Shown here one piece after another: positions 1 through 64,000 of a stretch of 64,000 bases of DNA. The DNA lies in IMG/VR virus record IMGVR_UViG_3300021978_000001, positions 64,001-128,000 of that record. One strand, 5' to 3'. Under the pieces are notes generated by a model, which saw only the letters and a list, made by a program, of their open reading frames with translations, ran no database searches and was not told the origin of the DNA. The stretch comes from a virus. Its lineage: Duplodnaviria > Caudoviricetes. The position numbers were made by a program, and so were the translations under genes. The stretch's first letter is position 1, and every line of letters starts with the position of its first letter.

Positions 1-1
1 A

Positions 2-778
2 CTTCCAACGCAACCATCCAGCCAAAAGCTCATTTTCTTCTCGCGTAAAACCATGCGTACTCAACTCGATCTGGTAAACGCGACGACCCTTTTTACGCTC
101 TCTCACGGACAGCGAACCATCGTCGGCATACCAAACAGCCAACCCCAATGGCTCGATCTTATCCAACCACGCGGTAGTGATCTGCTTTCGATTTTTATAA
201 AACCCGGCTGTCTTGATCGTAGCGGTGATATGCGCATTCGCATGAGTATTGAAACACAAGGTCGAGGAACCTCCTTCGTAGCCAGAAGGCTCTTCACGTA
301 GAGAAGAGGTACCCAGGGTACCCAAAACCTTCTGTTTCCACTCCATATAGTCGGACTGAGCTATGCCTTGCCTGAAAGCAACGGAAGGACACGCACGTTG
401 AGGGTTGGAGAGAGAGGCATCTCCCAGTAATCCCCCATAAATGATCTGCTGTTGCTCTGTTGTTGGAGGCTTGCTGTTGAAATGGAGAACTTGGTCACCA
501 GGCTTGAGCTTGCTGGCTCGAACCTTTGTGCCATCAGGACGATAAATCTTGTGCGTAGACGTACAGCGCACGCTGTTACCATGCGCAAAGGTGATTTTAA
601 GCATTTTGTGCTTTTTGGTCACTTTGTTGCGCCACCAATTCACCACACGTCTAGGCTCTGTTTTACCTGTCTCAAAATTATAACTCATCACTTCTACATC
701 TAACTTTTGGCACACAATCTTGCCGATCAGTTCCGTTGTACCATCCGCGAGCAGCACAGGAGTGTGATAATCAAAGCA
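2..778 (-). mobile_element. Intein 2 (partial) with LAGLIDADG endonuclease, inserted in Walker B (DE/C)
   Basis: Starts CFDYHTPVLLADG. Has block B (CTSTHKIY) and motifs IIYGGLLGDAS and LAVWYADDGS. Confidence 0.88.
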
Positions 779-2662
779 TTCATCCATCCACAAGGCGTAC
801 TGGCGCCCGTCAAGGTGCTTCTTGAGCGTGCGGTAGTCGATGCGCATGCGCGGGTAGTTCAAGATCAGGACGCTGGGGTTCTCGGGGGACCACTCCTCGA
901 AGAACTCATCATAGATCTTCTTGCGCTTGTCCGGGCCGCCATCGACCACCACGGTATCCACCCCGTTCGTGAACTTGTGAAACTCACCTGCCCATTGACG
1001 CATGGCGCTGGTGGTTGTGATCACGATCGGGATCAGGTTGGGTTCCCTGGTCCACATGTAGCACTGTGAGGAGATACACTCGGCGGTGTTATGACTGACC
1101 ACACCGTTGGCGACGAACCAGTGGCGGGGATCATCAACCTCGATGTCGAAAACCTCTGCTTCTCCCTCGGTGAGAGATACCACGGGATCGTAGAAGTAGC
1201 ACGACTCTTGGAGCGCGTTCAGATTTTGCCACGCAGACGTCCCCGTAAGCCCATGCTGCGCGCACACATCGAGGTAGTGCTCTAAAAATGCGTAGGAAGG
1301 GTTACGACCCCGGTTTCGGATGTTATTGAGCGTGTTGACGAAAGAGCAACCGAATTGCTTGAGGCCACTGCCCTTTCTATTCCCATTCCCCCCCGAACGC
1401 GACGTGACCGCTTTGAGGCGCGCTCGCAAGGGTTCGATCAAGGACTTGCAGCAGGGTATAACATCGTGATTCGGGTTCATCGAACGGTCGAGAGCGCTCT
1501 CCAAGGCGTCTCTCTTCCTGGAGGACACGAAGCCAATCTTGTCACGAAAGGCACGAGCATCTTGGCCGAAGATCGTCAGGCGCCAGTACGTGTTGTGTTC
1601 ATAATTCTTGACCACTTTCTCGCTACGGTTACTGACAATACCAAAGCGCGTGAGCATGATTTGGACCACGCGCCCAAGCTCTTCGGATGCAGTTGAAAAT
1701 TCAATACCACCACAGGGAAGCACGTGACCTTCACCTTCAAACAGCCCTCTCAGGAACTCGACGTTGCTTTCTCGGGTAGAACAGAGGATGAAATTTGGGA
1801 CTTGTTTATCCGCTGCTAGACCTTTATTCAAGCCGTTTTGCTTGAGGAAGTCGATAATTTGCACACTAGATACTAACTTATCTTTTACATCTGAAAGATC
1901 ATATCCAAATAAAGTAGAGGTAAGATGTCGAATATCTTCGTGGATCTCATGATTACGCTCTGGACATTGGGATATACTCAGGGTGTAATCGTTATTGAAC
2001 CAACCTTCCCCTACCACGTAACCGATCCAACGCGCAAAATCACCTGTTACCTTCGTAGGTAATTTATGAGATTTTGCCCAAGGCGATAAAGCTATATCGG
2101 TATCCAGAGTCGGTTCTTCAAGGGGAAAATCCATCTCACGTCTCTCGACGCAGATGTAATCCCCTTCTCGGAGATCTCGCATTTCTACCCATTGATGTTT
2201 GCAATCCCTCCACACGAGAAGCGGGTGGACTCTCGAACCCTCCACCTCGAAGTTGTAACGTGTACGCATCTTGATGGTCGGCTTTACCCCACCGTAATAA
2301 AAATTCTTGACAGGCAGTTTCTCTTCGTTCACGAGAACATGCCAATCCTGATCAACGGGCGCGAACGTGTCGGGTTCCATTCCCGACCAGTCATGCATAT
2401 CACCGATCTTGGTAAGGCCGTAAGTAGTTGTTACTAAAGAGTTTTTGGTCAGGCACTTGCCGAGCCCCGTATCGTCACCAACCACGAAGCGCTTGCGCAT
2501 CAGGAGGTGCATGACCATCTGTTTCTGGTAGTGACGCAAGGCAAACTCGACCTGCTCGCCGTTGGATTTGGTGATGTGCGTGACCAGGCGATCACAGGGG
2601 GGTAGGTCGATGGTCTCTGCTGCGCGGATGCGCTTGAGCTTCTCGTAGGTCTTATCTGACAT
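2..2662 (-). CDS. SNF2/SF2 helicase with two inteins (3' partial; absent from the ORF track because it runs off the window edge)
   Basis: ATG at 2662 after AAGAGG RBS. Continuous frame MSDKTYEKLKR...LRHYQ...GDDTGLGK|intein|TAECIS...LWMDE|intein shows Q-motif, Walker A and Walker B. Confidence 0.9.
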   Translation of the reverse strand, partial: MSDKTYEKLKRIRAAETIDLPPCDRLVTHITKSNGEQVEFALRHYQKQMVMHLLMRKRFVVGDDTGLGKCLTKNSLVTTTYGLTKIGDMHDWSGMEPDTFAPVDQDWHVLVNEEKLPVKNFYYGGVKPTIKMRTRYNFEVEGSRVHPLLVWRDCKHQWVEMRDLREGDYICVERREMDFPLEEPTLDTDIALSPWAKSHKLPTKVTGDFARWIGYVVGEGWFNNDYTLSISQCPERNHEIHEDIRHLTSTLFGYDLSDVKDKLVSSVQIIDFLKQNGLNKGLAADKQVPNFILCSTRESNVEFLRGLFEGEGHVLPCGGIEFSTASEELGRVVQIMLTRFGIVSNRSEKVVKNYEHNTYWRLTIFGQDARAFRDKIGFVSSRKRDALESALDRSMNPNHDVIPCCKSLIEPLRARLKAVTSRSGGNGNRKGSGLKQFGCSFVNTLNNIRNRGRNPSYAFLEHYLDVCAQHGLTGTSAWQNLNALQESCYFYDPVVSLTEGEAEVFDIEVDDPRHWFVANGVVSHNTAECISSQCYMWTREPNLIPIVITTTSAMRQWAGEFHKFTNGVDTVVVDGGPDKRKKIYDEFFEEWSPENPSVLILNYPRMRIDYRTLKKHLDGRQYALWMDECFDYHTPVLLADGTTELIGKIVCQKLDVEVMSYNFETGKTEPRRVVNWWRNKVTKKHKMLKITFAHGNSVRCTSTHKIYRPDGTKVRASKLKPGDQVLHFNSKPPTTEQQQIIYGGLLGDASLSNPQRACPSVAFRQGIAQSDYMEWKQKVLGTLGTSSLREEPSGYEGGSSTLCFNTHANAHITATIKTAGFYKNRKQITTAWLDKIEPLGLAVWYADDGSLSVRERKKGRRVYQIELSTHGFTREENELLAGWLRWK
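1088..2455 (-). mobile_element. Intein 1 (456 aa) with LAGLIDADG homing endonuclease, inserted in Walker A (GK/T)
   Basis: Starts CLTKNSLV and ends VVSHN followed by Thr. Contains LAGLIDADG-like motifs IGYVVGEG and FLRGLFEGEG. Confidence 0.92.
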
Positions 2663-2709
2663 GACTTCCTCTTCTGGGGGGCGAATAAACGGAGCGCGGG
2701 CAGGGACAT

Positions 2710-3009
2710 TCAGCCCATCAACAGCTCGTACACATACATCATCAACTGGCGGCGATGTTCGCTCGCGGGAGGGTTGTTGATCAGCGCGAGCATCTCGCCT
2801 TCGGTGACGCCATGTGCGCGTGCTACCTCGCGGAGCTTCCGGTCACACAGGCGCGTGATCGCAGGCTCCATCTCCTTGATGAGCCATTCCCGGTACTCCT
2901 CGAAGGCGTCGCGCTTGGGGCCAGTATGGGGTCGTCTGTTACGCATGATTGCCTCGACCGCTTTCTGCGCTGCTTCGAGGGGCATCTCTTTATGATTTGG
3001 ATTGCTCAT
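2710..3009 (-). CDS. Hypothetical protein
   Basis: 99-aa ORF in the co-oriented operon. Confidence 0.7.
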   Translation of the reverse strand: MSNPNHKEMPLEAAQKAVEAIMRNRRPHTGPKRDAFEEYREWLIKEMEPAITRLCDRKLREVARAHGVTEGEMLALINNPPASEHRRQLMMYVYELLMG

Positions 3010-3017
3010 GTGTGATC

Positions 3018-3665
3018 TCAGTTGAAAGAAAGGCTCAAGCCAAAGATGGGCATCAACTCCCAGGTACCGTACTCGATAGCAGCACCACCGAAGAAATCGA
3101 GGTTCTTGGTGATGTCTGCCCCGAGGCTGATTCCACCATGTTGGAACCCGGTCTGCGCCTGGACATGTAGCATACGCCAGAAGAACGGCTCGAACACGAG
3201 CGCAGGGTCAAACATCGAGGGGAGGTCTTCGCCAAGGTTTGCGGGCAACCAGGTAACCCCCACCTTGACCCGCAAGCGCAAGCCCCATTCCGGTTCCACG
3301 GGAGGTTTGGGTTTTGTGATCGCGACGTTGTTTTCAGTCTCGAAACCGAGCTTGAACTCACACCACTCGATCTTGCCCGTGAGCTTATCATCCGTGAAGA
3401 CCTGACCGTCCTGGGTGATGACGATCTTTTGCTCGTCAAAGGTCAGCCGCATGCGCCCCTGTTGAGCTTCGCGCACCAGGCAGTTGTGGTGCTGGAGGAT
3501 GCGCGCGATCTCTGCGGCATCGGCTTCCTTGAGGCACTTGTATCCGGGAGGACACTCTGCCTCGCGCTCCAGACGCGCGAGGCGGCGCTCTTCGGGCTGG
3601 CTGTGCGTGATCTGAGGCATCAGGAGCACAAACGCGAGGCTCAAGAAGGCGATGATTCTGGACAT
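3018..3665 (-). CDS. Secreted protein with putative outer-membrane beta-strand C-terminus
   Basis: Signal peptide MSRIIAFLSLAFVLLMPQITHS, amphipathic beta strands, ends ...FGLSLSFN. Confidence 0.7.
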   Translation of the reverse strand: MSRIIAFLSLAFVLLMPQITHSQPEERRLARLEREAECPPGYKCLKEADAAEIARILQHHNCLVREAQQGRMRLTFDEQKIVITQDGQVFTDDKLTGKIEWCEFKLGFETENNVAITKPKPPVEPEWGLRLRVKVGVTWLPANLGEDLPSMFDPALVFEPFFWRMLHVQAQTGFQHGGISLGADITKNLDFFGGAAIEYGTWELMPIFGLSLSFN

Positions 3666-3687
3666 GTTCGGCTCCTTTTTATGCGAA

Positions 3688-4227
3688 TCAAGAGAGCTTA
3701 TCAATGAGATCCTGTGAGACCTCTTTGGGGGCTTCGATGACGTGAATCTCGACCTTGCCAGGTTGCGTCAGGATCACGCGCTCGACGTCAGTATCCTTTA
3801 CACCCGTAGGAAGTCGGAGCTTCTTTGTCTCACCTTCTACCGTCGAGACTTCGAGGACGTTGCGATCACGGAAGGGATTTTTCTTACGATCCACGACCGT
3901 GATCTCACGCTGGGTAAACCCATGCTCATCAGGCTCACCCACTTCGATAAGCTCTCCCTGGGTATCCTTTCGCTTCGGTGGGATCTTGTTGACCTTTACC
4001 TCAAGCTCTGGATCTTTGTCAGCTTCATCATGACCAAAGAGCCACCCGAGGATACCTCCCACATTGAAAGCATCCCCGAACCCGAGCAAGAGCAGCACGA
4101 CCGCAACCACGATCACGAGGGTCGCGATCACGAGAGCCAAAGGATAGCGCAAGGTCCAGTTCCATGCAACCATGGCGCCGGACTTGATGCGCTCCCAAAG
4201 AGAGGGAGGTGTGTGTTCCTGAGTCAT
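3688..4227 (-). CDS. Inner-membrane-anchored protein (spanin/lysis-accessory-like)
   Basis: N-terminal hydrophobic segment followed by a charged soluble domain; overlaps the upstream gene. Confidence 0.65.
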   Translation of the reverse strand: MTQEHTPPSLWERIKSGAMVAWNWTLRYPLALVIATLVIVVAVVLLLLGFGDAFNVGGILGWLFGHDEADKDPELEVKVNKIPPKRKDTQGELIEVGEPDEHGFTQREITVVDRKKNPFRDRNVLEVSTVEGETKKLRLPTGVKDTDVERVILTQPGKVEIHVIEAPKEVSQDLIDKLS

Positions 4228-4673
4228 GTCAAACGCTCCTCGCCTTCGCGGGTGAAGGGGTCGTCGATTTCCGTGATACGTGATTCTCGTGTCGCGTCAA
4301 GGCGTCGCTTGAGCGCCTCTTTCAATGCATCTGCATCAGGGCTGCTGTCGGGCGCTGTTTGAGGCGCTGGAGCCGCTGGAGGCGTCGGAGTTGTTTGAGG
4401 CGGCGCGGGAAGAGCAACAGGGAGACCCGCTTTCCCGGTGAGCCGCTGACGCAAAATGTCCGACAACGGTCCGGTGAACTTCTTGCCGAAGTTATACGCG
4501 AACAGGACAAGCAAGATTTCGTACATGGTGTTGGGGACTTGCTTGGCCACGCACCAAAACCAGATATGTGTTCCAAACACAATCCAGCACATGACACGGC
4601 CCATGCTCAGTTCCCCCTGTTCGATGATCACCGAACCCCAGCGAACATTGGCAATTTTTTCTCGGATGGTCAT
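4224..4673 (-). CDS. Small membrane protein (holin-like)
   Basis: Two short TM segments and a Pro-rich charged tail; ATGA overlaps. Confidence 0.6.
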   Translation of the reverse strand: MTIREKIANVRWGSVIIEQGELSMGRVMCWIVFGTHIWFWCVAKQVPNTMYEILLVLFAYNFGKKFTGPLSDILRQRLTGKAGLPVALPAPPQTTPTPPAAPAPQTAPDSSPDADALKEALKRRLDATRESRITEIDDPFTREGEERLT

Positions 4674-5839
4674 GGCTCTTCCTTCGAGTCAGGGTTTGTG
4701 CGATAAGGGAGATGCAAATGCATGGTTGTTCCGATATTCAAAGCGCTCTCGACTTCGATCGAACCACCCGCCTCTCTAATGAACTGGTACACAAAGTAAC
4801 TACCAAGGCCGGAGCCTGCTTCGGGTCCTCGCGTCGTGAAATACGGAGCAAAGACCTGTCGCAAGGTCGCATCATCCATACCACAGCCGTTGTCCGCGAA
4901 AGAGAGCACGATGCAGTTGGCGTGGTGGATCTTATCACATTCGTGCGTGTGGATCGTGATGCACGCACCCTCTTCCTTGTGCTTGGTCGCACGGATCGAG
5001 TTGTCGAAGAGGTTGGTCAAGATCTGATACAGGCGTGGTTGAGATACATTCACGTATTTCCCTTGAGCAGCCTCGTTCAAGACCTCGTAGCGCCCTACAT
5101 AACGCTTGGTAGGCTCCACAAAACGCATGCTCTTGGTGTAGCTGTCGATCGCATGCCCGAGGTCGATGCGCGCCCCCGCTTCTTGGGACAGCTCTTTCAT
5201 CGGCGCCGTCATGTCGTTCAAGATCAGTGAAATCTTGGTGAGGGCCTCTTGTGCACCTTCGAGATGCTCTTCGAGTTCACCCGTCATCGTAATCAGGTCG
5301 ATGTATCCGCGCGCGGTCGCCAGGGGCGTCTTGAGTTCGTGGTTCAATCCAAAGAGCATGACCTGGAGCCTCTCTGCCCACTTGCGCTCTTCCTGTGCCT
5401 GAATCATGGTGTTGTCAAGGGCTTCCTGGATGAACATGAACATCGTCGTACCAAGTGCCTCGTGCCGGTAGTACCGAATCAGGTAGGGCTCATCATGCCC
5501 CTTGAGATAAATATCCCCGAACACCTTGGGCTGGGTAAACTCGCGCAAAGAAAAAAGTGCGTCGAGGATGCCATGGCTATCCTCGCGCACCAGGTCGTAC
5601 AGGTTCATCGAGAGAAGATCAGACTGGACGCAATTCAAGGTATCGAGCGCCTTGGTGTTCCCATGCAGAAGGTTACCCTCGAAATCCGTCTGGTACACAA
5701 TCGCTGCGTTATCTCTGTAACTCGCGAGGCGCCCGAGCGTATTTGCATGGTCAAGAAGCCGACGCCGCTCATGCTGCGTTTTGAATATGCTCACCCACTT
5801 GCGCCAGAAAGCCTGGAGCCGTGAAATCATCCTTCTCAT
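4670..5839 (-). CDS. Cytoplasmic sensor histidine kinase (PAS-HisKA-HATPase)
   Basis: H-box LNHELKTPL, N-box QILTNLFDNS, G1 DNGCGM, F/G2 FAPYFTT..GSGLG; no TM segment. Confidence 0.95.
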   Translation of the reverse strand: MRRMISRLQAFWRKWVSIFKTQHERRRLLDHANTLGRLASYRDNAAIVYQTDFEGNLLHGNTKALDTLNCVQSDLLSMNLYDLVREDSHGILDALFSLREFTQPKVFGDIYLKGHDEPYLIRYYRHEALGTTMFMFIQEALDNTMIQAQEERKWAERLQVMLFGLNHELKTPLATARGYIDLITMTGELEEHLEGAQEALTKISLILNDMTAPMKELSQEAGARIDLGHAIDSYTKSMRFVEPTKRYVGRYEVLNEAAQGKYVNVSQPRLYQILTNLFDNSIRATKHKEEGACITIHTHECDKIHHANCIVLSFADNGCGMDDATLRQVFAPYFTTRGPEAGSGLGSYFVYQFIREAGGSIEVESALNIGTTMHLHLPYRTNPDSKEEP

Positions 5840-6155
5840 ACACTACCTCCCCCGTCCCGATCGCGGCGCGGTATTCGGGGCTTTGCGTGTGGCAGCCTGT
5901 AAGAAAGATGACCGGACACTCGAAGCCTTCCTCGCGCATCCACTCATAAAACTCGACTCCCCCTGTTCCGTTGATAATCAGGTCAATCACCACAAGGTCA
6001 GGGAGCGCCTCATCACTGAGGAGATGTTCCTTGGCCAGACGCACCGCGTGTGCTTTTTTTGTGCATACCACGACCTGATAAGTCGAACGCAGCGAAAGCA
6101 TGAGCATCCGTGCCATGGCCTCATCATCTTCGACAATCAAGACCCTTCTCATCAC
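5769..6155 (-). CDS. Stand-alone response regulator receiver (CheY-like)
   Basis: RVLIVEDD, PDLVVIDL (phospho-Asp), PVIFLTG, conserved Lys (YEK). Confidence 0.93.
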   Translation of the reverse strand: MMRRVLIVEDDEAMARMLMLSLRSTYQVVVCTKKAHAVRLAKEHLLSDEALPDLVVIDLIINGTGGVEFYEWMREEGFECPVIFLTGCHTQSPEYRAAIGTGEVVYEKDDFTAPGFLAQVGEHIQNAA

Positions 6156-6625
6156 TTGTGCTCCTCGCCTTTGACCTTGACCTCGCCCTGGGAGGAGGGA
6201 AGATCTTTCTTGTACTGCTTCTCTACTGCTTCTCCCGCCTTCTTGTCAGCGGTCAAGTATACATTATTCACGAAGACCGTCACCAACGTCGAGAGGATCA
6301 TCAAGAGCACCGGCCACAGCCACTTCAACGTGCGGATGGAACCATCCATGCGTTGAAGAATTGCCGTGTTCTCCTTGACCGCTTCCTGGACTTGCTTCAA
6401 GTCATCATCATTGCTGTCCAACGCCTCTTCCACCTTGTGGAGCTTCCCCGTCATCGCGATCTGGGCATCAGACACTTCATCGAGCCCGCGCGAAAACGAA
6501 TCCAGTCGCTTGAAGATTTGATCATCACGCGTCTTACGGATAGAGCGCTCCACGGTGTTTTGCTCACGGTCAGCCCGCTGGCGCTCTTCCAGGCGCACGA
6601 TACGTTCACGCAGATCGTCTGCCAT
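6152..6625 (-). CDS. Coiled-coil protein with C-terminal TM (XhlA/holin-like)
   Basis: Heptad-rich N-terminus and a single TM segment LKWLWPVLLMILSTLVTVFV. Confidence 0.65.
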   Translation of the reverse strand: MADDLRERIVRLEERQRADREQNTVERSIRKTRDDQIFKRLDSFSRGLDEVSDAQIAMTGKLHKVEEALDSNDDDLKQVQEAVKENTAILQRMDGSIRTLKWLWPVLLMILSTLVTVFVNNVYLTADKKAGEAVEKQYKKDLPSSQGEVKVKGEEHK

Positions 6626-6789
6626 CAGCCCCCTCCCTCACGCCGCAACAGCGCGCGAACTTGCTGGATCTCAGCCTGGAGCATGTCGGTCATTCCTTCA
6701 TGCGATGCTTTCACCTGGAGGTGCTTGAGACGCCCTTTGGCCCAACGCACGGCCTTCGCGCCTTTAAGCTGTTCTGCCTTGATTATCAT
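6625..6789 (-). CDS. Small hypothetical protein (54 aa, MIIKAEQLKG...; not in track)
   Basis: GGAGGAG RBS; TGATG overlap with the next gene. Confidence 0.75.
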   Translation of the reverse strand: MIIKAEQLKGAKAVRWAKGRLKHLQVKASHEGMTDMLQAEIQQVRALLRREGGG

Positions 6790-6814
6790 CTCTTACTCCT
6801 CCAGGTGCGTCCGT

Positions 6815-9800
6815 TCAGGGGCATACACAAGGGTCAACACCAGGCAACGAGGGGTCCCTCGCGGGGAATACGTCCACCTGATCAGGTGTGATCAAACGAC
6901 GCGCGCCTTTCACCAGGGGCCTTCCTTCAACACGGTAACGGTCTACCGCATTGCGTCCTTCACCCAGACCAGTGGGGTGCGTCTGTAGTACGAGGTCTAC
7001 AAACTCTTTACTGAGCGCGCCCGTGGAAACATCAAGATCCTTGCCAAGTTGCAGCCCTGTCGCGACCACGATCTGAAGCTCTTCACCATACGTGGCCTCA
7101 CGGTCACTGGTCGTGACAAGCTCCTTTTGTGTGCGCACGAGAAGCGCGACTCCGAGCATCACACCCCCATGCATCGAGAGGTCTTGCGTGCGAGGGCTCG
7201 TGACATAAGACAGATCCTTACTCACGCGTGGTCCTGTCAAGGCGAAGGCGCCTCCTGGGTTGCGTCCCGACGCCACGGCTGCCGTGCCTCCACGGTAGGT
7301 GCGGTACAGGTTAAAGCTCGGGTCGTAGCCCGTGAGCGCTGCCGACCCTGCGGCGGTACCATCCGAGACCAGAAGCGCGCCCTCCATGAAGGATTTGGAC
7401 AGGGGATAATCCTGACGGTAGTCTCCAGGGACATCCATCGAGAGCGAAGGCACCCAGAAGCGCTCATACGCCTCCCCAAGACCTTCCGCGAGGAATTGCG
7501 CGTCTGAGGTCAAAAGACCCATGGGGAGCCTCTCTGTGGCTCCCAGCAGCGTCTCTCCGACCACCCTCGCAATAGGTGTGGTCCCTGCGGGTGCAGGGTG
7601 AGCACGCACGCGCGCCGGGCGCGGAGCATCCGTCAAGTCCGTAAACGGGTAGTCCGCCAACGTGAGGTAGCCGACATCTGTATACGAGCCGGGGACCACG
7701 GGTCCAGCGATGGCGCCTGTACCGAGCGTGGTCGCGAAAGGCATCGCCGCCAGGATCTCGACGACGGCGCCATTTTCGACGCGTGCATCTGCGGGGTCCG
7801 TAAACGGCGTGGCCAGTTGCAGGACCTCGGTAGGCGTCTCTGCGGTACGCTTTGGCACGTAGTCTACAAACTCCACCGAAGCGGTGTCTGTCGTCGAGAT
7901 GGGCATCGTCCCATAAATCGCGCCCTGATAAGGCACGCGTGTCGAGACCACCGAGAGCTGATCACCTGCTTCGCTCGGACCAGGCACGAACACCTGATAA
8001 CTTTGACCTGCGACACCTGCGGCGGCGAGGCGGTGAATACGCGTGTACTCTGCCTGCCAATCATCAAAGAAGAACGCCGCGAACTCGAACACCAGCGGGG
8101 TGTTCTCCAGGTTTACCGTCAAGTAGCTCTGGTCGAGGACATCTTCTGGGATCACAAACGTGTTGTCTGCGGTGATGATCAAGCTGCGACGCTCACCATC
8201 CTCCCGCAAGAGATTATCCCGTCCAATACCTGCATCAGTACGATAAGGTGCAGTGACGGTCGGGGCAAAGTTCGAGACACCAGGCGAGATGTTGTAGAAG
8301 TCGTCCTGGTGGTAGATCGCAAAGAGACGCGCGATACCATAGTTAGCGGGGATCTCGATGCCGCGCACACCCCCTTGGTTGTAGTAGCGACACACGAGCG
8401 CGTTCGTGCCTCCAGGTCCTCCGCCGACCGCCGAAAGGTCAGGGTAGGTTCCGAAGTCCGAGCTGGTCAAGTTGACCGGATCGTATACCGCGACCAGACG
8501 TTGCTGGACAAACGGCGCGTTGACGTTCTGTGATCCCGAGAGCAAGAGATGGTTGATCCCGTAAGCAGGCGCGGTAGAGTTCGCGCTCCCTGCGGCCATG
8601 CTGGTCACGAAGGGCACATCATGGCGACCGAGACCACCACGAATCTCACGAGGGATCAACAAGGAGTCCGAAGCAACTCCGAGGTTGAACAGGCTCGTCA
8701 CATCCGTGTAGCTCCGCGCAGAGGGAACCGGCTGGGGATCGAGACGCATCGAGATGTTGCGCATCGGCTGGTAAATCAGCGTCTTGCTGCCAGGGTCCAC
8801 ATAAGCCTCGCCCCAGACTGTCTCGGTGTTGAACAGCGTCTCACCATCGCGCGGCACGAACTCATCATGACGCTTGTGAGGGAACGCCGATGCAGGCAGC
8901 GCAGGTGAGCGCTTGACTGTAGCAGCAGGCGAAGAGACCACGTTCTCGAAGTCATCCTCACGCAAGTAGTTGGAAGGGGTCGCAGCATCCAGATCCACAT
9001 ACAATCCACGCTCGGGAGCGCGCGCCAAACCGGAGAGCGGATGGTACAACAAATCGTAAGACAGGTAAAGCGCCGTGTCTGTTCCCACTGCTGCGGTCGA
9101 TGCAAGAGCGATGAAGACCTGATCATCCTGCTCCGAGCAGGCTTCGAGGTACAAGCCCCATGTACGGTTGGTCGTCGTGGCGGTGTCGAACACCGGCTCG
9201 GTTCCATCTGGGTTCGTGACCACGAGGTAACCATTGGCATCCACACCCACCACCTTGAACGCCCCATGGTTCTCGGGTTGCGTCGCGGTAGGATCATCTC
9301 CAGGCGTGAGCAAGAGGTAAGCGCCCGCGTCCACGATGGTCGCGGCATCGGCGGTGAAGTCCAGACCCACGTTTACCGAGGAACCACTCGCGGCTCCAGG
9401 CACCACAGCGAGCGTGGTGTTCGTGAATGCGACATCTGCCTGACCCGAACTCGCGACCGCGAGGTCTGTCAAGGGTGTCCCCAATACCACAAAGTGTGGG
9501 TCCGCATCCCCTTGTGCGATGGTCAACGCTTCTTGCTTGGCGGGGTCTGCGCTCTCGGGGTCCGTGTCGCCAAACCACAGCTTGAAAGTCGCGTGATCGG
9601 TGTCATCATACTCGAAGGGGTGTACGAAACGCACCTTCTCATCGTTTGCCGAAGAAAAGGTGTTGCGGTACTGGTCGAGCGCGATCGAGATCACATCCCC
9701 GGTGTTCCAATCTTCCGCATTGGCGGCGTCCTGGCGAAAAATATCCACGGCAGGGTTAAAGGGGAGATCTGTCGCATCTTGTGTCGCGCCGTTGGTCCCG

Positions 9801-11251
9801 AGCACCACGAGGTTTTCAGGCTGCAAGGCACACGCGTCCGAGAAGATCTTGCGAAACCCATCAGGCGCGTCCCCCTTGATCTGGAAGTCTGGCGCGACCG
9901 CCGCAGCGCCGATGTAGTCTACCTGGAAATGACGCGTGCCCTTGACACCCGCCGAAGATTTCTTCCAGGCGGTAGACAGTTCCCCCTTGACCAACTTGTT
10001 GAAGTTGTGCGCGAGCAAGCTGTTGAAGTCCACCGGACCGAGGCTCACCATGTGGCGAAGGTCATAGATGTCATCAGGCGTGATCTGGTCCGCGAACAAC
10101 CCGAGCGGGTGCCCCGTCACGAACTCCACGGTTGCACCTGTATCATGGTTGCTCTCTGCGGTGTTCTTGGAGCCACGCTCGCTCAAGGTGATGGTGTTTC
10201 CGACATACGAGCTGTATGTCATGATCTCACCATCGACCCGCAAGAGTCCGCCTGCGGGGTCGAACGTGGTCGCGCTCTGCGCTGTATCCACCGCGAGCGT
10301 CGTGGCGTCTGTGTCCACATCAGCCGTGAGCGTGATGGTAGGCAACACGGTCGCCTGGCTGCGGTCCGTCATATCAGGGAAGCGGTTGAATGCTCCTGCT
10401 TGCTGGAGCGCTGACCACGACTGCGTGGAGCGGCGAAAGACAAAGCACACGGGGATCGCGTACACGTACCCATCCACGGTCCCGAGGAGCCCGTTGGCAC
10501 CATCACCATCACCCGCACGCCACAAGCCGGGGTCACCGAGATTCTCACCCTGGTTGGTGAAGGTGTAGAGCGGGTTTACCGATGTCGTGGGTGTTGCGAG
10601 GGTACCCTGTGCCTTGACCTGAGCGTTGAAGCCAAAAGGATTGAGCGCGGGGTTCACCGCAGATACCACGCGCAAGCGATACTGGATCTGTACCCGTTCT
10701 GTCGTCTCGATACCGATAGCAGGGTCGATGAAATCCATGGTGGGGTTGGTCCCACCATACTCCACGTTCCCGTAAGCCCATACGGTGTCTTGCGAAGGCT
10801 TGTTGGCCGTGCCATCAGGAGAGAGCTGCGCTTTCCATACTTCCAGGAAAACAAAGTTGACATCGGCGTCTGTCGTGGTTGCCTGGGGAGGTGGCAACGT
10901 GATTGCGTTACGCGAGTCCGTCGAGTTGGTCCCGAGCAACGGAATCAACCATCCGTTGACGTTTGCCCAAACCACATCACCCTCGGTATCCGAGAGGTTC
11001 TTGCCGAGCCAAAAGAGGTTGGAGGCTTGACGCGCGGTCTGGTAGTCATCGCGCGCACGAACCGCATCCCCCACAAACCCCGAAGGGATGTTGGCAGAGA
11101 GCAACGCCTGACGCGCGCTCTCGGACACCTGAGAGATCAGGTTAAGCTCCGAGTCGAGCGGGGGCCTGTTCTGTTGGAACACCGTCGTCACAAAGTTTCG
11201 TGCGGCGGGGGTCAGCGTCCGGGAAACGCCATCTCCGAGGTGGTCACTCAT
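6815..11251 (-). CDS. Large virion structural protein (tail/baseplate), 1478 aa
   Basis: N-terminal F..V.QQ.RP.LD.ELN motif; shares DPGLWRAGDGD..LGT.DGYVY.IPVC with 18341..20926. Confidence 0.85.
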   Translation of the reverse strand: MSDHLGDGVSRTLTPAARNFVTTVFQQNRPPLDSELNLISQVSESARQALLSANIPSGFVGDAVRARDDYQTARQASNLFWLGKNLSDTEGDVVWANVNGWLIPLLGTNSTDSRNAITLPPPQATTTDADVNFVFLEVWKAQLSPDGTANKPSQDTVWAYGNVEYGGTNPTMDFIDPAIGIETTERVQIQYRLRVVSAVNPALNPFGFNAQVKAQGTLATPTTSVNPLYTFTNQGENLGDPGLWRAGDGDGANGLLGTVDGYVYAIPVCFVFRRSTQSWSALQQAGAFNRFPDMTDRSQATVLPTITLTADVDTDATTLAVDTAQSATTFDPAGGLLRVDGEIMTYSSYVGNTITLSERGSKNTAESNHDTGATVEFVTGHPLGLFADQITPDDIYDLRHMVSLGPVDFNSLLAHNFNKLVKGELSTAWKKSSAGVKGTRHFQVDYIGAAAVAPDFQIKGDAPDGFRKIFSDACALQPENLVVLGTNGATQDATDLPFNPAVDIFRQDAANAEDWNTGDVISIALDQYRNTFSSANDEKVRFVHPFEYDDTDHATFKLWFGDTDPESADPAKQEALTIAQGDADPHFVVLGTPLTDLAVASSGQADVAFTNTTLAVVPGAASGSSVNVGLDFTADAATIVDAGAYLLLTPGDDPTATQPENHGAFKVVGVDANGYLVVTNPDGTEPVFDTATTTNRTWGLYLEACSEQDDQVFIALASTAAVGTDTALYLSYDLLYHPLSGLARAPERGLYVDLDAATPSNYLREDDFENVVSSPAATVKRSPALPASAFPHKRHDEFVPRDGETLFNTETVWGEAYVDPGSKTLIYQPMRNISMRLDPQPVPSARSYTDVTSLFNLGVASDSLLIPREIRGGLGRHDVPFVTSMAAGSANSTAPAYGINHLLLSGSQNVNAPFVQQRLVAVYDPVNLTSSDFGTYPDLSAVGGGPGGTNALVCRYYNQGGVRGIEIPANYGIARLFAIYHQDDFYNISPGVSNFAPTVTAPYRTDAGIGRDNLLREDGERRSLIITADNTFVIPEDVLDQSYLTVNLENTPLVFEFAAFFFDDWQAEYTRIHRLAAAGVAGQSYQVFVPGPSEAGDQLSVVSTRVPYQGAIYGTMPISTTDTASVEFVDYVPKRTAETPTEVLQLATPFTDPADARVENGAVVEILAAMPFATTLGTGAIAGPVVPGSYTDVGYLTLADYPFTDLTDAPRPARVRAHPAPAGTTPIARVVGETLLGATERLPMGLLTSDAQFLAEGLGEAYERFWVPSLSMDVPGDYRQDYPLSKSFMEGALLVSDGTAAGSAALTGYDPSFNLYRTYRGGTAAVASGRNPGGAFALTGPRVSKDLSYVTSPRTQDLSMHGGVMLGVALLVRTQKELVTTSDREATYGEELQIVVATGLQLGKDLDVSTGALSKEFVDLVLQTHPTGLGEGRNAVDRYRVEGRPLVKGARRLITPDQVDVFPARDPSLPGVDPCVCP

Positions 11252-11295
11252 GTCTATCTCTCAAGTGGTAAGGATTCTATATCTCAAGCGGTCAT

Positions 11296-11922
11296 TCAGT
11301 ACAACACTGCGACCGATCCGAGGTAGTAGCGCTGGCTCAAGCTGGTGTTCTCGAAGCGTACACGCAACTGGTTCCCGAGACCGGCAAGGGTCGAGGGAAT
11401 CAGGTGGGACACTTGAGTGTAGGTGGCACCATCATCATTGGAAATAAAAGCATCAACAAGATCCGGGTCCACGCGCTCGTAGACCACTTGTGTGGTGCGC
11501 GTTCCTGTCCTCGTGATACGATAGAGATCCCAATACACCGCGAAGTCATCGAAGACGCCGCCTGCCGAGACATCAATCGTGTCTGTCTGGAGACGCCCCG
11601 GGACCGCGAGGTCTCCGTTGTAGTTTTCAACATAGGCGGTATACGCGCCCACGCCCGCACGAATATCAGGGTCCGTCAGGTCCCAGACACTCTCCGATGC
11701 AAGATCATCGAACCATACGTTCGAGTACCTCGGTGCGGACGCCAGCAGGGCAGCGAACTTCTGGTCCCGCAGATTCACGGCGCCAAAGCCATCCACTCCT
11801 TCATCAATCGCCAGGTTCTCCGGTACATCGATGACACGGAATCCCTGCGTCGCGACGCTACTCAAGCGAGCATAGCTGGCCTTGATTTGATTGGATACCC
11901 TGTCGATCAGGTAAAAAGGCAT
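11296..11922 (-). CDS. Virion structural/tail-associated protein
   Basis: 208-aa beta-rich ORF within the structural operon. Confidence 0.75.
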   Translation of the reverse strand: MPFYLIDRVSNQIKASYARLSSVATQGFRVIDVPENLAIDEGVDGFGAVNLRDQKFAALLASAPRYSNVWFDDLASESVWDLTDPDIRAGVGAYTAYVENYNGDLAVPGRLQTDTIDVSAGGVFDDFAVYWDLYRITRTGTRTTQVVYERVDPDLVDAFISNDDGATYTQVSHLIPSTLAGLGNQLRVRFENTSLSQRYYLGSVAVLY

Positions 11923-11931
11923 GTCACTTCC

Positions 11932-14900
11932 TTATGCGAAGTTGTTGTAGGTGTCCTGATCTACCGCCAAGGGCAAGAGATCGGTGACGCCTGCGCCGAT
12001 GGTAAAGTTGGTCGAACCACCCGAGTTGATCGCCGTGTTGCTAAAGAGCGTCGCGACTGCGTTGTTATCCCCCACGACAATCGCGCCCGAGTCTGTCCCG
12101 CTGACATAGTAGTTGCGGAACAAGCTGCCCGTGACGACAAGACGCCGTGGCGTAGCTCCCACCTCATCTTCAGTATAAATGCCATAGTCGCCTTCATACA
12201 ACGTCCCGGCAGCGATCCCAGTGGAGTGAGCGAAGCGACACCCTGTGACGATCACGCTCTCGGTCTCTCCCGTGATGCGGATCGCAGCGTTGGTGTTGTG
12301 GGTGAAATCACAATTCGAGAGTGTCACCTTGGGCTCGGTGTTCAAGCCAACGCCCCCCTCCTCGAACAGCATGATCTCACGCGTCAAGACATTGAGCGCG
12401 GTGCCATCGTTTCCAGGACGCAAGGCCGTGAAGTTGATCGTTGATTCCCCCATCACCAGGCTACCGCCCGTGATCTGAATCAATCGATCCGCGAACGCTA
12501 CCGTAGGTGAGTAGAGCATGGTCACGCCATGCATGGTCGTGGTGCATGTCGTCAGCAACAAACGCCCGGCAAACTCCGAGCCTGTCATCGTGATGGTCCC
12601 CGAGGTCATCTGCAACTCGGGATGGATCGAGGTTCCTCCTCCCGTGAGACCTTCACTCACAAAGCGCGAGTTGGAGATGTTCACTTGAGAGCCGTTTCCT
12701 CCCGAGAGCACCAGGACGTTCTCTGCGTAGGTGTTCTCGAACGAGAGCACCGCTTCCAATCCAGGGAGGAAGTTGAACGAAGAGGTATCCTGGCGCACAT
12801 CAAAGATCTGGCAATCCGAGAAGCTCACCTCTGCGTACTGGAGCGCCGTGCCCGCGAAGTCGTCGATGATGAGCTGGTCATTGCGGTAGCTAAAGCGCGT
12901 CCCCTCTGCCGAGAAGAACAGCTTCGCGCTCGCGCCGGTGCGTGCCACAAACCCGGAATCCTCGGAAAGTACGATGTCACACTGCGTGAAGCGCAACGCA
13001 GGGCCTACCGTGGAGGCATCCACACAGGATACGAGCGGCTGCTCGCCCTCCACCGCAATGAACGAATTGCGCGCTTGCACACTTGACCCTGCACCGTAAA
13101 GTACGATAGCAGGTTCGCGCCCCACGGTCTGATTCCTGGCGAAGAGCACGGAATCCTCGACAATGAGTTTGCTACCTGCGGCGGAGAACTCCACGAGGCG
13201 CTTGATGTCCGGGCTCGTCATCCTCACGCGCCGAAACTCCACGAGCGTCAACGCACTGACAAACGTTTCGATGTCATCGGTAGACTGAATCGTGAGGTCC
13301 TCGAACAAGATCTTGTCAGACGCCGTGGCACCGAGGTTGCGGAACATGTCCGGCGCGGTACCACCTGCCTGTGTACCGAAGTTATCGGTCGAGAGCGTTC
13401 CATTACGAATCGTGACATTGAACGCGCTCGTCGCGCTCCCTGCTGCCAGGCCATCTGACTGACCGAAAGCGAAAGGTCCTGTGCCCGCGCCTCCCGTGTA
13501 CTGTTCTACAGCGAGCGTATGCCCCCCGAGATCGAGGACGGTGTTGGAGGGGATGTACACGACATCGCCCGCAGGCTCGGTCAAGGTGAAGTTTTCGAGG
13601 AGCTTGACGACGAACGCCCCGTCCGGGTTGGTGATCGTCGTGTTCCTGAGCGCGACATAAGCCATCGCGCCCTTGAGCGTTCGGAACATCCCGTTGGCGC
13701 CCACCGTGATGACGTTGGCTTCGAGCTGCTTGTTGGCGTAGCGTCGAATGTCATACAAGTCCTCTGTTGTGATCGAAACGCCATCCCAATCCACTTGCAC
13801 CAGGGGAACGCCCGCGCCCGCGCCCGTCTCGAAGAGAGGATCGAAGGCACCGTCTGTAGAGTCGATCACCGCGAGCGCATACGTCTCGTAACTGAAGTAG
13901 ATGTAGTACGTGCCCACCGGATCACCCGAGAACTCGAACTGAGCCGCTGGCGCCGTACTGATCACCGTACCGCGAAGGTCCGTGAAGTTCGGGTGCTTGA
14001 CCACTGCCTGGGTCACATCGACCCGTGTCGCGGTCCCGAGGCTCGCCACCCCGCCCGAGATAACAAACTTCGGGTAGGTCTCGTTGGTCACCTGCGAGGC
14101 CCCACGCAAGCTCGCATCATAGGGTACACTGCGGCCAGAGGTGCCGCCCGAGAGCCGTACATCCTCGACATCCGATTCGATCTCTTGCGAGGCTGTATCA
14201 TAGCCCCACTCGCGCTCGATGCTCCCATCAAACGCGACTTCCTGGATGATGTTGTACGGCGTGGTTTCGGTGTCCACAGGGATACCGAACCCTGCATGCG
14301 CGTTGCCCGAGCCAAAGAACAGGTCTCCTGTAGCTTCAAAACGCAAGCGCGTTCCTGTCGCGTCGGTCACCGCGTCCACATTGAACGTCTGAGCGCTCAA
14401 GCCGAGCGCTCCCTCTGCGGCGGTGTATGCAGCTTCGAGGGAGGCCGCAAGCGTCGCGGCAGCAGGAGCAGGACCGGCTGCTTGCGTGTAGCCGAAAGGT
14501 ACACCGTTAGCAGTAATCTCGAAGACATCGTTGGCGCCGCCCACGACCACGGGCCAGGTGGACTCGTATGCCGAGAACGCGCGCTTGCGTCCCTCGGTCA
14601 CGCGCCATTCATACTGGCTGTCCGTATCCTGGGAAGGGTCGAGCTTTGGACGCAGGGTGATTCCCAGCGTCCGTGCGCTCTGGCTGTTGTAGAGACCCAT
14701 GGTCAACGCGGTGCGTCCGAGACGACGTGAATCGACCCCGAGGCTGCGCGCTTCGAGCGTGGCGCCCTGGCTGTTGGCGACTGTCGATCCCGACTCGATC
14801 TGGAGCTGCTCGTTGCTCGACTGACCGTGATAAATCGAATCGCCTTCGGTGCTCGGGAGCTGGACCGTCAATCCCTGCTCCCCTACATCGAGGCTGACCT

Positions 14901-16338
14901 TACGTTGTCCCTTGAACGCGGGATTCGGTCCAAGATCCGAGGCATATACCTCGACCCCTTGCGACACCTCTGGCAAGCTGCGTCCATTATGCGCAGCAAA
15001 CACGGCAAACAGGCGAGGGCGTCCGTTGGCGTCCGTGTAATTGTTCGGGTTCAAGTCCCCACCCGCCGCTGGGATTGGCGTCGAGAGGCGAATGAGCCCC
15101 TCGGTATAGTCCACGAACACTTGCTGGGGTCCGGTGACCGAGGGGTCGATCGTGATGTTTTCCAGATCCGTGATCGGGTTATCAAGGTCAGGCACACCAC
15201 CAGCGGTCGCAGGGTACAACGTCATGCCATACCCAGGGACAGGCTCGGTGTTCCCCGCGAGGCTCACATCGAGCGCGAGAGACGCCGCGACACGCGCGCG
15301 CTCCTTGACTTGCGAAGGCGCGATCAGGTTCCTGACACGGATCGTGTCGAGGAGCACGCCATCGTCTGCCTCGAAGATCGAGTTTCCGAGGAACTCATCC
15401 CGCACCGCGAACGGATCATTGGCAAGCTCTCCTACCGTATACACGACCTCGACCGTGGTCGGGAGGTCATCGAGATCGGTCGGAAGCTCGGTTCCATAAA
15501 AGGGATCGAGCACGAGCGTTTCGATGTTTGGCGCGCCTGGGGTGAATGTGACATCCTGCACGTAGTAGAATGACCCCCCGAGCGAAGCCCAGTCCCCCGT
15601 ATTGAAGGTCTGAGGATCATTGTGCGAGGCGACGAGTTGCAGGCGACCTTCCGAGGTCAAGCTCGCGACCACCGAAGAGCTATCCATGGAGACAGCGCTC
15701 GCGCGCGCAGGCCATTCATCCGGCAAGCGCGTCATGTACACCAGAGATTGCGTATCATCATCTCCAGGCCACGCGAGCAAACGCACCGGCTGTGGCAAGA
15801 CCACCTGGTAGTACACGTTCGAGATGCTCCCGAGCGCGCTCGTGTACGCGCGGTCGAGTGTCAGGTTCGCACCCGCAACCGCGTCGATGCCATACGTGTC
15901 CGTATACAGGTTGGCCAGCGACTCGTTGACCCCTGCGGCGTTGGTGATCACCAGGCGGAGATCACTCAGGGTGAAATCCGAGGCGAGGTAGCTCATGTCC
16001 GCGACGCCCGAGGTGAACGTGGTCGAGCTGTTGTTCAGAACACCCGTGGTGCCTTCTGCAACAACGCGCGCACCATAAACATGTGTCTGTTGCACGAGGC
16101 GACGATACCGATAAGGCGTGGTCGCGGGGACCGACTGCGCGAACAAGGCGTAATCATCCACATCACCGAAGAACCGGACATCACCTTGCGAACCGAGCAA
16201 GGGTCCGAACAGGTGCTTTGACGGCGAAGGCACCACACCCGAAGGCAGAGTCTCCTCTTGCGCCGTGAGGTTGTCGTCCGTGCTGGTCTTACCGTCTAGC
16301 GCCTTGCGGACAATATCTTGGTCGAGGCTATCAGCCAT
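11932..16338 (-). CDS. Tail fibre/tailspike-like protein with C-terminal right-handed beta-helix
   Basis: About 1468 aa; C-terminal half has pectin-lyase-like repeats (NVTIRNGTL, ILFEDLTIQ, VTLSNCDF). Confidence 0.8.
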   Translation of the reverse strand: MADSLDQDIVRKALDGKTSTDDNLTAQEETLPSGVVPSPSKHLFGPLLGSQGDVRFFGDVDDYALFAQSVPATTPYRYRRLVQQTHVYGARVVAEGTTGVLNNSSTTFTSGVADMSYLASDFTLSDLRLVITNAAGVNESLANLYTDTYGIDAVAGANLTLDRAYTSALGSISNVYYQVVLPQPVRLLAWPGDDDTQSLVYMTRLPDEWPARASAVSMDSSSVVASLTSEGRLQLVASHNDPQTFNTGDWASLGGSFYYVQDVTFTPGAPNIETLVLDPFYGTELPTDLDDLPTTVEVVYTVGELANDPFAVRDEFLGNSIFEADDGVLLDTIRVRNLIAPSQVKERARVAASLALDVSLAGNTEPVPGYGMTLYPATAGGVPDLDNPITDLENITIDPSVTGPQQVFVDYTEGLIRLSTPIPAAGGDLNPNNYTDANGRPRLFAVFAAHNGRSLPEVSQGVEVYASDLGPNPAFKGQRKVSLDVGEQGLTVQLPSTEGDSIYHGQSSNEQLQIESGSTVANSQGATLEARSLGVDSRRLGRTALTMGLYNSQSARTLGITLRPKLDPSQDTDSQYEWRVTEGRKRAFSAYESTWPVVVGGANDVFEITANGVPFGYTQAAGPAPAAATLAASLEAAYTAAEGALGLSAQTFNVDAVTDATGTRLRFEATGDLFFGSGNAHAGFGIPVDTETTPYNIIQEVAFDGSIEREWGYDTASQEIESDVEDVRLSGGTSGRSVPYDASLRGASQVTNETYPKFVISGGVASLGTATRVDVTQAVVKHPNFTDLRGTVISTAPAAQFEFSGDPVGTYYIYFSYETYALAVIDSTDGAFDPLFETGAGAGVPLVQVDWDGVSITTEDLYDIRRYANKQLEANVITVGANGMFRTLKGAMAYVALRNTTITNPDGAFVVKLLENFTLTEPAGDVVYIPSNTVLDLGGHTLAVEQYTGGAGTGPFAFGQSDGLAAGSATSAFNVTIRNGTLSTDNFGTQAGGTAPDMFRNLGATASDKILFEDLTIQSTDDIETFVSALTLVEFRRVRMTSPDIKRLVEFSAAGSKLIVEDSVLFARNQTVGREPAIVLYGAGSSVQARNSFIAVEGEQPLVSCVDASTVGPALRFTQCDIVLSEDSGFVARTGASAKLFFSAEGTRFSYRNDQLIIDDFAGTALQYAEVSFSDCQIFDVRQDTSSFNFLPGLEAVLSFENTYAENVLVLSGGNGSQVNISNSRFVSEGLTGGGTSIHPELQMTSGTITMTGSEFAGRLLLTTCTTTMHGVTMLYSPTVAFADRLIQITGGSLVMGESTINFTALRPGNDGTALNVLTREIMLFEEGGVGLNTEPKVTLSNCDFTHNTNAAIRITGETESVIVTGCRFAHSTGIAAGTLYEGDYGIYTEDEVGATPRRLVVTGSLFRNYYVSGTDSGAIVVGDNNAVATLFSNTAINSGGSTNFTIGAGVTDLLPLAVDQDTYNNFA

Positions 16339-16342
16339 GAGT

Positions 16343-18331
16343 TCATCCCTCAATCAGTTCGATCTTGTAGATGGCGAAGTCACCACCTGTTGCTGCCGTG
16401 GAGCCGTCCTGGATGCTCACCGCGAAGTAATAGGCGTAGTATCCACTTGCAGAGTTATACAAGGGGAATGTGGCCATGCGAAGCGTGAACAGCACGCTTT
16501 GTGTGCTCTCGACCTCATACGCGAGCATCGCACCCCCAAGCTCCGTGGAAAGTCCCACGGTGAGGGTGGAGAGTCCGTTGAAGAACGCGAGCGCGACACC
16601 CGAAGAAGACACCCCTGTACGACCCACGGCCAGGAGATCTTCACTCAAATCTGCGGCACCTGCGGTGGGATTGCCAATCACGCGGAGTTGGAAATCACGC
16701 GTAGGCTTGGTCAGCCCGAACGCACGGAGATAACTGCGTGTTCCGGTCAAGCCCGAATAGTTCGGCTGTGCGACGCCTCCAGGGAGATTTGGGACGTGGT
16801 TGACCGAGTAGTTTGTATCAGGATATGCAAGCTCCCCCCCGAGGCCCGAGACCCCCGCAGGGATCGTATGTCCCGAAACAATCCCGCGCACCTGAAGATC
16901 GGAAGCTCCGAAGACCTCGGGGTCAAACGTCGAGTTCACGCCGCGAGGATCAGGTTGAACCGTCGCGAGGTCCGCCCCTGCATAACGCGTGACCTCATCA
17001 ATGAAGTTCTCCGTCTGGATGCGGCTCACGGGAGGAATATCACCCGGGAACTGGAAGGTCACCGCCGCGTTCCCCAGGATATTGCGTGCATCCGAGTTGA
17101 CCTCGATGTCCTGGCGATTGAACGGGTCCGTTCCGAGAAGCTCGGGCGACCCGATCAGGGCAAGCTCTCCGTCATCGGGCTCGAACTGCAAGGTCAAGGC
17201 CGCCGCTGTGGCGGTCGATCCCGTCAGGATTGGGTTGGGCGAATAGTCCGTATACAGGGGGGACTGAGCGCCCTCGTTGCTGCCATTGTTGTAGCGCAAG
17301 CGCAACGCATCTTCCAGGAAGGTGTCCGCGTACAACCCATCCACATCAGTGGTCAACTCGAAATCATCAGCGGGACCATAGTAGGTCACACCGCTCATCA
17401 CGCGTGGCGTCGCTTCGGCGGTATCCGCATCATCGACGGGCGTGAAGGTATAACTGTTGATCGTGACCCCCGTCGCGACATCCGCGTCACGATAAAGGGG
17501 CTCCGCGAAGAGCTGGAAGTCCGCGAACGCTTCGTAAGGCTGCGCTGCCTTGTCCGCGAAGTAGTCTTCTGCGGTCTTGTAGTGCACGAGTTCGATGATC
17601 CCGCGCAACCCCGAAGTCAACCCGAGGTCAACCGTGATCACGAAGCGCGCGAGCTGGTATCCCGCGTAGTCCACCGCAAACGCGTCATAGACAGGATCAG
17701 GTCCAGCTCCCAGGAACGGGAAGTTGGCGCGCGTGTAGTCTGTGAGTTGAGGCAAGCGATCCGAGAGCGTGATGTCTACTGGCAAACCATCAATCGCGGC
17801 GCTCGCAGGCGCGACAGGCACATCCGCCTGACCGATGATGCGTGCAGGCGAGGCACTCGCTTCCGGGTCACCCTCGGTGAAGAGGTTGCGTAGGATAATC
17901 GCTTGCACCACGGTCCCATCTAGCTTGACCGCGAGCACGCCACGGTCAGCCGGATACAGAATACCCGAGATCTCCAGGTCTTGTACATTCACCAAACGCG
18001 CCACGGCGCCCGTCGCGGTCCCATCAGGGTAACGACCGAGCGCAGGTGTCGGGTTGTATGCCAGCCCGGGAAGATTGAGCGGGTTTTGTGTCTCGTCGAG
18101 GCGGTTAGGGCGAGGCAAGGGCGCGAGGTCATTGATGACGTTCAGGTTCACCTGGACGTTCTCACCTCCGAGCAACGGTGGCTCGACGCTTTCGACATCT
18201 TCTGCGAGGACGTCCGGCTGGAGCGCGGCGCCTCCCCCTGGTGTGAACGTCAAGGACGAGGAATCCACCGAGCCTTGACCGGCGCGGCCCGCCCCCACGG
18301 TGATTTGACTTGGGTCTGTATTGCGTGGCAT
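16343..18331 (-). CDS. Virion structural protein
   Basis: 662-aa ORF in the structural operon. Confidence 0.8.
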   Translation of the reverse strand: MPRNTDPSQITVGAGRAGQGSVDSSSLTFTPGGGAALQPDVLAEDVESVEPPLLGGENVQVNLNVINDLAPLPRPNRLDETQNPLNLPGLAYNPTPALGRYPDGTATGAVARLVNVQDLEISGILYPADRGVLAVKLDGTVVQAIILRNLFTEGDPEASASPARIIGQADVPVAPASAAIDGLPVDITLSDRLPQLTDYTRANFPFLGAGPDPVYDAFAVDYAGYQLARFVITVDLGLTSGLRGIIELVHYKTAEDYFADKAAQPYEAFADFQLFAEPLYRDADVATGVTINSYTFTPVDDADTAEATPRVMSGVTYYGPADDFELTTDVDGLYADTFLEDALRLRYNNGSNEGAQSPLYTDYSPNPILTGSTATAAALTLQFEPDDGELALIGSPELLGTDPFNRQDIEVNSDARNILGNAAVTFQFPGDIPPVSRIQTENFIDEVTRYAGADLATVQPDPRGVNSTFDPEVFGASDLQVRGIVSGHTIPAGVSGLGGELAYPDTNYSVNHVPNLPGGVAQPNYSGLTGTRSYLRAFGLTKPTRDFQLRVIGNPTAGAADLSEDLLAVGRTGVSSSGVALAFFNGLSTLTVGLSTELGGAMLAYEVESTQSVLFTLRMATFPLYNSASGYYAYYFAVSIQDGSTAATGGDFAIYKIELIEG

Positions 18332-18340
18332 GGAAGCTCC

Positions 18341-20926
18341 TTACTTGACGAGAAGATTGCCCTTGAGTTTATAAACAGCAGCACAAGTCAGGTTGCCCGT
18401 ATCCGCGAACCCGATACGGTTCTCAGAGCTGGCTTCCAAGTAGTTGGCCACGACCACGAGGACAAGCTCACCCTGCCGCCCGAAGTCCGTGTCCTGCTCC
18501 AACCTCCCGATGAAAGAGACGAACACCTTGTGTTCTGCGAGCGCGCTCAAGGACTGCGCGATGGCAGAAGGACGGTACGCCGTCAAATCGACCGAGGTAA
18601 AGTGATCCAGAAACTCCGCGTTCTGTGTCGTGACATTGAGCGGGTCCTGGAACGTGAACGACTCTACAGGCACCATGGGGAGCAACAGCGGAAGCTCGGC
18701 AAAGCCCGTGGTCGCGTCATAATCATCAATCGAGATAGGACCAGGCGCCGAAAGCTCGGCTTCCGAGTCATAAGGCGCGTCACGGTGTACCGGAATCTGT
18801 CCCATCGGCGCCTCGTAAGGGAAGCTCGTCAAGGGAGAGCCCGAACCTGTGGTACCGACACGCATCTTGGGAGAGATGGCGAGCGGCTTGATCACCAGGT
18901 CGTTGTTCGGCGTCGCGTTTTGCAGGTACTCGAACTGAATCGCCTGAATCCCAGGCGTCATGTAGTAAAACGTGATCGGCGTCCCATTGGTCGGCAACGC
19001 GCGCGCCGGGAAGAAGGTCACATCCACAGAAGTGTCATCAGCGGGGAGAGGCCCTCCTGCGTCGATGCCTACCTGACGCCCTGACGTGCGGGAAGGATCG
19101 ACCGTGTAGAGCGGCCCTCCACCTGTGCCCTGGACCGAGACCACACCGTTGATCGTGCCTCCTGCACCTTCGTAAAGGTACTCGGGAAGCAGCACCGTGG
19201 TCGTGTCCTGCGCGAAGACGGTAAGCGTGACCGCGCTATCGGTCGTGTATGTCGCGGAGACCTCACGGTGCGGGCCATCTTCATAAGAGACCTGGAGGTA
19301 GTCACGAATCGCCTCACGCCCTGCGGCGTCATTGGTAAACACCACACCGATGTCTGCGTTGAACGCGGTGGGGTCATGCACATTGGTCGTGAACCCCGCC
19401 GCCGCGCCATCGACATGGGCGTTCAAGCCCGCGCCCACGGGGTAGAGCACCTCATAAGTCACCCAAAGGTCAGCAGACGATCCGGGCGTGGGAGGGTCAT
19501 CGAGTGTGATCACGACCGTCTGACCACCGAGACCACTGATCGCGCTGTAGTTGTACGTTTGCACGCCGGAACCCGCGCCACCTGCGCTCTCGTTCAAGGA
19601 GACTTCGAGCACATCGTTGATCACGGTTCCTGTAGGTTGCTCGTCCGAGAGTGGCCCTCCGAGTCCCGTGATCGCCGTAAGGTCGAGAGTTACAGTATCA
19701 CCCGCGTTCCAGGTGCCCCCGGGAGGAGCAAAGACCACGATGTGTTGTTGCGCGGTGGGACGATCCGAGAAGACGGTACGAATCCCATCAGCGCCGCCAA
19801 ACGTGTTCCCCGATGCAGGGTCCGAGGGTACCGCATTCGAGGGAACGAGATCATCTGCTTTCAAGATACGCGAGCCTGCAAGCTCCGAGCCTCCCACATA
19901 GAAGCCCGTGTAGGCCGTGTTGGTTGCCCAGGTACGCAGGTTCAAATCCATCAGGAGCGAGGTCGAGCGTTCGACCTCGTGTGTCAAATCGAACCCAGTG
20001 AAAGAAACGTGACGGCGCATGTCCTGGAGGTCGTCAAAGACCACCGAATCCGAGTAGTAGCCGTCAGGACGATCCGAAGAGCCCGATGCGAGCAAGGCTC
20101 CTCCGTTTCCATTCCCGAGGAAATCGAACGCCTGAGAGTTGCGGCGATACACCAGGCACACAGGGATCGAGTAAACGTAACCATCCGTCGTCCCCAGGGA
20201 GTTATTGGGGTCTCCGTCTCCCGCGCGCCACAAACCGGGATCACCCTCTACCTCATCGAACGTGAAGACGCTCAGAGCAGCCTGTGGTCCTTGGGCGAAG
20301 ACATTGGCGTCGGTGTAGCCCTTCTTGTTGGCCGTGTTGGTCAAGCGTTGGGACTTGAGCCTCCATTGGATCTGCACGCGACGTGTGGACTCAGCAGCGA
20401 GCACCGGGTCGATCATGTCTTCCGTGATCCATGTGGCCGCAGGAGAGAGCACGTTTCCGTTGTACCAGATCTGAGTAGCGCTCGGTTTGTTATCCGTCGA
20501 AGGGTCCGGCGCCACGAGCGCCTTCCATACTTCGAGATACACGAAATCCAACGCGATTGACCCCGCAGAAGCAGGAGGAGACGCGAGCGTGATCCGGTTT
20601 TCTTCGGCGGTCGTCGTGTTGGTGAACTCCAGAGGAATCACCCAACCGTTGACGTGCACCACAGGACGGTCGATCAGGTAGAACGCGTTGGCTTCCGCGC
20701 GGAAGTCAAACGAACTGTTGCTGTCCTCATCGAAATCCCCGGTCAAGAACCCCGAGGGCGCTTGCTGGCGCAGCACTTCCTGTGCCTTGAAGAACTGGAT
20801 GTCCTGGTTCAGGTTCAGCTCGGCATCGAGGACAAACTTGCCATCCTGATACACCACATTCTCGAACCCGGTGTTTTCGGGATCGAGGTAGCGACTTACC
20901 CCTGCGCCGTAATCGTTTTCAGCCAT
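18341..20926 (-). CDS. Virion structural protein, paralog of 6815..11251
   Basis: N-terminus VSRYLDP...VVYQDGKFVLDAELN and shared GDGD/IPVC block. Confidence 0.85.
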   Translation of the reverse strand: MAENDYGAGVSRYLDPENTGFENVVYQDGKFVLDAELNLNQDIQFFKAQEVLRQQAPSGFLTGDFDEDSNSSFDFRAEANAFYLIDRPVVHVNGWVIPLEFTNTTTAEENRITLASPPASAGSIALDFVYLEVWKALVAPDPSTDNKPSATQIWYNGNVLSPAATWITEDMIDPVLAAESTRRVQIQWRLKSQRLTNTANKKGYTDANVFAQGPQAALSVFTFDEVEGDPGLWRAGDGDPNNSLGTTDGYVYSIPVCLVYRRNSQAFDFLGNGNGGALLASGSSDRPDGYYSDSVVFDDLQDMRRHVSFTGFDLTHEVERSTSLLMDLNLRTWATNTAYTGFYVGGSELAGSRILKADDLVPSNAVPSDPASGNTFGGADGIRTVFSDRPTAQQHIVVFAPPGGTWNAGDTVTLDLTAITGLGGPLSDEQPTGTVINDVLEVSLNESAGGAGSGVQTYNYSAISGLGGQTVVITLDDPPTPGSSADLWVTYEVLYPVGAGLNAHVDGAAAGFTTNVHDPTAFNADIGVVFTNDAAGREAIRDYLQVSYEDGPHREVSATYTTDSAVTLTVFAQDTTTVLLPEYLYEGAGGTINGVVSVQGTGGGPLYTVDPSRTSGRQVGIDAGGPLPADDTSVDVTFFPARALPTNGTPITFYYMTPGIQAIQFEYLQNATPNNDLVIKPLAISPKMRVGTTGSGSPLTSFPYEAPMGQIPVHRDAPYDSEAELSAPGPISIDDYDATTGFAELPLLLPMVPVESFTFQDPLNVTTQNAEFLDHFTSVDLTAYRPSAIAQSLSALAEHKVFVSFIGRLEQDTDFGRQGELVLVVVANYLEASSENRIGFADTGNLTCAAVYKLKGNLLVK

Positions 20927-20971
20927 GTCTCACGCTCATCGCAACAGATTGGAGGGAACACAAAGGATACA

Positions 20972-21631
20972 TCAAAACGTTAGCCGCCACGTAATTTGCA
21001 ACCGAGCCGTCGCGGGCTTGTTGATCACGGGGAACGTCAGATAGTTGCACAAGGTATCCTTGTTGCGCAAGTCTTCTGTGTCATCATACGGCCCGTTGGC
21101 GGGAGACACGGGGTTGGTCACCCCGAGGTCTTCCGAAATGTCTCCTCCCAACAATCCCATCTCGACCAGGGGACCCACCGCTTCCGACTGCGCGAAGGTG
21201 GTGGTAAGGTCGATGATGTTCGTGGGGTAAGACACCGGCGAGCCTCCCGAGTCCACGAAGGTCGTGGTCGAGAAGGTCTTTCTCGACAGCTCGGAGTAGA
21301 GCGCGCGTTGGGTGTTGGTCTCTGCGGGAGGGTTTTGCAAATCCCAACCCACATCTCCTGTCCCGATGGCCAGGGCATAGATGCCGTGGCGAGGCCCCAG
21401 AGGGTCGAGGCACAGGCGCGCGAGCAAGATGCTCATGTCCAGAGTCACGATGTTATGCGTCGCGACCTCTTCGACCCTGCCATCATCATGCAAGAGCGTG
21501 AAGAACACGTCCCCTTGAATGTGCTGACGACGACGGCCCTGGTAGCGATCACGATAAAGGGCGCCCATGGCCTGGCTTACTTCCGAGGCCATGCGGTGGA
21601 GTTTCCGGTAGAAATCGTTAAACAATGGCAT
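20972..21631 (-). CDS. Tail-collar/baseplate-associated small protein
   Basis: NIVT...LAIGTG...LYSELSRK pattern typical of tail-fibre base proteins. Confidence 0.65.
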   Translation of the reverse strand: MPLFNDFYRKLHRMASEVSQAMGALYRDRYQGRRRQHIQGDVFFTLLHDDGRVEEVATHNIVTLDMSILLARLCLDPLGPRHGIYALAIGTGDVGWDLQNPPAETNTQRALYSELSRKTFSTTTFVDSGGSPVSYPTNIIDLTTTFAQSEAVGPLVEMGLLGGDISEDLGVTNPVSPANGPYDDTEDLRNKDTLCNYLTFPVINKPATARLQITWRLTF

Positions 21632-21714
21632 GATGTCCTTACCTCACTTGATACAGCAGACTCACACTGTGTGTGCCTTACAAGTGAATTAATGTCATAC
21701 CCGGCCCGAAGCGC

Positions 21715-22032
21715 TCATGAAGCGAAAAAGGCTTCCACACGTGCCTCGTCCTTCTCCCCCTTCGCGAGATCGCGCATGACCCCCTCGAAAGCGACTTCGA
21801 GGTCACGGTCTGTACATTCCTTCGGCAACTCCAGCCCCGCACAAGCAAACGCCTCGCGAACCGCGTCGCCCACGTTCTCTTGCTCGACGTAAGCCTCCTT
21901 GATCTTCTCCTCTTCGAGCATGTAGAAGAGCGCCTCTCGATCGCGGTTCGCTCCGCACGCAGTATAGTGGTTGAAGAAAATAAACCGGGCAGCTTCTCGG
22001 GGATTCTGATACAGGGTAGCGCCATAACGCAT
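21715..22032 (-). CDS. Hypothetical non-structural protein with its own promoter (moron-like)
   Basis: ATG at 22032 after GAGAGG; sigma70-like promoter at 22083-22111. Confidence 0.7.
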   Translation of the reverse strand: MRYGATLYQNPREAARFIFFNHYTACGANRDREALFYMLEEEKIKEAYVEQENVGDAVREAFACAGLELPKECTDRDLEVAFEGVMRDLAKGEKDEARVEAFFAS

Positions 22033-22118
22033 GATGAACCTCTCTGGTGTTTGATGGGTGTGTCGTTCGTGTTGTACACCCCCTGATACCACAAGAGATA
22101 TTTACCGTAAAGCCCACA

Positions 22119-25100
22119 TCAAGGGAAGTTCACTGTCGTCACAAAGTCGAGCACCTGGTCGCTGGTGGTCTGCGTGTTCAGGGTGAATACCACTGAATCC
22201 TCGTGCACCACGTCACCAGGGGTATTCACGACCGAGTTCAGCGTCGCCTTGGGGTTGTTGAGGAGCCCGGACCCGTAGAAGTCAGTCAAGACGCTCTCAC
22301 CTCCTGTCAAGGCTTCGTCGGTGACGGCGCCTACCTCATCGGTGTACGTGATCTCACACACGAGCGTGACCGCGCTCGCGAGGTTCGCGAGGTTTCCTTC
22401 CGGGCTGTTGAGGACCGTATTGGGGTTGTTCAACTGGAGGAGACGTCCCCGTGTACGTGGATTCTCATCTCCTTGGTCAGGAAACGTGTAGGTATCCTCA
22501 TACGGATCTTCGAGCGTGATGGCCACGAACTTGTCGCACGCGGCAGAGACCAAGCCCTGCTCCCCATATTGTACAACCGAACACAAATCCAGGCTCGCGA
22601 GGAACGAATCCTCCTTGCGTCGAAACACCACCGAGGTGCCCGCGTCATTGAGGATAAAATCATCGTCGCTGTTCAACAAATCGTTCTGATCGTTGAGCTG
22701 CGAGTTGAACTCGACGCTCGCCGTGACCTGTGCCTGGTGCGTCAAAGCAAACGGTGGCGTCCCTTCCCCAAGGCGAATCACGGGGCGATTGTTCTTGAGG
22801 TACCCTTTCCCGAAGGGGCGGCGGTGGTACAACGTCACTCGCAAGGGGCTGGTCAAGTCCGTAAGCGGTGTATCGAGCGTGATCTCGTTCGATACCCGGT
22901 CGTAGGTGTATGTGTACGCAGTGAGTCCATCCTGACTCGTCACAGACAACACACGATCTGCGAACATACCCACTTGCCCGGGACGCAAGATAGTGGCCGT
23001 GTACGGGGTGATCAACACTTGCTCGGGGTCACGATCCTCGACGGGCTCTGGTGAGGTCAGCGTGTTCGAGTAGTTGAGCACCGCGTTAGGCAATGTGCGC
23101 TGATCCTCGCGACGGTTCAGCAAGATGTAGTTGACACGATCCCACTGTGCGTCGGTGTAGGCCGCAGGGTCGAGTGTTCCGAAGAGGACATAGCCCAGGT
23201 TCGTGTCCACGTTCGTGAGGTCTTCACGCAAGGGGAGCTGGTTGTAGGGCAGCGTCAGAGAAGGCGTGCTCGACCCTCCCAGGAAAATCTCCACAATGGA
23301 GGTCTTGTTGATGCGCACACGGACATCGAGGAAAGCCCCAAAGAACTCCGCTGGCGCGCTCGTGTATTGGTTGGCGTCCAGAATATCACCTGAGCCCGTG
23401 TAAAGCCCGATGCGGCGATTCCCATGGGCTGCCTGGTGCGCGTAGAAGTAATCGACCTCGAAGGTGCCCTGACCGTCCAGGACACCAAAACGTGCCTGCA
23501 CATCGGTAGCCGTCGAGACCGGCGCGAGCAAAACATCAATCAAGCCGACATACACGCCATCCGCGAACACCGAGAGGTTATCCCCATAGCGCACCAGCTT
23601 GAAGTGCGTCAGCTCGGTGCTCGCGGTCCAATCATAGTTGACTCCAACAGGGTTGCCCCCATCGAGCACCAGCGTGCCCGTGTCGTCCACGAGCACGAGC
23701 ATGGGCGTCCCGTCATCGTAGGGCGCCAGGTAGACGACATACTCCCCATCATCGACCCCAAAGAAGAACGGCGCGAGGTCATCAGAGGTCAAGGTGTAAT
23801 CCTTGATCGCGAGCCTCGTGGCGCATACCCACTCGGTGATCGAACCTCGCCCTACTTCGACCGCAGAAGCCGTCGCTGCCGCGCCGTCGTGCGTGATCAC
23901 GAGGCGATGGTCATAGTAGGACAACTCATCGGCGTCGAGCGTGGACGTGAAGCCCGCGTCGGTAGGAGACGTTACCCCACCATACGCGTAGAGGAAGGCG
24001 CCAGGCAAGGGCGCGTTGTAGCCATCGAGGTGTCCTTGTGTAGACAGTGAGATGCCGTTGATGAACTGCCAGAAGCCCGTCGCGGATTTGGCGAGCGCGC
24101 CTTGTCCCTGGTACTGCGCTGGCGCGTTCTCGTCAAAGAGCGAGAGCGTCATCTGGCGCTTCTCATCCGCGAGAATCACCGTCGAAGCCATACCCTGTGC
24201 CCAACTGGTCACGCGCACCTTGAACGTGATCTCTCGCAAGGAAGCCTGGTCGATAAAGGGCTCGACGCGCGACCACGCGTACCCTTCACCCACCACAGGT
24301 TGTCCTGCTGACTGTTGCAGCACCAGGTCACCCGGCAACGTGCGAGCATAACCCTGGTTTTGCGCGAGGTACCATGGAGGTGTGTTATCCTCGGGGAGCG
24401 TCACCATGTCCGTGACCACGCTCACGACCTGCGCGGATTCCGTCCCCTGATCCGGCGTGACCGCGAAGCGCACGAAGTCCCACCCCACCTCGCTCACCGC
24501 ACGACGCGAGGCAGACCCGAAGAAGAGCGAGTTGTTTCGCAAGAGCGCGAAGATCTCGGGAGCAATCGCGGCATCGTCCTGGCTCACCGATGCGATAGGT
24601 GTCTCGAACCCTGCGAGAAACAGCGCAAACTCTCCAGAAGAGGTCTTCGCCGCGCGATACGAGCGCAACACCGTGAAGTCTACTTCGAGGAAAAGCTCGA
24701 CTGGACCCGTGGCAGGGAACGCGACATCGACCGTCACCGTGAAGCCATCGACCCCTTGGTCGTCGATGTCCAGGACAGTGTAGACTACACCATCGCTCCA
24801 GAGACGCTCTCCCAGGGTAAAGGGTGGCTCGGTCGTAAAGCGAAGCTGTGTATTCGGCCCATTCGGGTTTTCGACCACCGAGGTAAGCCCGCTCCAGGAG
24901 TCAATGAGGGTCTCGTCTCCTGTGTCCGAGAGAATCCCTGCGGTCAGAAAGCCCCCGGAGAGTTCGAGGAAGCCGACAAGGTACGCGCGCTCATCATCCG
25001 ACCAACCCGCTGTGATGCCCGTAAACACCCCATCAGGCGTGTAGGAGAGCGCGCGAAGGCGCCAGTTCAGCGAGCTGCTGGCTTCATAGCTCAGGTCCAA

Positions 25101-25985
25101 TGTCTGGCGAAAGAGGCTCGCGAGCCCCTGTGCGTTGTCGGTCCCTGTGGAGGCATCCTCGACGATGTAGAGGTTATCGGTGGTAAACGTCGCGGCACCG
25201 AGGGTGGGTCCCGTATAGGTAAAGCCCACAGGGTTATCATCCCCCTCGAAGAATACCGAGGTCACCTTCAAATCACGCTTGAACGGTGGCAGGGAAGCAT
25301 ACTGCGAGGGTTCATTCAAGACAAGAGAGGTCGGGTCGTTCAAGACCGCACTGTATTCGTAATCGAACGCGGTCCACTGGTGCCCCACAACCTCGGGCGG
25401 CGTCAAAACAGCGCGCTCACCGACATCAGGGCCGCTGCCGGGTCCCAACACGGTATTGAACGCGAAGGGATGAGCATAAGCGTTCGTGCCAAATTGGTTG
25501 AGGAGGTAGTTCGAGTTGTTGAGCGCCGCGAACGGGAGCGTGGGGCGATCGACATAAGAGTAGTCGATCAGGACCGTATCCCCGGGTTCGAGGATCTCCC
25601 CCATGATCAGGATGCCCGCCACAGGGTCGATCGCTACAGGCGGCGTAGGCGTGCCGTTGACGAGGACGGTAACATCATCCACGGTCGCGAGCTTCCCATC
25701 CCCCTGTCCGTTGGTCAGGGGACCGTACTCGGTGAAGATGAGCGTGTTCTCGGGGCGGTCGATAAGCCCGAGCGTGGCGAGTTGTCCCGAGGTCGCGACC
25801 GAGGTGAGATCCACATTAGCCCAGACCCCCATGGTCGCCACAGAGGAACCCAACGAACCTGCGTTGAAGGTCTCGGTGATCGCCAACCCCCCAAGGCCCG
25901 AGGCGGTGGCGGAGATTTTGATACCGGCGCCGTTCGGGTCAGGGATGCGATGAACTGTGGGGAAACTGAGCCGGATATTACTCAT
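22119..25985 (-). CDS. Large virion protein with lectin/ConA-like beta-sandwich segments
   Basis: 1288 aa, beta-rich (FKLVRYGDNLSVFADG). Confidence 0.8.
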   Translation of the reverse strand: MSNIRLSFPTVHRIPDPNGAGIKISATASGLGGLAITETFNAGSLGSSVATMGVWANVDLTSVATSGQLATLGLIDRPENTLIFTEYGPLTNGQGDGKLATVDDVTVLVNGTPTPPVAIDPVAGILIMGEILEPGDTVLIDYSYVDRPTLPFAALNNSNYLLNQFGTNAYAHPFAFNTVLGPGSGPDVGERAVLTPPEVVGHQWTAFDYEYSAVLNDPTSLVLNEPSQYASLPPFKRDLKVTSVFFEGDDNPVGFTYTGPTLGAATFTTDNLYIVEDASTGTDNAQGLASLFRQTLDLSYEASSSLNWRLRALSYTPDGVFTGITAGWSDDERAYLVGFLELSGGFLTAGILSDTGDETLIDSWSGLTSVVENPNGPNTQLRFTTEPPFTLGERLWSDGVVYTVLDIDDQGVDGFTVTVDVAFPATGPVELFLEVDFTVLRSYRAAKTSSGEFALFLAGFETPIASVSQDDAAIAPEIFALLRNNSLFFGSASRRAVSEVGWDFVRFAVTPDQGTESAQVVSVVTDMVTLPEDNTPPWYLAQNQGYARTLPGDLVLQQSAGQPVVGEGYAWSRVEPFIDQASLREITFKVRVTSWAQGMASTVILADEKRQMTLSLFDENAPAQYQGQGALAKSATGFWQFINGISLSTQGHLDGYNAPLPGAFLYAYGGVTSPTDAGFTSTLDADELSYYDHRLVITHDGAAATASAVEVGRGSITEWVCATRLAIKDYTLTSDDLAPFFFGVDDGEYVVYLAPYDDGTPMLVLVDDTGTLVLDGGNPVGVNYDWTASTELTHFKLVRYGDNLSVFADGVYVGLIDVLLAPVSTATDVQARFGVLDGQGTFEVDYFYAHQAAHGNRRIGLYTGSGDILDANQYTSAPAEFFGAFLDVRVRINKTSIVEIFLGGSSTPSLTLPYNQLPLREDLTNVDTNLGYVLFGTLDPAAYTDAQWDRVNYILLNRREDQRTLPNAVLNYSNTLTSPEPVEDRDPEQVLITPYTATILRPGQVGMFADRVLSVTSQDGLTAYTYTYDRVSNEITLDTPLTDLTSPLRVTLYHRRPFGKGYLKNNRPVIRLGEGTPPFALTHQAQVTASVEFNSQLNDQNDLLNSDDDFILNDAGTSVVFRRKEDSFLASLDLCSVVQYGEQGLVSAACDKFVAITLEDPYEDTYTFPDQGDENPRTRGRLLQLNNPNTVLNSPEGNLANLASAVTLVCEITYTDEVGAVTDEALTGGESVLTDFYGSGLLNNPKATLNSVVNTPGDVVHEDSVVFTLNTQTTSDQVLDFVTTVNFP

Positions 25986-26779
25986 GGATCAAGCACCTGG
26001 GTGTATGAAATCAACTGGCTTTGGGCGTTGTACGTCGCGGTGATCGTGTACGATGCGATTTCGTTCGTGTCTGCGATCACGTCACCATTGCTCGGGTAGA
26101 TCTTTGCCGTGGCGCTGGTCAGGTTGTTGTTGCCATCGTACACCTGGTCAATCAACGCGAAGTTTTCATGGTTCAATCCGAGAATACGCGTGATCTGTTC
26201 CGCGAGCGCTGGGAGCGTCGTCGTACCATCTCCCAGGACATCCCACAACCCCACTCCCGCTGGGGCCACTTGTGTCCCTCCGGCGCCCGCGAGCTGGTCA
26301 GCGGTGGCGACCGGACCCGTGATGTTCGTGTCGATCGTATCGCTCAGGATCTTCAAGGAGTCCGTGCCCGAGTTAAAGCCCGCACCTTGAATGTCTGCGA
26401 TCCCTGTGTTGATGCCCGAGATGTTCGCGTTGACCGCTTGCACTTGTGAACTGATCGAGTCGAACAGGTTCTCGTACACCTGCGCGCGAACATTGTACTG
26501 ATCGAACGTTCCGGCTGCCAGGGGATCTTTAAAGACAATGATCAACTCCCCCAGAGTATCGGTCTCGCTCGCGCTCAGGTCAATGGTGTAAAGCCCTGGC
26601 ATGTTCGCGGCATCCAACTCGGTGAAGTTCGTGGGGGACAGTGTGAACGCCGCCACAGCGCCACCATTCTTCGAGAGGAAGGCTTCTACATCCGTATCCG
26701 CGAGGCCCGTCACTCCTGTGCCTCCTGCTGCGAGGATGATCGTGACCTTGGCCACGCTGGATTGTTCGAGTAGCAACAT
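25982..26779 (-). CDS. Virion protein, short paralog of 26792..30298
   Basis: N- and C-termini align by eye with the upstream 1168-aa protein. Confidence 0.8.
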   Translation of the reverse strand: MLLLEQSSVAKVTIILAAGGTGVTGLADTDVEAFLSKNGGAVAAFTLSPTNFTELDAANMPGLYTIDLSASETDTLGELIIVFKDPLAAGTFDQYNVRAQVYENLFDSISSQVQAVNANISGINTGIADIQGAGFNSGTDSLKILSDTIDTNITGPVATADQLAGAGGTQVAPAGVGLWDVLGDGTTTLPALAEQITRILGLNHENFALIDQVYDGNNNLTSATAKIYPSNGDVIADTNEIASYTITATYNAQSQLISYTQVLDP

Positions 26780-26791
26780 GGTAGCTCCCTA

Positions 26792-29700
26792 TCAGGCGCG
26801 TCGGAATTGATAATCAATCAAGCGACCACTCACGTCATACGAAGCCACCAGGGCATAGGCCGCGATCACGTTGGTCTCATCCACGACATCCTGCGCCGTG
26901 GGGTAGATGCGAATGGTCGCTGCCGTCAGGTTCCCCGAGGCATCATAGGTGTGGCCTGAGATGCGCAAGTTCTCCTGGCTCAACCCGAGGATGCGCGCGA
27001 GCGTCGTGGTGATGTCATCCAGGTCTGTCTGGAGTTGTGTGATCTGCGCCGTTTGCGCGGTCACTTCCCCTTCGATCGCCGTGATGTCTGCGGACTGCCC
27101 ATCAATCGCATCACGCAAGGCTTCGAGCGAGTCCGTCCCGCTGCTAAACGTCGCGCCCTGGATGTCCGCGAGCGTCGCGCTCTGGACCGAGAGGCTGTCG
27201 GTTCCCGTATCGAATCCAGCACCCTGAATCGCGGTCAAGGTCGTGGTCTGTGTCGTGTTGTTCGTGTCGATGGTATCACGCAAAACTTCGAGCGAGTCGG
27301 TTGCCGTATTGAAACCTGCACCTTGAATGTCCGCGAGGCTCGACGTGATTGGCGCCAGGTCCACGGGTGTATCGACATTGAAGCGCAACGACACCGGGTC
27401 GAGGTTCGCAGACGCCGCCTGGATTTGGAAGATCAGAACATCACTATCGGCCTGCCCCGTAAACCAGAGCGTCCCTTCTGCTTCATCACCGCTGTTGAAC
27501 ACGGGTGTTCCGGTCACTCCTGCGAGCGCGGTTTGCACCGTCGAATCGGTCTGCCATGTGTCCCCGCCATCATCCGTGTAGAGGATAGTGTTATCCCCTG
27601 CAACCCACGCGACATCTGTGGAGACCGCGACCACCGAGAAGAGATCCGCGACCACGCCCGAGGTTTGCGCTGTGAATGACTGCCCGCCATCCGAAGTGTA
27701 GAAAATGATGCCACCGTTTCCTACAGTCCAACCTACCTGCGTCCCATCCACGAAGTCGATGTCTCGCAAGGTGCCCGGTGTCCCCGGGAGCGTGATCAAG
27801 GCCCAACTCGCGCCCCCGTCATCCGTGCGGATGATGAAGTCCTGAGACGCGCCATCCTCACCCACCGCGACCGCGACATCTGTCGTTACCGCAGATACTC
27901 CGTAGAACAGCTCACCGCCGCCCCCGACATCACCAGGGCTGTAAGGGATCGCGAGGTTTGTGGGGTTATCATCACGGTCGAGCTTGAGCACATAGCCCGC
28001 TGCGACCACGTACACGATGCGATCCGACGCCGCGTCCAGGTCCTCGACGCGGTTGAACACCGTGAAGGAGCCTTCTGTGGCTTGCGTGTAGGAAGCGCCA
28101 TCGTTATCGGAGTATGCAACCACAGGCGCGCCAGAATCCGCGCCGCCCACGATCACGAAGTCTGTCCCCTCGATCCCCGAAACAGCGGTATCCTCGAAGG
28201 TGACGCCACCTGTATCGACCCAGGTATCCCCGCCATCACTCGTAGTGATCACCGAAGCACCTGTGGCGCCATTGAGCCGCGCGATAAACGCACGCAAGCT
28301 CGACTGCGCATAGACCGAAGCCCCAGCATCCGCAGAGCCACCCGGGTCCGCCTGCTCACCCGCAAAGGTCACAGCCAGGCCCCCGCCGCGAAGATCGACC
28401 ACAAGATCACCGAGCGTGTCTGTGTCACTCGCGCTCAAGGTGAGGCTATACCAACCAGGCAACACCACATCATTGAGTTCGGTCAGGGTCGTGTTGATCG
28501 TATTCGCCGTGCTCGTGCCTGCCTTGAACAGCAAGCTCGTGACCGCGCCACCTGCAATCCCTGTGTTTGCTTGCCCCTGGTTCGAGAGGTACACCGCGAT
28601 GGTGTGTGCGGTGGATTGCGGAATCCCATAAGCGGGCCGTTGCCTCGACAACTCGGCATCCAGGGTTGCTTGCAAGGTCGCGAGGAGCGCGGGAGCGGTA
28701 TCGGTCGCAGAGATCTGAAAACGAAAGCGCGTCTCATCAATCTGAGCGAAGGTCTTGCCCTCCTCATACACGACGCCTTCACCGTCAGCTTGAGAGAACA
28801 AGGCTTGGTCCGCGTAGTACGTCGAGTGCAGGTTCAACGCCGTGAACCCGACAAGAGGTGTGGGCGCGCTCCAGCTTGTACCCGCATCATCTGTATAGAT
28901 CACGGTACCGTTGTCGCCTACCACATAAGCGGTGTTCGCATCGAGCGTGTAGACCGCGTAGAGATCCTCGACCGTCCCGGTGACGCCTGTTTGATCGACC
29001 CAGTTATCGCCACCATCGGTGGTGTAGAGTACCGTCCCCGAGAGGCCACACGCGAACCCTGCGAGGCCCCCGCGCTCCATATCGACTCCGCGCAGCTCTG
29101 CGACTGCCGGGAGCGTCGTGGGGCTATTGAACGTGTTTCCATCTGTGGTGAAGCGAATCTCTCCGGCGCCTGCGGTCTGTCCTACCACGACGACGCGGTT
29201 GAACTGGAAGCTGCTGACATCGTAAAGCGTCGTGTTCGCGAGCGTCGCGACCGTCGAAAACGTGCCCCCAAAGAACGAACCCTTGAAGACATACGCCGTG
29301 GTGGTCGCTTGCGCCAACAGGAAGTATGAGGAGTCCCCGTTGGCCACCGAGATCTTGCGTACCGTATCGACCGTTTGTGGGCCACCGTGGAACGTCTCGG
29401 TGAACGTATCCCCGCCATCTGTGGTGTAATACACAGCAGCTTGCGTGCCTGCGGGCTCATATCCACAGATCACAAATTTATCTGCGTCCGTCTCATCGCC
29501 ATCCACGCCCGTCGAAGTCACGGTCGCGCCGCCGTTCTGGTTGAACGTCAGTTGCTCGTAAGTCCCCGAGCGGTCACGGGAGATGTACACGTTATCGACA
29601 GCGGTGAAGATGTTGTTATCCGTCACGATGACGATGACATCACCCCCGGCAGGCTTGACCGCGTAAATATCGGTCGCGTCCGTTCCGGGGTATCCCGAGA

Positions 29701-30298
29701 GTGACGCACCCTCTGCAATATCATCAGGCTTCCTGACGACCGTCACCAGCTCCCCGGGGGTCGCGGTAAGGGTCGAAGGTAGGGTGAGCGTGTAGAGGCC
29801 CCTGGAGAGTTCTGTGAGGCTCGTGGTGAGTGTGTTCGCTACCGTAGCACCATTGAGGTAGGTATCGACAGCGATGTCTTCGAGCGTGGCGCCCGTAACT
29901 GGAATCCCATCACGCTCAAGCTCGACGAGGAAGGCGCGTTCGCTGTTCTGCGCGATGTCCAACCCGTATACTTCGCTCTCGGGTGGAACAGGCTCACCCA
30001 CCTGGAAGGTGTCCGTGTACTGCGCGACACCCGAGCCCCCGACCTCGGTGATGACGAAGACAAACTCACCTCGCTCATCCAACTCATCGGCGGTAAAGTC
30101 CACCTCGTAGATGCCCGGCATGTTGGTAGCATCGACTTCTCGAAAGTTTGTACCGTCGAGGGTCTTTTGTGTCGCAGGGCCACCGTCCTTGCGGTAGTAC
30201 AGCGCGACATCAGCAGCAACAAGCGCCGTCAATGGCGCTCCGGCTGCATCGACGAGCAGCACAGTCACGGTATCAGGTTGAGCGAGCACGCGCAGCAT
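26792..30298 (-). CDS. Virion appendage with BNR/Asp-box (YCF48-like) beta-propellers
   Basis: Repeated Asp-boxes (YTTDGGDTF, YTDDAGTSW, RTDDGGASW, YTSDGGQSF) and ADIQGAGF..TDSL repeats. Confidence 0.88.
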   Translation of the reverse strand: MLRVLAQPDTVTVLLVDAAGAPLTALVAADVALYYRKDGGPATQKTLDGTNFREVDATNMPGIYEVDFTADELDERGEFVFVITEVGGSGVAQYTDTFQVGEPVPPESEVYGLDIAQNSERAFLVELERDGIPVTGATLEDIAVDTYLNGATVANTLTTSLTELSRGLYTLTLPSTLTATPGELVTVVRKPDDIAEGASLSGYPGTDATDIYAVKPAGGDVIVIVTDNNIFTAVDNVYISRDRSGTYEQLTFNQNGGATVTSTGVDGDETDADKFVICGYEPAGTQAAVYYTTDGGDTFTETFHGGPQTVDTVRKISVANGDSSYFLLAQATTTAYVFKGSFFGGTFSTVATLANTTLYDVSSFQFNRVVVVGQTAGAGEIRFTTDGNTFNSPTTLPAVAELRGVDMERGGLAGFACGLSGTVLYTTDGGDNWVDQTGVTGTVEDLYAVYTLDANTAYVVGDNGTVIYTDDAGTSWSAPTPLVGFTALNLHSTYYADQALFSQADGEGVVYEEGKTFAQIDETRFRFQISATDTAPALLATLQATLDAELSRQRPAYGIPQSTAHTIAVYLSNQGQANTGIAGGAVTSLLFKAGTSTANTINTTLTELNDVVLPGWYSLTLSASDTDTLGDLVVDLRGGGLAVTFAGEQADPGGSADAGASVYAQSSLRAFIARLNGATGASVITTSDGGDTWVDTGGVTFEDTAVSGIEGTDFVIVGGADSGAPVVAYSDNDGASYTQATEGSFTVFNRVEDLDAASDRIVYVVAAGYVLKLDRDDNPTNLAIPYSPGDVGGGGELFYGVSAVTTDVAVAVGEDGASQDFIIRTDDGGASWALITLPGTPGTLRDIDFVDGTQVGWTVGNGGIIFYTSDGGQSFTAQTSGVVADLFSVVAVSTDVAWVAGDNTILYTDDGGDTWQTDSTVQTALAGVTGTPVFNSGDEAEGTLWFTGQADSDVLIFQIQAASANLDPVSLRFNVDTPVDLAPITSSLADIQGAGFNTATDSLEVLRDTIDTNNTTQTTTLTAIQGAGFDTGTDSLSVQSATLADIQGATFSSGTDSLEALRDAIDGQSADITAIEGEVTAQTAQITQLQTDLDDITTTLARILGLSQENLRISGHTYDASGNLTAATIRIYPTAQDVVDETNVIAAYALVASYDVSGRLIDYQFRRA

Positions 30299-30394
30299 TG
30301 ATGTCTCCACAAGTAAACCAAAGAAAGCCTTTACCGGCTCCCCTGGTTTATAAGTGGATTCTTATCGCGTCTGACGCCCCGCCAGCCGAGCCAA

Positions 30395-30940
30395 TCAGCC
30401 CAGGCGCACGTCGAGCGCGTAGTGGAAACGGAAGGTGTATTCAGTGGGCAGGACGTCCACCGTCGAAGGGCGGCTGTATTGGTTCAGAATAGTGACCACC
30501 ATGCTTTGAAACTCGCGCGCTTCCTTGGTGAGCTTGCCTGGAGACGTTGCGAGGGCCACTGGAGCCGCCTTGATGGTGACACCGTAGTTGGGCGTCCCAC
30601 GCTGGCCTGTGCGATCCACCACGGCGATCTTGGTACCTTTGGGGAGGCGGCCATCCTTGACGGCGCGCTTGAACTCCGCGTTCATCTCCGCCGCCAGCTC
30701 GAAAGAAGAGAGCATCGCGGTTTCAGCATACTTGGTCCCGTACAGATCACGGAACGCTTGCCCTTCCTGGCCAAAGCTCTGGCGCTCTTGCCCCGAAGCG
30801 ATCTTGCGGTCAATCTCTGCTGCTGCGGCACCTGCCGAGCGTCCTCGAAAGGTGAGGTCGCCTGTGATGCACCAGGGGCGCTCGGAGTCATCGGTGCAGT
30901 AAAAGGTGTGTTGGCGGTAGAGGTGCTTTTGCGTCGTCAT
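30395..30940 (-). CDS. Hypothetical protein, LPD29-like C-terminal half
   Basis: Aligns by eye with 31433..31834 (FKRAVKDGRLPKGTKI vs IRAAIKKGDLPKIKV). Confidence 0.6.
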   Translation of the reverse strand: MTTQKHLYRQHTFYCTDDSERPWCITGDLTFRGRSAGAAAAEIDRKIASGQERQSFGQEGQAFRDLYGTKYAETAMLSSFELAAEMNAEFKRAVKDGRLPKGTKIAVVDRTGQRGTPNYGVTIKAAPVALATSPGKLTKEAREFQSMVVTILNQYSRPSTVDVLPTEYTFRFHYALDVRLG

Positions 30941-30983
30941 GATGTCCTTCCTTTTCTTCCAGGGTTCGTGTTCCGTGTGTCGC

Positions 30984-31262
30984 TCAGGCATCGAGTTGAG
31001 CGTCGATGTATGCCTTCATTCGCTTGAGGCTCGAATGGTTCGAGTAAGGTTCTCCAGCGATGTTCCAGGGGCTTGGGCTGTGCTCCTGCTTGTAGATCCT
31101 CTTTCCACGGTAGTGCCAGAAGCTCTCGCCCGTCCAATCCGTCACCTTGACCGTTCCTGCGCTCATGCGAACCGTTCCGCCTTGTTCGATGTCCTCGATC
31201 ACGCTGTCGAGAATTGCTGGGGTGATGTGCTGGAGGTACTTGTCTGCGATTTGGTTCGTCAT
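30984..31262 (-). CDS. Hypothetical early protein, paralog of 42758..43045
   Basis: Shared RMSAGTVKVT motif. Confidence 0.75.
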   Translation of the reverse strand: MTNQIADKYLQHITPAILDSVIEDIEQGGTVRMSAGTVKVTDWTGESFWHYRGKRIYKQEHSPSPWNIAGEPYSNHSSLKRMKAYIDAQLDA

Positions 31263-31320
31263 GGGATGCCTCTCTATCGTATCGTGCCGTGTTGTTGTCG
31301 TCTTCTGTTCCGTACACTTA

Positions 31321-31349
31321 CTGATACCATAAGGGTTAGGGGGCGTAAA
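31321..31349 (-). promoter_or_regulatory. Sigma70-like early promoter (TTTACG-17-TATCAG, extended TG); representative of at least 11 copies
   Basis: Same 29-bp architecture at 22083, 31888, 32280, 34965, 43101, 43972, 44660, 45722, 49422, 58570. Confidence 0.85.
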
Positions 31350-31364
31350 AACTTTCTCACAGAA

Positions 31365-31408
31365 AAAACGAAGAAAGCCCGCAATGCCTTGTAGCATGCG
31401 GGCTTCGG
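31365..31408 (-). terminator. Rho-independent terminator
   Basis: GCCCGCA/TGCGGGC stem followed by TTTCTTCGTTTTTT on the minus strand. Confidence 0.7.
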
Positions 31409-31432
31409 GAGGTTTCTTTTTTCGAGCTGGTG

Positions 31433-31834
31433 TCAGCAGCGGTGCGAAACATGGGAGTAGAAGCGGACGTGAAAGTAGTCTGTTTGGATGTCGCTACCAT
31501 CGAAGTTGTACGCCTTGACGATGGCTTCGAGGATGTCCTCGACCCTGGAGGCTTCTTTCGTGTAGCGCTTCCAGTCTTCACCAAAGGAAAGCTCTTCCTC
31601 GGTGGGGTCACGCATGACCTCGTAAGGTGCTTCCTTGACCGTGACATCGAGGCTCTGGCCACCGGAGTAGCGCGAGATCTTCGCGCTGACCTTGATCTTG
31701 GGGAGGTCACCCTTCTTGATCGCGGCGCGGATGTCCTTGCGGACGAGCTTGGCGATCTCTGCGATGTCGAGGTCCTTGGTTTCTGCGTACTTGTTGCCGT
31801 AAGCGACGGTGTAATCTGGAGCTGCGATCGTCAT
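31433..31834 (-). CDS. LPD29 (large polyvalent protein-associated domain 29)-like protein
   Basis: EIAKLVRKDI...SRYSGGQSLDV...YNFDGSDIQTDYFHVRFY pattern. Confidence 0.75.
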   Translation of the reverse strand: MTIAAPDYTVAYGNKYAETKDLDIAEIAKLVRKDIRAAIKKGDLPKIKVSAKISRYSGGQSLDVTVKEAPYEVMRDPTEEELSFGEDWKRYTKEASRVEDILEAIVKAYNFDGSDIQTDYFHVRFYSHVSHRC

Positions 31835-31918
31835 GATGTCCTTCCTTATCTCTTGTCCGTGGTGTTGTCGTCTTGTCCGTACACCTCTTGTTACCACAAG
31901 GTATAGAGGGCGTAAAAG

Positions 31919-32242
31919 TTATTTGCCCAGATTCAGAAAAAAAGCATCGGTGCGCCGCCGAACCGCATTCGCGGCGATGACCTGACGCTCCCACTCACGC
32001 TCCAGGACACCGACCGCCTCACACCACTGCTCGGGCGTCTCGGGGACTTGTCCATACTCGTTAGCATAGAACGCGCTCGCTTGAGATACGAGGTAAGGCG
32101 CGGGTGTCCCGGGACAGAGCTTGAGCATGCGGCGCGCGCAGATCTGGAAATACTCGCGGCAATCCCCCATACCGACGATGGCTGGGTTGTTACGAGGCTC
32201 GTGGCGGACGGATTCGAGGAGGGTCTGATAACGGGTAGGCAT
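31919..32242 (-). CDS. Hypothetical protein
   Basis: ORF behind promoter at 32280. Confidence 0.7.
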   Translation of the reverse strand: MPTRYQTLLESVRHEPRNNPAIVGMGDCREYFQICARRMLKLCPGTPAPYLVSQASAFYANEYGQVPETPEQWCEAVGVLEREWERQVIAANAVRRRTDAFFLNLGK

Positions 32243-32392
32243 GATGTGGTCTCCCTTGTGTGTTAAACGCTACACGTAAGGTATACCACAAAAGGAGAGG
32301 GGCGTAAATAAAAAGGCCCCACCTGCACCCACGCAGGTAAGGCCCCTCCAAGTCAGGACGTGCCCGACTCAGGCCATAATCTAAGCACGTGA

Positions 32393-32710
32393 TCAGTTCA
32401 AGGAAGGCATCTGGCGCATCATCGAGTCATCTTCGTCGAGCATCTGCGCGAACATTTCATAAGCGTCGTCGATGTGCCCGAGGTTCTCCTCAGAGAGAAA
32501 CTTGTGCGTCTTGTGTTTCCCATCAGGTCCGATAGTGAGCAGCTCGTTCTTGTTCGGGAGGCACTGGAGCGCTACACCAGGGGGGACCATCACGAGACGT
32601 TCATACTCGGGTCCGAGGTCTTCGAGAGGAATCACGACCAAATCCCTGGAAGTGTTCTCCCACACAGGATGCTCGATGTCCTTGATAAAGCGCCATTGCA
32701 CAGGTGTCAT
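32393..32710 (-). CDS. Hypothetical protein
   Basis: ORF in operon. Confidence 0.7.
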   Translation of the reverse strand: MTPVQWRFIKDIEHPVWENTSRDLVVIPLEDLGPEYERLVMVPPGVALQCLPNKNELLTIGPDGKHKTHKFLSEENLGHIDDAYEMFAQMLDEDDSMMRQMPSLN

Positions 32711-32712
32711 GG

Positions 32713-33465
32713 TTACTCCAGGTAAGTGCGCGCCTCCGTGTCTGTCAAGACCTGGAGGCTATACGTGTGTAGCTTGTGGCGTGGTTCGATAACCTCGATC
32801 CCCTCATCGGTATGCTCGACCACTGCCAGGTGTGTATCTTCCATCAGGAGATAGCTGCTCAAAGGCACAGCCTCGGGAGGGATACTTCGATCCCCTCGTG
32901 TGTACCTCCAATCAGAAAGGATATAAGCCTGTTTTGAGTCTTCCTCGAACGCGCGCACGAGCTTGTATCTCGATTGCCCGATCACCACCGCCTCCGGGTC
33001 CTTCTCAGGGAAGCCCACGCTCGTGGCGCTCAAGGTTACCATACCTTCGTCAAAGAGCGAGTAAAAGGGGCGAGAGTAGAACTTGGGCGGGGGGTGCGGC
33101 AAGGGTTGCTTCCCATCCAGGAGCCTCGCCAGGAGTGATGAATGGTCTGCATCCACGAAGAAGGAGTACCAGGACTTGGGCCACGTGTCCTCTGGGGCAC
33201 GGTCCCGCAAGGCAAACTCATAGGTGCGGCATTCGAGCCAGGAACACACCGCGTTGACAAGCTGACCTGCCTCATCCGGTGTGAAGGGTTCGAGGTCTGC
33301 GAGCCTTTCGATCTCGCCTGCTGCCATCACCTCGCGTGCATGATCCAGCGCATCCATCAATGCCTCGCGTAACTCCTCTTGCGGGGGGAAAGGAGTGAGA
33401 GCATCCATCGCGCTCGCATACATCACTTGTTGCAAGGCTTTCAGGGCGTTACTTGCCTGTCTCAT
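32713..33465 (-). CDS. Hypothetical protein
   Basis: GAGG RBS before ATG at 33465; start uncertain. Confidence 0.65.
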   Translation of the reverse strand: MRQASNALKALQQVMYASAMDALTPFPPQEELREALMDALDHAREVMAAGEIERLADLEPFTPDEAGQLVNAVCSWLECRTYEFALRDRAPEDTWPKSWYSFFVDADHSSLLARLLDGKQPLPHPPPKFYSRPFYSLFDEGMVTLSATSVGFPEKDPEAVVIGQSRYKLVRAFEEDSKQAYILSDWRYTRGDRSIPPEAVPLSSYLLMEDTHLAVVEHTDEGIEVIEPRHKLHTYSLQVLTDTEARTYLE

Positions 33466-33496
33466 CGAAGTCCTCATGTCGGTTATGAGTTGGAGG

Positions 33497-34594
33497 TTAT
33501 AGGGTCGCATCCATCGGAATGTATTCGCCTTCGCTTTCCGGGTTGGCGCGCATCTTCGCCAGATACTTTCGGTACGCCTCGACACGTTGCTCGCATCGAG
33601 AAGCAGCCTGCTTTTCGATGTAGTAATCTTGTGTGCTCATGTAGTCGTGGTCTTTCCCATCATCCACAGGGAGGTTGATATGCCAGGGCACCTCTCCCAT
33701 CAACACGAGACGCTCACCAAAACGACCCCACAGGTACGACGCACACTCTCGACACTTGAGCCGGATTGAAGCCTCAGAGCCACGCGTTGCTGCCAGATGC
33801 AATGCCTCCCAGCCCGCAGACAACCAATCATCCTCCACGTCGTCAGGCATCATCCAGATGTTGCACGGCTTGGAGAAGGGGTAGACACGGAGCCAGCCGT
33901 CTGGCAAGGGGAGCGGGCGGGGCTGCGTGTCATACCAGGAACTCAGACCGATCCCATAGTAACGTTCCGAGGTGTCCTTGACGTGTTGGATGAGGGTATC
34001 ATCATCCGGGATGCCCGCGATAGTCGAGGGTCGCCACCACAAACGTTCGAGGTTGCACCAGGTTTCCAAGGTCTTCTCGATCATCGAGGAAACCTTATTT
34101 CCTTCCCTCTCGTCATGCTCTCTCATGGCTGCCTCGTGCCGCACGTACTCCTCTCGAAGCTGGCGCGAACCCTCCACCACATCTTCCATCGCGATCAGGG
34201 AGACGTCTCTGGGGACAAGCTGGCCATCGAGCCACTCGATACCATTGCCCAGGGTAAAGAAGAGGTGGTCGAGGACGCTCCATCGCGTGGGGCTGATTCC
34301 GGGGTATGCGCGAAAGCTGTACTGCATCTTCCACTCGACCGTGAACGGCTTTTTCTGTTGCAATACGATCCAACGTCGCCCAAGCTCGAAGGCTTCTGCT
34401 CTCGTAGAAGCGTACCCCGCCGTATAGTGCTCGACCGAGCCTTGCCCGTAACAATCAGGGGGATCTTCTTTCGACCCCCAATGGTAGGTGTACCCTTTGG
34501 GATAGGACACTTCGATGTAGCAACGATAGTGGTCCTCGCTGTAGTCTTCGGTGTGTATCGTGTAACGCCCGTGCTTTTCTGATTCAGTGGCCAT
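33497..34594 (-). CDS. Hypothetical protein
   Basis: GGGGAG RBS; 365 aa. Confidence 0.7.
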   Translation of the reverse strand: MATESEKHGRYTIHTEDYSEDHYRCYIEVSYPKGYTYHWGSKEDPPDCYGQGSVEHYTAGYASTRAEAFELGRRWIVLQQKKPFTVEWKMQYSFRAYPGISPTRWSVLDHLFFTLGNGIEWLDGQLVPRDVSLIAMEDVVEGSRQLREEYVRHEAAMREHDEREGNKVSSMIEKTLETWCNLERLWWRPSTIAGIPDDDTLIQHVKDTSERYYGIGLSSWYDTQPRPLPLPDGWLRVYPFSKPCNIWMMPDDVEDDWLSAGWEALHLAATRGSEASIRLKCRECASYLWGRFGERLVLMGEVPWHINLPVDDGKDHDYMSTQDYYIEKQAASRCEQRVEAYRKYLAKMRANPESEGEYIPMDATL

Positions 34595-34640
34595 GGCTCC
34601 CCCTTGCATAGTCTAGTGAGGCGAGGAAATGGAAAACAGG

Positions 34641-34931
34641 TCAAGACTTGGGCGACAGCGCGAACTGTATGCCGGTCCTGTCTGGGTTCATATCGGTCTG
34701 AACCTCGACATGCCACTCCAAACCTTCGAGGTAAGCCTTGAGCGCGTCTACGTCAGATTGATAGATGCCGGTGAGGTACAGGGGAAACTCTGTACTTGCT
34801 TCGATCACCAGCTCCAACTCGCGCATGTAACGGTCGATGGTCTCTTGCTCTTGTCGTTTGGCTTCCGCACGCTTTTGTGCGTGGACCGCTGCAACGTCAT
34901 CGGGTGTCCAGGGCATAAAAAACCTCCTCAT
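34641..34931 (-). CDS. Hypothetical protein
   Basis: GAGGAGG RBS behind promoter at 34965. Confidence 0.7.
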   Translation of the reverse strand: MRRFFMPWTPDDVAAVHAQKRAEAKRQEQETIDRYMRELELVIEASTEFPLYLTGIYQSDVDALKAYLEGLEWHVEVQTDMNPDRTGIQFALSPKS

Positions 34932-35012
34932 GTTGTCGTGTCGTCTTCGAGTGACTGTCCACTCTTGTTACCACAACATAAGGAGGCTGTAAACCTAAAA
35001 ATCAGCGGCCCA

Positions 35013-35708
35013 TCAAGGCGTGCTTTGCGATGCGTCTTGCGCATCTGCATTCGAGGTGTTGTTCGCGTTCGCGAGGCGGTCGGTCTCCTGCTTCACCTCC
35101 TCATCGGAGATGTTGTAGCCGCCACCCTTACGCCACGCACGCACGGCGCTGGAGTTGGCGCTGTAGAGCGCGCGAGCACCATCACTGCTCGCCTCATAGT
35201 TCGCGGAGAAATTGATGTTGAGGTCTTGCGCAGCGGCGTGTGCATCCATGTTCGCAGCAAGGAAGACAAACTTCCAGTTGTACTTGTCCTGCTGGTGCTC
35301 GATCATCTCGCTCACCTGCTGCTGCGTGTATTCCCTGGACGAGTTCTCCGCACCGTCCGTGATGATCACGACCATCACACGACCAGGACGCTCTGCTTCC
35401 TCCATGGCGCGGTAACGCTCTCCCATGGAGTCGATCGCGCCTCCCACCGCATCGTAAAGCGCCGTACCCCCCGAGCAGCGATAAAGCGCTTCGGTCAACG
35501 GCTCAAGCGCCTGCACATCGCTCAAAGGGTACAGCTCGGTTACCTCCGTGTTGAACGTGATCACACCCAGACTACAGTCATCCGCGTCTTCCTCTTGCTG
35601 CTCCGAGAGGAAGCTGTTGAACCCTTCGATGGCATCAATCTTGATGCGGTTCATCGAACCTGAAGCATCGAGCACACACATGATCTCGGTCTTGTTCTCG
35701 TTTGGCAT
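35013..35708 (-). CDS. vWA domain protein
   Basis: MIDAS motif VLDASGSM, GGTALYDA, IITDG. Confidence 0.92.
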   Translation of the reverse strand: MPNENKTEIMCVLDASGSMNRIKIDAIEGFNSFLSEQQEEDADDCSLGVITFNTEVTELYPLSDVQALEPLTEALYRCSGGTALYDAVGGAIDSMGERYRAMEEAERPGRVMVVIITDGAENSSREYTQQQVSEMIEHQQDKYNWKFVFLAANMDAHAAAQDLNINFSANYEASSDGARALYSANSSAVRAWRKGGGYNISDEEVKQETDRLANANNTSNADAQDASQSTP

Positions 35709-35840
35709 GTAGACTCCTTTGTGGTTGTACAAGTACGATCTGCCATAAAAAAGGGCACCTCCCCTATGGGGGTGCCCATCGGTCAGCTCAGTGTACCCGA
35801 GCCGCGCGCTCACGTCTATATGTGTTTTGTGTTTTGAGAG

Positions 35841-35929
35841 AAGAGGGTAGGGGACTCGAACCCCTGTACCGCACTCAAGCGATGCCTCACCGTTCCAAGG
35901 TGGCCGTTTACCAACTCACGCAACCCTCC
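35841..35929 (-). tRNA. tRNA-Ser(GGA)
   Basis: Cloverleaf with loop TTGGAAC and long variable arm; no encoded CCA. Confidence 0.85.
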
Positions 35930-35979
35930 GCGTGAGATTGAAAACCCACAACATAGCGGTGATATTCCTGGTGCGAGGC

Positions 35980-36216
35980 TTACTGGCTACGTGACTTGAG
36001 ATCACGATACGCCGCGAGCGCATCACGAAGGCCCATGGTGTGGTTTCCCGACCCAGGTTTCGAGGTATACAACTCGAAGCCATTGCGACACACCGCGTAG
36101 AAGGGCAAGCGTTCCTTGATGTACTCGCACCGCCAGACCTCTTCCCCGTCTTCAAGCGTTTGAATCCGGGTGGCGTAAAGGTCATCGCGCTCATTGATCT
36201 TCCTGGCAACTTGCAT
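35980..36216 (-). CDS. Hypothetical protein
   Basis: AGAGGG RBS; 78 aa. Confidence 0.65.
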   Translation of the reverse strand: MQVARKINERDDLYATRIQTLEDGEEVWRCEYIKERLPFYAVCRNGFELYTSKPGSGNHTMGLRDALAAYRDLKSRSQ

Positions 36217-36293
36217 GGGTTATCCCTCTTGTGATGCTGAGTTGGCGTGCTACATTGAGATACAGCTATAGATACCCCAACACACTGTTACCG

Positions 36294-36668
36294 TCAAGAT
36301 TTATCTTCGAGCGAAGACGCCTCCTGCGCGGCGTTTGCGAGGCGCTGCGCCTGGGAAAGCTCGACGCGCACCTGTTGGTACTGATTGTCTCGACGGCGCC
36401 AGAGCCACGCAGGGATGCCTGTATATTGGAACAGGCGCAGGCACACTTCGTCACTCAACACAGCTTCCCCCGCGAGGATGCGCTTGATGTACGCGAGTTC
36501 GATATGCGTCTTGGTGGCGAACTGCTCCTGGGTGATGTATGTCTTCTGCAAATATTCATGCAGCATGTCACCCGGGCACTGGACATGCTCGTTTTTATAG
36601 GTGCGCTCCCGATCACGATCATCATGATTGGCGAACCCACTTGCATCCACATTCTTTTCGCGTGCCAT
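36294..36668 (-). CDS. HigA-like HTH antitoxin (orphan)
   Basis: CPGDMLHEYL..ITQEQFA..RILAG...LRL..TG.PA.LW, the HigA/VapI pattern. Confidence 0.82.
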   Translation of the reverse strand: MAREKNVDASGFANHDDRDRERTYKNEHVQCPGDMLHEYLQKTYITQEQFATKTHIELAYIKRILAGEAVLSDEVCLRLFQYTGIPAWLWRRRDNQYQQVRVELSQAQRLANAAQEASSLEDKS

Positions 36669-36669
36669 A

Positions 36670-37440
36670 TTACTTCCTCTTGGTCAGGGTAGATAACTCT
36701 TCTGGAGTAAACAACGGAGTGAGCCCGAGGTCTTCGCGAGTCCACATGCAGACAGTGTGGTAGTCTTCACAGATCTCCTCTTCAGGAGCGAGCCACCCCC
36801 ACACGTGACAGGAAGCGTGACTCCACATGACATCGAGACCTGGTGCGTTATGGTAAAACCACTGAAACATCTCGGTCCGGGACTCCGCGCCACAGAACTC
36901 CTGTTCGACCTGCTCGATGACTTCCATAATCGAAACGGTCTCACCCTCGAACTCGATAGAGACGCCATCTGCTGGTTTCTCAGCGAGCAAGAGCACCAGA
37001 CGCAGCTCACCCTCGCCATCCTCTGCGATCGTAAATTCACGTCGGATCGCGAGCACACGCTCACCCAATACCTCGAAGAACCTCGCCGCCAGTTGACGGT
37101 CCGCGCCTTCGTATCCCGAATGAGCCCATTCGATTTGAGCATAACGGAGTTGAGATGAAAGCACCACCAAAGTGTTCATCGACACGCGATGAAAGATGCC
37201 CTGGTCATCCACGATATGAAACCGATTGGTGGTCTCGTCATGCATCCAGACCATACCTTCACTAAGCTCGACATCACGCACAGACAACCTCCTCTTCGGG
37301 CCGGGAATCAACTCGGGCTTGAGCGCCCCCAGGCGACGCATACGATGCTCCTGTAGTGTCGCGTGAGCATAGATCATCGCCAGAAGCAAAAAGATCCCCA
37401 CGCCACCTGTCATCACGCCCATAAGGAAGGCAATATTCAC
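36670..37440 (-). CDS. Hypothetical membrane-anchored protein
   Basis: N-terminal TM; GTG start after GGGAG. Confidence 0.7.
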   Translation of the reverse strand: MNIAFLMGVMTGGVGIFLLLAMIYAHATLQEHRMRRLGALKPELIPGPKRRLSVRDVELSEGMVWMHDETTNRFHIVDDQGIFHRVSMNTLVVLSSQLRYAQIEWAHSGYEGADRQLAARFFEVLGERVLAIRREFTIAEDGEGELRLVLLLAEKPADGVSIEFEGETVSIMEVIEQVEQEFCGAESRTEMFQWFYHNAPGLDVMWSHASCHVWGWLAPEEEICEDYHTVCMWTREDLGLTPLFTPEELSTLTKRK

Positions 37441-37472
37441 GGCCAAACTCCCACTTCATTCCGGGTTGCTTC

Positions 37473-37745
37473 CTAACTGCGGTTCAGCGGATCATCCACG
37501 ACCGGGATGAACTTCTTGTGCAGGTCACGCTCGATAAGCAAGCGCAACACATCCGTCGCGCAGGACATCGCCGCCCATACATCCTCGGATGTAAGCTGCG
37601 GCATCTCTTCCAGGATTTGTTCGAGTGTCCAACCACTGGAAAGCAGCGACAGGATGAACTCCACGCTAACGCGCGTCCCCTGAATCGTCGGACGGCCATT
37701 CAACACAGCCTTATTCGATACAATACGCTTTCGCCAGTCTTGCAC
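37473..37745 (-). CDS. DUF433 antitoxin-like protein (the only TAG-terminated gene found)
   Basis: RIVS...LNGRPTIQGTRVSVEFIL..LSSG.T.EQILEE.P.L. Confidence 0.9.
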   Translation of the reverse strand: MQDWRKRIVSNKAVLNGRPTIQGTRVSVEFILSLLSSGWTLEQILEEMPQLTSEDVWAAMSCATDVLRLLIERDLHKKFIPVVDDPLNRS

Positions 37746-37823
37746 GTTCCACCTCGCAAATGCAACAGGAGCACACTGTCTCTGGCTAAAGCTAGAATAC
37801 CGTAGACGGGGTAAGTGGTAAAG

Positions 37824-38366
37824 TCAAGAGGTTTCTTTGGGGGGAGAAGGCGCCGTCAAGCCCATCAGATCACGACAAGTGTCACAAGCGACAAACATCC
37901 ACGATCCCCGATGCGCGCGGGAGCCATGCTGTCCGCACCATTCGCACATACAACGCGACGCTTGTTCCGCCATCAGGACGGCCCCATCGAGGCGGTCCGT
38001 GCTGTTCATCGTATAGATGCGCAGTGACCCGAGCTTGCTCTTGATGGTCGTGATCTCGAAGTCCTGCATCGGATTCTCGGGGTACTTCTCGAAGTAGGCG
38101 TTGACCCAGGTGTAGGGGTGCTGTGTCAAGTCATAACCATCTTCGAGCATACCCTCGCGGAGCTTGACGTTCTCTTGCCACCGACCATAAGCGTGATCCG
38201 CGATGGCGAGATAGCTCTCGACAAGCGGGAGCCACCCAAGCGGGGCGTACACACCCGTATCTTCCCCGAGCAGATGCGCATACTTCTCTTCGAGACGCTC
38301 GCGCCACTCCAACGCCTTTGCCTCACATTCCTGTCTAAACGCTTTCCTCTCTTCGGGCTCTTGCAT
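37824..38366 (-). CDS. Phage hypothetical protein (IKSKLGSLRIY...CEWCG...C..C)
   Basis: Motif family common in phages; putative Zn site. Confidence 0.7.
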   Translation of the reverse strand: MQEPEERKAFRQECEAKALEWRERLEEKYAHLLGEDTGVYAPLGWLPLVESYLAIADHAYGRWQENVKLREGMLEDGYDLTQHPYTWVNAYFEKYPENPMQDFEITTIKSKLGSLRIYTMNSTDRLDGAVLMAEQASRCMCEWCGQHGSRAHRGSWMFVACDTCRDLMGLTAPSPPKETS

Positions 38367-38385
38367 AGCTTATCCTCTGAGTCTG

Positions 38386-38781
38386 TTATAGGTACCAATC
38401 GACGGGAGGTAGGCCGGTCTTCTGATTGAGCGTGCCATCCCTGGGCACCCAGGCCCACTCGGGGTCCACTGTAGCAGCCGACACGCTCAAGATAAAGCCT
38501 GTGGGTGAATCTGTATCCGTTGTGACATCAGAAACAAACGCGAGGCTCTCCAGCATGCGAATGTAGTATTGGAAGTAAGGCTTGTACAGCTCCGATGCCT
38601 GGCTCTCATAGCTTTTCAGGAGATAGAGCGCATCACCATAACGAAGTCGGGGAGGATAGTTGGATGCTTCCTGCACCTGACCGATCACCTTGAGGAGATA
38701 GTCCACCTTGGCGCGCGCTTCCCGTAGCTTCTCCTCTTTGTCATGTTCTTTCTTCCAGGCACGAAAGGTGTTCTCGATCAC
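38386..38781 (-). CDS. Hypothetical protein
   Basis: Coupled ORF. Confidence 0.7.
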   Translation of the reverse strand: MIENTFRAWKKEHDKEEKLREARAKVDYLLKVIGQVQEASNYPPRLRYGDALYLLKSYESQASELYKPYFQYYIRMLESLAFVSDVTTDTDSPTGFILSVSAATVDPEWAWVPRDGTLNQKTGLPPVDWYL

Positions 38782-39032
38782 GTCTCTATGCTCCTATCTA
38801 TCATCTCATCCCAGGCATCGTCGAGACTTTTGCGATGCTCTTTCGCGCGTCGCAGGCTTCGCCTTGCTTGCTTCTCGCCAAGAAGATCCAGGCGTATGGC
38901 TGCCAGGAAATCAAAATCCGCTGCCGCCCGAAGACGCTCCTCGCGCGCCAACTGCTCTCGCGCCTGCACGGCACGTTTCTCCTGTTCTTCAGGGAGATTG
39001 AAGCGCCACTTCTTGAAGAGGTTGATGATCAT
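38778..39032 (-). CDS. Hypothetical protein
   Basis: ATGA overlap with upstream gene. Confidence 0.65.
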   Translation of the reverse strand: MIINLFKKWRFNLPEEQEKRAVQAREQLAREERLRAAADFDFLAAIRLDLLGEKQARRSLRRAKEHRKSLDDAWDEMIDRSIET

Positions 39033-39355
39033 GGCGAGTCCCCAAGGCTCTCTTCGCTCTGTGTCTGCTCGGCATGCGTCAGGATGCGCAACATCTCCTC
39101 TCGTGAGAGCAGGTTCCTGGCGGCGCCCACGAAGTTGTTGGCGTCTTGCCAGGAGGTCTTGAGCTTGCCGTACAAGACCTGGAGATCCTTGTTCACAATG
39201 AGGAGCGAGAAGCGACCCAACCCTATGTCGAGCTGTTTGCCACGCACGTCCACGTAATACCCCACATTGTGCGCACCGAAGCACACCTGCAAGGTCGCGC
39301 CCGCCGTACTCGCATCTGCTGGAGCGGGTTTTGGCTTACCGAAACAACGCCACAT
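39029..39355 (-). CDS. Hypothetical protein
   Basis: GGAGG RBS before ATG at 39355. Confidence 0.7.
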   Translation of the reverse strand: MWRCFGKPKPAPADASTAGATLQVCFGAHNVGYYVDVRGKQLDIGLGRFSLLIVNKDLQVLYGKLKTSWQDANNFVGAARNLLSREEMLRILTHAEQTQSEESLGDSP

Positions 39356-39441
39356 GATTCCTCCTATGAAAAAACCTCCATGCCCATCATCGAACATGGA
39401 GGTTCCTTTCTACCTCAAAAGAAGTAACCCTGTCAAGTGTA

Positions 39442-40416
39442 TCAGGGTTTGAAGCTCTTGAACTTCTCGTGCACATAGTAAAAGTGCTCTCGCAAGGCTT
39501 CGCTCGGTACCCCTTGTAAGATGCCCATGAGATTCTGGAAGCCTTCATGCGGGAGCATCTCCGCCTGGAAACGCGAGACAGGCGGCGCATAGGTCATCGC
39601 CTGTATACGCGCACGTTCCTGGGCACGCTCGCGCGACGCAGGAGTACGGTGATGGAACGTGCGCACCTCTTCGGCCTCTTTGAGGTAGAACAACCCTCCA
39701 CGCACATTAACCCACCAGGGGAACCGTCTGGTCGTGAAAGAATACCCCCGGCTCGGGGTTTGCCAGGGTCTCACATACACCACACCTCCCAGAGGTGAGA
39801 CGTATGAGATGGTGCTGTCGATCTGTTGAAAGCACACCACTTCGCCCGCTTTCCCCCCTTCTGGACCCTTCGGGGTGTCATCGGGATGGTGGGTCCAGTC
39901 GATGTTCATCTGCATCATATACAGGAGACGGGTGGCGTCTTCCCGCTCAAGCGTCACCCCCTTCGAGGAGGTCACGGCCTTGTAACAGTGGTACGGGTCA
40001 TCCGTTCCATACGCAGGAACCAGGCACACCGCCCACACAAGCTCGGGCTCTTCTGCGGTCGCGAACATCGCCCACTCGCGCTCCATAGCCTTGGCCCACA
40101 GTGACGTGACTGTCCAATCCAGCAACGCATACAGCGGATCACAAGGCGAGGTGTACGCCACAAACAAGGCATCTGTGAGGGACTGGAGCGTCTCTGCGGC
40201 AAGCTCAGGCGATTCACGGCGCAGGGTAGGGTAGTACCAGTCCCAGTGCTCTGTGCGGTCAGGGTGGAGCCAGGGGAGCGCTGTGAGCGCAGAATACGCA
40301 CGAGCATAGCAACTGGGATATTGCTGCTGGGTAGAAGATCGCAGCTCACCGAGCAACGTGGCGTACACCCTGGCCAGGTGCGGATACCCTTCGAGCGTTC
40401 GGTGGTCGAGTTCCAT
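39442..40416 (-). CDS. Hypothetical protein
   Basis: TGATG overlap with the radical SAM gene. Confidence 0.7.
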   Translation of the reverse strand: MELDHRTLEGYPHLARVYATLLGELRSSTQQQYPSCYARAYSALTALPWLHPDRTEHWDWYYPTLRRESPELAAETLQSLTDALFVAYTSPCDPLYALLDWTVTSLWAKAMEREWAMFATAEEPELVWAVCLVPAYGTDDPYHCYKAVTSSKGVTLEREDATRLLYMMQMNIDWTHHPDDTPKGPEGGKAGEVVCFQQIDSTISYVSPLGGVVYVRPWQTPSRGYSFTTRRFPWWVNVRGGLFYLKEAEEVRTFHHRTPASRERAQERARIQAMTYAPPVSRFQAEMLPHEGFQNLMGILQGVPSEALREHFYYVHEKFKSFKP

Positions 40417-41891
40417 CACACACACTCCAAATACACAGTCGGTTCATACACGCGCATCTTATCCCATGCCTCTTGCATGCGTTCCTGCACATCGAACCAA
40501 CGTCCGTTCGTGTCTGCGAGGGGCACGCTGTATTCAGCGGGCGCGTAAGATGAGGGGCGAAGCTCCATCTCCATCAAATCGAGGTAACCCGAACGTGACC
40601 CTTCGAGCGTGTAGAAGTAAGTGTCGAGGTTGTTGGCGCGCAGCCCCTCTTCCCACGCCTTGGCGAGCTGGGTGTCGATCCCGAGGTACCTCCAGGGGCC
40701 ACTATCGCGCCACCCTGCGGTCTCGACAGACGTGATGATGCGCTCGTACAAGCCCGTCATATCATGCGTCTCGAAGTCTTTACCAAAGCCCACAGGCTTG
40801 TACCCGAGCAAGAGCACTTCGAGCTTGTGCTCTTGTGCGCGAGCCACGATCTCCACGATGTCATCGAGAGGCATCGTCCCCACCACCACATGCAAACGGA
40901 TCGAAGGTGCTCCAGGGAAGGTAGGCCGCGCTGCTGCGACCTTGAAGACTTCCTCCGGGCTGTGGCAAGAGAACCCCACGGCGCGGATGTGGCAGCCGAT
41001 GTCTGGCCCGAGGGAACGCAACCATGCCAGATTCCGCGTCGTCAAGCTCACGTTGAGGTTGGCCTTGCGCGCTTCATCGATAAACGTGTTGAGCCCTGGA
41101 TGCAACGTCGGCTCTCCCCCTCCCAGGGCCACCTCGAAGACACCCCATCTCGCGAGAGAGCGCGCCCACGAATGACGGAAGAGATCCGCATGTGAGCCAT
41201 CCATCGTCGAGCTTTGAGAACAGAACGCACACCCGAACGGGCAGTATTGGTTGATCTTGATGTCGAGAAGCTCGGGCACGGGCGCGCGCTCTCGCGGCTT
41301 CGGGTTCTTCTCGAAGCTGATCGTGACCTTGTTCCCGAACACAGGATCGAAGGTGACCCACCAGTCCCCCTCCTGACGCGCGTACACCACCCTGCTGAAG
41401 TGTTTCTCCATATCAAAGCGCTGCACGCTCCAATCACTGGTGCTCGTTTCTGCCTGTTCTCGGAGCGGATGGGTACCGCCGTTATCGTTCCCTCCGAGGA
41501 TCACAACATCTTCGCGCCCAAAGTAAGCTGCGACCGCACGCGCGAAGCCTTCATGCACATGCCCCGTGCTCATGTCACGAGGGAGATTCCACATGCTCTG
41601 GTGGTCGATAAAACCATCAGGGTCATAGGGGATACCCGTGATGCCTTCGACGGCTTGCGGCTTGATCCAGGCGGGCACATCCAACGCGTTGGCGAGGATC
41701 TGGTTGAAGTAGCGGAGCTTGTCTTCGGTTTCGGTCAAGGTGAATTGATCCCACCCAAACTGCTGGAGCCCCATATCCGGGGCGACAGGAGAGATACCTT
41801 GCTCTTGCGCGGACCCAGGCAACACGAGGATCGAGTGTGTGGAGGATGAGTTACTGGCGTGTCCCAGCCGGATGTTGTCTACGTGAATCAT
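40416..41891 (-). CDS. Radical SAM protein with N-terminal SNSSSTHS domain
   Basis: CPFGCAFC (CxxxCxxC), ALGGGEPTLHP; ATGA overlap at 41891. Confidence 0.92.
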   Translation of the reverse strand: MIHVDNIRLGHASNSSSTHSILVLPGSAQEQGISPVAPDMGLQQFGWDQFTLTETEDKLRYFNQILANALDVPAWIKPQAVEGITGIPYDPDGFIDHQSMWNLPRDMSTGHVHEGFARAVAAYFGREDVVILGGNDNGGTHPLREQAETSTSDWSVQRFDMEKHFSRVVYARQEGDWWVTFDPVFGNKVTISFEKNPKPRERAPVPELLDIKINQYCPFGCAFCSQSSTMDGSHADLFRHSWARSLARWGVFEVALGGGEPTLHPGLNTFIDEARKANLNVSLTTRNLAWLRSLGPDIGCHIRAVGFSCHSPEEVFKVAAARPTFPGAPSIRLHVVVGTMPLDDIVEIVARAQEHKLEVLLLGYKPVGFGKDFETHDMTGLYERIITSVETAGWRDSGPWRYLGIDTQLAKAWEEGLRANNLDTYFYTLEGSRSGYLDLMEMELRPSSYAPAEYSVPLADTNGRWFDVQERMQEAWDKMRVYEPTVYLECV

Positions 41892-42340
41892 GTGTCTTCT
41901 ACCTCTTCTGTTTCTTCGGCTGGCTCTTTGGCTACAGAGCGTCCTATCTTTTCTTTCCACGCCTTCAAGCGCACGAGCATTATCTCGTTTTGCAAGGTAC
42001 GCAGCTCTTTCAAGTGCGTGACCAACTCTTCGAGGCTCATGGGCATCTCGGATGAAGGCGGCCCGCACAACCCACATGTGCTAACCCCATAGCGCAAGCG
42101 GCACATCTGCTGGTAACGCTTGGTCCACCGTTTGGTGTCTTCACCTTCCCACTCAAGACCATGCGCGACCCAGTAGTAGCGCAACGTCAAGAGATACGCA
42201 GCCTCGACCTCTTGAGGCGTGATGCCGTGCATATGGGGGCGTTCTTCCATCGAGTCGAGGTGCGCTTTCATCTCGCGGATGACCGCGAGTAACGCCTCTG
42301 CTGAATCGACGGCGCTAAAGTCCCATGTGAGTATGTCCAT
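41888..42340 (-). CDS. Hypothetical protein
   Basis: Downstream of promoter TTGACT-17-TATGCT at about 42379-42407. Confidence 0.7.
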   Translation of the reverse strand: MDILTWDFSAVDSAEALLAVIREMKAHLDSMEERPHMHGITPQEVEAAYLLTLRYYWVAHGLEWEGEDTKRWTKRYQQMCRLRYGVSTCGLCGPPSSEMPMSLEELVTHLKELRTLQNEIMLVRLKAWKEKIGRSVAKEPAEETEEVEDT

Positions 42341-42409
42341 ACAACGGTCTCCAGGTTCAGGTTATCGAACCCGGAGAGCATACCTTGACGTCATGAGAAG
42401 AGTCAAGCC

Positions 42410-42754
42410 TTACATCCACTGCGGCCCTGTATCGCCACGTAGACGCGAGAGACACGCGCAGGCGAAGTCCCTGGCCTCGGTATCGGCAGAACCGAAGATG
42501 ACGTTCTCTGGAGCGTGGAGCGCGTCGAACAGAATGTTCCGTGCCTCTCCAGGCGTCTCCGCGTTGGCCGCCTCATCCATCGCTTTGGTCAAGCGACAGG
42601 CGACAGCCTCCCAGCCTTCCTTGATGGTGAACAGGGACCAGTATTCGTGCGCGACAAACTCGCGCTTTCCGGTGTGGTCACACAAAACCTCGAACCCTTC
42701 CATCACGCGGTCGCGAAAGAAGGGGTGGGCGATCTCTTGTCGGGTCATGGCCAT
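42410..42754 (-). CDS. Hypothetical protein
   Basis: ORF in operon. Confidence 0.7.
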   Translation of the reverse strand: MAMTRQEIAHPFFRDRVMEGFEVLCDHTGKREFVAHEYWSLFTIKEGWEAVACRLTKAMDEAANAETPGEARNILFDALHAPENVIFGSADTEARDFACACLSRLRGDTGPQWM

Positions 42755-42757
42755 GGT

Positions 42758-43045
42758 TCACTTCTCCTCAAGGCATTGGTCCACGAACTGCTTGCAGCGC
42801 TTGAGGCTTCCGGGGTAGTGCTCGCGGCGCTGTTGAATCATGCGCACTTTCCAGTCCCCGTCTGCGAGGCGGTTGATGCGCTGCTCGCGGTAGTACCAGT
42901 AGGTGGTGCCGTTGGTGTAGGTCACCTTGACCGTGCCTGCGCTCATGCGGAGCGTGACCTGGCCCTGTTCGAGCTGGCGCTCGATGGTGTTCGCGATATG
43001 TTGAGGAAGGTGCTCGGTGTACTTTGGTGCGATTTGGTCCGTCAT
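42758..43045 (-). CDS. Hypothetical early protein, paralog of 30984..31262
   Basis: RMSAGTVKVT motif and the same promoter/leader. Confidence 0.75.
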   Translation of the reverse strand: MTDQIAPKYTEHLPQHIANTIERQLEQGQVTLRMSAGTVKVTYTNGTTYWYYREQRINRLADGDWKVRMIQQRREHYPGSLKRCKQFVDQCLEEK

Positions 43046-43204
43046 GGTGTCCCTCTCTATCGTGTCGTGCTGTTTCGTTGTCGTCTTGTCCGTACACTTA
43101 CTGATACCACAAGGGTAAGGTACCGTAAAAACTTTCTTCAAGATTTCTCGAAGAAAGTCCTTACAGCCCCGTGAGAGAGAGGCTACATGCGGGTGAGAGG
43201 TGCC

Positions 43205-43480
43205 TCACTTTTTGGGGTCGAGGTCATCGGGGCAGGGAAACACCACCTGATGCCAGGGGTAAATCACCGCCTCCACGTCGGGGTCTCCGACTCCGAGCGC
43301 CTTGCCAAGCTCCGAGAGCTTCCCGCGAAGGTGCATGATATTTGGGCTCAGGATGAGGACCGAGATGCCTCGGGTCCAGCCCCCCTCGCGCAAGGGGGAG
43401 TTGGCGGGCAGGTCGATGAACTTCACTGCCTCGCGGGGAGCGTCGATGTAGGTGTCGAGGAGGTCGTCAATGTAGGCCAT
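43205..43480 (-). CDS. Hypothetical protein
   Basis: AAGGAAG RBS. Confidence 0.7.
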   Translation of the reverse strand: MAYIDDLLDTYIDAPREAVKFIDLPANSPLREGGWTRGISVLILSPNIMHLRGKLSELGKALGVGDPDVEAVIYPWHQVVFPCPDDLDPKK

Positions 43481-43484
43481 GGTA

Positions 43485-43655
43485 TCACTTCCTTGCTTTG
43501 CGAGTCATGCAACGTGCGGCAAATTCAGCTTCCTCTCGCGACCTGTAGGTCACGACGCCCCCTTGTGGCATCCTCAAGGGTTGCCCGTTCTTCTCGACCC
43601 AGTGGGTCTCGCGAGTCTTGACGTCAGGGTGCGTTCCGCTCTTGGCTTTATACAT
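43485..43655 (-). CDS. Small hypothetical protein (56 aa, MYKAKSGTHP...; not in track)
   Basis: Same AAGGAAGTGATACCATG start context as 43480. Confidence 0.7.
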   Translation of the reverse strand: MYKAKSGTHPDVKTRETHWVEKNGQPLRMPQGGVVTYRSREEAEFAARCMTRKARK

Positions 43656-43702
43656 GGTATCACTTCCTTATCTAAGGTTGGGTTGGTGTGTCCGCGAGGC
43701 TC

Positions 43703-43912
43703 TCAGAGGATCTCCATGTACCACTCGTAAGAGGTCTCGCCGTGGAAGTAGACGTGGGTAACTCCGTTGGGGTCAATCTCGGCAGCTTCGCAGGCTGCCT
43801 TGACGATGGCTCGCGCTTCTGCCCTTGTCGCTTTCGCGTCACACTCGACCGCGATCTTCCAACCTTCGTCATACACTTCGCACTCGATGCCGTTCACTTT
43901 AACTTCCGTCAT
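43703..43912 (-). CDS. Small hypothetical protein
   Basis: GAGGGACATCATG start behind promoter at 43972. Confidence 0.7.
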   Translation of the reverse strand: MTEVKVNGIECEVYDEGWKIAVECDAKATRAEARAIVKAACEAAEIDPNGVTHVYFHGETSYEWYMEIL

Positions 43913-44082
43913 GATGTCCCTCATATCGTTTCGTGCCGTGGTGTGTTGTCGTCTTCCGTTCCGTACATTTACTGATACCACAAGGCATGAGGGGCGTAAA
44001 AACTTTCTCGAAGAAAAAACGAAGAAAGCTCTTACGCCGCCAGGACAGGTAGGCGACATACGGTCGAGAGGGTCTGACGTTT

Positions 44083-44610
44083 TTACACGAGCGAACGGAA
44101 CGTCAGGTTGATACGAGGCTCGGTCACTCTCTTGCGCGCGGGCAAGGAATGCTCCCAGGTGCGCTGCATGCCTCTCGGCATCACGAGCAAGCTCCCGTGA
44201 GTCAAGGTGAGATCGGTCTGCTCGCTGCGGTCCTTACGGCGCAGCTTGAAGTCACGCGCGGCGCCAAAGGACAGGGACGCGATGACGGCATCCTCCCCGA
44301 ACAGCTCCTCATCATCCGCATGCCACCCGATCTTGTCGGAGCCATCACGGTAAAGGTTCGCGAGCACCGTGGGGAGTCGCTCTCCTACGTGCGCCTGGAC
44401 CGCCTCCTGTAGCTCCAGGAGCAAGGGGGGAAGTTCGCGCGCCTCCCAGGTCAGGTTGGAGTACGTGTAGTCTACAGGGCCGTACCACGCGGTCAGGCGA
44501 GGTTGTGGGTAGCGCTTGCCATAGACCGTGACCGAGCGTTGCTCGAAGTCGATGGCGTCTCGGAGCTGGTCGAGGCTCACGTCGGTGAAGTTTTCGATGA
44601 ACTCGTGCAT
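44083..44610 (-). CDS. alkB: AlkB-family 2OG-Fe(II) dioxygenase (ALKBH2/3-like)
   Basis: QPRLTAWYG, LANLYRDGSDKIGWHADDE (HxD), ASLSFG, WEHSLP, RINLTFR. Confidence 0.95.
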   Translation of the reverse strand: MHEFIENFTDVSLDQLRDAIDFEQRSVTVYGKRYPQPRLTAWYGPVDYTYSNLTWEARELPPLLLELQEAVQAHVGERLPTVLANLYRDGSDKIGWHADDEELFGEDAVIASLSFGAARDFKLRRKDRSEQTDLTLTHGSLLVMPRGMQRTWEHSLPARKRVTEPRINLTFRSLV

Positions 44611-44692
44611 GGGAATACCTCTTGTCGTGTCAGTCTGTGTTTTCATCATCGTGCACTTGCTGATACCACAAGGATTAGGAGGTGTAAAACTC

Positions 44693-44941
44693 TCATCGGG
44701 GTGAAGGGAACACGTACTCATCCCCTGGCGCATGGTGAACGTGCTCATCCTCGGGGAAGTGTTTGTGAGCACCGAGCCAGGGCACGTACTGGAGGGCGCC
44801 TTCGTCGTCTTCGAGTTCGTAATAGAGCTTGCCTGTCACATCAATCATCGGCGCCATGACCTCGCGGGTCTCGGTTTCGACGATCATGTGGGTCCGGTTC
44901 CACGCGTAGCCCCGGACCATGTGGTATTTGGAAAACGTCAT
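44693..44941 (-). CDS. Hypothetical protein
   Basis: GGAGAGG RBS; 82 aa. Confidence 0.65.
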   Translation of the reverse strand: MTFSKYHMVRGYAWNRTHMIVETETREVMAPMIDVTGKLYYELEDDEGALQYVPWLGAHKHFPEDEHVHHAPGDEYVFPSPR

Positions 44942-44995
44942 CTCATGCCTCTCCAGGTGTGTAGGCTGTTTGGGGGGTGCCTTTCTGACAACCTT

Positions 44996-45685
44996 TTAGT
45001 TAGTAGGGGCGTAGAACTCCGGCATCCCCTCGACGGTGTACCCGAGCGGGACGTACACGTCTGACAGGAGCGTGTCGAGGGCTTCCTTGAAATAAGACGC
45101 GAGAGGCGGCCCTCCAATCACATTCAAGCCCAACTCTTCTCCCTCCTCATTCAAGGCAGTGAGAGACTCGTGGTGCTCTCGAATCAGGCGCGCGAAGCCT
45201 TCCTGCACCTCATCATACGTCAGAGCCTCTTCGAGCATGCACTCGAAGTCTCGAATAAGCTCTTGCACGACCGTGGCGATACGCGCGCCATGGGCGGCGG
45301 CGTGCGGCTTGAAAGTCTTGGGTTTGCCCTGAAGCTCCGCAGTGAGGATGAGTACCCACAACGGGTTGAGAGACAGCGCCAGCGTGAGCGCGACCATGGC
45401 ATTGGGTGGCGCCAGCGTGTCATGGAACGCATTCAGAATGTCAAAGCCCAGTTCCGTATCCGACAGCTCTACCACGCTCTCGGGGATCTGCATATGCGTC
45501 GCGGTAGGCAAGTTTGGCGCGAGGCTCTGGAGAAGCGCGACCGCGCGCACCCATCCGCAGACAGGTTGAAAATCCAGCTCCATGGTGAGCTTCAGCGCTT
45601 GCCGGTCTGAAATGACCCAGGACTTTTCGGTTTCGAGCTTGCGCCCTGCGAGCAGGCGCGCGGCCTTGATAAGATCTTGTGGCAT
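44996..45685 (-). CDS. Hypothetical protein
   Basis: Behind promoter at 45722. Confidence 0.7.
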   Translation of the reverse strand: MPQDLIKAARLLAGRKLETEKSWVISDRQALKLTMELDFQPVCGWVRAVALLQSLAPNLPTATHMQIPESVVELSDTELGFDILNAFHDTLAPPNAMVALTLALSLNPLWVLILTAELQGKPKTFKPHAAAHGARIATVVQELIRDFECMLEEALTYDEVQEGFARLIREHHESLTALNEEGEELGLNVIGGPPLASYFKEALDTLLSDVYVPLGYTVEGMPEFYAPTN

Positions 45686-45760
45686 GATTGACTCCGTTGT
45701 CGTGTGTGCCATTGGAGTCTCTTGTTACCACAAGCGCTAGAAGGTGTAAAGACAGAAAGC

Positions 45761-46051
45761 TCAAGACGGATAACGAAACTCACGCACATTATCCCAATAC
45801 GTCTCTTGCGAGTACCGGATCACGCGATGAGAAACCCCGTATTCACTCTGAAGAACCTCGATCACTGCCAACAGCTTCCAGGCACCTATCCCTTCACAGC
45901 TCGCCATGGCATACATATCCCCGCGCCACACCCCACCACTTGCCCTGATGATCTGGAGAAAGTGCAGCGCTTGTGCGTGGATCATGTTCTGAGGCCACTT
46001 GCGTGCCTTGTTTACGGTACGCAGCTCATCATGGAACGCATTAATCAACAT
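45761..46051 (-). CDS. Hypothetical protein
   Basis: GAGG RBS; preceded by an AT-rich inverted-repeat pair. Confidence 0.6.
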   Translation of the reverse strand: MLINAFHDELRTVNKARKWPQNMIHAQALHFLQIIRASGGVWRGDMYAMASCEGIGAWKLLAVIEVLQSEYGVSHRVIRYSQETYWDNVREFRYPS

Positions 46052-46062
46052 AGAGCACCTCG

Positions 46063-46143
46063 ATATTCATTATAATGCATATCAAGACCTTTCGAGCTAC
46101 TTTCGAGACCCGAATTGCACAGAATATGCATTATAATGAATAT
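46063..46143. repeat. Perfect 20-bp inverted repeat pair, each arm containing the palindrome CATTATAATG
   Basis: 46063-46082 is the exact reverse complement of 46124-46143. Confidence 0.9.
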
Positions 46144-46145
46144 GG

Positions 46146-46400
46146 TCACAGGATAGTGTAGCCCTGCTCGGTGAGCCACGCGCGCAACGCGGTAACGTCC
46201 CGGTCGGGGAAGGGGCTGAGACGCACGGTCCGGCCATCTTCGAGCGTGGCCGTCGCCAGGACGTGACTATACCCTGGAAACAGATCACCGACCGCGTATG
46301 CTCCGAGATCCGGGAGCACGAAGCAACTCTGCTGTCGTGGCGGCGTCGCGTACACGGCATGAACGCGGTTTCCCGCTGTGACTCGCATAAAATGATACAT
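46146..46400 (-). CDS. Hypothetical protein (84 aa) directly after the CRISPR trailer repeat
   Basis: AGGAG RBS abuts the degenerate repeat; MYHFMRVTAG... Confidence 0.65.
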   Translation of the reverse strand: MYHFMRVTAGNRVHAVYATPPRQQSCFVLPDLGAYAVGDLFPGYSHVLATATLEDGRTVRLSPFPDRDVTALRAWLTEQGYTIL

Positions 46401-46408
46401 CTCTTTTC

Positions 46409-46730
46409 TCCTAAGCCCCGCATGCGCGGGGAACCTGGTTTGTGCTATCTGGCACGGCGGGCCATCCCCGCATACGCGGGGAACACTCTCTCTTGTCGTC
46501 TCAGTCAACGCCAGGTGTGGGGCCATCCCCGCATACGCGGGGAACACTGCGTGTAGAGTGAGCCCCTCTCTTCCCAAACGGGACCATCCCCGCATGCGCG
46601 GGGAATACGCGAATCAAAATCGAGGTCAAGCCCTTCTTGGCGGACCATCCCCGCATGCGCGGGGAACACTGCGCTTCCTTGTCTTTCTCGTCCTTCGAGC
46701 GCGGACCATCCCCGCATGCGCGGGGAACAC
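46409..46730 (-). CRISPR. Type I-E mini-array: 5 repeats plus 1 degenerate trailer, four 33-nt spacers; no cas genes in the window
   Basis: Repeat GTGTTCCCCGCG(C/T)ATGCGGGGATGG(T/C)CC at 46459, 46520, 46581, 46642, 46703 with an exact 61-bp period; trailer at 46409 after a 22-nt spacer. Confidence 0.95.
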
Positions 46731-46803
46731 TCTGAGACATCTTGTCACAGTTCAGCACGCCGATGACCTCGAACAACACCCATTCCCGAGTGTCAGAGAC
46801 AGA

Positions 46804-46840
46804 AATACCCTACTTGATGGGTGATGTCAAGTAGGGTATT
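46804..46840 (-). promoter_or_regulatory. 14-bp inverted repeat (TACTTGA-N9-TCAAGTA core) containing TTGACA; array leader promoter/operator
   Basis: AATACCCTACTTGA / TCAAGTAGGGTATT. Confidence 0.7.
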
Positions 46841-46876
46841 GAGGATCAGCGCAGGTATTCTTTACTGAGGTACTCC

Positions 46877-48577
46877 TTACTGAGGACCGCGCAGGACATC
46901 GGTGCCGCCGAAGTTATTGACCGAGAACGTCACAGGGTCACCGACCTTCCATTGCTCATAGGTCTCCAGGGATACCTCGAACTCTCTGGAGTACCCATGT
47001 TCAGGCTTGAACGCCTTCGGGTCCTTATCATACCCGAGGGTGACGTAGTAGCTCCCCTTTGTACGCGTGCGCTCGTGGACACCAGGGGACGCCTCGGGCC
47101 AACGGGGCTCGTTGGTACCGCTCAGGTTGTACGTCCCCGCAGAAGCCCAACGCTGCGTCTTGTACTGGCACCAGGGGCGTGTCACGGAGCGCTCGCACAT
47201 GCGGTCCACCACGTCGTGGTCATGGATAGGCTCCTGGTGCGACTTCGTGCATGTCGAGTCTTCCATGGTGTAGGTGATGTCCGTGCACGTCGTGTTCTCC
47301 CAGGTGCGCACGCGCTTACGGCACGTCGAATCCACCATCTTGGTGCAATAGGTAGTCACGCAAGAGCGCTTGGCCGATCCGTTGGATTTGCGCTTCGTCG
47401 AGCACTTCTCTCCACAGGCCACGCGCTCCGCCTTGCGACAGGACACCATCTTGGTCTCCCAGATCGGCTTCTTGCATGGCTTGACCTTCTCGTGTCGGAC
47501 ACGCTTTTTACACGGCTCCTCGGTGACCACGGTCTTCATGTGGCGGCATGCCACCTCACGCTGGCCACACACATACTGCTCGTTGTGGTGATGCTTGGGC
47601 GCGCATGACACGATATGCACACCCGCGCGCTCACCTGTGCCTTTCGTGGGCGGCACCTCGGGGATCTCTCGGATGTTCTCTTGCCAGTCTTCCTTGTACA
47701 CGTTCTCCCAACGCTCGACGTACAACGTGCGCTCCCAACGCATGGCTTCGACGTTGCCGTCCACCTCGTGTGAGGTACATCCCCACCGCAAGAACAGGAT
47801 GAGCCCCGAGATCATGCCTCCCCAGAAGAGGACGAACATCACCCGGTGAGGGATGTACCGAACCTGTGACGTGGACTTCGGCGCCACGGGTTCGATCCGT
47901 GGGATCTTCATCTCGGGCGGATCTTCGGGTGTCTCGTGCGCTTCTGCCTCCTGCGCTTCTGCCTCCTGCGCGTCAGCATTCTGAGCATCATACTCGACCG
48001 AACTCGGGAGGTCGGTATCTTCCCACTCGGGGCGCGCTTCATGCGTCTCTTCTTTCATCTGCGCCTTGAACGCAGAGCGCCCTTCTTGTGCGCGTTCGAG
48101 CTGACTCGCATGCGCATCGTCCATGTCAAAGGACAGCCCTTGCGCCGCGCGCATTCCGGCATACTCACCAAACTGTTCCACAAGGAACGCAGACACGCCC
48201 TGGTCCCCGTCCATGTAAGCCTGGAAGGTCTCGTAATCGAGCGCGTCTCTCAGGTCATCATCGGAAGCTCCACGGCTCGCATGACAATGATGACACTCGC
48301 GCTCATCGGCGTAGTTATCCGCCTGACAGTTGGTGCAGAACCAGCTCGCCCCGAGGTCCCCGAAGCGCGCTTCCTCTTCAGGCGTGAACGCGCGCTCCTC
48401 GTGGTTCCACTCATCCCAGGACTCATCATCACCCGGGAGATAGGCGTTATCGAACTCGACGAAGGTTCTTGTATGGCCACACTCCGGGCACGAACGGTGG
48501 CGCGGGCTACAGGGTATCCCTTGCAGTCCGCAGTCCGTACAATCCCAGAGCATCCAATAGGAGGTATCTCTACTCAT
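46877..48577 (-). CDS. Membrane protein with RanBP2-type Zn fingers and Cys-rich extracytoplasmic domain
   Basis: WDCTDC..CPECG, WFCTNC..CHHC, central TM, many C-terminal Cys. Confidence 0.8.
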   Translation of the reverse strand: MSRDTSYWMLWDCTDCGLQGIPCSPRHRSCPECGHTRTFVEFDNAYLPGDDESWDEWNHEERAFTPEEEARFGDLGASWFCTNCQADNYADERECHHCHASRGASDDDLRDALDYETFQAYMDGDQGVSAFLVEQFGEYAGMRAAQGLSFDMDDAHASQLERAQEGRSAFKAQMKEETHEARPEWEDTDLPSSVEYDAQNADAQEAEAQEAEAHETPEDPPEMKIPRIEPVAPKSTSQVRYIPHRVMFVLFWGGMISGLILFLRWGCTSHEVDGNVEAMRWERTLYVERWENVYKEDWQENIREIPEVPPTKGTGERAGVHIVSCAPKHHHNEQYVCGQREVACRHMKTVVTEEPCKKRVRHEKVKPCKKPIWETKMVSCRKAERVACGEKCSTKRKSNGSAKRSCVTTYCTKMVDSTCRKRVRTWENTTCTDITYTMEDSTCTKSHQEPIHDHDVVDRMCERSVTRPWCQYKTQRWASAGTYNLSGTNEPRWPEASPGVHERTRTKGSYYVTLGYDKDPKAFKPEHGYSREFEVSLETYEQWKVGDPVTFSVNNFGGTDVLRGPQ

Positions 48578-48945
48578 GTGTCTTCCTTGTGATAAAGGCA
48601 CTTGCTCAGTGCGTGCGGATGCCTCAACCAATCCTCAGAACCCACCATGCACTGCACATGGTAGTGGTACGCGGTCGAGTCATCTTCCGGGTGCGTGTAC
48701 GTGCCGCTCAGGTGCCACAGGAGCGTGCTGTCCTTCTCGTGGGATACACGCTCAAGGATCTTGTGGTTGGCGATCCCGAGGCTCCCGAGATACCCGAGCG
48801 CGTCGAACACACCATCGAAGGTACCGAGCCACGCGGTAGGCGCTTCAGGCGTCCCGAGATAGAGCTGCCACACCATGGGGGTTTGCTTCAAGTAGCGTTC
48901 CCAGGCGAGCGCCTCTTCACGGGTTCGTTCCGTCTTTTCGCTCAT
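48574..48945 (-). CDS. Hypothetical protein
   Basis: TGATG overlap. Confidence 0.7.
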   Translation of the reverse strand: MSEKTERTREEALAWERYLKQTPMVWQLYLGTPEAPTAWLGTFDGVFDALGYLGSLGIANHKILERVSHEKDSTLLWHLSGTYTHPEDDSTAYHYHVQCMVGSEDWLRHPHALSKCLYHKEDT

Positions 48946-49385
48946 CACATCTCCGGCAAGCGTCCGATACGGCACGCGTTGAGGGTCAAGACCCCCTGCG
49001 TATCGTTTCGTTGGATATGGAAGTAAAACGCGGTCGCGAGCAAGCCTTCCTCGACCTGCTCGTACTCCATGTCATACATCGACATGGCGCCGTAGGTCAA
49101 GTAACACGCCTCGACCACATCGAAGAACCCTTCGCTTGCCTTGACGATCTCTCCTGTGGGGTCTCCTGAACCGCCGCGCGCTACCGCCACCCAGAGCCAA
49201 TGCGGGCGTTGCAACCCTGGCTTGGGTTCACGCGGCTCTCCTACATGGTCCTCGAAGAAAGCCTGCACGCTGACGCCCTCGAACTCGTCGAGTTCATCGG
49301 GTTCGAGACCTTGTGTAATGGTCGGGTCCAGCTCCACGATCGGGAGCTGTTCGATTCGGAACTGCTTTTTGGGGTCACGGATCAT
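48945..49385 (-). CDS. Hypothetical protein
   Basis: AGGAG RBS behind promoter at 49422. Confidence 0.7.
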   Translation of the reverse strand: MIRDPKKQFRIEQLPIVELDPTITQGLEPDELDEFEGVSVQAFFEDHVGEPREPKPGLQRPHWLWVAVARGGSGDPTGEIVKASEGFFDVVEACYLTYGAMSMYDMEYEQVEEGLLATAFYFHIQRNDTQGVLTLNACRIGRLPEM

Positions 49386-49453
49386 GGTCGATCTCCTGTC
49401 GTGTTGTTTCGTCACCACAAGTATCTACCATATTTGACGGGAGGCGTAAAGAC

Positions 49454-50155
49454 TTATCTCCAGACGCAGTGCTTGTAGGTATCGAACACCAGGTTCCCGG
49501 CGAGGGTGGTATCCTTACGCGGACTCTTGGCGCGCACCACACCCTTGAGCGTGATCTGGTCTACCGCGTAAGGCGCCAGGTCGATCGAACCGTTTACATT
49601 GAGCGCAGTCGTGACTCCAGCCTGGTCGATGTCAGAACCCCAGGCAACACGGTAGTCAGGCAAGCCCTTCTGCGCGATGTCGAGTGTTGCCCAGGAAAGA
49701 AAGGACAGATCACCACCCTCTGCATACAGGATAGCGTGCTTGAGGTGGATGTGATCTGCGTTGCGGAACGCGCGTGGGAGGTAGAACTTGTCCGTAAACT
49801 CGATGGTCGAATACACCCCCTGGAGCTTCACCGATTCGATCTCTTCCGGGTTCACCTTGTGGATGACCTCCTCGTACACACACTGCTCGGTTTTAGGTGC
49901 CGTGCCCATATCAGCATCAAGGCTCATATCAGGAGACGTCAGAACCCATCCAGCGTCACGCTCAGGGTCTTCATGCTCTCGTGGAGGGGGTAGAGTAGGC
50001 GCGTAGGACACGCGACCCGTAGAATCAGGCTCCGTAACCTCTGGAGGTGCGATCGTTTCGGCGTCAGGAGCGCCTTTGTCTGCGCGGGACCATCCACACC
50101 CCACCACAAAGGCCATCAAGATGGCGATCATCGTCAACGGGGCGAGGTGGTTCAT
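49454..50155 (-). CDS. Lipoprotein
   Basis: Signal peptide with lipobox VVG-C. Confidence 0.75.
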   Translation of the reverse strand: MNHLAPLTMIAILMAFVVGCGWSRADKGAPDAETIAPPEVTEPDSTGRVSYAPTLPPPREHEDPERDAGWVLTSPDMSLDADMGTAPKTEQCVYEEVIHKVNPEEIESVKLQGVYSTIEFTDKFYLPRAFRNADHIHLKHAILYAEGGDLSFLSWATLDIAQKGLPDYRVAWGSDIDQAGVTTALNVNGSIDLAPYAVDQITLKGVVRAKSPRKDTTLAGNLVFDTYKHCVWR

Positions 50156-50202
50156 GGCATCCTCCTTTCGTTATGTGCCACAAAACACGGATCATAAACA
50201 GG

Positions 50203-50907
50203 TTATGTGGCCCAATCATCTTCTGGCAAGGCCATCTCCCACACGAGCGAAGCATCCTCACACAGGGGGTTCACCCGGTAGTGCTCACCACGTACTTCAA
50301 TCACACCCTCATCCACGAGTTCATCGAGACAGGTCCAGGCACCATAGCGTTCAGTGAGGTCGAAGTTGAACGCGAGGCGAAGCTCTTGCAACGGGTAAGG
50401 CTTCCACAGATCACAATCCACGAGCCCCGACGTCAGGAGATCCTGCGCGCCCTTGCCCACCGTGATCGTCCCCCCATCGGTGTGCCATGGGCCGTGATCA
50501 TAGTAGTAGTCATGGATGTTCTGGCGAATGCGCGCGTCCACGTCCTCTTGTGGCACAGGGGTGGGTGGGAGGCGCTCGAAATGCTCTGCCAGGACGAAAG
50601 GTGGCAAGAGCTGCGCCACAGGGTCCAGGGTCTCTTCGAGCTGTGGGGGATGCACCCCTTTACGCGTGATCTCCTCGATCAACACACACGGGGTGAGCTT
50701 GTACCATTCCTTACCGCCGTCACCACGCCAGGGAGTGAGCAGCCTGTGCATACGCTGCTCTTGCTCCCAGGTTCCGGGCCACCACGTCACCACACGCAGC
50801 TTGTCATAGTTGGAACCTTGCATGTCCCGACGCCGGTGTTCTCCCGAGCGCCCCGTGTGCCCCAACTTGTATCGCCAGGTCTCCCCGGCGCGGATAAGAT
50901 ATATCAC
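50203..50907 (-). CDS. T5orf172/MUG113 GIY-YIG-like protein
   Basis: IYLIRA...YKLGHT...R..MQGSN...EQRMHRLL...EWY. Confidence 0.8.
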   Translation of the reverse strand: MIYLIRAGETWRYKLGHTGRSGEHRRRDMQGSNYDKLRVVTWWPGTWEQEQRMHRLLTPWRGDGGKEWYKLTPCVLIEEITRKGVHPPQLEETLDPVAQLLPPFVLAEHFERLPPTPVPQEDVDARIRQNIHDYYYDHGPWHTDGGTITVGKGAQDLLTSGLVDCDLWKPYPLQELRLAFNFDLTERYGAWTCLDELVDEGVIEVRGEHYRVNPLCEDASLVWEMALPEDDWAT

Positions 50908-50956
50908 TTCCAACCTCCTCACCCCTGTTCTACGCAAAGAAGGCGGGACGCGTTCG

Positions 50957-51805
50957 TCACCCCTTGTAAAGGCGAAGCCTGCGCGTCAAGGGGTCGAGGT
51001 CTTCTGGATAATGAGGACCGATCGCGAGCGCGGTCACGGTAGGCTCATCGAACACCGTGCGCCCTTCATCCTCGATCAAGGCTACACGCAGCCCTTTCGC
51101 GACCGCTTTCGCATGCAAGTTGCGGAGCGCCTCTTCACTCTTGACGCCCACCACGATCTTGGCATACGAGCCTTCGCGCCATGCGACATCCTCCGCGCGC
51201 ATGTTCATCTGGAGCTGGCCATGCCCCGCGTGCGGTCCTGCGGTGTTCCCGCTCCCCTGGACGGCACCCTGGAGGAACGCTTCGAGAGACGCATGCGCGG
51301 CTTGCGCGGCTGCTTTCCCGGGGGGCATCTCCAGGTCCTTTCGCAAGACGATCACTTGTTTGGGCTCACCTTTGACCTCGCGCGCGGGCTTTGCTTCGGG
51401 CGCGGGGTTACGTCGAGCTTGCGCCATGGCATCAGCAGACACATTTTTCATGCACAGGTGCGAGGTGAGCCCTCCCAGGAGTCTCCCTGCTTCGTTGGTA
51501 TGCGTACACACCGTCCCTACCACCCTGGCGGGCTTGGTCAGGGAAGCGAACTTCTGCCCCTCTACGGGTTCTGTGCAGTCGTTCCACGACCCTTCGAGCG
51601 CGACAAGGTACACCCCCGCGCCCGCCCATGTACCATCGACCATCTTGAGCGCGCCCTTGATGTAAATGAGGTACTGCAAGGCGCTCTCCAACGTGGGCCA
51701 CACCGAACCTCCCACATCTTTATAGAAGGGCGTATGCTTCCATTGCTCGTATTGCGGGAGGTTTCCAATCGTGTAGGCTTGCTTGCCCGGCCATGTGTCT
51801 TCCAT
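50957..51805 (-). CDS. pth2: Peptidyl-tRNA hydrolase Pth2 (C-terminal) fused to an unknown N-terminal domain
   Basis: KQVIVLRKDLEMPPGKAAAQAAHAS...KIVVGV...IEDEGRT...TALAIGP. Confidence 0.9.
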   Translation of the reverse strand: MEDTWPGKQAYTIGNLPQYEQWKHTPFYKDVGGSVWPTLESALQYLIYIKGALKMVDGTWAGAGVYLVALEGSWNDCTEPVEGQKFASLTKPARVVGTVCTHTNEAGRLLGGLTSHLCMKNVSADAMAQARRNPAPEAKPAREVKGEPKQVIVLRKDLEMPPGKAAAQAAHASLEAFLQGAVQGSGNTAGPHAGHGQLQMNMRAEDVAWREGSYAKIVVGVKSEEALRNLHAKAVAKGLRVALIEDEGRTVFDEPTVTALAIGPHYPEDLDPLTRRLRLYKG

Positions 51806-51846
51806 TTACTTGTTCTCCTCTATAAAACTCAGACGTTGTGTGCAGT

Positions 51847-52539
51847 TCACGTGCAGGAAGTCCAGGTCCCTCTCTTGACGCGGCGCGCGCGAGATGATGC
51901 CGCGAGATCTCGCAAGACTGTCGAGATCGCGGACCTGGGGTTACTATAGCACGACGCGTAATGAGGCACACGCTCGAACAGCTCCCTGGTCGTGACCTCC
52001 TCGTGGCCCTTCAGTTGGGCCTCGACCCAGGCAAGCAAGAGCTTGTAATGCGTGTGATACTCCTGAGCCCCACTCGGGTACCCCGCGAGAACGTCCCTGT
52101 TCTCATCACACAGCAGGAGCTTCCTGGTGTTTCGATGCAGGTATCTGTCATCGAGGCGCTCCGCTTCGATGTGTGTCGTGAAACCTTCACCATTGAAACT
52201 CATCAGACCTTGCTTGGTCCAGCGACCCCCCTTGTAAGCCTCGTCCCACTTTTTGATGGTCGCTTCGCGCGGTGTCGCGATCGTGGCACCCCAGATCTCA
52301 TCTGCGACGTGGTAGATGTCGAGCTTCCACGCCTGACGTCTCAAGGTTTTATCCGAGCGTCGCTTCATCTCGACCGCCACCACATACTCGGGGCAGTTGC
52401 AGGGACCTGTATGCCCCACGTGGTCGATGAAGATACTCTTCCCAAACATGGCTACCTCGCCATGCACGCACAACCCGCGCGCTCGCAGGTGTGCAATAAC
52501 ATGGGGCGATAGCTCCAACTCTGTTGTCAACTTGGTCAT
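51847..52539 (-). CDS. Putative PD-(D/E)xK nuclease-like protein with C-terminal wHTH
   Basis: E...IDHV...VAVEMK motif. Confidence 0.5.
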   Translation of the reverse strand: MTKLTTELELSPHVIAHLRARGLCVHGEVAMFGKSIFIDHVGHTGPCNCPEYVVAVEMKRRSDKTLRRQAWKLDIYHVADEIWGATIATPREATIKKWDEAYKGGRWTKQGLMSFNGEGFTTHIEAERLDDRYLHRNTRKLLLCDENRDVLAGYPSGAQEYHTHYKLLLAWVEAQLKGHEEVTTRELFERVPHYASCYSNPRSAISTVLRDLAASSRARRVKRGTWTSCT

Positions 52540-52622
52540 GCGCTCTCCTTTCGCGTAAGCCGTTTATACCACATGTTATAAGAGGTGTATAGTGCAGTAC
52601 ACGTTATGTCGCGAGAAAGGAG

Positions 52623-52913
52623 GTGTGCATGTGGCGTACAACGTTGGTTTTGGGAGTCCTGACGTTCTTCTGTGTTGGCGTGATCTGGTGGTGGCTTCCG
52701 ATCAAGGAAGGCTCTGCACCGCAAGAGGAAGAGGTGATCACGTTTAGCCCCGCGCAGCTCGTGCCCAAATACTCCGATGAGTACCTGGAGTATTGCGCGG
52801 ACCCCGCACCGGATGGCGCGCTCATGTCCATGGTCAATGGCACCTGGGTCGAGGGTGATCCCGACTTCTGCATGGGCGAGAAGAGCGAAGCCGAGATCTT
52901 CGGGTACCGCTAA
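52623..52913 (+). CDS. Small membrane/secreted protein (the only plus-strand gene supported)
   Basis: AGGAGG RBS and N-terminal TM; divergent from promoter 52563-52591. Confidence 0.75.
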   Translation: MCMWRTTLVLGVLTFFCVGVIWWWLPIKEGSAPQEEEVITFSPAQLVPKYSDEYLEYCADPAPDGALMSMVNGTWVEGDPDFCMGEKSEAEIFGYR

Positions 52914-53375
52914 TCACTCGTCCATAAAGGGGTTACCCAGAACACGGTTAAGGTCTGCTTCCTGTCGCCGTATCATAGTCTTGAGTTCATCCTGGGTGAG
53001 TTGTTCGACCACCTTCGAGTGTAACAACATCAGCACGGCATACAGCCCACACGCCGTTTCCTTCCAATGCGGACATTCAGTCAAGCATCCCTCTGTATAA
53101 GGACCCCGACCGGATGGCACATGATCGAAGCGTACCACAAAAAGGTCGTCTGGACGCTTGATCACGCGGCAGCTATACACCATCGTGTCCGCGAGATCCA
53201 AACTGTCGAGCATGGTCGGAAAGTACCTGCGGCTGCATGGGATACCCCGATGCGCGGGCCAATGCTCATGCCCCCATGCCGCGAGAAAAGCGTGCAGGTT
53301 ATTGACGTAGCGCACCAGGTCTGGGTGCTTCTCCATGGTGAGAAACGCCTGGAAGCTCTCAGACCGGGTTATCAT
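52914..53375 (-). CDS. Hypothetical protein
   Basis: GGAGG RBS before MITRSESF. Confidence 0.65.
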   Translation of the reverse strand: MITRSESFQAFLTMEKHPDLVRYVNNLHAFLAAWGHEHWPAHRGIPCSRRYFPTMLDSLDLADTMVYSCRVIKRPDDLFVVRFDHVPSGRGPYTEGCLTECPHWKETACGLYAVLMLLHSKVVEQLTQDELKTMIRRQEADLNRVLGNPFMDE

Positions 53376-54369
53376 CACTGTCCTCCCCGCTCGCGTCTTG
53401 TGCTGTAAGGTTATGCAAGCCCCAGACAGACGATGCCACGACCGCTTCGATGAAGTCTCCCGAGGTGTCCCCAGGTTCTTCCTCTTCTTCCGAGGTGTCC
53501 AACGTGATGCCCATCTCTCGCAGCAGGTGTGCATTCTGACGCAGCAAGTTTATCGCTTGCTCTCGGGTCGCTTCCCTGGCCTCACGCATGCGATCTGGGA
53601 TCACGTAACCCTCGGGGCGCTCTCCATCACTCGCGGGAACTGCTACACCATCACGAATCACAACCCCCGTTGTACTGTAGACCGCAGGGTCGATGTCATC
53701 ACTTGAGTACGTCGTTGGTACAGTCGTTGGCACAGTCCCGAGAGACCCCGCGAAGATCTCACCACAAGGGTTCTGGTCGATGCGTCCGGGGCGGGTGACC
53801 TCCCACCGAGGCCCCTGATCACGTGGACCCCACGCACGCTCATCCTCTGGAAGCTCTGTAGCATTCCTGTCCAGAAAACCATCGCGCATGATGGAAGCAA
53901 GCCAGCGCTGGAATTGGGTATGATTTATGGTAGACGCGTTCGCGTTGGTCTTGAACTCCGCTACCATGGTGGGGGCCGCGTGAACCTCGGAGCGATCATC
54001 GAGCTTCAAACGAGGAGCCTCCCCTTCATTCATGCATAGGTGCAAGAGACGCAGCTCTTCAAGAAGATACGCCCCCACACGTTGCCATGTCGCATGGTTT
54101 CCGAAATAAGTGATGTGGCCGCAATCTCTCCGCGCCACCAGCACAGAGTCGTACATCACCGTCAATACGCGCGCACCTTCGATGCACGCGGGTCTCTCCT
54201 GTGCTTCTCCCATGATGCAAGCACCCAGGGGGTAGATAAGAGGCTGGCCTTCCTCCTGTTCCACAAAGGCCGCCGCTGCCTCGAAGAGATGCATGGTATG
54301 TTGCACTTGAATGGGATGTGCCTGGACATGCGCGAGAGCTTGCCAGGATGCGGAACGTATCAGTGTCAT
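53359..54369 (-). CDS. Hypothetical protein
   Basis: ATGA overlap. Confidence 0.7.
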   Translation of the reverse strand: MTLIRSASWQALAHVQAHPIQVQHTMHLFEAAAAFVEQEEGQPLIYPLGACIMGEAQERPACIEGARVLTVMYDSVLVARRDCGHITYFGNHATWQRVGAYLLEELRLLHLCMNEGEAPRLKLDDRSEVHAAPTMVAEFKTNANASTINHTQFQRWLASIMRDGFLDRNATELPEDERAWGPRDQGPRWEVTRPGRIDQNPCGEIFAGSLGTVPTTVPTTYSSDDIDPAVYSTTGVVIRDGVAVPASDGERPEGYVIPDRMREAREATREQAINLLRQNAHLLREMGITLDTSEEEEEPGDTSGDFIEAVVASSVWGLHNLTAQDASGEDSDDNPV

Positions 54370-54887
54370 GCTATCTCCTCACCGTTATCTCGTGTACGCA
54401 AGACCATGGCGGCACGAAACACGGGCTTGTAGTCTCCCTTATTAAACACAGGAGGCTCCTGAGCGCGTGTGGGCGCTTCTGAGCGCTTCGTTTTCGTGAG
54501 CGTGACTCGGAGCTGCGTAGGGCTTAAACGTTCAACAGGGGGGCCACACGGAAACCTGCGGTGGTGTCTCGACAGCTCCGTGAGAAAGTATTGCGCCAAC
54601 TCTTTCCAGTGATACTCGATCCTGCAATAGAACGCGCGGCTTTTCCCGGGAGAAGCATCGAGACCTACAGGCACACCAGCCCTCCACACGATCTTGTGAG
54701 CGTGCTTGAGAAACGAAGGAAGCACCGTCTCGCCCTCTCGTCTCGCCGGATATGTAGGCTCCACACCCTCGGGTAGCTCCACGAACATCATCAAAGCATC
54801 GAACAAGTGCTTGATATGCTTTACATGCTCGGGGTGATTCTCAGCATAGGCCAGGGCAAGCATTTCATCGGAGCGCGTGAGCGTCAT
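54366..54887 (-). CDS. Hypothetical protein
   Basis: ATGA overlap. Confidence 0.7.
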   Translation of the reverse strand: MTLTRSDEMLALAYAENHPEHVKHIKHLFDALMMFVELPEGVEPTYPARREGETVLPSFLKHAHKIVWRAGVPVGLDASPGKSRAFYCRIEYHWKELAQYFLTELSRHHRRFPCGPPVERLSPTQLRVTLTKTKRSEAPTRAQEPPVFNKGDYKPVFRAAMVLRTRDNGEEIA

Positions 54888-55993
54888 TTGGACCCCTTCT
54901 CTTTCATACGCGCGGTCCAGTCCTGATACTTGCGCAGGTTCTTCTGCATGTCTTCGCAGCCTTCGAGCGCCCTGGCGACGATTTGAAGCGTCTCCTCACA
55001 CTTCGCATCGAAATCCTCCGAGGCTTGGATGCGGTATCGAGTTGCCCAGGTGAACGCGTCAGGCCAGTGCAGCATGCAACGCGTCCAACCATCCCAAACC
55101 TGATCACACACTGCAATCGCTTCTGCCTCGGTCTCACGCCGCGCCGCGTTGTTCGCGGTGGTATAGCCCGAAGCGCGCGCGGCGGTGTCGAGATGCAGGA
55201 TCAGATCATATCCCTCCCGCCAGTCCTCACTGCTACGGTACAGGGGGCAGTAATCAGATTCCTCGTAACGAAAAATGTGCTTCCAGAACTGCGGGGCCAC
55301 GTAAGAAAGGATGTCAGGGATCGAGCGGTCCAGGAGAATCACCGTCGGTCCCGGAAACGGCATCCTCGTGGTTTGCTCTTCGAGCGTCGTTTGCATCTTG
55401 AGCAGGGAACGCTCGAACTTGATCAATCCTTCATGCGTCGAAAGCATCTCTCCGATAGGGAACCCGGACTCCACGAGCGCGGTGACCGTCTCCGGGACCA
55501 CGACAGCATGAAAGCCCATATCCTGGATCATCTCGGTAAGGTAAGGGATCAACGTGCTCTTGCCGCTCCCTGGACCCCCCGTCAATGCGATCGTGTACGT
55601 CTGGAACACGTCCTGGCGCCAGCACACGAAATTCGAGAGCTTCTGGTCGAGGTCGAGGCGCACAAGGGGCGTGTCCACATGTGAGACCTCTTCGTAGACT
55701 TCGACGTAAGGCCCACCCTCCTCTTCCCCGACCGCCATGACCCTGAACTCACCGTAACGATTACTCCCGGGATCGTAAGACCCCAGGAGTTTGGGTAAGG
55801 GCGCCTCTCCCCAGGCATAGTCGCTGCCATCTTCCTGGAGGGGCATGTAACGCAAGGTCATCCCGGGTCGCAGCGCCTTCAGTGCTTGCGTGAGGTCATC
55901 TGACAGACGAAAAGGGGCAGGCCACGTGGACTCACGCTCCTGCAAATCAGCAAAGGACACTTCTTTTTGCTCGGGCGTGTCGGACATGTGCAC
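54884..55993 (-). CDS. P-loop NTPase (AAA_28/NadR-TTD14-like)
   Basis: IALTGGPGSGKST, VVPETVT, LLDRS. Confidence 0.85.
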   Translation of the reverse strand: MHMSDTPEQKEVSFADLQERESTWPAPFRLSDDLTQALKALRPGMTLRYMPLQEDGSDYAWGEAPLPKLLGSYDPGSNRYGEFRVMAVGEEEGGPYVEVYEEVSHVDTPLVRLDLDQKLSNFVCWRQDVFQTYTIALTGGPGSGKSTLIPYLTEMIQDMGFHAVVVPETVTALVESGFPIGEMLSTHEGLIKFERSLLKMQTTLEEQTTRMPFPGPTVILLDRSIPDILSYVAPQFWKHIFRYEESDYCPLYRSSEDWREGYDLILHLDTAARASGYTTANNAARRETEAEAIAVCDQVWDGWTRCMLHWPDAFTWATRYRIQASEDFDAKCEETLQIVARALEGCEDMQKNLRKYQDWTARMKEKGSK

Positions 55994-56038
55994 CTCTTGA
56001 GACTGACACTAAGAATGAATGCGAACCCTGAAGGAAAG

Positions 56039-56110
56039 TGACCGTGGGGGGAATCGAACCCCCAACCATGGCTTTTAGAGAGCCTTGCTCTGCCGTTGAG
56101 CTACACGGTC
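56039..56110 (-). tRNA. Amber suppressor tRNA (anticodon CUA)
   Basis: GACCGTG-TA-GCTC AACGGCA GAGC-A-AGGCT CTCTAAA AGCCA-TGGTT-GGGGG TTCGATT CCCCC-CACGGTC-A. Confidence 0.92.
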
Positions 56111-56213
56111 ATGTGTGATGGAAGGTGTCTTCTAGTGTTTGCCGGACCAGAAGCAAGCGTATAAGCCAAAGCAAAGTACGATTCACCTTCCACCACAAAG
56201 GTGGAGACAGATA

Positions 56214-56241
56214 GGTACATCCCCGCAGGTGCGGGGAGCCT
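56214..56241 (-). CRISPR. Solitary type I-E-like repeat
   Basis: AGGCTCCCCGCACCTGCGGGGATGTACC; 21/28 to the array repeat with hairpin intact. Confidence 0.7.
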
Positions 56242-56338
56242 CCAACCTGATTCCTGTCCCGGCATCTCCGGCTTCCCTGGACAGGATGAACGTACCTTAC
56301 CCCAATGTTGGGAGCGTTGTCAAGCTGACCTACGCATT

Positions 56339-56455
56339 TTACTGTACCAACCCGAGTTTTTTCAGTTGGTGGCCTTGTGTCGCGGCCAACGCGTCTCGTT
56401 CCTCGGGGGTCATGCGCGCCCAAAAGCCTCGACCCTGATCCTTGAACTCGTGCAT
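56339..56455 (-). CDS. Small ORF (38 aa, MHEFKDQG...)
   Basis: AGGAAG RBS immediately after the NTase gene. Confidence 0.45.
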   Translation of the reverse strand: MHEFKDQGRGFWARMTPEERDALAATQGHQLKKLGLVQ

Positions 56456-56459
56456 GGGG

Positions 56460-56936
56460 TCATGCACTTCCTCTCAATGCAATGGCGAGCTTCTCAAGCT
56501 CTTCCTTGTCTATACTGTATCCTCGACCCGTGTACTTGATGAGCGTCTTGAGTGCGCCTACCGGACTCCACACCTCACCTGCTATCACGAGTCGCTTCTC
56601 TCTTCGGTCTCGCACCGCATCGACACACGACGCGACCAGGTTCCCTTCACGGTCCCGGGCCACCTGCATACACCGAAACAACGTCTTCGCGAACCAGGCA
56701 TCGAGTGCCATGGGTGCGATGACATCGACCGCGAGCGCGTTCTCTTTCTGGTAAGTCGCGCGCCAACGTTTGCTGTTGGCGAGCACATACCCTTCATGCT
56801 CCAGGAGTCTCGCGAGGTGATTCAAGGCGGTCTCCGAGGTCGGTAACACGTCAATGTCCCGGGCATCCTCGAAATCCAGATAGCTCCCCACGACCACGCA
56901 CCCCACAGGGAGCACGAACGGTACTGTATTCTCCAT
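56460..56936 (-). CDS. Minimal nucleotidyltransferase-fold protein (possibly CCA-adding/tRNA repair)
   Basis: VVGS...DARDIDV catalytic motif, DVI third acid, KY..RGY. Confidence 0.6.
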   Translation of the reverse strand: MENTVPFVLPVGCVVVGSYLDFEDARDIDVLPTSETALNHLARLLEHEGYVLANSKRWRATYQKENALAVDVIAPMALDAWFAKTLFRCMQVARDREGNLVASCVDAVRDRREKRLVIAGEVWSPVGALKTLIKYTGRGYSIDKEELEKLAIALRGSA

Positions 56937-56959
56937 CGAGAACCTCTCACTACAAAAAA

Positions 56960-56998
56960 GGGTACCTTACTTGATGTCTCCTGTCAAGTAAGGTACCC
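56960..56998 (-). promoter_or_regulatory. 15-bp inverted repeat (TACTTGA-N9-TCAAGTA) overlapping TTGACA-17-TACCCT promoter; also terminator-like
   Basis: GGGTACCTTACTTGA / TCAAGTAAGGTACCC followed by a T-run on the minus strand. Confidence 0.75.
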
Positions 56999-57048
56999 GC
57001 ATCCCCATGATTGCTTTCACAGGGAGTTACATATAGACAGGGTAGCGA

Positions 57049-57693
57049 TCACACACCCACCTCGATCTTCTCGGGCACTTCCGCAGCCTCAGTCTCCGCC
57101 TGGAGCTTCTCCGCCTGAGCCTTTGCGGCTTCGCGCTCACGGCGCGCCTTGTAGCGTGCGTCGCGAGCATCGACGCGCTCGCGATGGATCTTGGGGAACG
57201 TCGCGACGGTCGCCTTGGCGTCCTCGACCCACGCTTCCCAGTCCGCCTCGATGCGCGCCTTCTCCGCCTCCAGGATCTCAAGGCGCTGCTTCCAGAACAC
57301 ATGGTGCGTCCCCGGACCCCAAGGTGAGGGCTTGTAGGCGTCGATGTAGTGCTTGACGCGCGCCATCACGATCCCGAACCCCACCTCATGGGTGATGTCC
57401 TGCCCGGGGTGAGCGTAAGCGATCATATCCGAGAACTTACGACCGCGCAAGAACCCGTAAGCCAGGTACATGTGGCGCAAGCGCTCGCGGATGTTCCCCA
57501 CCTCCTTGAAGGACGCACCACATCCGTAGCGACGCTTGTGCTCGCGCTGGAAGGCTGCCCAGCATGCGATCTCGCTCTGGAAGGCGCGCATGTTCACGAA
57601 GTAGTAGCGACCCTTCAGGGTACACGCTTCTGCGCGCAAGGTCTTGTTGTCGAGGTAGTTCGAGGTTTCGGTCTGTTCGGTTTCTTTCGTCAT
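57049..57693 (-). CDS. Hypothetical protein
   Basis: AAGGA RBS before MTKETEQ. Confidence 0.7.
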   Translation of the reverse strand: MTKETEQTETSNYLDNKTLRAEACTLKGRYYFVNMRAFQSEIACWAAFQREHKRRYGCGASFKEVGNIRERLRHMYLAYGFLRGRKFSDMIAYAHPGQDITHEVGFGIVMARVKHYIDAYKPSPWGPGTHHVFWKQRLEILEAEKARIEADWEAWVEDAKATVATFPKIHRERVDARDARYKARREREAAKAQAEKLQAETEAAEVPEKIEVGV

Positions 57694-57760
57694 GGTATCT
57701 GTATCCTTTGGTGTGTTCTTCACGTTCTCTCTTCACTTCTCCTGTACGCTCGGGTCAGGA

Positions 57761-58123
57761 TCACGAAGGGGGAGGGCGCGAAGACAGCGCCAAGGGCAGC
57801 TCACGTACCAGATCACGCACGACCTCATCACACGGTTCTCCGCAAAGAGGGCGCAAGGCTACAGCCGTCAGCGCTCCCTCATAGAAGGGCTCGTGGAATG
57901 CTTTGTGCGGGATGTCTTCGGTACGGAGCGTTTGGACCGCATCTGCGAGGGTCGCAGGGTCCGCAGCAAGCAACACAATACGATTCGAGATCTCGTGCCA
58001 ACACTGAACATGCTCTGGATAGTCGAGCGTGAACTCGATCGCAGCATGCAGCGCTTGAGAGGCTTGCTGTCCCGGAGACAGGTCGTCCCGGGTGATGACG
58101 TAGAATTTAGCGTTCTACAACAT
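57761..58123 (-). CDS. Pth2-like protein with in-frame TAG at codon 3 (58115-58117)
   Basis: AGGAG-N7-ATG TTG TAG AAC GCT AAA TTC TAC GTC... gives ML*NAKFYVITRDDLSPGQQASQALHAA...FHEP...TAVALRP. Confidence 0.88.
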
Positions 58124-58191
58124 GTCAAAGCTCCTGTGTGGGTAAGAGCAACACACCATGCGTTGCTTCATGTGAAAGACTATGCACACAA

Positions 58192-58218
58192 AAAAAGGAG
58201 CCGTCAAGCTCCTTTTTA
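58192..58218 (-). terminator. Terminator hairpin whose loop carries the TTGACG -35 of the next promoter
   Basis: AAAGGAGC/GCTCCTTT stem plus T-run; TTGACG-18-CATAGT. Confidence 0.65.
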
Positions 58219-58236
58219 CGTTCGAGGTGTTTTTTA

Positions 58237-58515
58237 TCACCTCATGTTCGAGATGTCCACAACCTTGCCGCGAGGTTCAGGGTCATCACCAGGGGTCAAG
58301 CGCTCGACCATGAAGCCCGCCATCGCACCACCACCGAGGCGAATCTCATCTCCTCGATTCTTGAGGTTCTTGAAGTCCTCTCGGGTCATGTCCTCATTGG
58401 CGTCGATCAATTCATCGAGTCCGCCGCGCCAGACCATCTCCATCTGGACGTTGCCCCAGTTGTCCTCGAAGATGTCGAAAACTTGCACTTCAAAGTTCGT
58501 CGTTGCGTCCGTCAT
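58237..58515 (-). CDS. Hypothetical early protein
   Basis: Behind promoter at 58570. Confidence 0.75.
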   Translation of the reverse strand: MTDATTNFEVQVFDIFEDNWGNVQMEMVWRGGLDELIDANEDMTREDFKNLKNRGDEIRLGGGAMAGFMVERLTPGDDPEPRGKVVDISNMR

Positions 58516-58600
58516 GGTATCCCTCTCTTATCGTGATCATTCAGTGTTGGTGTCTTGTCCGTACACTTCCTGATACCACAAGGGTTAGGGCGCGTAAAAG

Positions 58601-59308
58601 TCAGTTCGATAAAAACTGATCTTTTTGTCGAACGATCTCGCGCGCGATATGCACCGCGAACGCCACCGGCTTGATCACCTTGCACCCATAACGGGGCGAT
58701 TCGGAGAGCATCTCAGGGTCGTACTCATTGAGGCACTCATAGAACTTGTCCTCGCTGTCGATCGCGTGCCACAGCTCGAACCAATCAGGCTCGGAAAGCT
58801 CCTCCTCTTCGTCCAACTCCTCGCCCTCTTCGAGATCATCGAGCAGTTCCTTGTGTGCGGCAACCTCGTGATCCCACCAATCCAGGATGTCATGCGCGGC
58901 GAGCTGTCCGTCATATGCATAGGGAGAGCGCACGGGGTTGTTCCCACAGTGATACTTCTCTTCGAGGTAGCGACCCCATGCATGCTGGTCGATGAAGCGC
59001 GCGGCATCCCAGACATCCGTGCCGCGATACCGGAAACGCATGCAGCCAAACGACCAGGTATCGACGTAGATGTAGCCGTTCTTGATGTAGAACTCGCTTC
59101 CGGTCGAGAGAGATCCCTGTGAGAGCGTGATCACGGTCCCGTATGGGCCTTCCTTGACCTTGGTGATGGGGTACTCGCCTTGAAAGGTCGGGAGCACTTC
59201 AGCGTCCGCGTGCGAGCGCAGGCGGGTGAGGTATTCATTCTCGGACATACATAACTCCTGAACGCAGATGAAACGTAAAAACGGCGTGTCGAACAAGGGG
59301 TGGGTCAT
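58601..59308 (-). CDS. Hypothetical protein
   Basis: 235-aa acidic ORF. Confidence 0.7.
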   Translation of the reverse strand: MTHPLFDTPFLRFICVQELCMSENEYLTRLRSHADAEVLPTFQGEYPITKVKEGPYGTVITLSQGSLSTGSEFYIKNGYIYVDTWSFGCMRFRYRGTDVWDAARFIDQHAWGRYLEEKYHCGNNPVRSPYAYDGQLAAHDILDWWDHEVAAHKELLDDLEEGEELDEEEELSEPDWFELWHAIDSEDKFYECLNEYDPEMLSESPRYGCKVIKPVAFAVHIAREIVRQKDQFLSN

Positions 59309-59514
59309 GGATAAAGCCTCCAGGAATTTCTGCCTGGCTTCGCCTTACACGCAGAGTGGCTACGTGTAAGGTATAGGAGGTTGCACGGGATTGAACCGTG
59401 CTATCGCTCATGTCAGCCCGAAGGCACCACGCGCGAATTATCCGAGAACCATAAACCCGGCATTTCGACACGCCGTTTGGTCTCCTGAATGTCGATGTGG
59501 TTGCATGCGAGGCG

Positions 59515-59542
59515 GGACCATCCCCTCATACGAGGGGAACAT
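59515..59542 (-). CRISPR. Solitary type I-E repeat with compensatory stem change
   Basis: Plus strand GGACCATCCCCTCATACGAGGGGAACAT; a G-C pair is replaced by T-A. Confidence 0.88.
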
Positions 59543-59578
59543 ATTTCTCGCACCATTCGCAATGGAGACCGTTCTCAG

Positions 59579-59650
59579 TGGAGCTTGAGAGACTCGAACT
59601 CTCAATTCAACCTTGCAAAAGTCGTGTGATCCCAGTTTCACCAAAGCCCC
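59579..59650 (-). tRNA. tRNA-Ala(TGC)
   Basis: G3:U70; loop TTTGCAA. Confidence 0.85.
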
Positions 59651-59653
59651 AAA

Positions 59654-59738
59654 AGAAGTGAGGGTGGTCAAGGTGGTGCATATGGGGGTCCTTGTTTGCT
59701 ATAAGATAACCCATGTGCGGCATACCACCCCCACTTCT
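59654..59738 (-). ncRNA. Y/YrlA-like family RNA, short form lacking the tRNA module (unit A)
   Basis: 14-bp terminal stem, GG-TATG/CTTG-ACC internal loop, GGGTTATC motif. Confidence 0.6.
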
Positions 59739-59762
59739 GACATCTTCCTGGGAAGAAGATAG

Positions 59763-59835
59763 TGGAGCCAGGGGGTCTCGAACCCCCGACCTCGACGCTG
59801 CCAGCGTCGCGCTCTCCCAACTGAGCTATGGCCCC
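59763..59835 (-). tRNA. tRNA-Ala(GGC)
   Basis: Canonical cloverleaf; loop CTGGCAG. Confidence 0.95.
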
Positions 59836-59855
59836 GTTCGTACTATGAACGCCCC

Positions 59856-60218
59856 TCAACCGAGGGTCATTTCCCCATCACAGAGTTCGTCGATCAGCGC
59901 ATCGAGTTCCAGGGGGACTTTGCCCTCATAGAACTCGATGCGCCTTTCCTGACCGACAGCATCTCTCCACACCACCTGGTATCTCATACCATCACAGATA
60001 GAGAAACCAGGTGGAATCGGAATCTTGGGGTCGATAGGTGGAGGAAGGGTGAGAGTTTCGAGGCCCTCACCCTGGTCCAATATACCTTCCAACCGTTCAA
60101 GCATCTGGAGAGATGCAGGAGAGAGGTTCGTCTTGAGCGAAGAAAAGGTCTGCTTCAAGAGAGGAAACAACCCGCCTTCGCGGATGTACTGCACTTGAAG
60201 ATGCTTGTCTTTGCTCAT
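59856..60218 (-). CDS. Emfourin-like (M4 protease inhibitor-like) protein
   Basis: YIREGG...L..IL...D.MRY.V......I.F.E...P.EL..LIDEL pattern recalled for emfourins. Confidence 0.5.
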   Translation of the reverse strand: MSKDKHLQVQYIREGGLFPLLKQTFSSLKTNLSPASLQMLERLEGILDQGEGLETLTLPPPIDPKIPIPPGFSICDGMRYQVVWRDAVGQERRIEFYEGKVPLELDALIDELCDGEMTLG

Positions 60219-60240
60219 CAGTTGAACCTCGCTATGTAAA

Positions 60241-60379
60241 TCTGAGCCGAACAAGGTGTGGATCTGGGGGTTTAGCGTGCTACCATTACACTACCCTGGG
60301 GGTTAACCCAGGGCCGGGACTCGAACCCGGACCGCCTGATTTGCATTCAGATAACCCATCTCCGGCATCTCGGCTCAGA
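60241..60379 (-). ncRNA. YrlA-like RNA with permuted tRNA module (unit B)
   Basis: T arm CCGGG-TTCGAGT-CCCGG, then CCCTGGG-ttaacc-CCCAGGG, then D arm; 10-bp terminal stem. Confidence 0.75.
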
Positions 60380-60409
60380 ACTGTGCTCTCTCTTGTTACG
60401 AGAGAAGAT

Positions 60410-60750
60410 CAAAGGTGTGTCCACCAAGGCTGCACCCGAGTAAGGGTATATAGGTGGCATCGTTGTGTGGCCGCCGTCTACGCGCCAACTCGTGGCCTAT
60501 CGCCGTGGAGAAGGTTCGCGCACCGGGCTGGCGGGCGCCCTCATGATCGAGATTGCTCTCGACCTTAGCCTTGAGCCTTCGTGGGGAAGGGACTCTCAAG
60601 GGAGGGTGAGCTTGGCCTGACAGGTGTAACCTCGATAGGAGACTACCCCGTTTCGCTAGACCCCTCACGGGGATTCACTACCTTCGGACCGTTATTGGGA
60701 TAACCCACCTACGGCAGCTCAGGCACAGCTCTTGATGAACACACCTTTGG
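60410..60750 (-). ncRNA. Large structured RNA of unknown family containing unit C (60608-60731)
   Basis: About 19-bp long-range closing stem, GNRA-capped hairpins, no credible ORF. Confidence 0.55.
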
Positions 60751-60892
60751 AGACCTCGGAGCTTCCGAGCGCGCACCACCCCGCTAAAGATAAAGCGGCT
60801 CGGTGCTCCGAGATCCCAAAGAAAAGTCACGGTCAAAGTGATGTATATGGAATATTCTATCTCCGATAATCCATACACGGCATACCGTAACA

Positions 60893-60973
60893 AGCGAGCG
60901 ACGGGACTCGAACCCGCATGCGTTAAAGCGACAGCTTGGAAGGCTGTTGTCCGACCAGTTGGACCTCACTCGC
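60893..60973 (-). tRNA. tRNA-Gly(TCC) with an enlarged variable arm
   Basis: Loop CTTCCAA, G1C2G3/U73, 13-nt variable region. Confidence 0.8.
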
Positions 60974-61172
60974 GCATACTCGTCTCTCCGAGCTGTCACC
61001 CGGTCTGTCCCAGGTTCGTCATGCGTCACACTCTCGGGCCGCATCGCCGCACGAGGGGATCTTCAGATCGCGTGACCCCTCGTGAATCACATGCGACCTC
61101 CGGCGTCTGGTCTCGCCGGGCCACGGGATTGTGCACGCGCATCTGCGCGGATGGAATCCTCGGGCGTCAGGT

Positions 61173-61315
61173 ATTGCGTGGTCAAACGGAGCGTAACAGG
61201 AGTGTTGACTCGTGCTCTGCCGGTTGAGCTAGAAGTGCCACTCGTCATGACACAACCCGGGACTCGAACCCGGAACCACAAGTTTGGATAACCCTATCAC
61301 TGCATACCACGCAAT
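61173..61315 (-). ncRNA. YrlA-like RNA with permuted tRNA module (unit D)
   Basis: 9-bp terminal stem with GG-TATG/TTG-ACC; T arm precedes an imperfect acceptor stem and D arm. Confidence 0.7.
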
Positions 61316-61437
61316 CATGGTCCTTCTCCCTAAGATCTCCCTGAGAAGAAGGTTTGGGTTGGATGAACCTCTCACTGACACCTTGATCGACCGAAATTGA
61401 CGACAACGACAGACAAGAGGATGAGAGGTTCATCCAG

Positions 61438-61512
61438 CGACTCCTACGGGATTTGAACCCGTGGTCTCCTGCGTGACAGGCAGGCGTCCACTCCAGACTG
61501 GACCGAGGAGCC
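61438..61512 (-). tRNA. tRNA-Asp(GTC)
   Basis: Loop CTGTCAC; G73. Confidence 0.95.
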
Positions 61513-61589
61513 GAAAGTGCTCTATCCGAGCGCTTTTGTATGATACCATGGAAACCTTATCCTGGAAACCAAGGTAGCGTCAAGTACCA

Positions 61590-61661
61590 ATCCGGGAGCA
61601 GGGCTCGAACCTGCATTGCGAGGATCAAAACCTCGTGTCCTGCCAATTAGACGATCCCGGA
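61590..61661 (-). tRNA. tRNA-Gln(TTG)
   Basis: U1:A72; loop TTTTGAT. Confidence 0.9.
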
Positions 61662-61720
61662 GTAATCGTGGCCCAAGCACTGCTTCGTGCAGTGAACATC
61701 CCGAGTGCTTGAGCCACGAT

Positions 61721-61924
61721 TCACGCATGTTCGGTGCCCGTGGCTTCCTCGATAAACGAGGAAATCACATGACGTTGAACCACCGCGTGGGGTGTCGCTT
61801 GTGACTGTGACCACACCTCGATAGTGCTCATCGAAACCTCGAAACGATCGGCAAGCTCTCTGCTGCTATGCAATTCTCGCAAGTAATGCAAGGCGAACAG
61901 GAAGAGTTTATGCGTCTCATTCAT
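61721..61924 (-). CDS. Small HTH protein
   Basis: SSRELADRFEVSMSTIEVW. Confidence 0.7.
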   Translation of the reverse strand: MNETHKLFLFALHYLRELHSSRELADRFEVSMSTIEVWSQSQATPHAVVQRHVISSFIEEATGTEHA

Positions 61925-62007
61925 CGAAACCTCGATCAGTGTCGTGTCGAGTGCAGGGTCCGAAGTCAGCGAACACCGCTTCTCCCTGCACGAGCAGGGA
62001 AGATAGA

Positions 62008-62152
62008 GTACACCGGATAAGGGATGAGAGTGGATGTTTTTGGCGCTTTACCACTAAGCTACACAGCCGTAAACGATGGCTGTGGGTTGGAATCGAACCA
62101 ACCGATCTCCCCGTTAAGAGCGGATAACCCACGGCTCTTCAGCCCGATGTAC
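62008..62152 (-). ncRNA. YrlA-like RNA with permuted tRNA module (unit E)
   Basis: T arm GTTGG-TTCGATT-CCAAC, CACAGCC-9 nt-GGCTGTG, D arm; 9-bp terminal stem. Confidence 0.75.
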
Positions 62153-62154
62153 AG

Positions 62155-62227
62155 TACCACAGGTGGGGGTCGAACCCACAACATCCTGGTTTTGAACCAA
62201 GCGCCTCTTCCATTGGGCCACTGTGGC
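62155..62227 (-). tRNA. tRNA-Leu(CAA) lacking the long variable arm
   Basis: Loop TTCAAAA; 5-nt variable loop; A73. Confidence 0.8.
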
Positions 62228-62234
62228 AGGCGGA

Positions 62235-62315
62235 GTTGCATACGTCAAGGGTTTTCTGCTGGGCAGGATCGCCACCGTCGTGGATGGATCTGCCTGACCT
62301 TTACACCTATGCAAC
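62235..62315 (-). ncRNA. Hairpin RNA, possible short member of the Y-like family (unit G)
   Basis: GTTGCATA/TATGCAAC terminal stem; AAAACCCTTGAC tail motif. Confidence 0.4.
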
Positions 62316-62421
62316 AACCCTGGAGTTCCCATCTCTCCGGTCTCTACGCGTCGTCACGCACCCTGTAGGAGCTACCCCACAAGATACAGCCTCGTGACGT
62401 GTGAGGCTACGCGCTGGGAAA

Positions 62422-62494
62422 TCGACATGCCAGGACTCGAACCTGGACCACCTCTTTCGTAGAGAGGCACTCTATCCAATTAAGTTACACGTCG
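62422..62494 (-). tRNA. tRNA-Arg(ACG)
   Basis: Loop CTACGAA. Confidence 0.93.
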
Positions 62495-62609
62495 AGAATG
62501 CCTCCCAGTGTACGGTGTCGAGCACACCGAGAGGACTTTTCACTGTGGTCGTCGAGCGATCTCAGTGAGAGCGTTATGCCACACCTTACGAGAAGGTGTC
62601 AAGACAATT

Positions 62610-62870
62610 TCATTTTTTCTTGAGGTCAGCGTCGGTGAGGCTCTTTTTCTGCCAAGCCGCCTCTTCCTCTTTAGCGCATCGCTTGCTGTACCGCCACGCG
62701 ATGGCATGGTCAATACGATCAAGCTCCTCACGCTCCTCGACGGTCAAGGTGCCTTGTGCTTCGAGCGCACGTTGTTGAGCTTTGAGCCTTTCGATGTGTT
62801 TCCGATCTGCATCTTCATCAGTCATGCTTACCTCGTCTGAAAAGTACCCTGCCGTAAGTTCGCTTCTCAT
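62610..62870 (-). CDS. Hypothetical protein
   Basis: GAGGG RBS; 86 aa. Confidence 0.6.
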   Translation of the reverse strand: MRSELTAGYFSDEVSMTDEDADRKHIERLKAQQRALEAQGTLTVEEREELDRIDHAIAWRYSKRCAKEEEAAWQKKSLTDADLKKK

Positions 62871-62944
62871 GCGCCCTCGTCTTAAAGGCGCACAGAATAC
62901 CCCTCCCCAGAGGTAAAGTTTAGAATGATGAACCCGACAGGGTA

Positions 62945-63017
62945 TAGCGGGTGAGGGAATCGAACCCCCAACTGTAGGTCATGAGCCTACCGAGATATAC
63001 CGTTTCTCCAACCCGCA
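62945..63017 (-). tRNA. tRNA-Met(CAT), initiator-like
   Basis: 1:72 mismatch; loop CTCATGA. Confidence 0.85.
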
Positions 63018-63051
63018 ACAAATGAGTGTGCTGTTCCTGTGCCCCGGCGCC

Positions 63052-63195
63052 GGACCATCCCCGCATACGCGGGGAACACGCTCCACAACACACTCGGGCG
63101 CCTGGGTATACCCACGACGCAGATCCGCTTGACGGTGGAGCGACAGGCGGAAGTGGTACGGCAAGGCGAACCATCCCCGCGCACGCGGGGAACAT
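63052..63195 (-). CRISPR. Two type I-E repeats (63168-63195, 63052-63079) flanking an 88-nt insert
   Basis: 63052 copy is near-identical to the array repeats; followed by 34 nt and then tRNA-Met. Confidence 0.88.
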
Positions 63196-63235
63196 GGACC
63201 TCACGGATGCATCGACGCGAGATCTCACCATACCA

Positions 63236-63309
63236 TAGCTGGACGCGGACTCGAACCGCGAACCTCAGCCTTATCAAGACTGCGCTCTAACCTGTTGAGC
63301 TATCCAGCT
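63236..63309 (-). tRNA. tRNA-Ile(GAT)
   Basis: Loop TTGATAA. Confidence 0.93.
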
Positions 63310-63314
63310 TCAAG

Positions 63315-63403
63315 TGCTTGCCCCTGGACTCGCACCAGGATCTCTCGCGTGATGGCGAGCAGGTTACATACGGCTACCATGGATACCTTGACCCCAGACA
63401 AGC
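63315..63403 (-). tRNA. Atypical/pseudo tRNA-Tyr(GTA)
   Basis: 7-bp acceptor, D stem, long variable arm; C33 and T loop TGCGAGT are non-canonical. Confidence 0.5.
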
Positions 63404-63407
63404 AAGT

Positions 63408-63554
63408 GTACATGAATCGAACAAGGTAGTGAGCAAGGGGTTTTTACGAGTGCTACCGTTACACCACATGTCCGGGTGGACATGCTGGGACTCGAACCCA
63501 GACCACGCGCTCCGCTGGCGATAACCCTTATCTCGGTCATCTCGATTCATGTAC
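63408..63554 (-). ncRNA. YrlA-like RNA with permuted tRNA module (unit F)
   Basis: 13-bp terminal stem; T arm CTGGG-TTCGAGT-CCCAG, CATGTCC-accc-GGACATG, D arm. Confidence 0.8.
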
Positions 63555-63556
63555 AG

Positions 63557-63630
63557 TAGGGCTGACAGGAGTCGAACCTGCGACCATCTCCGTGTAAGGA
63601 AGCTGCTCTGACCAACTGAGCTACAGCCCT
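63557..63630 (-). tRNA. tRNA-Val(TAC)
   Basis: Loop CTTACAC. Confidence 0.88.
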
Positions 63631-63666
63631 GTGATGTGCTTGCTCGGATAAGGGAAGTGGCGAGCG

Positions 63667-63757
63667 GCGCCATCCCCGCATGCGCGGGGAACACTAAATC
63701 TGAACAAACACAAGCAGAGCGCCCGAGATGAACCATCCCAGCATATGCAGGGAAATC
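63667..63757 (-). CRISPR. Two type I-E repeats (63730-63757 degenerate, 63667-63694) with a 35-nt spacer
   Basis: Followed by 36 nt and then tRNA-Val. Confidence 0.8.
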
Positions 63758-63926
63758 AACGTATGCCTTTCGCGCTCTGTGGTGAAAGGTAGCTGGGTAC
63801 CGTTGACTCTCCCGTAGGAGCGGCCCCTGCTTGCCTCTCACGCTTTGTTATGCGTGCGTTCCTATTCACTTGTCAAAGATCTTGAGTCGTTGGCGTTGTG
63901 CGTTGCACCGTCGCCGTGACATCAAC

Positions 63927-63955
63927 CGTTATGCCTTGTTCAAATCATGCTGTCA
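63927..63955 (-). promoter_or_regulatory. Sigma70-like promoter upstream of the RNA cluster (TTGACA-17-CATAAC)
   Basis: Read on the minus strand. Confidence 0.6.
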
Positions 63956-64000
63956 AGCATTTTCTTCCTGAACCGGGCAAAAAGTTCGATCGGAGTGCAT

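What the first reader, a model, noticed from the sequence alone, without database searches (positions are those of the whole stretch)
60400..60830. Large GNRA-rich structured RNA of unknown class containing a Y-RNA-like 16-mer
Seen: a long-range stem joins 60410-60429 with 60731-60750 and encloses 341 nt. Inside are hairpins TCGAGA-GCAA-TCTCGA and CCCC-GTGA-GGGG and the Y-like unit C; a further stem-loop domain spans about 60745-60825. No RNase P, tmRNA or group II domain V signature was recognised. The minus strand at 60675-60690 reads GGTCCGAAGGTAGTGA, which from memory matches the 5' Ro-binding region of human Y1 RNA; this recollection needs verification.
Basis: partly seen in the sequence, partly recalled or inferred. 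Interest (0 to 1): 0.6.

Follow-up and report, generated by a model that had tools for sequence, protein, structure and literature searches.

The report
Phage Y-type RNA carrying 23S mimic
A 340-base non-coding RNA in the tRNA cluster of a 437-kb phage has the docking stem used by partner RNAs of the ring protein Ro60, but where such RNAs normally carry a tRNA look-alike it carries a rearranged miniature of a ribosomal RNA junction from the contact face between the two ribosomal subunits.

Summary
On the minus strand, 60749-60410 folds far better than shuffles (z -8) into a 31-bp closing stem around about 250 nt. The named hairpins exist, and the 16-mer equals the 5' end of human and mouse Y1 RNA.

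The class is not unknown. The RNA shares a closing "handle" (UGMMG-N5-GGRUUAUC plus a matching 3' loop) with six neighbouring units: four YrlA-like tRNA mimics and two bare stems. The phage also encodes a Ro60/TROVE protein.

The cargo holds three blocks that match bacterial 23S rRNA domain IV in circularly permuted order: E. coli 1830-1843, 1897-1909 and 1916-1937 (H67 5' strand, H68 base, H69 base, strand leading to H70). Two covariance models built from real 23S segments each find this RNA as their single best hit in the window. A third model (H65-H66) does not hit it. The Y1-like 16-mer lies inside the 23S-like block.

I read it as a long Y-type RNA displaying a 23S junction mimic, probably tethering phage Ro60 to a partner of that rRNA site, or acting as a decoy for it.

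No diverged homologue was found, so there is no covariation for the RNA itself, and expression could not be tested.

Earlier notes of this scan report similar 23S mimics in Y-like RNAs of other phages. I found no publication.

The parts
60410..60749 (-). Whole RNA unit (about 340 nt): handle plus 247-nt cargo
   Evidence: Fold z -7.95; helices listed; bounded by spacer hairpins 60817-60750 and 60406-60386
60718..60749 (-). Outer stem, 5' strand (pairs with 60440-60410)
   Evidence: 19 + 12 bp with one mismatch
60410..60440 (-). Outer stem, 3' strand
60705..60717 (-). Handle 5' side: loop CUGCC (60717-60713) and stem 2 GUAGGUGG (60712-60705), running into GGGUUAUC
   Evidence: Motif UG[CA][CA]G-N4-8-GGRUUAU found six times on this strand; arms compared
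60441..60457 (-). Handle 3' side: stem 2 CCACCUAU (60457-60450) and loop AUACCCUUA (60449-60441)
   Evidence: the loop variant is shared with unit 62008 (AUCCCUUAU)
60691..60704 (-). Hairpin GUUAU-CCCA-AUAAC formed by the handle's GUUAU and the start of the cargo
   Evidence: an analogous hairpin GUUAU-CUUA-AUAGC occurs in the long unit of a second Ro60 phage
60674..60695 (-). Block c: 20/22 identical to E. coli 23S 1916-1937 (H69 3' strand, C-NAA-G turn, strand leading to H70); contains the Y1 16-mer at 60690-60675
   Evidence: E 5e-4; model R1 23.9 bits, E 8e-4, next hit 11.5 bits; only hit in the 437-kb genome; Y1 identity
60661..60672 (-). CCCC-GUGA-GGGG hairpin, at the position of H71 in the 23S order (sequence not alike)
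   Evidence: position by my alignment to the Rfam structure line; R1 treats H71 as deleted
60614..60631 (-). Strand complementary to block c; forms the Y1-like inner stem in the minimum-energy fold
   Evidence: pair probabilities 0.85-0.91
60535..60611 (-). Domain 2: three-way junction with a GCAA-capped hairpin (60564-60545); no rRNA counterpart detected
   Evidence: model R3 (23S H65-H66) gives no hit here
60520..60533 (-). Block a: 13/14 identical to 23S 1830-1843 (H67 5' strand, start of H68)
   Evidence: model R2
60473..60528 (-). H68-like hairpin (56 nt against 71 in E. coli); basal pairs, bulges and the AA at the place of A1847/A1848 are kept
   Evidence: two pairs flipped relative to all 17 real sequences but still paired
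60469..60481 (-). Block b: 12/13 identical to 23S 1897-1909 (H68 3' strand, first 4 nt of H69)
   Evidence: R2 hit 60537-60467, 17.7 bits, E 0.027, next hit 11 bits
60750..60817 (-). Upstream spacer hairpin, not part of the RNA
   Evidence: Four pairs changed on both sides in sister strain L145 and still paired

Best explanation
The stretch 60749-60410 (minus strand) is a non-coding RNA of about 340 nt, co-transcribed with the phage's tRNA array and cut out by processing (inferred). Its paired ends and two internal loops form the same handle as six neighbouring Y/YrlA-like RNAs. This handle is the probable docking site for the phage's own Ro60 (TROVE) ring protein (inferred by analogy with Y RNAs; binding not shown). 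In place of the tRNA-like module of YrlA, its cargo carries a circularly permuted miniature of the 23S rRNA domain IV junction: the H67 5' strand, the base of H68, the base of H69, and the universally conserved strand leading to H70. H69's loop end is replaced by the handle, and H67 is capped by an unrelated three-way junction (sequence match shown; the fold is inferred). In the ribosome these segments lie at the centre of the subunit interface (bridges B2b, B2c, B7a; my knowledge). I propose that the RNA tethers Ro60, and perhaps PNPase as in known Ro60-Y RNA-PNPase complexes, to whatever recognises this rRNA junction. That could be the 30S platform, an rRNA-modifying or assembly factor, or a ribosome-targeting toxin. 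Alternatively it titrates that factor as a decoy. The Y1-like 16-mer is the H69/H70 strand of the mimic.
For: - Strand and structure: z -7.95 on the minus strand against -2.95 on the plus strand.
- Handle: the motif UG[CA][CA]G-N-GGRUUAU occurs six times on this strand, always at the 5' arm of a closed unit. The 3' loops match too: five units read AUG.../...YUUG, and this unit and 62008 read CUG.../...CCCUUA.
- Neighbours: they score as YrlA (32.3 and 25.3 bits) and as a nematode sbRNA family (34.2 bits) below threshold.
- Ro60: a TROVE ORF of 583 aa, E 2.8e-39, lies in the same genome.
- 23S blocks: 20/22, 13/14 and 12/13 identities sit in permuted colinear order.
- Models from real 23S: R1 gives 23.9 bits, E 8e-4, and is the only hit in 437 kb. 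R2 gives 17.7 bits, E 0.027, with its top hit 115 nt away in the same RNA. The negative control R3 gives nothing.
- H68 base: the basal pairs are kept, with two flipped pairs.
- Fold energy: a four-way-junction fold of 23S topology costs only 4.8 kcal/mol more than the minimum.
- Other phages: other phage contigs carry smaller RNAs with the same permutation, H69 3' strand first and 5' strand last (R1 42-49 bits).
- Precedent: phage Ro60 binding Y-like RNAs and host PNPase is published (PMC12135203). tRNA mimicry by YrlA is published (PMC4201824).
Against: - No diverged homologue of this RNA was found, so no covariation supports either fold of the cargo. The one sister strain is identical here, as is its flanking ORF.
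- The nearest-neighbour minimum fold pairs the 23S-like strand with an internal complement (probability about 0.9). A strictly 23S-like fold is 15 kcal/mol worse.
- The H70-H71 part is poorly kept, and one H67 pair would be G-G.
- The mimic differs from 23S at two positions invariant in my 13 real sequences (U1926, C1934).
- The Rfam LSU model gives no hit at E 10.
- The Ro60 gene lies about 170 kb away, not adjacent.
- The handle lacks the published GNCGAAN0-1G motif.
- Expression, RNA ends and Ro60 binding are untested.
Confidence: 0.55

Rival explanations
1. It is a long Y RNA with two Ro60 sites. The inner stem (GGUCCGAAGGUAGUGA paired with UUACACCUGUCAGGCC) is a second Ro60-binding helix of canonical vertebrate type, and the 23S resemblance of that strand is incidental.
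For: 16/16 identity to Y1, including the GGUCCGA contacted by Ro60. The stem is part of the minimum-energy fold with pair probability about 0.9. The C opposite A sits at the place of Y RNA's bulged C. Phage Yrl1 with two CGAA hairpins binds Ro60 in more than one stoichiometry.
Against: It does not explain blocks a and b or the R2 hit. The six sister units lack this motif yet share the outer handle. Given 14/16 identity between Y1 and 23S, the two extra matches have about a 1 in 9 chance. Rfam Y_RNA gives no hit.
Confidence: 0.15
2. It is a large structured RNA whose function does not involve Ro60 (ribozyme, scaffold or cage-forming RNA like ROOL/GOLLD, which also sit by phage tRNAs). The shared closing stem would be only a processing signal of the array.
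For: Size, strong fold, GNRA loops and position among tRNAs. Domain 2 and the distal H68-like part are unexplained. The Ro60 gene is 170 kb away.
Against: No Rfam hit to GOLLD, ROOL, OLE, RNase P, introns or ribozymes even at E 10. The handle resembles YrlA and Y RNA arms.
Confidence: 0.12
3. It is an RNA circularisation or splicing cassette: the handle is cut and the cargo ligated into a circle, which would undo the permutation.
For: The cargo is permuted relative to 23S, as the tRNA-like cargos are relative to tRNA. This reading was proposed by another first-stage note (e1-5379109).
Against: Permuted tRNA-like domains are the normal linear form of YrlA (PMC4201824). Joining the cargo ends would put the handle-side ends together, not restore H69's loop. 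No ligase or junction evidence was obtained, and read mapping was unavailable.
Confidence: 0.05
4. It is a functionless relic of captured host rRNA, or a protein-coding stretch (ORF 60668-60396, 90 aa).
For: An open frame exists on the same strand. rRNA fragments can be picked up by recombination.
Against: Simple capture does not give a permuted order framed exactly by a handle with paired helices kept. The ORFs have no Pfam match. The fold z is -8. None of 120 genomic matches to the H68 variant lay in a 23S gene.
Confidence: 0.04

Closest known systems
YrlA / bacterial and phage Y RNAs bound by Rsr/Ro60 (Rfam RF02553; Chen et al. 2014, PMC4201824)
   Same: Paired 5'/3' ends with an internal-loop handle closing a displayed mimic domain. 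Encoded in a genome with a TROVE/Ro60 gene, several paralogues per genome. The neighbouring units are tRNA-like with permuted order, as in YrlA.
   Different: The cargo is not tRNA-like but 23S-like. It is about 340 nt against 80-130 nt. There is no RF02553 hit for this unit, the handle lacks GNCGAAN0-1G, and it lies in the tRNA array 170 kb from the Ro60 gene.
Thermus phage phiLo Ro60 with Yrl1/Yrl2 (PMC12135203)
   Same: A phage-encoded Ro60 with phage-encoded Y-like RNAs. Shown there: Ro60-Yrl-PNPase complexes that damp host PNPase.
   Different: Yrl1 and Yrl2 are small stem-bulge-stem RNAs next to the Ro60 gene, and no rRNA-like module is described.
Metazoan Y RNAs (human Y1, Y4)
   Same: 16/16 identity of 60690-60675 to the Y1 5' strand. 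The handle's GUGGGUUAUC equals the Y4 sequence in the RNY4 primer.
   Different: No overall homology detectable (no Rfam Y_RNA hit). The Y1-like strand lies inside the cargo, not at the RNA's ends.
23S rRNA domain IV junction H67-H68-H69-H70 (E. coli 1830-1975; Rfam RF02541)
   Same: Three sequence blocks, H68 basal pairing with bulges, the 4-bp base of H69, and the C-NAA-G turn.
   Different: Circularly permuted; H69 loop absent; H71 and the 1938-1944 strand not kept; H68 shortened; changes at U1926 and C1934, invariant in my 13 real sequences; H64-H66 not detectable.
Earlier notes of this scan on other phages (e1-5378743, e1-5402321, e1-5406828)
   Same: Y-like or Ro60-associated phage RNAs reported to carry 23S H69-70 or other rRNA-site mimics.
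   Different: Different genomes and handles. These are unchecked AI notes whose sequences I could not compare. This copy also includes the H67/H68 part.

Membership tests
YrlA (RF02553) | Match to the family covariance model at gathering score (69 bits) | tested here: not met
   No hit over 60410-60749 at E 10. Neighbouring units reach 32.3 and 25.3 bits only.
YrlA (RF02553) | tRNA-like domain (T arm, D arm, acceptor-like stem) | tested here: not met
   No tRNA or T-arm signal in the cargo.
YrlA / Y RNA | Ro60/TROVE protein encoded by the same genome, usually within about 2 kb | tested here: inconclusive
   A TROVE ORF is present (132.6 bits), but at genome position 295 kb against 124 kb for the RNA.
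YrlA / Y RNA | GNCGAAN0-1G (bacteria) or GGUCCGA (vertebrates) in the 5' strand of the terminal stem | tested here: inconclusive
   The terminal handle reads ...CCUGAGCUGCCG, with no such motif. GGUCCGAAG occurs, but 60 nt inside the RNA.
Y RNA (general) | Length 80-130 nt (PMC4201824) | tested here: not met
   About 340 nt.
Y RNA (general) | Bound and stabilised by Ro60 | not testable with these tools
This phage's seven-member Y-like handle family | Outer stem, 5' loop [A/C]UGMM, stem 2 ending in GGRUUAUC, 3' stem 2, 9-10-nt 3' loop ending YUUG or CUUA | tested here: met
   This unit has the CUG/CCCUUA subtype, shared with unit 62008.
23S rRNA domain IV mimic (resemblance, not membership) | Profile match to real 23S 1914-1982 and 1826-1912 | tested here: met
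   R1 23.9 bits, E 8e-4. R2 17.7 bits, E 0.027. Both are top hits of the window and both lie in this RNA.
23S rRNA domain IV mimic | H65-H66 (1773-1829) also represented | tested here: not met
   R3 gives no hit in the RNA at E 10.
23S rRNA domain IV mimic | Adopts the 23S four-way-junction fold | tested here: inconclusive
   Junction fold -157.9 against minimum -162.7 kcal/mol; strict fold -147.8. No covariation is available.
Known large or catalytic RNAs (GOLLD, ROOL, OLE, RNase P, tmRNA, SRP, 6S, group I/II introns) | Rfam model match | tested here: not met
   (E up to 10); ARAGORN.

The most novel reading that the evidence does not exclude
The Ro60-binding strand of Y RNAs in general is a copy of the universally conserved 23S/28S strand at the foot of helix 69. 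GGUCCUAAGGUAGCGA in rRNA, GGUCCGAAGGUAGUGA in human Y1 and this phage RNA are then one and the same motif. On this reading Y RNAs began as rRNA mimics that occupy Ro60's rRNA-recognition surface, and this phage RNA still shows the surrounding junction.
Probability: 0.08. Interest if true: 0.85.

Novelty: new variant of a known kind. Interest (0 to 1): 0.68.

Why it matters
Y RNAs are known to display tRNA look-alikes, and what those modules recruit is still an open question. A Y-type RNA that instead displays the 23S junction forming the central inter-subunit bridges would extend the principle from tRNA to rRNA. It would also point to the ribosome, or to enzymes acting on it, as a target of phage Ro60 particles. 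That gives a concrete bait for finding the partner. It also raises a testable question: is the 14/16 likeness between the Ro60-binding strand of animal Y RNAs and this universal rRNA strand meaningful?

Tried and rejected
- **5S rRNA mimic.** A 12-nt likeness (CCGAAGGUAGUG against CCGAUGGUAGUG) scores no better than shuffles, and Rfam 5S gives no hit.
- **CRISPR repeat copy.** The CCCC-GUGA-GGGG hairpin is not the phage's type I-E repeat, which has a 7-bp stem.
- **Exact 16-mer in viral contigs.** Two chance hits, both in coding DNA.
- **Handle pattern in viral contigs.** 119 or more hits, none with cargo similarity.
- **Other pattern scans.**
  - Cargo hairpin pattern: 0 hits.
  - Neighbouring tRNA-Gly pattern: two unrelated phages.
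  - Handle plus GGUCCGAAGG in metagenomes: 0 hits.
  - Permuted c...a pattern in metagenomes: four hits, all real 23S genes with an insertion after ...AAGGTAG.
  - Shortened-H68 pattern in viral contigs: one chance hit.
  - This RNA's H68 variant in bacterial genomes: 120 hits, none in a 23S gene.
- **Neighbouring ORF as a way to relatives.** Only identical proteins turned up. One contig is 100% identical and one sister is 93% identical overall but identical over the RNA.
- **Second Ro60 phage (G001).** It has its own handle and a long unit of about 261 nt, but no sequence or R1/R2 match.
- **Domain 2 as H65-H66.** Rejected by R3.
- **GenBank phages.** No match.

Full report
**Setting.** The window is bases 64001-128000 of a 437,490-bp virus record with direct terminal repeats. 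Coordinates 59.5-63.7 kb of the window hold a minus-strand array of tRNA genes. The finding lies between tRNA-Gly(UCC) (60893-60973) and a YrlA-like unit (60242-60375).

**Observation.**
- On the minus strand, 60895-60380 folds to -234.8 kcal/mol, z = -7.95 against shuffles. The plus strand gives -198.8, z = -2.95. The RNA therefore runs with the tRNAs.
- The closing helix is 19 + 12 bp: 60749-60718 with 60440-60410.
- Both named hairpins are present.
- The 16-mer at 60690-60675 is contained letter for letter in the published RNY1 primer of human and mouse (PMC13382184).
- The "domain" at 60745-60825 is a separate spacer hairpin, 60817-60750. In a sister strain four of its pairs are changed on both sides and remain paired.
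- Rfam gives nothing over the RNA, even at E = 10 on short slices. ARAGORN finds no tmRNA. The ORFs across it have no Pfam match.
- No promoter-like or terminator-like site flanks it. This fits processing out of the array transcript.

**The handle.**
- The motif UG[CA][CA]G, 4-8 nt, GGRUUAU occurs six times in the window, all on the minus strand. Each sits on the 5' arm of a hairpin-closed unit. A seventh unit has a variant of it.
- Folding the seven units shows one plan: outer stem, 5' loop, second stem ending in GGRUUAUC, cargo, return strand, a 3' loop of 9-10 nt, outer stem.
- Four cargos are permuted tRNA-like domains, two are almost empty, and this one is 247 nt.
- Five units read AUG.. 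in the 5' loop and ..YUUG in the 3' loop. This unit and the one at 62008 read CUG.. and ..CCCUUA.
- Rfam scores the neighbour at 60242-60375 as YrlA over the whole model (32.3 bits). It scores the bare unit at 60826-60892 as the nematode family ceN72-3_ceN74-2 (34.2 bits, E 8.6e-5). To my knowledge that family is a stem-bulge RNA, a Y RNA relative.
- The genome encodes a TROVE protein of 583 aa (132.6 bits) about 170 kb away.
- The handle's GUGGGUUAUC also occurs in human Y4 (RNY4 primer).
- I take the handle to be a Ro60 docking module. That is inference: Ro60 binding was not tested, and the published bacterial motif GNCGAAN0-1G (PMC4201824) is not in the handle.

**The cargo.** Three blocks match 23S domain IV:

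| Block | Window (minus) | E. coli 23S | Identity |
|---|---|---|---|
| c | 60695-60674 | 1916-1937 | 20/22 |
| a | 60533-60520 | 1830-1843 | 13/14 |
| b | 60481-60469 | 1897-1909 | 12/13 |

- The order in 23S is a, b, c. In this RNA it is c, a, b, with the handle joining b to c. This is a circular permutation that opens helix 69 at its loop.
- On the Rfam structure line for this region, the blocks are the H67 5' strand with the start of H68, the end of H68 with the first four bases of H69, and the H69 3' strand with the C-NAA-G turn and the strand leading to H70.
- The basal pairs of H68 are reproduced with their bulges and with AA at the place of A1847/A1848. Two pairs are flipped (C-G to G-C and G-C to C-G) relative to all 17 real sequences I aligned, and they still pair.

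**Independent test with covariance models.** I fetched 23S segments from up to 17 bacterial genomes of several phyla and built three models.
- R1 (1914-1982): the best hit in the 64-kb window is 60697-60652, minus strand, 23.9 bits, E 8e-4. The next hit scores 11.5 bits. It is the only hit in the whole 437-kb genome.
- R2 (1826-1912): the best hit is 60537-60467, minus strand, 17.7 bits, E 0.027. The next scores 11 bits. Two unrelated models thus choose the same RNA out of 128 kb of sequence.
- R3 (1773-1829, H65-H66): no hit in the RNA. Domain 2 (60611-60535) is therefore not a detectable H65-H66 copy, and not every 23S model lights up here.

**The fold is open.**
- The minimum-energy fold pairs block c with an internal complement (60631-60614). 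This gives the Y1-like stem, with pair probabilities near 0.9.
- A fold with 23S topology has the H69 base closing next to the handle, H67 closing domain 2, and H68 as a hairpin. It costs 4.8 kcal/mol more. A fold that also frees block c as in the ribosome costs 15 kcal/mol more.
- The energy model ignores junction stacking and tertiary contacts, so it cannot decide between these.

**Relatives.**
- One Logan contig is identical. Another (L145) is 93% identical over 3.4 kb but has no change in the RNA or in the adjacent ORF. It is therefore silent on selection.
- All pattern scans for diverged homologues failed (see Tried and rejected).
- The 23S motif scan did turn up smaller RNAs in other phage contigs (L147, L148, L151, L154 in two variants, and L149). 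R1 scores them 42-49 bits.
- In the L147/L148/L151/L154 group the order is the same: H69 3' strand first, then H70 and H71 (with compensating changes between variants), an H67-like hairpin, and the H69 5' strand last. L149 scores 42.4 bits, but its match decays after H71 and I did not inspect its ends.
- The same permuted junction thus recurs in phages. Those records, at most 75% complete, show no TROVE hit.

**The Y1 match.**
- Y1's 16-mer and the 23S strand differ at two positions. This RNA sides with Y1 at both.
- Given the 14/16 likeness of Y1 and 23S, that agreement has roughly a 1 in 9 chance.
- The flanking blocks a and b have no counterpart in Y1. I therefore assign the 16-mer to the 23S mimic.
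- The possibility that it also serves as a Ro60 site stays as a rival.

**Mechanism.**
- Shown: a strongly folding RNA, a handle shared with YrlA-like neighbours, a Ro60 gene in the genome, and significant permuted similarity to the H67-H70 junction.
- Inferred: Ro60 binds the handle; the cargo presents the junction surface that in 50S meets 16S h24, h27 and h45; and the particle is thereby brought to free 30S subunits or to a factor that reads this junction, or sequesters it.
- Published precedents: phage Ro60-Yrl-PNPase complexes (PMC12135203) and a human Y RNA that binds ribosomes (PMC13501136).
- I found no paper describing an rRNA mimic in a Y RNA. Earlier notes of this scan report such mimics in other phages.

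Noticed in passing
window 60750-60817 (minus) and L145: Spacer hairpin directly upstream of the RNA. In the sister strain CGGA/UCCG became GAAC/GUUC: four pairs changed on both sides and all still paired. It may be a processing signal of the array.
   Followed up: partly
window 60893-60973 against L145 (alignment columns 390-440): In the sister strain the D and anticodon region of tRNA-Gly(UCC) is replaced by a sequence resembling the phage's CRISPR repeat, while the acceptor and T arm are kept.
   Followed up: no
window 60826-60892 (minus): A bare 67-nt handle unit scores 34.2 bits (E 8.6e-5, gathering 38) against Rfam ceN72-3_ceN74-2, a nematode small RNA family that I recall as stem-bulge (Y-related) RNAs.
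   Followed up: no
window 59655-63555 (minus), seven units: There are two handle subtypes. Five units have 5' loop AUGCC/AUGCA/GAUGAC with a 3' loop ending YUUG. Two units (60408 and 62008) have CUGCC/CUGAA with a 3' loop ending CCCUUA(U). This is a possible covarying loop-loop contact.
   Followed up: partly
L147:1480-1556, L154:1429-1505 (also L148, L151), L149:3433-3497: Other phage contigs hold RNAs matching 23S 1914-1982 (R1 42-49 bits). The L147/L148/L151/L154 group (about 110 nt) is closed by pairing ACGGUCC at the 5' end with GGACCGU at the 3' end, and its H71 stem differs between the two variants in a compensating way. L149's match decays after H71 and its ends were not examined. No TROVE hit in these incomplete records.
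   Followed up: partly
L141:6506-6766 (minus), 359-kb phage G001: A second Ro60-encoding phage (Ro60 47% identical) has its own handle (ACCG-N-AUUGGUUAUC) on many units in its tRNA array, including one with about 261 nt of non-tRNA cargo. The handle's GUUAU again folds back as a hairpin. No 23S match.
   Followed up: partly
human RNY1 5' end against 23S 1921-1936: The Ro60-binding strand of Y1 (GGUCCGAAGGUAGUGA) is 14/16 identical to the universally conserved 23S strand GGUCCUAAGGUAGCGA. By my estimate this alone could be chance (E about 0.2).
   Followed up: partly
L301-L304 (metagenome contigs): Real 23S genes are interrupted right after ...ACGGTCCTAAGGTAG (E. coli about 1933) by an insertion of several hundred bases, presumably an intron.
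   Followed up: no
window 60601-60590 (minus): The 12-mer CCUUGAGAGUCC in domain 2 equals E. coli 23S 2795-2806 (E 0.11). That region is variable, so this is probably chance.
   Followed up: no
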